DNA from: an uncultured archaeon
GTDB lineage: Archaea; Altiarchaeota; Altiarchaeia; IMC4; QMZM01
NCBI GenBank assembly: GCA_964549685.1
Contig: CAZJVE010000019.1
Coordinates: forward strand, 1 to 15,173
Reading direction: 5' to 3'
DNA: 15,173 bases
Shown: positions 1 through 15,173 of the stretch, in pieces
Layout of the letters: each line of letters begins with the position of its first letter
Position numbering within the stretch: position 1 is the stretch's first letter
Translations under genes and position numbers: made by a program
Notes under the pieces: model-generated
What the model was told of the DNA's origin: nothing
The model's database searches: none
The model's input: the letters and a program-made list of their open reading frames with translations, nothing else

Positions 1-2
1 TG

Positions 3-404
3 TTCTTCCTGATTATGGGCCTGCCGTATGAGACTCCATCCGAGGTCGTCGAAACAGCCAGAGTCGTCTCGGCCCTCGGGGTCGATGCCGTAAAGCTCTA
101 CCCATGTCTCGTGATGAAGGGAACGAGGCTGCAGAAGGAATACAGGGAAGGAACCTACAGGCCGCTCAGCAGTCTGGAGTATGCCTCTCTCCTGGCCGAC
201 TTCCTGGAGCATTTGAGCCCCCATGTCCTTATCCAGCGGATGTCCAAGGACTGCGGCCTTGACGGCAAGGCAGCCCCTGACTGGGACACCCACCGCTGGA
301 TTGTCGGACCCAGAGTAGAGAAAATCATGATGCTCCGTGGCACAAGGCAGGGCTCGAAATTCAGGCTCGGTCTTGAGACGGAAGAATTGGTTCCTCTGGA
401 CTGA
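3..404 (+). CDS. Radical SAM protein, TIGR01212/YhcC-like, C-terminal part (5' truncated by the window)
   Basis: The frame is open back to the window edge (FFLIMGLPYET...). The motifs LIMGLPxE, GVDAVKLYP, VMKGTRL..EY..GTYRPL..LEY and FLEHLSPHVLIQR match the C-terminal half of YhcC-type radical SAM proteins. The CxxxCxxC motif lies outside the window. Confidence 0.75.
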   Translation, partial: FFLIMGLPYETPSEVVETARVVSALGVDAVKLYPCLVMKGTRLQKEYREGTYRPLSSLEYASLLADFLEHLSPHVLIQRMSKDCGLDGKAAPDWDTHRWIVGPRVEKIMMLRGTRQGSKFRLGLETEELVPLD

Positions 405-1440
405 TACCCGAGGAGCTAGAGGATTCACTGTCGCTCATCCCATGGTCTGGTTCCTCCGAGCTGATGCTTGAAGAGCTAGGCGGCTCAGTAACGCTTGTCT
501 CAGGAGCCGGTTCCTCTGGACTGACGCCTGAAGAGCCGGGAGATTCAGCACCACCCGTCTTCTTGCCCTTGAACGCATTACTCAGTATCTCCTGAGTGTA
601 TCCCTCAGGTACCTTTCCAGTATCTGCATAGACAAACAGTGCAGTATTGAATACCGCATTGGCAACACCGAAGGCAAGACTTAATATCACAAAGTATATA
701 ATTGCCAGCAACACAACCACTATCGCCAAAAATATACCTGATGGACCCAAACTAACACTGACTATGATAAGAACTATCGCTGCGATTATCCCTATGATAG
801 CAAATACGAACTGAATGAATCCCATACCAAGATATCTTACAAGGCTCTCACCCCACGTCTTCTTAAGGGTCTCGATGGATTTCTTTATCGCATCTATCGG
901 TCCTAGGCCATAGTATACCATTCCAGGAACCACGAATATGGTCCCTATGCTCCATGCCATTCCTACCAGAGAGGTTGTTATCGCCAGGGCTATTCCCCCT
1001 ACACCCTTTGACTTCCTGGCCATGTTATTTATTATCCTCAGAATTACTCCCACAGTAGCTGCAAGAACGCTCCATAAGAATATCAGCTGAATCTTTGATG
1101 ATGCAAAATTTATACTCTCCCCGAAGGTGGCGTTGCCTCCTTCAAATCTCTTTTTTGTCGTATATACTACGCAAACGTTGAAGAAGGTTGCAATAAATGA
1201 CAGCCCAAGATACAGGGCAAAGAGGATGACATAGTTAAAGGTCCCATAGGACTCGGGGGACTCCCCACTCATGATTGAAGGGAGCATCGTTGGAACAATC
1301 ATGGCTATGAGGAAGAGTATGGAAAATATGCTCCCCAGCAGGGGAAACAGCAACAGCTCCTTGTCCTTCTTGATTACGTTAAAAGTCAATTTTGTAATAT
1401 TCCAGCTCCTAGAGAATATGCCACCAAACATTGTCATCAC
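361..1440 (-). CDS. DUF6159-like multi-pass membrane protein with an acidic Ser/Pro-rich C-terminal tail
   Basis: 359 aa with about six hydrophobic segments. The motifs 'RSWNITKLTFNVIKKDKELLLFP', 'AWSIGTIFVVP', 'GPIDAIKKS..LKKTWGE' and 'ALFVYADTGKVPEGY' are recognised from memory as typical of DUF6159. The 3' end overlaps the convergent radical SAM gene by 44 bp. Confidence 0.75.
   Translation of the reverse strand: MMTMFGGIFSRSWNITKLTFNVIKKDKELLLFPLLGSIFSILFLIAMIVPTMLPSIMSGESPESYGTFNYVILFALYLGLSFIATFFNVCVVYTTKKRFEGGNATFGESINFASSKIQLIFLWSVLAATVGVILRIINNMARKSKGVGGIALAITTSLVGMAWSIGTIFVVPGMVYYGLGPIDAIKKSIETLKKTWGESLVRYLGMGFIQFVFAIIGIIAAIVLIIVSVSLGPSGIFLAIVVVLLAIIYFVILSLAFGVANAVFNTALFVYADTGKVPEGYTQEILSNAFKGKKTGGAESPGSSGVSPEEPAPETSVTEPPSSSSISSEEPDHGMSDSESSSSSGISPEEPILPSQDRA
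389..540. repeat. Three degenerate intragenic repeats with an exact 60-bp period (20 aa; SSG[V/I]SPEEP-like)
   Basis: GGTTCCTCTGGACTGA at 389, GGTTCCTCCGAGCTGA at 449 and GGTTCCTCTGGACTGA at 509, each followed by a GA(G/A)GAGC element. Confidence 0.85.
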
Positions 1441-1463
1441 CTCCGTTAATCTATGGTTGCCGT

Positions 1464-2315
1464 TTATAAAAAGTAGAACTCCTGCTCACCCTTTAGCCTC
1501 ATAAACTCATTAATCCTTAGAATCTTCTTCGGCTTCTGAAGAACCCTCGCCTCACTGTTCGAGATTCTTGTCTTTATCTTCCCTGATATCTTTGATTTCT
1601 TCCCCCTGACCAGGCCGATGACAGAGTTCCCTGAAGTAGCAACAGTCAGCGCCCCCTTATCAAGCATTTTCTGCATCAGCCCATCATTGCCACAGAGCGA
1701 TGAATTCAGCCGCATCGCCTGGTACAGGTTTCCCTTCAGCGCCTCCTGCCATGCGATGTCAGTAGCCGGGTTGAGGTTCCCGCCCTTGCCGGCAAGGACT
1801 ACTGCCTGGAGGTTCTCCATTTCGCCCCTCCTCAGGATATTCTCCCCATCTGTAACAAAGAACCCGCCGAAAAGAGAGGCACACAGGCGTGCAAAACTCA
1901 TCCCCGGAACTGCCATGGTCTCGACCAAGTCCTTCTTGTTCACGAACCCGTCTCCGGTCTCAAAAACCTGGGTCCTGAGGAACTTGTCGAGCTGCAGCTC
2001 CATTACCCGGCCCTTCTCTGCAGCAAGGGCAAGAGCAGCTGCGACAGCAATCGCCTCATTCCCACCTAATCCGGATTTTGGGGGAATTCCATTATCAATC
2101 TCTATAAGAATTCCGCCCTTTATTTTCAAGAATTTTTTTGCCTTCTCAACAGAATTTTTTGCGCTCTTGGAAACTTTGCATCCCTTGAAACTTATTCCTT
2201 TTCCCCTTGACGGCACCGCCCTTGCCCTAATCTCCAGACCCAGCGCAAAGGCGGAATCCTTTTCGTTGCAGGACGCGATAATTCCGGTCGCATAAGAGAC
2301 TGATTCGGAAGTCAT
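1464..2315 (-). CDS. aroK: Archaeal-type shikimate kinase-like protein (GHMP kinase family), divergent
   Basis: The N-terminal 'KDSAFALGLEIRA' resembles AroK 'KGSAFGIDL.V.A'. GHMP P-loop-like 'IPPKSGLGGNEA', 'ASLFGGFFVTD...ILRR' and 'AMRLN' are present. Several catalytic motifs are non-canonical. Confidence 0.6.
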   Translation of the reverse strand: MTSESVSYATGIIASCNEKDSAFALGLEIRARAVPSRGKGISFKGCKVSKSAKNSVEKAKKFLKIKGGILIEIDNGIPPKSGLGGNEAIAVAAALALAAEKGRVMELQLDKFLRTQVFETGDGFVNKKDLVETMAVPGMSFARLCASLFGGFFVTDGENILRRGEMENLQAVVLAGKGGNLNPATDIAWQEALKGNLYQAMRLNSSLCGNDGLMQKMLDKGALTVATSGNSVIGLVRGKKSKISGKIKTRISNSEARVLQKPKKILRINEFMRLKGEQEFYFL

Positions 2316-2434
2316 TCTGATGTAAAGTTCTTTGATTATTCAGAAATAAAGGAGATTAGAATCTGTTTGGGGTTATGTACGGTTATTGGAGAACGGGGAA
2401 CGAAACGACGAAGAGTATATTCCACCCATCTATT

Positions 2435-2977
2435 TTAAACTAATTTTAGATTTATGTTCAGAAAATCTGCAATATTCTTAAGTTCATCTTTTGTTAGAAG
2501 GCACGTTCCGCTCCCAGGAGCTCTATGGATCATTCTGGGCCATAAATCAATTTCAAGTTGTTCATTATTCTTACTATATCTAATATTGGGGTGGTAATTT
2601 TCTGATAGAATAATACTTACGGGGCCCACGCGGCGTTCTTTTCTTGCATATAACTCTTGTATTTGTTTTGCTTTCAGATTATAAACTCTTTTTTTGAAAA
2701 ATGCATTTCTAACTATTATGTTAAGTGAACCGTCTGATTGATTTGAAGTTAATTTAGTTTTTAGAGGAAATACCAATAGAAACACCAAAAACGGAAATAG
2801 CCCTATTGGAGATATTAAATATATCATAAAGGTACCAATATTATTGCTCTTAAAAAATAATAAAATAAATATTGGTGTCATTATCAGAAACAAAGGGATT
2901 ATGATTACATACCTAATATAATCAAAAGTCAAAACAACCTCCTTTATGTTTCCATAGGAGTTGAATTTTAAACCCAT
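2435..2977 (-). CDS. Hypothetical membrane protein (two N-terminal TM helices), AT-rich
   Basis: 180-aa ORF with two hydrophobic segments. It is visibly much more AT-rich than its neighbours. No family recognised. Confidence 0.65.
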   Translation of the reverse strand: MGLKFNSYGNIKEVVLTFDYIRYVIIIPLFLIMTPIFILLFFKSNNIGTFMIYLISPIGLFPFLVFLLVFPLKTKLTSNQSDGSLNIIVRNAFFKKRVYNLKAKQIQELYARKERRVGPVSIILSENYHPNIRYSKNNEQLEIDLWPRMIHRAPGSGTCLLTKDELKNIADFLNINLKLV

Positions 2978-3041
2978 TTTAAGGAACCAAAATTGCTTAT
3001 AACTAATTATAGTATGGATTTATATTAACATTTTTGCGTTT

Positions 3042-4904
3042 TTAAGCATTACGTTCGTGAATCATAAAGGTTTTCGGAGCTATGTAATCCCCGTGCTTTT
3101 CTTTCGCTTCCTCAAGCCTCTGCTTCTGCTCCTCGAGAGCAGTGAAAAGAACATCCGGCACGTCATTGACCTTTTCTCTGTATATCTTCGTAATCCTCTC
3201 AATCTTGGCCAGGTTCTCCGGAATCCTGAGGGTGAACTGCTCGATGTACTCTTCCTCACTATAGTCCTTGTCAAGGACCTCTTTGAAAAGCCTCTTGAGG
3301 TCTTCGTACTTCGGTATCCTGCCTGTGGGAGTATCAATCGCCTCCGCCTCCCCATGAGCCCTAAGCTCCATCCACTTCAGCCAGACCCTCTTGTCCTTCT
3401 TATGGTTGAGGAAATCCCCCTTTTCGCACCTCAGGAAATAGTTCACCGAGAATATCAGCGGGGGATTCTCCACGTCCCTGACAAAGCCCAGGTTATTCTT
3501 TATGTACCTCCCCACGGGAATGGAGATGAAGTCCAGGTTCGACATGGGGTTGAACTTTCTGACGCCCTCCTTGCCCAGGGTTGCCACAGTGGTCTCGGAC
3601 TCCAGCGACGCACCCATCGTTATTACTCCGTGGACCCAGTCGAAGGACTCCTGAACCGGGACATAGGTGTCCGAGTCCCTCCCCCCGTAGATTATACCTG
3701 CAACAGGAACGCCGTTCGGATTCTCGGAGTTCTTGTCCAGGTTCTCCAGGAGATTCATGTTGAATGTAAATCTTGCATTGCCGTGGGATGCCGGAATCTC
3801 GTTTCCATTGCTGTCCTTCTTCCCCTTCATCCATTCGCCGGAGTGGTTGAATCCCTTCTCTGGCATCTCCTCGTTCTTGCCGTTCCAGTAGACTCCCCCG
3901 TCATCCTTAACGAGAACGTTCGAGAAAATTATTTCGCCCGGGCTGCTGAGCGTTTTGGATATATCCGGCTCTTCCTTGGAATTTATCCCGGATATTATCC
4001 CGAAGATGCCCCTTTCCGCATTTACTGCCTTGACCTTCCCGTCCTTCTTCCTCAGATAGGCGATATCATCCCCAATTATTGTTTCACCGTCGAGCATGGA
4101 GGTTGATGTTTTTCCGCATGCGGATGGATATGCCCCCATGAAATAGCTCATCCTGCCATTCGGCCCGTGGACTCCCATCACGAACATGTGCTCCGCGAGC
4201 CAGCTCTCCCTCGATGCCAAAGCAATGGCCTGCCTGAGAGCAAGCTTTTTCGCCCCCAAGGTATTTCCTCCATATTCAGTATTGGTGCTATACGTGATTG
4301 CGTACTCTGCATCGATGTAGATTCTCCTCTTGCTGTAATCGAGTTCCCCGACAGAATGCACGAACCTGAAGAACCTGGTCGAATTACACATTCCCTTGAA
4401 TTCCTCATAGCCTGGCCTGTAGAGCAAATCCTCGCTATGCGCAACATAGGCCGAATCGGTAATCTGCACAATGGGGATGGAAAAGTCGGAATTCAGCGGC
4501 CCGAGGCAGAGGAAGACCACGTACATGGTATGGCCCTTCATCGAGTCCTTCAGGAAGCCCCTGATTTCCTCCAGGCCCTCGTCCATGTCCATGGAATTTA
4601 TCAACGGCCCAAGCTTGGAGCTCTTCCCGACGAGGAATTTCGTGTGCTCCTTGTCCCTTGCCTGGTCCTCATAGCCGTCGAAGTGGACCGTATGGCCTTT
4701 CCTAGCCAGCTTTCTCTCCTCATCATTCCCTATCGCATCATTCCTGATGAATTCTATATCCTCGGGGGAGTCGGTCCTTACGAAAATCCTGTCCGGGTTG
4801 CACAGCTTTACGTAATCTGATATGAACTGGTGGAGCATCGGGTTGTCTATATCATTCAGCTTCCTGTAGCTATCTTCCCCTAGCCTGTCTTTAATCCCCA
4901 TCAT
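3042..4904 (-). CDS. pckG: Phosphoenolpyruvate carboxykinase (GTP)
   Basis: 620 aa with YGGNTLGAKKLALR, WLAEHM, P-loop AYPSACGKTS, IGDDIA, NAERGIFG, HGNARF and IIYGGRDSDT motifs. Confidence 0.97.
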   Translation of the reverse strand: MMGIKDRLGEDSYRKLNDIDNPMLHQFISDYVKLCNPDRIFVRTDSPEDIEFIRNDAIGNDEERKLARKGHTVHFDGYEDQARDKEHTKFLVGKSSKLGPLINSMDMDEGLEEIRGFLKDSMKGHTMYVVFLCLGPLNSDFSIPIVQITDSAYVAHSEDLLYRPGYEEFKGMCNSTRFFRFVHSVGELDYSKRRIYIDAEYAITYSTNTEYGGNTLGAKKLALRQAIALASRESWLAEHMFVMGVHGPNGRMSYFMGAYPSACGKTSTSMLDGETIIGDDIAYLRKKDGKVKAVNAERGIFGIISGINSKEEPDISKTLSSPGEIIFSNVLVKDDGGVYWNGKNEEMPEKGFNHSGEWMKGKKDSNGNEIPASHGNARFTFNMNLLENLDKNSENPNGVPVAGIIYGGRDSDTYVPVQESFDWVHGVITMGASLESETTVATLGKEGVRKFNPMSNLDFISIPVGRYIKNNLGFVRDVENPPLIFSVNYFLRCEKGDFLNHKKDKRVWLKWMELRAHGEAEAIDTPTGRIPKYEDLKRLFKEVLDKDYSEEEYIEQFTLRIPENLAKIERITKIYREKVNDVPDVLFTALEEQKQRLEEAKEKHGDYIAPKTFMIHERNA

Positions 4905-4982
4905 TTTATTGCATCAAAATCCGTATGAGTCAGCCGATTACGGTAAAGATAATAATGCGAGGGAGAGTATAAAAGGAAGGTA

Positions 4983-5022
4983 TTTTTATACTTGTAATAC
5001 AAAATAATACATTGTATTACAA
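4983..5022 (+). promoter_or_regulatory. TATA-like box plus 11-bp perfect inverted repeat (probable TA autoregulatory operator)
   Basis: TTTTTATA at 4983-4990, then TTGTAATACAA (4992-5002) - 9 nt - TTGTATTACAA (5012-5022), ending on the A of the start codon. Confidence 0.7.
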
Positions 5023-5309
5023 TGGAAAAAACGATATCGATAAGGCTTGACAGGGGGTTCATAAGGTCGCTGGACAGGATAGGTGCCGACTATACCGGAC
5101 GGTCTTCCTTTATGAGAGAGCTTCTCAACCTCGGCCTTAGGGAGTACCGGATAGAACTCGCAGTTGAAAAATACATCCAGGGAGAGGTAAGCACCTGGAA
5201 GGCGGCTGAGATAGCCAACCTTTCTCTCAGGAGAATGAACCAGCTGCTCAAGGAGAGGGGAGTCGAGATGCACTATTCTGGGCAGTCACTGAAGGAAGAC
5301 CTAGGATGA
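5022..5309 (+). CDS. UPF0175-family antitoxin-like protein with N-terminal ribbon-helix-helix
   Basis: 'KTISIRLD...LDRI...GRSSFMRELL' fits an RHH fold, followed by the UPF0175 signature 'AVEKYIQGEVSTWKAAEIANLS...LLKERGV'. ATGA overlap with a PIN gene. Confidence 0.85.
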   Translation: MEKTISIRLDRGFIRSLDRIGADYTGRSSFMRELLNLGLREYRIELAVEKYIQGEVSTWKAAEIANLSLRRMNQLLKERGVEMHYSGQSLKEDLG

Positions 5310-5788
5310 TTGTTTCCAATACGTCGCCTCTGATCTCCCTCGCGAAGTCCGGCAGACTAAATCTTCTGAAGGATTTGTTTGGGGACGTTCTGATAGAGGA
5401 GGAGGTCTGGAAGGAGGCAGTCGGGCAGGGGAAGAAGGAAGGGGCCCCCGATGCGTTTGTAATCGAGAGCGCGATAAAGGAGGGCTGGATAACAGTAGAG
5501 AGACTGAAGAAGAAAAGGGAATTCAAGGGAATTCACGAGGGAGAGGCATACACAATCCTGCTGGCTAAGAAGCATAACTGCATCGCCCTTATTGACGAGG
5601 AGGACGCCAGAGCCGTTGCAAGGGCCCTCGGCCTGGAGGTTAGAGGAACACTCTACGTTCTCAGAAAGGCAGCCGAGGATAAAATTCTAACCGAAGAAGA
5701 GGCCGTTGAGATTCTGAACAACATGATAGCAAACGGCCTGAGGATTTCTGCAGGGATTTATTCGTGGTTTCTGAATTCTGTAAAATAG
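5306..5788 (+). CDS. DUF3368/COG2405 PIN-domain protein (toxin-like)
   Basis: 'MIVSNTSPLISLAK..RLNLLKDLFG.V.I..EVWKE', 'IHEGEAYTILLA' and 'LIDEEDARAVARALGLEVRGTL'. Confidence 0.9.
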   Translation: MIVSNTSPLISLAKSGRLNLLKDLFGDVLIEEEVWKEAVGQGKKEGAPDAFVIESAIKEGWITVERLKKKREFKGIHEGEAYTILLAKKHNCIALIDEEDARAVARALGLEVRGTLYVLRKAAEDKILTEEEAVEILNNMIANGLRISAGIYSWFLNSVK

Positions 5789-5789
5789 A

Positions 5790-7373
5790 CTATCCAAACA
5801 CGAGCAGCTCCGGCTTCAGTATCATGACCAGGCCGAAGCAGAGCATTAACAGCCCTGAAACCAGCTTCAGAACCCTTGCCTGCTTCTCACCCAGCCTTTC
5901 AGATTTGAATGAATAAACAAAGCTCACGAGGATTGCGGATAAGGGAATTACATACGCTATCGAATAGAGGGCGGTGTAGAGCACGTGCATCAAACCAATG
6001 GAGGTCCCGTGCGTATTGAACAGCGAGGCCATGTACACCATGGGGAACATTGCCGTGCAGCCCAGCTCGACAAGATTCACCAGGGCCGCCAAGCCGGCAG
6101 TCGCAAGGATTGCGAGGGCCATGGCCCTCTTGTCCCCAGCCTTCTCCACCCCCCTGACAATCTTCCCGGCCTTTCCGAAGATGTCCTTTCTTTTCTCACT
6201 CGAGATTCCCAGAGAGGGCCCCCTTCCGAGGAAGAAGTAGTCCTTCAGGTTTATTGCCCCCGCGGCAAGGACGATAAGCCCTATAAGCCTCAGCAGGACA
6301 TCCCCATACTGCGACAGGACCCAGGAACCTGCAGTTAGAATGACCATGATGAATAGGAAATACATCAGCGCCGAGGTCAGTATGAATACAGAACCTATCA
6401 GGAGCATCTTGCTCCTGGACTTCGTGTGCGTCAGCAGAGAAAGCAAGACTATCAGAACCGTGAAGGCGCATGGATTGAACCCGTCAGCCAGAGCGATAAC
6501 GAAGACGAAGCCGGGGAACGGGAATTTCCCTGCGAATTTCTCTATCTCGCTCTCCGGAGTCGTTATGGCCATTGCAAAGAGCCCGACCACCACAAGCACG
6601 ACAAAGCCGATGATCCAGTGCCTGCCCTCTACCTTGAGCCTCCGGTTCAGTACCAGGTACGAGAGGAGATAAACAATCATCAGCAAAAGAAAGCCCGTCC
6701 AGACCCAGTTAATCTTACCCAGCTCGGGCTTTGTGAATCCATATTCGTTGGATTCCGGCACCTCAACCCTCAGAACCTTTCCTGAATTACCGTCGACCTT
6801 TGCAACGATATCTGGGTATTCGAGCTCTGACCTCACCCTCTCAATGCTCCACCACCCGACCAGGTACACCCCATTGCTCTCGATGATGGTTGCTATCGCA
6901 TTGGAATTCTCATTTAGGAATTCTTTAACCTTTGGATGCTCCAGCGATTTCTGTATCACGTTGTCCATTGGCACCTTGCAGCTCATATTCAGGCACTCCC
7001 TTATGCAGTTTTCTATCTGGTTGGGGCAGCCCATGAATCCGCCATAGCCCTGCAGGTATGTCAGGTCGCAGTCATCCTCCCTGAAGCCGACGAATACCTT
7101 GTCGCCTATGAAGGTCCTCGGGACGCCGCTGGCGCTGGTGTTGTACTCCTCGGCCATCTTCCTGAAGAGCTCCATGTTCTTCCCGGCCTCCAGATATTTC
7201 ACCTCCAGCTGCGGATATATCCCCTCAAGCTCCTCGAGAAACGGCTTCTCTGCCGCGCAGTGGGGGCAGGTCGAGCTGTAGAAGAAGTAGATAACAGCCC
7301 CCTCTCCCTCATCCGAATTCACCGGCATTGAAAGCAAAACGAGCAGGATGATAAGGGAAAATCTTCTATCCAT
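5790..7373 (-). CDS. Thioredoxin/glutaredoxin-like domain fused to a CcdA/DsbD-type (cytochrome c biogenesis-like) transmembrane domain
   Basis: Signal peptide, 'YFFYSSTCPHC', cis-Pro loop 'SGVPRTFIGD', and membrane-domain cysteines in 'ADGFNPCAF' and 'NLVELGCTAMFP'. Confidence 0.85.
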   Translation of the reverse strand: MDRRFSLIILLVLLSMPVNSDEGEGAVIYFFYSSTCPHCAAEKPFLEELEGIYPQLEVKYLEAGKNMELFRKMAEEYNTSASGVPRTFIGDKVFVGFREDDCDLTYLQGYGGFMGCPNQIENCIRECLNMSCKVPMDNVIQKSLEHPKVKEFLNENSNAIATIIESNGVYLVGWWSIERVRSELEYPDIVAKVDGNSGKVLRVEVPESNEYGFTKPELGKINWVWTGFLLLMIVYLLSYLVLNRRLKVEGRHWIIGFVVLVVVGLFAMAITTPESEIEKFAGKFPFPGFVFVIALADGFNPCAFTVLIVLLSLLTHTKSRSKMLLIGSVFILTSALMYFLFIMVILTAGSWVLSQYGDVLLRLIGLIVLAAGAINLKDYFFLGRGPSLGISSEKRKDIFGKAGKIVRGVEKAGDKRAMALAILATAGLAALVNLVELGCTAMFPMVYMASLFNTHGTSIGLMHVLYTALYSIAYVIPLSAILVSFVYSFKSERLGEKQARVLKLVSGLLMLCFGLVMILKPELLVFG

Positions 7374-7448
7374 GTAATAATCTTCTACTGGAAAACTAAA
7401 TATTGCCGTATTTTTAAATCCATTTTCTATAATGATTAATAATTAAAA

Positions 7449-7634
7449 ATGGTGAACATAACACTTGATGCGGACAAATGCGAGGGCTGCGGAACCTGTG
7501 TCGATTCATGCCCGGTCAGCATATATACTATGGAGGACGGCAAGGCCAAGCTTACAGGAGACGTGAACGAGTGCGTTGTATGCAGAACCTGCGAAAGCTC
7601 ATGCCCGACCCAGGCAATCAAAGTGGAAGAGTGA
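7449..7634 (+). CDS. 2[4Fe-4S] ferredoxin
   Basis: Two CxxCxxCxxxCP motifs (CEGCGTCVDSCP, CVVCRTCESSCP) in 61 aa. Confidence 0.95.
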   Translation: MVNITLDADKCEGCGTCVDSCPVSIYTMEDGKAKLTGDVNECVVCRTCESSCPTQAIKVEE

Positions 7635-9330
7635 GATTCAGCAGACCGCCCACTATGAAGACGGTCAGCAGCATGATACCTGCTGACTTCAGCATTTTTT
7701 TGACACCTAATTCTTTCAGCATTACCGTAAAGGTGGCGATGCACGGGAAGTAGATACTCAGGATTACCGTCGATATGACAAGCTGCTTTGCCGTCATTCC
7801 CAATGGCAGCAACATTCCCATCGCCACGTCCTTTCTCAGGAACCCTATCAGCAGTGCTGCTATGGCATCCGGGGGAATTCCGAACCATGTAATGAACAGC
7901 GGCCCCAACAGGGACGAGAGCATGTCTATTATCCCCAAGAGATACAGGAGATTGGCGACAAAAACGCCGAAGAGAACGTACGGAATCGCCCCCGTCACGA
8001 ATCCCCTAACCCTCATCATCGTCTTCTTCAGCAATGCTTCAACATCCGGCCTCCTGTAGGGCGGAATCTCCATCAGTATCTCCGGCCTCTCCCCCGGCAG
8101 GATTTTGTTTAGGATATAGCCGACCGCGACATAGAGCAGGGCAAGGACTCCGTATACAATCAGGATGTACTCCACCCCGAGCTTCCCGAGAATCCCGAAA
8201 ATCATGCTCTGCTGGGCTGCGCATGGAACTGCAATGCTTATCAGGGTCAGAGCAATGAATCTCTGCTCCTTCGTCTCAAGAATTCTCGTCGACAGGGCTC
8301 CGGGAACGTTGCAGCCCAGCCCCAGCAACGACGGAACTATTGCCGAACCGTGCAGCCCTATCCTGTGCATAACGTTGTCGACCAGTACTGCTAACCTCGG
8401 CAGATAGCCGACATCCTCAAGAAGCCCCAGCATCAGGTAGAACGTCAGAACAAAGGGGAGCACCACCGCGAGAGGGATGTAAAGCCCCGTGGTTAACAGG
8501 CCGAGGGATTCAGTAAAATCCGGGATTCCTGCCGTGGTTCTCCCTATCAGCAGCTGGTAGACAATCCCGTCGCTGGGGAATCCGCTGAACAGACCGACTA
8601 CCCACGGCCCGTAAATCCCGTTGAAGAATGGGTCGAGAAGGCTCCCAATCAGGAATTCCCCGGCCGCCACTATCAGCTGAAACGTCAGGAACAGAATCAA
8701 CAAAGCGATGGGAATCCCGGTCAGCGGCTTTACAGTCGCGTCCCCAATTCTCTCCAGCAGCGTATGGTGCCTGTGTCTTACCACCTGGACCTCATCGATA
8801 GTCCTGCCGATGTCGGCCCACCTCTCCTCATCGGAGTGCTTATGAATCTTGGGAATCTTTACCTCGTGAATCCTCGAGACAAGCTCTTTTATCCCCTCTC
8901 CCGTAACTGCAACCGTAGGAACGACGGGGACACCCAGCCGCTCCTCCAGCTTTTCGGCATCAATCTCAATCCCCCTGTGCTTCGTGTCGTCCCACATGTT
9001 CAGGGCGACTATCATGGGAATCTTCCTCTCCAGGAGCTCCAAAGTTAGATAAAGGTTCCTCTCCAGGTTCGTCGCATCGATTACGTTTATGACAACATCT
9101 CCCTCCTCCAGCATCCTTGCGGTTACTTCCTCCGCTTTGCATCTCGGCTCCAGAGAATAGGCTCCCGGCGTGTCTATCAGTTCGGCACTCTCCCCGCCGA
9201 CCTTCATACTCCCGCTGGTGAATTCTATCGTTGTTCCCGGATAATTCGAGGCGATTACATCCACGCCAGTAAGCCTGCTGAATACCACACTCTTTCCAAC
9301 GTTCGGGTTTCCAACGAGAAGTACTTTCAT
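7618..9330 (-). CDS. feoB: Ferrous iron transporter FeoB (short form)
   Basis: G1 GNPNVGKS, G2 NYPGTT, G3 DTPG, 'DATNLERNL', G4 NMWD, and membrane motifs 'LEDVGYLPRLA', 'GLGCNVP', 'MEIPPYRRP', 'YFPCIAT'. Confidence 0.95.
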   Translation of the reverse strand: MKVLLVGNPNVGKSVVFSRLTGVDVIASNYPGTTIEFTSGSMKVGGESAELIDTPGAYSLEPRCKAEEVTARMLEEGDVVINVIDATNLERNLYLTLELLERKIPMIVALNMWDDTKHRGIEIDAEKLEERLGVPVVPTVAVTGEGIKELVSRIHEVKIPKIHKHSDEERWADIGRTIDEVQVVRHRHHTLLERIGDATVKPLTGIPIALLILFLTFQLIVAAGEFLIGSLLDPFFNGIYGPWVVGLFSGFPSDGIVYQLLIGRTTAGIPDFTESLGLLTTGLYIPLAVVLPFVLTFYLMLGLLEDVGYLPRLAVLVDNVMHRIGLHGSAIVPSLLGLGCNVPGALSTRILETKEQRFIALTLISIAVPCAAQQSMIFGILGKLGVEYILIVYGVLALLYVAVGYILNKILPGERPEILMEIPPYRRPDVEALLKKTMMRVRGFVTGAIPYVLFGVFVANLLYLLGIIDMLSSLLGPLFITWFGIPPDAIAALLIGFLRKDVAMGMLLPLGMTAKQLVISTVILSIYFPCIATFTVMLKELGVKKMLKSAGIMLLTVFIVGGLLNLTLPL

Positions 9331-9611
9331 TATTGAACCTCTACCAGAATCTTTCTTGCCATTCCCCTCCCCAGCGTTATCGTCATATTGTCGATCTTGA
9401 TGACAATGGGCCCCCCCATTGGCTGCTTTGATTGAATCTCCACCATCTTTCCCTCTCTCACTCCCATGGTCCGGAGGTCTCTTCTCCTACCGTGACCTCT
9501 GCCTCTCCGGGAACCATGGCCCATACCCATCCTGTACGGACCATGGAATTCCTCAATCCTTACAATCTTTCCTCCTTCCCCCTCTTTCATCCTCGTAAGT
9601 TTTTTTTCCAT
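9330..9611 (-). CDS. feoA: FeoA protein with a Gly/Arg/His-rich insertion
   Basis: 'LRTMGVREGKMVEI..KQPMGGPIVIKIDNMTITLGRGMARKILVE' is the FeoA signature. TAATG overlap with feoB. Confidence 0.92.
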   Translation of the reverse strand: MEKKLTRMKEGEGGKIVRIEEFHGPYRMGMGHGSRRGRGHGRRRDLRTMGVREGKMVEIQSKQPMGGPIVIKIDNMTITLGRGMARKILVEVQ

Positions 9612-9612
9612 C

Positions 9613-9897
9613 TTAGCCCCTAAGCTCGAGCACGTGCTCCCTGCAATCGTTCATCATGTGCTCCACATGCTTATCTACTATCCTGTAATATACATTCTTA
9701 CCGACCTTCTTCGAGCTTACAAGGTTCGCCAGCCTCAGTATCCTGAGCTGATGGGAGACTGCAGACTCCGAGATGCGGGTCTTCTCTGCTATGTCCGAGA
9801 CGCATAACTCCCCCTCTCCAAGGGTCTCGAAGATCCTCAGCCTCGTTTCATCCCCCAGGACCTTGAAGGTCTCCGATACCTCGGTAAGAACATTCAT
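9613..9897 (-). CDS. ArsR/SmtB-family metalloregulator with an alpha5 metal site
   Basis: 'FKVLGDETRLRI', 'ELCVSDIA', 'SESAVSHQLRILR', and C-terminal DKH-x10-HVLE (DxHx10Hx2E). It lies 1 bp upstream of feoA. Confidence 0.93.
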   Translation of the reverse strand: MNVLTEVSETFKVLGDETRLRIFETLGEGELCVSDIAEKTRISESAVSHQLRILRLANLVSSKKVGKNVYYRIVDKHVEHMMNDCREHVLELRG

Positions 9898-9903
9898 TTG
9901 AAC

Positions 9904-9923
9904 ATCTGAGTATATATTCAGAT
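9904..9923. promoter_or_regulatory. Probable ArsR/SmtB operator (near-perfect 20-bp palindrome)
   Basis: ATCTGAGTATATATTCAGAT has one mismatched pair. It lies between a minus-strand TTTTAAAC TATA-like box (about 9929-9936) and the arsR start, and carries the TGA(A)-N-TTCA core of SmtB/CzrA operators. Confidence 0.75.
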
Positions 9924-9946
9924 TTAGAGTTTAAAAAGCAGAAAAC

Positions 9947-10321
9947 TCACCCCTCTTTTATAAAAATCACGTCGTCAAAGCCCTTGAAGTGCTCATCTCC
10001 AGAGACGAGTTTTGCCTCATAGATAATCGAGGTAGAATAGATTAATGCATCTATCGTGTATAGCTTCTTCTTGATCTTAAGGTCAGCAGCCTTTAGTGCT
10101 ATCTCTTTGCTTATGTCGGCTATGATGCTCCTTGATGCTATGAATTCCAGTCTTTTCTCAGGCTTATGGCCCTCCCGCAGATATTTGTGTTTAATTTCAG
10201 TCAACGCTATCGCAGGGGTATATACCATTGCATCGCTTTCGACAAAATCCTTAATCTCGCTGGATTTCCCCCCAAAATATGCAATCCAGGCATATGAATC
10301 GAAGGTTAATTTCATCTTCAT
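9947..10321 (-). CDS. vapC: VapC-type PIN-domain toxin
   Basis: 'FDSYAWIAYF', 'TPAIALTEI', 'IDALIYSTS' and 'LVSGDEHFKG' give the PIN acidic residues. Confidence 0.9.
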   Translation of the reverse strand: MKMKLTFDSYAWIAYFGGKSSEIKDFVESDAMVYTPAIALTEIKHKYLREGHKPEKRLEFIASRSIIADISKEIALKAADLKIKKKLYTIDALIYSTSIIYEAKLVSGDEHFKGFDDVIFIKEG

Positions 10322-10527
10322 AAATCAGGATGCTCGTCAATGTGCCTGTCTCTTATCTCCATATTGAGCCACGGGTCGCATCCGTACATGCCCTTCTTTG
10401 GCTTAAAGAGTGCCTTTTTCAAGAGCGTGTTAACGCTCTTCGAAATGCCCCTCTTCCCATACCTCCTTACCAGCAGATTGTGAATGTTTTCATCCATCAA
10501 AACCGTGGTCTTTACAGAATTAGCCAT
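10318..10527 (-). CDS. VapB-like antitoxin (RHH/CopG-like)
   Basis: 69 aa, 'VKTTVLMDENIHNLLVRRYGKRGISKSVNTLLKKAL'. ATGA overlap with vapC. Confidence 0.75.
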   Translation of the reverse strand: MANSVKTTVLMDENIHNLLVRRYGKRGISKSVNTLLKKALFKPKKGMYGCDPWLNMEIRDRHIDEHPDL

Positions 10528-10600
10528 AATATACTTTATGTTTTACGGTTTAAATATCAGAAATCCAGCTCGAACTCCTCGAGAATCCTGCCGTCCCGCA

Positions 10601-11785
10601 TCATGTAAGTCTTGTTGAAAAATCTCTGAACAGAAAGACAAATAGCAAAACTGCCAGCATGCTTAGCACGAAGCCATAGAGAAATGTAAGCTCAGGGCTT
10701 AGGTACTCCCATAGAAAGCCAGCTATGACGCTTGATGGCAAGGTTGCTATTCCTATCAAAGAATGAAAAGTTCCAAGAGCTGTGCCTCTCAATCTCTCTT
10801 CAATAAGGTCAGAGACAAATGCTCTCTGATTTCCATCAATCAATGCATAGCTAAGCCCGTAAATCCCAAAGAGGATAAAGTAGCTGGGAAAGCTGCTCAG
10901 CCAGGCGAATCCAAGGCATGTCATGCCAAATAGAGCATAACCAAGAACCAGAATGTTCCTTCTTCCAATTCTGTCTGATAATATTCCTGATGGGATTGAA
11001 AAGCCAGCATAAACCAGATTGAACCATATATACAAGAGGAGCGGAAACGCAATCGATATTCTGGGATCTGAGAAGAACTCCATCGACCTCAGGATGAAGA
11101 ACATGTAAGTGAAATTACCAAGCGCGAATATTGTCGCTATCACGAGGAACTTTCTGAATTCATCTGGCAGTGACCTCAGGCTTATTATCAGAGGTCTGCT
11201 CATCCTGCTTCTCTTCCTTTCCCTGACAAAAAACAGCGGAACTAGGGCAATAAAACCAAGGATTCCCGCACTAAGGAAGATAAGTTCAATCTCCATTCCA
11301 AGGAACCAGAATAGAATTAGTGCAAGGGCAGAGCCGACTATAGCTCCTGAGGTATCCATCGCCCTGTGAATGCCAAAGGCCTTCCCTCTCCTAGCAGTTG
11401 AGGAATCTGCAATAATCGCATCCCTCGGAGCCGTCCTTAAACCCTTCCCAACCCTTTCAACCGGCTTTAGGATAAGTATGTGCCACCATCGGGTTGAGAA
11501 GGCAAAAAATAGTTTCGCAATCGAAGACAAGAAATATCCAGAAAACACGAAAGGTTTCCTCTTCCCGGTTTTATCTGACCAGTAGCCAGAAATAACCATT
11601 AAAATACTTGAGATGGAATCACTCAGACCAGCGATAAGACCTATAACAAGACCAGCTCCTCCGAGCGAGGCGATGAAGATCGGGAGTAATGGCTGGATCA
11701 TCTCACTGCTTATGTCAGTTATAAAACTGACTATGCCAAGCAGGAGAACGTTGATACTTACTCCTTTAAGAAGTCCTTTTTTCAT
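10601..11785 (-). CDS. MFS transporter (substrate unknown)
   Basis: 394 aa with about 12 TM segments. MFS motif A 'GYWSDKTGKRKP' and 'GILSDRIGRR', plus 'ERVGKGLRTAPRDAIIA'. Confidence 0.93.
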   Translation of the reverse strand: MKKGLLKGVSINVLLLGIVSFITDISSEMIQPLLPIFIASLGGAGLVIGLIAGLSDSISSILMVISGYWSDKTGKRKPFVFSGYFLSSIAKLFFAFSTRWWHILILKPVERVGKGLRTAPRDAIIADSSTARRGKAFGIHRAMDTSGAIVGSALALILFWFLGMEIELIFLSAGILGFIALVPLFFVRERKRSRMSRPLIISLRSLPDEFRKFLVIATIFALGNFTYMFFILRSMEFFSDPRISIAFPLLLYIWFNLVYAGFSIPSGILSDRIGRRNILVLGYALFGMTCLGFAWLSSFPSYFILFGIYGLSYALIDGNQRAFVSDLIEERLRGTALGTFHSLIGIATLPSSVIAGFLWEYLSPELTFLYGFVLSMLAVLLFVFLFRDFSTRLT

Positions 11786-11800
11786 GTATAGATATTAAAA

Positions 11801-12040
11801 TTATAGATTAAACTCACCGAGGGAACTTTTCATAAACCTAGTTGTCGGTCTGTAACCGCCCTTGGGACCATGCTCGCTCCTTACCAAGTCAAGGCCCTTC
11901 AATATGTCCAGTTCCCTCCTTACGATGGCCATGCTGATTCCTGTTTCACTTTCAATCTCGGCAATCTTTACGCTCCTGCCGAGGTCTTTGTATCTGTTGA
12001 CTACAGTAGCAAGAATCCGTTTCCTTCTGTCTGTGCACAT
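11801..12040 (-). CDS. Stand-alone winged-HTH regulator (HrcA-like/COG2524 N-terminal domain)
   Basis: 'RRKRILATVVNRY...SVKIAEI.....AIVRRELDILKGLDLVRSEHGPKGGYRPT' resembles the N-terminal HTH of archaeal HTH-CBS regulators. The ATG at 12040 is preferred over the GTG at 12061, which lies inside the operator dyad. Confidence 0.7.
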   Translation of the reverse strand: MCTDRRKRILATVVNRYKDLGRSVKIAEIESETGISMAIVRRELDILKGLDLVRSEHGPKGGYRPTTRFMKSSLGEFNL

Positions 12041-12050
12041 ACTGTTATGT

Positions 12051-12087
12051 AATAGTAACACTAATTTATAAATAGTATTACTATTTA
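12051..12087. promoter_or_regulatory. NikR-like dyad GTAACAC-N13-GTATTAC spanning a TATA box; divergent promoter region
   Basis: AATAGTAACAC (12051-12061) and GTATTACTATT (12075-12085) are 10/11 complementary, with a 13-nt spacer containing TTTATAAA. An overlapping perfect 9-bp inverted repeat TAAATAGTA-T-TACTATTTA lies at 12069-12087. Confidence 0.6.
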
Positions 12088-12118
12088 AATACGAAATTCT
12101 AAATAGTAAGAAATAATA

Positions 12119-13093
12119 ATGGAGATGAAAATGATTAACAAGAATATTTTATTGGTTCTGGGATTGGTTTTATTTTCCGGGATTGGAAGTGCGCACTTTA
12201 CCATGGTCTTCCCTGGAGGGGATATGGATGTTACACCTGATGAGTACATAGCAGAGGTCGGTGAGACAAAGAATTTTGTGATTGTATGGGGCCATCCTTT
12301 TGAGCATATTCTCTTTGACATGGCCTCTGTCCCTGAGGTAAGTGTCAGGGACCCTGAAGGGGTCGTTACTGAATTAACGGTAGAGGAAACCAAGGTTGAA
12401 GGTTATAAAGCATATAAGACAAAATTCACGGTTGACAAGGAAGGGGACTGGATAGTTTCTGTCAGATATGAGGATGAAGACGAGCAGTTAATTGATCTGA
12501 CAAAAGCAGTAATCCACTGCGGCGAGGAGGCATGGTTCGGCTGGGATTCTGTGCTAGGTGAGGAGGTCGAAATCTTGCCTTATACAAGGCCCTATGGAAT
12601 CGAGGAGGGCTTTGTTTTTACGGGAAAGGCCATTGCTGATGGAGCCCCTCTTGCAGGAGCGTCAGTAGAAGTTGAGAGATACAACCTGAAGGAAAAAGGA
12701 GAAGCCATCGTGGCGGCAACGGAGGACAGATACCCGAATGACCCGCCGATGATATTCACCCGAGTGACTACCTCGAACGAGAAGGGAGAATTCGCCTACA
12801 CCCTTGACGAGCCGGCGATATGGTTCGTAGGAGCGACGAAGGAGGTCGAGGACGGCTATGATGTCAGGGGGGTCATGATAGTCCCAGTTATTGAGGAATT
12901 TCCCTCTAAGGTTGAGGAAGGAGCAGGTGTTGCTACATCCGCCTTGGAGAACAGGATAAGCTCGCTGGAGAGCAGGATATCAGGACCTTCCTCAACACAG
13001 GCAGCTGGAGGGACTTCAGGAATTGTGTACATCGCACTTTTGGTCGGTATACTTGCAGCAATTCTTGCCTTGGTTGCGATTATGAAGAAATAA
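12119..13093 (+). CDS. DUF4198 / nickel-uptake-associated (NikK-like) extracytoplasmic protein with C-terminal membrane anchor
   Basis: Signal peptide ending 'GSA|HFTMVFP', 'WGHPFEH', 'EILPYTRPYG', 'TSNEKGEF' and a C-terminal TM helix followed by KK. Adjacent to cbiM. Alternative starts at 12125 or 12131. Confidence 0.85.
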   Translation: MEMKMINKNILLVLGLVLFSGIGSAHFTMVFPGGDMDVTPDEYIAEVGETKNFVIVWGHPFEHILFDMASVPEVSVRDPEGVVTELTVEETKVEGYKAYKTKFTVDKEGDWIVSVRYEDEDEQLIDLTKAVIHCGEEAWFGWDSVLGEEVEILPYTRPYGIEEGFVFTGKAIADGAPLAGASVEVERYNLKEKGEAIVAATEDRYPNDPPMIFTRVTTSNEKGEFAYTLDEPAIWFVGATKEVEDGYDVRGVMIVPVIEEFPSKVEEGAGVATSALENRISSLESRISGPSSTQAAGGTSGIVYIALLVGILAAILALVAIMKK

Positions 13094-13101
13094 GAGCTTG
13101 G

Positions 13102-13385
13102 AAGTGTTACTAACAGTTAACAGTTTCCGGTAAGTGTTGGCTGACAACAAACACACCATCCGAACTGTTAACTTAACAACAAACAGGTCCTAGTAAGTGT
13201 TGGTTAACAACAAACATATTGCTGGAACTGTTGCCAACAACAAAGACACCATCCCAGCTGTTAAGTTAACAACAAACACTTAGCTCCATGTGTTCCGAAC
13301 AGTAAACACTTAGGTTTAGCGAACTGTAATTACAGAATTACAGTTGTAAGCCCAAAATTACAGTTGTAATCGCAAAATTACACTT
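13102..13385. repeat. Non-coding array of ten degenerate AA(G/C)TGT-N12..14-ACA(C/G)TT dyads
   Basis: Units start at 13102, 13132, 13163, 13195, 13226, 13256 and 13288 (30-34 bp period, core AACAACAAACA in most), then 13322, 13342 and 13362 (20-bp period, core AATTACAGTTGTAA). No ORF of 60 aa or more on either strand. Confidence 0.9.
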
Positions 13386-13480
13386 CCTTGGCAGAATTCC
13401 ACAGGATTTGAATTCCAACCCTGCATGAATTCACAAGGCAGTGTGTGGAGTTTTATGATATTAAAATACATTTCATTACA

Positions 13481-14092
13481 ATGGTCCACATATCCGACGG
13501 AGTATTGTCGGGGGAGGTGCTGGCTGCAGGCTGGTTAGTGACAGTAGTAGCGTTAGCCCTTACTCTCAGGAGGCTGAGGGCAGAGGAGATACCAAAGCTC
13601 TCGCTAACAACGGCGGCCTTTTTCGTGGCCTCCCTCGTACACGTTCCAATTGGTCCAACATCTGTGCATCTGATAATGAACGGCCTCGTTGGGGTTACTC
13701 TAGGTCCCCTTGTTTTCATTTCTGTCTTCATTGGCCTCGTCCTGCAGGCGTTTCTCTTTGGTCATGGCGGTATAACAGTTATTGGAGTAAATGCGATGAA
13801 CATGGGTCTTTCAGCCCTTGCTGCCTATGCTCTGTTCAGGACGGGCAGGATGGAAAACAAGGTACGGGTGGGCGTGTTGGGCTTCCTTGCAGGTGGCTTG
13901 GCTGTCGCTCTGGCAGTTATTCTTACAGCCCTGGTTCTATTCCTGACAGGTGAGGAATTCACCGTGGTAGCAATAGCCCTATTAATCGCGCATATACCTA
14001 TAATCATAATCGAAGCCATTATTGTAGGCTCGATAGTTGCATTTCTCCTAAGAGTAAAGCCAGAGATGCTGAAGTTGGAGGTGTCGGGATGA
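13481..14092 (+). CDS. cbiM: Co/Ni ECF transporter substrate component CbiM/NikM
   Basis: 'MVHISDGVLS', 'AAFFVASLVHVPIGPTSVHLIMNGLVG', 'LQAFLFGHGGITVIGVNAMNMG' and 'AHIPIIIIEAII'. The true start is the ATG at 13481, not the GTG at 13445. Confidence 0.93.
   Translation: MVHISDGVLSGEVLAAGWLVTVVALALTLRRLRAEEIPKLSLTTAAFFVASLVHVPIGPTSVHLIMNGLVGVTLGPLVFISVFIGLVLQAFLFGHGGITVIGVNAMNMGLSALAAYALFRTGRMENKVRVGVLGFLAGGLAVALAVILTALVLFLTGEEFTVVAIALLIAHIPIIIIEAIIVGSIVAFLLRVKPEMLKLEVSG
14077..14092 (+). other. Shine-Dalgarno and first 4 nt (ATGA) of the next operon gene, i.e. the 5' exon of the group II intron
   Basis: GGAGGTG at 14077-14083 and ATG at 14089 overlapping the cbiM TGA. The intron 5' end GTGCG follows at 14093. 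The identity of the interrupted gene (nikL/cbiQ-like is expected) is not visible. Confidence 0.6.
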
Positions 14093-15173
14093 GTGCGCCG
14101 AGAAGTGTATTAACTCTTGCCAGTGAGAGTCTGGCCTGGGCAAAGGTTAGCCACCAGCCCAGCACCAAATCCCACGCATGGTCTGGTAACGGGCTATGCG
14201 ATGCTGGGAGGCGGGAGGTATCGGGCTGCAACGTAAGTGAATGTATTGAGCCCCGAAATTTCACCATGTTCCGGAGTGGCCGATGCTCTTCATTCGGCAG
14301 CAGGCAATACTCCTGTGACCGACCTGAAAACGGGTCAATAAAGCATCCTAATGTGGATACCTACGCTCAGGATAAAGGGCGAGGTTGCAGGAACCCGGCG
14401 GGGTCTGAGGCAGTGGCAAGATACCAAATGGAGCTAATATGAACTCGGGAGAACCAGAGTGTTTACCTGAGAGTCCCTCAAAAGCTCTCTGGTGTAGGTG
14501 GCAACAAGCCTATGAACGGCAAGGAGCTGCGGAATATGCTCTGGTAGTCGGACTATCCCACAGTATTGATGAAGCCCCGTAATGGGGGTGGAGAGAAGGG
14601 GATAGCAGCAACACGCTAAGATGTGAGGACACATCTACTGCACACGGAGGCAGAAAGAAAGAAAGGATGAAAACAAAATTGCAGCTGATAACTCAGCGGG
14701 CCAAGGAGAATCCGGAGATGAGGTTTACGTCGTTAGCACACCATCTCAACAAGGATTTTCTGAGGGGGTGTTTTGGGGAACTGAAGAGGGGTAAAGCCCC
14801 TGGCATCGATAGGGTAACGGTTGAGGAATATGAAGTTAACTTGGAGGAGAACCTCATGGATTTAGTGAGCCGGATGAAGGCAAAGAGATACAGGCCCCAG
14901 CCTGCCAGGCGGGTCTACATACCGAAAGAAGATAAAGCCCTGAGAGGGCTTGGAATACCAGCGGTTGAAGACAAGATAGTGCAGATGGGAGTCAAGAAAA
15001 TCCTTGAGGCAATCTTTGAGCAAGACTTCGTGGATGTATCCTACGGATTTAGACCCAATCGCAGTTGCCATGATGCGCTGGACGTGGTAGATAAGGCAAT
15101 TATGACTGAGCCAGTCAACTGGGTTGTGGATATGGACATAAAGAGCTATTTTGACACCATAGACCACAAGCAG
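14093..15173 (+). mobile_element. Group II intron (IIB-type RNA, class E-like RT), 3' part outside the window
   Basis: 5' consensus GTGCG at 14093. Domain I motifs GAGCCCCGAAAT and GCCGATGCT...GCAGCAGGCAATAC (EBS1 stem-loop). AGTCGGA...CACAGTA..GATGAAG and the domain III-like CCCCGTAATGGGGGTGGAGAGAAGGG (about 14571-14601). RT ORF from 14667. Confidence 0.92.
14667..15173 (+). CDS. ltrA: Group II intron reverse transcriptase/maturase (N-terminal 169 aa, truncated by the window)
   Basis: My translation: MKTKLQLITQRAKENPEMRFTSLAHHL...KAPGIDRVT...YRPQPARRVYIPKED..LRGLGIPAVEDKIVQ...FEQDF..VSYGFRPNRSCHDAL...WVVDMDIKSYFDTIDH, covering RT0 to RT3. 'RFTSLAHHL' is typical of class E. Absent from the ORF track because it has no stop in the window. 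Confidence 0.96.
   Translation, partial: MKTKLQLITQRAKENPEMRFTSLAHHLNKDFLRGCFGELKRGKAPGIDRVTVEEYEVNLEENLMDLVSRMKAKRYRPQPARRVYIPKEDKALRGLGIPAVEDKIVQMGVKKILEAIFEQDFVDVSYGFRPNRSCHDALDVVDKAIMTEPVNWVVDMDIKSYFDTIDHKQ

Follow-up and report, generated by a model that had tools for sequence, protein, structure and literature searches.

Tandemly repeated dyad units inside a nickel/cobalt transporter operon of an uncultured altiarchaeon: candidate operator-type protein-binding sites of a genus-level family

Small winged-helix regulators of the MarR/TrmB-like type in archaea and bacteria can be auto-repressed, using palindromic operators that lie over the TATA box or the transcription start. Multiplied binding sites are known from iterons and parC-type centromeres, which are helically phased repeats bound by a small dimeric protein and located next to its replication or partition gene. 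Among other repeated elements, CRISPR arrays alternate repeats of about 23-50 bp with unique spacers that are similarly long, MITEs are elements of 50-500 bp that are present in several copies and carry terminal inverted repeats and target duplications, and integron attC sites are longer than 24-26 bp. REP sequences usually number more than 100 per genome, and neighbouring units within BIMEs alternate in orientation, as given in the accessible part of PMC2817692. The published box of the nickel repressor NikR measures 27-28 bp, with two half-sites of 7 bp that may have either mutual orientation and are separated by 13-14 bases, according to the available text of PMC545781.

The window analysed here, which is a complete contig of 15,173 bp from an assembly of 1.17 Mb that is 85% complete, carries part of a nickel/cobalt transporter operon with the following features.

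12055..12081, unstranded: NikR-type box with reversed half-sites 13 bases apart
12119..13093, forward strand: DUF4198 gene (324 aa), first gene of the transporter operon (Pfam PF10670, E 3.3e-27)
13451..13458, forward strand: TATA-like box about 26 bases before the cbiM ATG, read from the sequence
13481..14092, forward strand: cbiM, substrate-binding membrane component of an ECF-type Ni/Co transporter (Pfam CbiM, E 3.2e-54)
14126..15173, forward strand: group II intron, with domains 1-4 at 14126-14413 (Rfam RF02005, 102 bits)

The DUF4198 product has a hydrophobic anchor at its C-terminus, and its orthologues are 87% identical in the congener G001, 56% in G009 and 55% in G013, with corresponding values for CbiM of 95%, 75% and 67%. 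Assignment of cbiM is further supported by a score of 216.6 bits with the NCBIfam CbiM equivalog, which is above its cut-off of 173, and its start codon is kept in relatives. Using archaeal promoter geometry (the distance from the TATA box to the start) for the placement of starts, the TATA-like box at 13451-13458 would be the promoter of a probably leaderless cbiM transcript, and inspection of the sequence between DUF4198 and cbiM revealed no oligo-T terminator. The group II intron is inserted between cbiM and the remaining operon genes, with its reverse-transcriptase ORF (RVT_1) starting at 14667 and running off the contig. An ORF at 14089-14442 was considered as cbiN and rejected, as it falls within domains 1-4 of this intron. 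The end of contig 20 carries the intron 3' end followed by a 156-aa ORF, a Pfam-matched cbiQ and a 305-aa ORF, of which the first and the last are possibly cbiN and cbiO, respectively. The same operon has also gained a group II intron, and in the sister genome G001 a 3.8-kb transporter block.

A spacer of 387 bp (13094-13480) separates DUF4198 from cbiM and contains the array of dyads, which is sense-oriented with respect to both flanking genes.

13102..13321, forward strand: type-1 array of seven 24-26 bp dyads, with linkers of 6-10 bp and a period of 30-34 bp
13102, 13132, 13163, 13195, 13226, 13256 and 13288, forward strand: starts of the type-1 units
13322..13385, forward strand: type-2 array of three abutting dyads with a period of 20 bp
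13386..13440, forward strand: degenerate continuation of the 20-bp repeat, with three more boxes in steps of about 19 bp, read from the sequence

The ten TGT-N12-14-ACA dyads reported for 13102-13385 in the preliminary description were all recovered at their positions, and the first of them indeed begins 8 bases after the DUF4198 stop codon (13091-13093). The claim that all ten share the arms AAS-TGT...ACA-STT needs correction, since these arms are exact in only two units (13102 and 13322) and are present with one deviation in five of the ten; the feature common to all ten is the presence of TGT and ACA 12-14 bases apart. Unit 5 is degenerate, as had been noticed, and fits only when a shifted ACA is accepted. 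Type-2 units have the same outer arms as the type-1 units and an A+T-rich core, which holds its own inverted repeat. All ten units are in direct orientation, as are all pairs and triplets found elsewhere, and the linkers between them are unalike. The helical phasing at about 31 bp proposed for the type-1 units agrees with the TGT-to-TGT distances, which along the whole array are 30, 31, 32, 31, 30, 32, 34, 20 and 20, and Tandem Repeats Finder reports a period of 32 at 13144-13279 (4.4 copies, 64% matches) and a period of 20 at 13336-13382 (2.3 copies, 92% matches). The 20-bp periodicity extends past the end originally assigned to the array, with a fourth copy at 13392-13401 that is 90% identical. 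The junction of units 2 and 3 shares 90% identity over 42 nt with the junction of units 5 and 6, which indicates that the array grew by block duplication. In the 1.166-Mb assembly TGT-N12-14-ACA occurs 510 times, or 0.13 times per 300 bp; the 300-bp window at the array has 11 matches and the next-richest one in the assembly has 3. When the bases of 13095-13400 were shuffled, 0.27 matches were obtained on average and never more than 4 over 5000 rounds. Stop codons are present in all six frames of 13094-13480, consistent with the non-coding nature originally ascribed to the array. Similarly, its exclusion from CRISPR holds, with type-1 linkers of 6-10 bp, abutting type-2 units and cores that differ between units. 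An assembly artefact, which had been named as a possible explanation, is not borne out, as the array is also present in contigs assembled from further samples, including material of another study. The stretch 12600-14100 is spanned by a single contig of run X1, which may be the source of this DNA, and contigs of run X4 (13106-13278 and 13324-13587) and of run X6 from the other study (13012-13208 and 13241-13678) show 0 differences inside the spacer.

No described element matching the array had been known at the outset. As regards the literature this still applies, since full-text searches retrieved no description of the dyads or of the winged-helix family presented below; supplementary tables were outside their scope and might list related repeats, such as the MITE lists of PMC11602168. 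As regards genomes it does not, because the array is a member of a dispersed family. When the spacer was compared by BLAST with 49 genomes of the order, matches of unit size turned up at seven places in G001 and at one in G006, and a BLAST of the array revealed no second copy of it in its own genome. Exact matches to the type-1 pattern number four in the window, nine at six loci in G001 and one in G006, with 0 matches of the reversed control pattern in G000 and G001. Across 61 representative genomes of the phylum this pattern matched eight, and beyond G000, G001 and G006 there were only single matches without the dyad form, hence no units of type-1 form. A scan with the arm pattern matched 25 of the 61 genomes at about the rate of the reversed control, except for G001 (7 versus 1). 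As a separate observation, G011 contains six copies of one perfect 24-bp palindrome bearing the same arms. Looser matching brought the set to 33 units at 14 loci, of which ten belong to G001, two to this genome (the window and a pair of units near contig 1: 174166), one to G006 and one to the metagenome contig L094. A fifteenth locus, outside the 33-unit set, is a single type-2 unit at contig 1: 90201-90219. Overall, 13 units at 3 loci are present in this 1.17-Mb assembly and about 20 units at 10 loci in G001. A metagenome scan for two adjacent type-1 units yielded 50 stretches, of which three were judged real (L059 and L091 of the G001 population, and L094); the other 47 were discarded as unrelated A+C-rich repeats, mostly coding or other tandem repeats. 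In a scan with one genome per species, three of 13 stretches were real, namely L098 (equal to G006) and L102 and L103 (equal to G001). On viral contigs the loose pattern matched at least 119 stretches, and none of the 80 examined contained two dyads 15-45 bp apart.

It is in G001 that this family has a defined position. There, most copies belong to one repeated cassette, in which a conserved TATA-like box is followed after 17 bases by one to three units, and these by a short A-rich stretch that leads to the ATG. At all 11 promoter-side loci (L018, L023, L020, L021, L118, L119, L024, L025, L022, L094 and 90201 on contig 1 of this genome) the units share a single orientation and are placed after the TATA-like box and ahead of the ATG, which argues for an operator function. 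Each of the four intact winged-helix paralogs of G001 carries two units at this place. These paralogs encode proteins of 96-101 residues with an N-terminal coiled-coil-like stretch followed by a winged helix-turn-helix, for which weak matches to MarR, TrmB, IclR and ArsR types are obtained and the nearest solved relatives are of MarR type. The family comprises 28 clusters among 5.8 billion proteins, whose source names, where given, are Altiarchaeota or Altiarchaeales only, and in the 61 phylum genomes it is limited to G001 (four copies) and G003 (one truncated copy); searches of viral contigs with its profile found no relative, and G006 has units and no family member. In this genome, a tblastn search of the 85%-complete assembly to E 10 returned noise only, which does not prove absence, and a profile search gave just two generic winged helix-turn-helix matches (E 0.002-0.004). 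Other cassette copies of G001-type layout end in remnants of the small gene of 9-22 residues (L018, L023 and L094), precede other genes (L024 and L025) or precede nothing recognisable (L151, and L019 in G006). Type-2 units also occupy promoters, being located directly after a TATA-like box before a MEDS-PAS sensor gene in G001 and before a paralogous region in this genome (contig 1: 90201-90219). Thus, in two genomes, a type-2 unit with a TATA-like box precedes genes of one sensor family, which again speaks for operators. Furthermore, cores differ between paralogs and are identical or one or two letters apart within a locus, and several array cores reappear in identical letters at loci of G001 that are not orthologous (BLAST matches of 96% over 25 nt and 92% over 26 nt), both of which favour the same interpretation; coding DNA of G001 is only 85-91% identical to that of this genome. 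On the basis of such comparisons, the units are members of an undescribed genus-level dyad family, whose usual place is the core promoter of phylum-specific small winged-helix genes, and the cassette layout suggests paralog-specific operators.

The array is therefore read, tentatively, as operator-type protein-binding dyads that were tandemly amplified upstream of an internal cbiM promoter. A protein-binding array had been proposed in the preliminary description, and this part of the proposal stands as the best-supported reading, with a candidate protein family whose genes carry the dyads at all four G001 paralogs. Its centromere- or iteron-like variant found no support, as Pfam scans of the window ORFs on this 15-kb contig revealed no rep or par domain. 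Each unit of 24-26 bp would represent a two-fold symmetric docking site, which a dimeric DNA-binding protein recognises by its conserved TGT and ACA together with the flanking A and T, and the variable core of 12-14 bp may select which paralog binds. In the sister genome, a dimer bound at the core promoter would block RNA polymerase, resulting in auto-repression. In the window, ten such sites would have been gathered and tandemly duplicated inside a 387-bp spacer that brings a new cbiM promoter. Since the sites recur every three or two helical turns, dimers occupying them would all face the same side of the DNA and could bind cooperatively, and the resulting nucleoprotein block might either hinder read-through from the NikR-controlled promoter or tune the internal one. 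Several observations count against operators, among them the lack of a winged-helix family member in this 85%-complete assembly and in the unit-bearing G006. Instead of covering the promoter, the array is located 96-380 bases upstream of the predicted cbiM start. The unit at contig 1: 174166 and its neighbour are situated between convergent genes, 17 bases after a stop codon. The orthologues in this genome of four unit-bearing G001 genes have no units, so units are gained and lost in the way expected of mobile or neutral DNA. Lastly, the constant position in G001 is partly inherited, since most copies share one duplicated promoter cassette.

A more ambitious version of the operator reading, which is judged decidedly improbable, holds that a self-contained and proliferating cassette made of a promoter, paralog-specific operators and a tiny coiled-coil winged-helix gene is at work in Altiarchaeota of this genus, and that the array collects the operators of several paralogs, acting either as a multi-input switch or as an array that decoys or titrates the regulators. 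Were this true, a metal-transporter operon would be wired to private regulators and the array would be the first natural transcription-factor decoy array described in archaea.

The main rival to operator sites, owing to the fact that the assembly holds no cognate regulator gene, is that the array constitutes an inert or selfish relic of the repeated cassette, or of a short mobile palindromic element, which was multiplied by slippage or unequal crossing-over and has no present function here. This is considered somewhat unlikely. Relatives with DUF4198 adjacent to cbiM and lacking the array, whose existence was suggested as a check, were indeed found, as in G009 and G013, which represent two other genera, the DUF4198 stop abuts the cbiM ATG with no spacer. 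At the same junction, congener G001 carries a different block of 3.8 kb without dyads, which contains a methyltransferase-like gene and three ABC-transporter genes (named by reading the ORFs). As judged from these genomes, the 387-bp spacer is a lineage-specific insertion that splits the DUF4198-cbiM junction, and the insertion-prone nature of this junction agrees with a relic. In a relative of about 96% identity from the freshwater run X8, flanking genes are about 2-4% different, and units 6-7 are followed first by 16 letters that differ, then by another, diverged copy of 13290-13337, after which 13337 is joined directly to 13477. In this relative 13338-13476 (139 bases), with the 20-bp repeats and the TATA-like box, is missing, and from the layout of this contig it follows that the array is common to diverged strains and differently arranged among them. 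Growth by block duplication, presence or absence of units at orthologous sites among congeners, at least three decayed cassettes with only 9-22 aa remnants of the gene (L018, L023 and L094), the orphan copies L151 and L019, and the frequent ending of G001 contigs near units are likewise compatible with inert DNA. This genome has one look-alike of the cassette promoter without dyads (contig 11: 342), and no dyads at any contig end. Also on the side of a relic, the units of the window depart further from the consensus than those of G001, and the cognate gene is absent from this assembly. The prior for selfish or neutral repeats is raised by the genome of Candidatus Altiarchaeum, which has the highest density of MITE-type elements among archaea as stated in the accessible part of PMC11602168. 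Opposing a relic, TGT, ACA and their spacing are intact in all ten units at the same time as linkers are unalike, the spacings are still near whole helical turns, and several cores agree in every letter with cores at unrelated loci of G001, whose coding DNA is just 85-91% identical. Units 6-7 moreover show 0 differences in 59 nt in the X8 relative, a value that is not significant alone. There is also no linked transposase, with the Y1 matches being ordinary IS200/IS605 elements next to unrelated hairpins and none of them occurring in this genome.

Next in order comes an RNA element, in which transcribed units that are A+C-rich and G-poor, with small hairpins, would act in stability, processing, translation or the binding of an RNA chaperone. 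This corresponds to the multi-hairpin RNA put forward earlier as an option, which turned out to be weak because the outer arms lack covariation, and it is regarded as quite unlikely. Of the 33 units, 31 retain the outermost A-T pair; the arm position next to it shows 12 Watson-Crick pairs, 5 G-T pairs and 16 mismatches, and the S-S position 10, 2 and 21, respectively. The outer arms therefore pair no better than chance, and they are conserved letters and not a maintained stem. The array has a folding energy below that of shuffles, with z of -3.05 on the forward and -3.41 on the reverse strand, which would suit an RNA; however, the predicted fold joins adjacent units instead of forming hairpins within units, and the two strands are about equally stable. 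Most type-1 cores contain a small inner inverted repeat of 4-6 bp with a variable loop and three variants of its fifth pair, as identified by eye. Such a repeat with a compensating fifth pair is not explained by a pure protein-site model; it is missing from the cores of L118 and L119 and from the first unit of L151. Other points favourable to an RNA are the constant orientation of units at all 11 promoter-side loci and the sense orientation of the array to both neighbours, the A+C-rich sense strand, the lack of an oligo-T terminator between DUF4198 and cbiM, and the starts predicted for G001, which would make the type-1 units part of the 5' leader, with 6-12 bases left to the ATG at most loci. 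Type-2 units, on the other hand, lie between the TATA box and the predicted start and would fall outside the RNA, as type-2 DNA at TATA boxes should be untranscribed according to archaeal promoter geometry. There is also no match to a known RNA family, the cobalamin riboswitch included, since an E-value scan of 12000-14000 with Rfam gave only sub-threshold noise of microRNA type, Rfam gathering scans of the whole window returned the group II intron alone, and those of L023 and L281 contained nothing for the array. All 19 unit-to-unit spacings, namely 20 (2 cases), 30-32 (14), 34 (1) and 40-41 (2), are near whole helical turns, and the two cases of 40-41 with unrelated linkers indicate that changes in length step by about one helical turn. 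Such steps matter for DNA-bound proteins and not for RNA, with the restriction that the argument rests on only about four independent events, most of the 30-31 values being inherited copies.

A further explanation, which is thought very unlikely, holds that the units have accumulated as targets or crossover points of a site-specific recombination system by which strain-specific segments are moved. It draws on the fact that two of the three dyad loci in this genome edge DNA missing in congeners, namely the 387-bp spacer and a segment of about 0.9 kb on contig 1, which has the 174166 locus at its edge, contains a 308-aa gene and is absent from G001 and G002, and on the X8 array, which is rearranged with one unit repeated and 139 bases missing. 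Nevertheless, no integrase or recombinase domain was found in the window ORFs, units of 24-26 bp are below the size of integron attC sites, placement in G001 is promoter-proximal and not at cassette ends, and the 3.8-kb insertion of G001 at the same junction is without dyads. Finally, that the units form a NikR operator array, through which the nickel repressor shuts the transporter off, is hardly credible despite the Ni/Co transporter locus, a nikR gene in this genome, and a left arm of unit 1 equal to the published half-site with 5-6 of 7 letters matching in other units (consensus in the available text of PMC545781), because the units are 5-6 bp shorter than that published box and hence half a helical turn off, correctly spaced boxes exist elsewhere (12055-12081 and upstream of nikR), and G001 units precede genes unrelated to nickel.

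Nickel control is explained without the array. The NikR-type box at 12055-12081, located with the consensus from the available text of PMC545781, overlies TATA-rich DNA that separates DUF4198 from a small, divergently oriented winged-helix gene, and its reversed half-sites correspond to one of the two published arrangements. It is among just four matches in the genome at up to 2 mismatches, another of which directly precedes nikR (contig 23: 731-758). The box upstream of DUF4198 is also kept in the congener G001, and it is likely to be the nickel control point of the operon.

Physiologically, nickel is required by hydrogenase and CO dehydrogenase type enzymes of such organisms. Altiarchaeota are uncultivated CO2-fixing archaea of the subsurface, in which gene regulation is essentially unknown, and the locus offers a testable pair of 24-26 bp dyad sites and winged-helix proteins of about 97 residues found so far only in this phylum. 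Should the array bind winged-helix proteins, it would illustrate how amplification of operators in tandem can rewire an essential nickel/cobalt uptake operon. If instead it is inert, it shows a fast gain, decay and pile-up of promoter cassettes in these small genomes.

When set against the described repeats, the array is separated from MITEs, as neither the 306-bp array nor the 387-bp spacer has a second copy in this genome or in the 49 genomes of the order, and matches are unit-sized only. With REP and BIME sequences it shares short imperfect palindromes in the range of 20-40 bp that are extragenic, clustered, dispersed and variable between relatives. It differs from them in the low copy number of its family (13 units here and about 20 in G001), in units that all point in the same direction, where those of BIMEs alternate (accessible part of PMC2817692), and in the absence of the GTAG or CGTC end tag of REP units as given in the available text of PMC3733652. 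No match to the RAYT-type Y1 transposase (PF01797) was obtained in this genome, and an assignment to REP/RAYT was rejected, since the Y1 matches of G001, G002 and G006 are IS200/IS605 genes or fragments flanked by unrelated hairpins. NikR operators resemble the array in the letters of the half-site and in the Ni/Co transporter locus, and differ in having arms 5-6 bp farther apart and in that the dyad family is found at nickel-unrelated genes as well. Iterons and parC-type centromeres are similar in their direct tandem repetition at whole helical turns and in a number of sites of the same order as the ten observed here; in contrast to them, the array units are dyads with variable cores and not identical direct repeats, and elsewhere the family is promoter-proximal in 1-3 copies. 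The closest likeness is to the MarR/TrmB-like auto-repressors, since the dyads of G001 lie in the TATA-to-ATG stretch of the regulator's own gene, usually as two sites. Differences from these are the confinement of the winged-helix family to Altiarchaeota, the length of the dyads (24-26 bp) with a non-symmetric core, and, in the window, ten sites in a row that are upstream of a promoter and have no adjacent regulator gene. A dyad over the own core promoter is thus found in G001 and not in the window, and the cognate regulator is missing from this 85%-complete assembly. By analogy, the array would work most like the auto-regulated operators of MarR-type proteins, multiplied in the manner of iteron and centromere arrays.

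In the archaeon under study, the operon for the ECF-type Ni/Co transporter is interrupted by a group II intron, which separates cbiM from the downstream operon genes and thereby divides the operon between two contigs. This intron and two further segments, the first of them lying in the congeneric genome G001 at the same junction as the spacer with the ten dyad units, are as follows.

Window 14126-15173, and contig 20 of the same assembly, positions 2557-3528 of locus L281, minus strand: group II intron.
G001 contig 29 (locus L278): 3.8-kb block of four genes at the DUF4198/cbiM junction.
Own genome, contig 1, positions 1482-2385 of locus L136: segment of about 0.9 kb with a 308-aa gene and two dyad units.

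Downstream of the intron, cbiQ was recognized by a Pfam match and has an ORF on each side, which may represent cbiN and cbiO. The ORF at 14089-14442 was rejected as cbiN, as it corresponds to group II intron RNA. In a relative found in a freshwater sequencing run, the sequence diverges from the window past 14092 and, given this different continuation, the intron seems to be absent. As judged by reading of its ORFs, the G001 block would encode a methyltransferase-like protein followed by a putative ABC transporter, its genes in the order binding protein, permease, ATPase. The 0.9-kb segment, whose gene probably encodes a secreted protein, has the two dyad units marking its 3' edge and is missing in G001 and in the congeneric G002, where both flanking convergent genes adjoin.

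Additional repeats were observed in these genomes and in G011, another representative of the phylum.

Own genome, contig 1, 157867-158036; contig 26, 3812-3988; contig 5, 65859-65945: clusters of differing G+C-rich hairpins with 9-bp stems.
Own genome, contig 11, 56-371, and contig 27, 4091-4277; G001 loci L018 and L023: repeat of at least 300 bp with a long inverted repeat.
G011 loci L130 and L146-L150: palindrome and hairpin repeats.

The G+C-rich hairpin clusters adjoin tRNA genes and gene starts. The repeat of at least 300 bp is located at contig ends in both the own genome and G001, in the latter preceding the promoter cassette (TATA-like box, dyad units and ATG of a small winged-helix gene), and its L023 copy matched no Rfam family. 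In G011 a perfect 24-bp palindrome with the outer arms of the dyad units occurs six times, alongside other hairpin repeats. Short palindromic repeats seem to characterize these genomes in general.

The small winged-helix genes and the NikR-type boxes comprise the following features.

G001 loci L020, L021, L118 and L119: four coiled-coil plus winged-helix paralogs (alignments A1 and A2).
Window 11801-12031, minus strand: small winged-helix gene, divergent from DUF4198.
Window 12055-12081: NikR-type box.
Own genome, contig 23, 731-758: second NikR-type box, directly upstream of nikR.
Window 4994-5020: perfect 27-bp palindrome with half-sites of the type found in NikR-type boxes.

Coiled-coil plus winged-helix proteins of 96-101 residues form 28 clusters, with sources labelled Altiarchaeota only, and several decayed gene copies retain just the first 9-22 codons. 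The box at 12055-12081 overlies the promoter region between DUF4198 and the divergent winged-helix gene, and is kept upstream of DUF4198 in G001. Boxes of this type, with reversed half-sites spaced 13-14 bases, have only four matches in the own genome. Immediately 3' of the 27-bp palindrome starts a 95-aa ORF (5022-5309), followed by a DUF3368 (PIN-like) gene, and this palindrome may act not as a NikR site but as the operator for a toxin-antitoxin-like gene pair.
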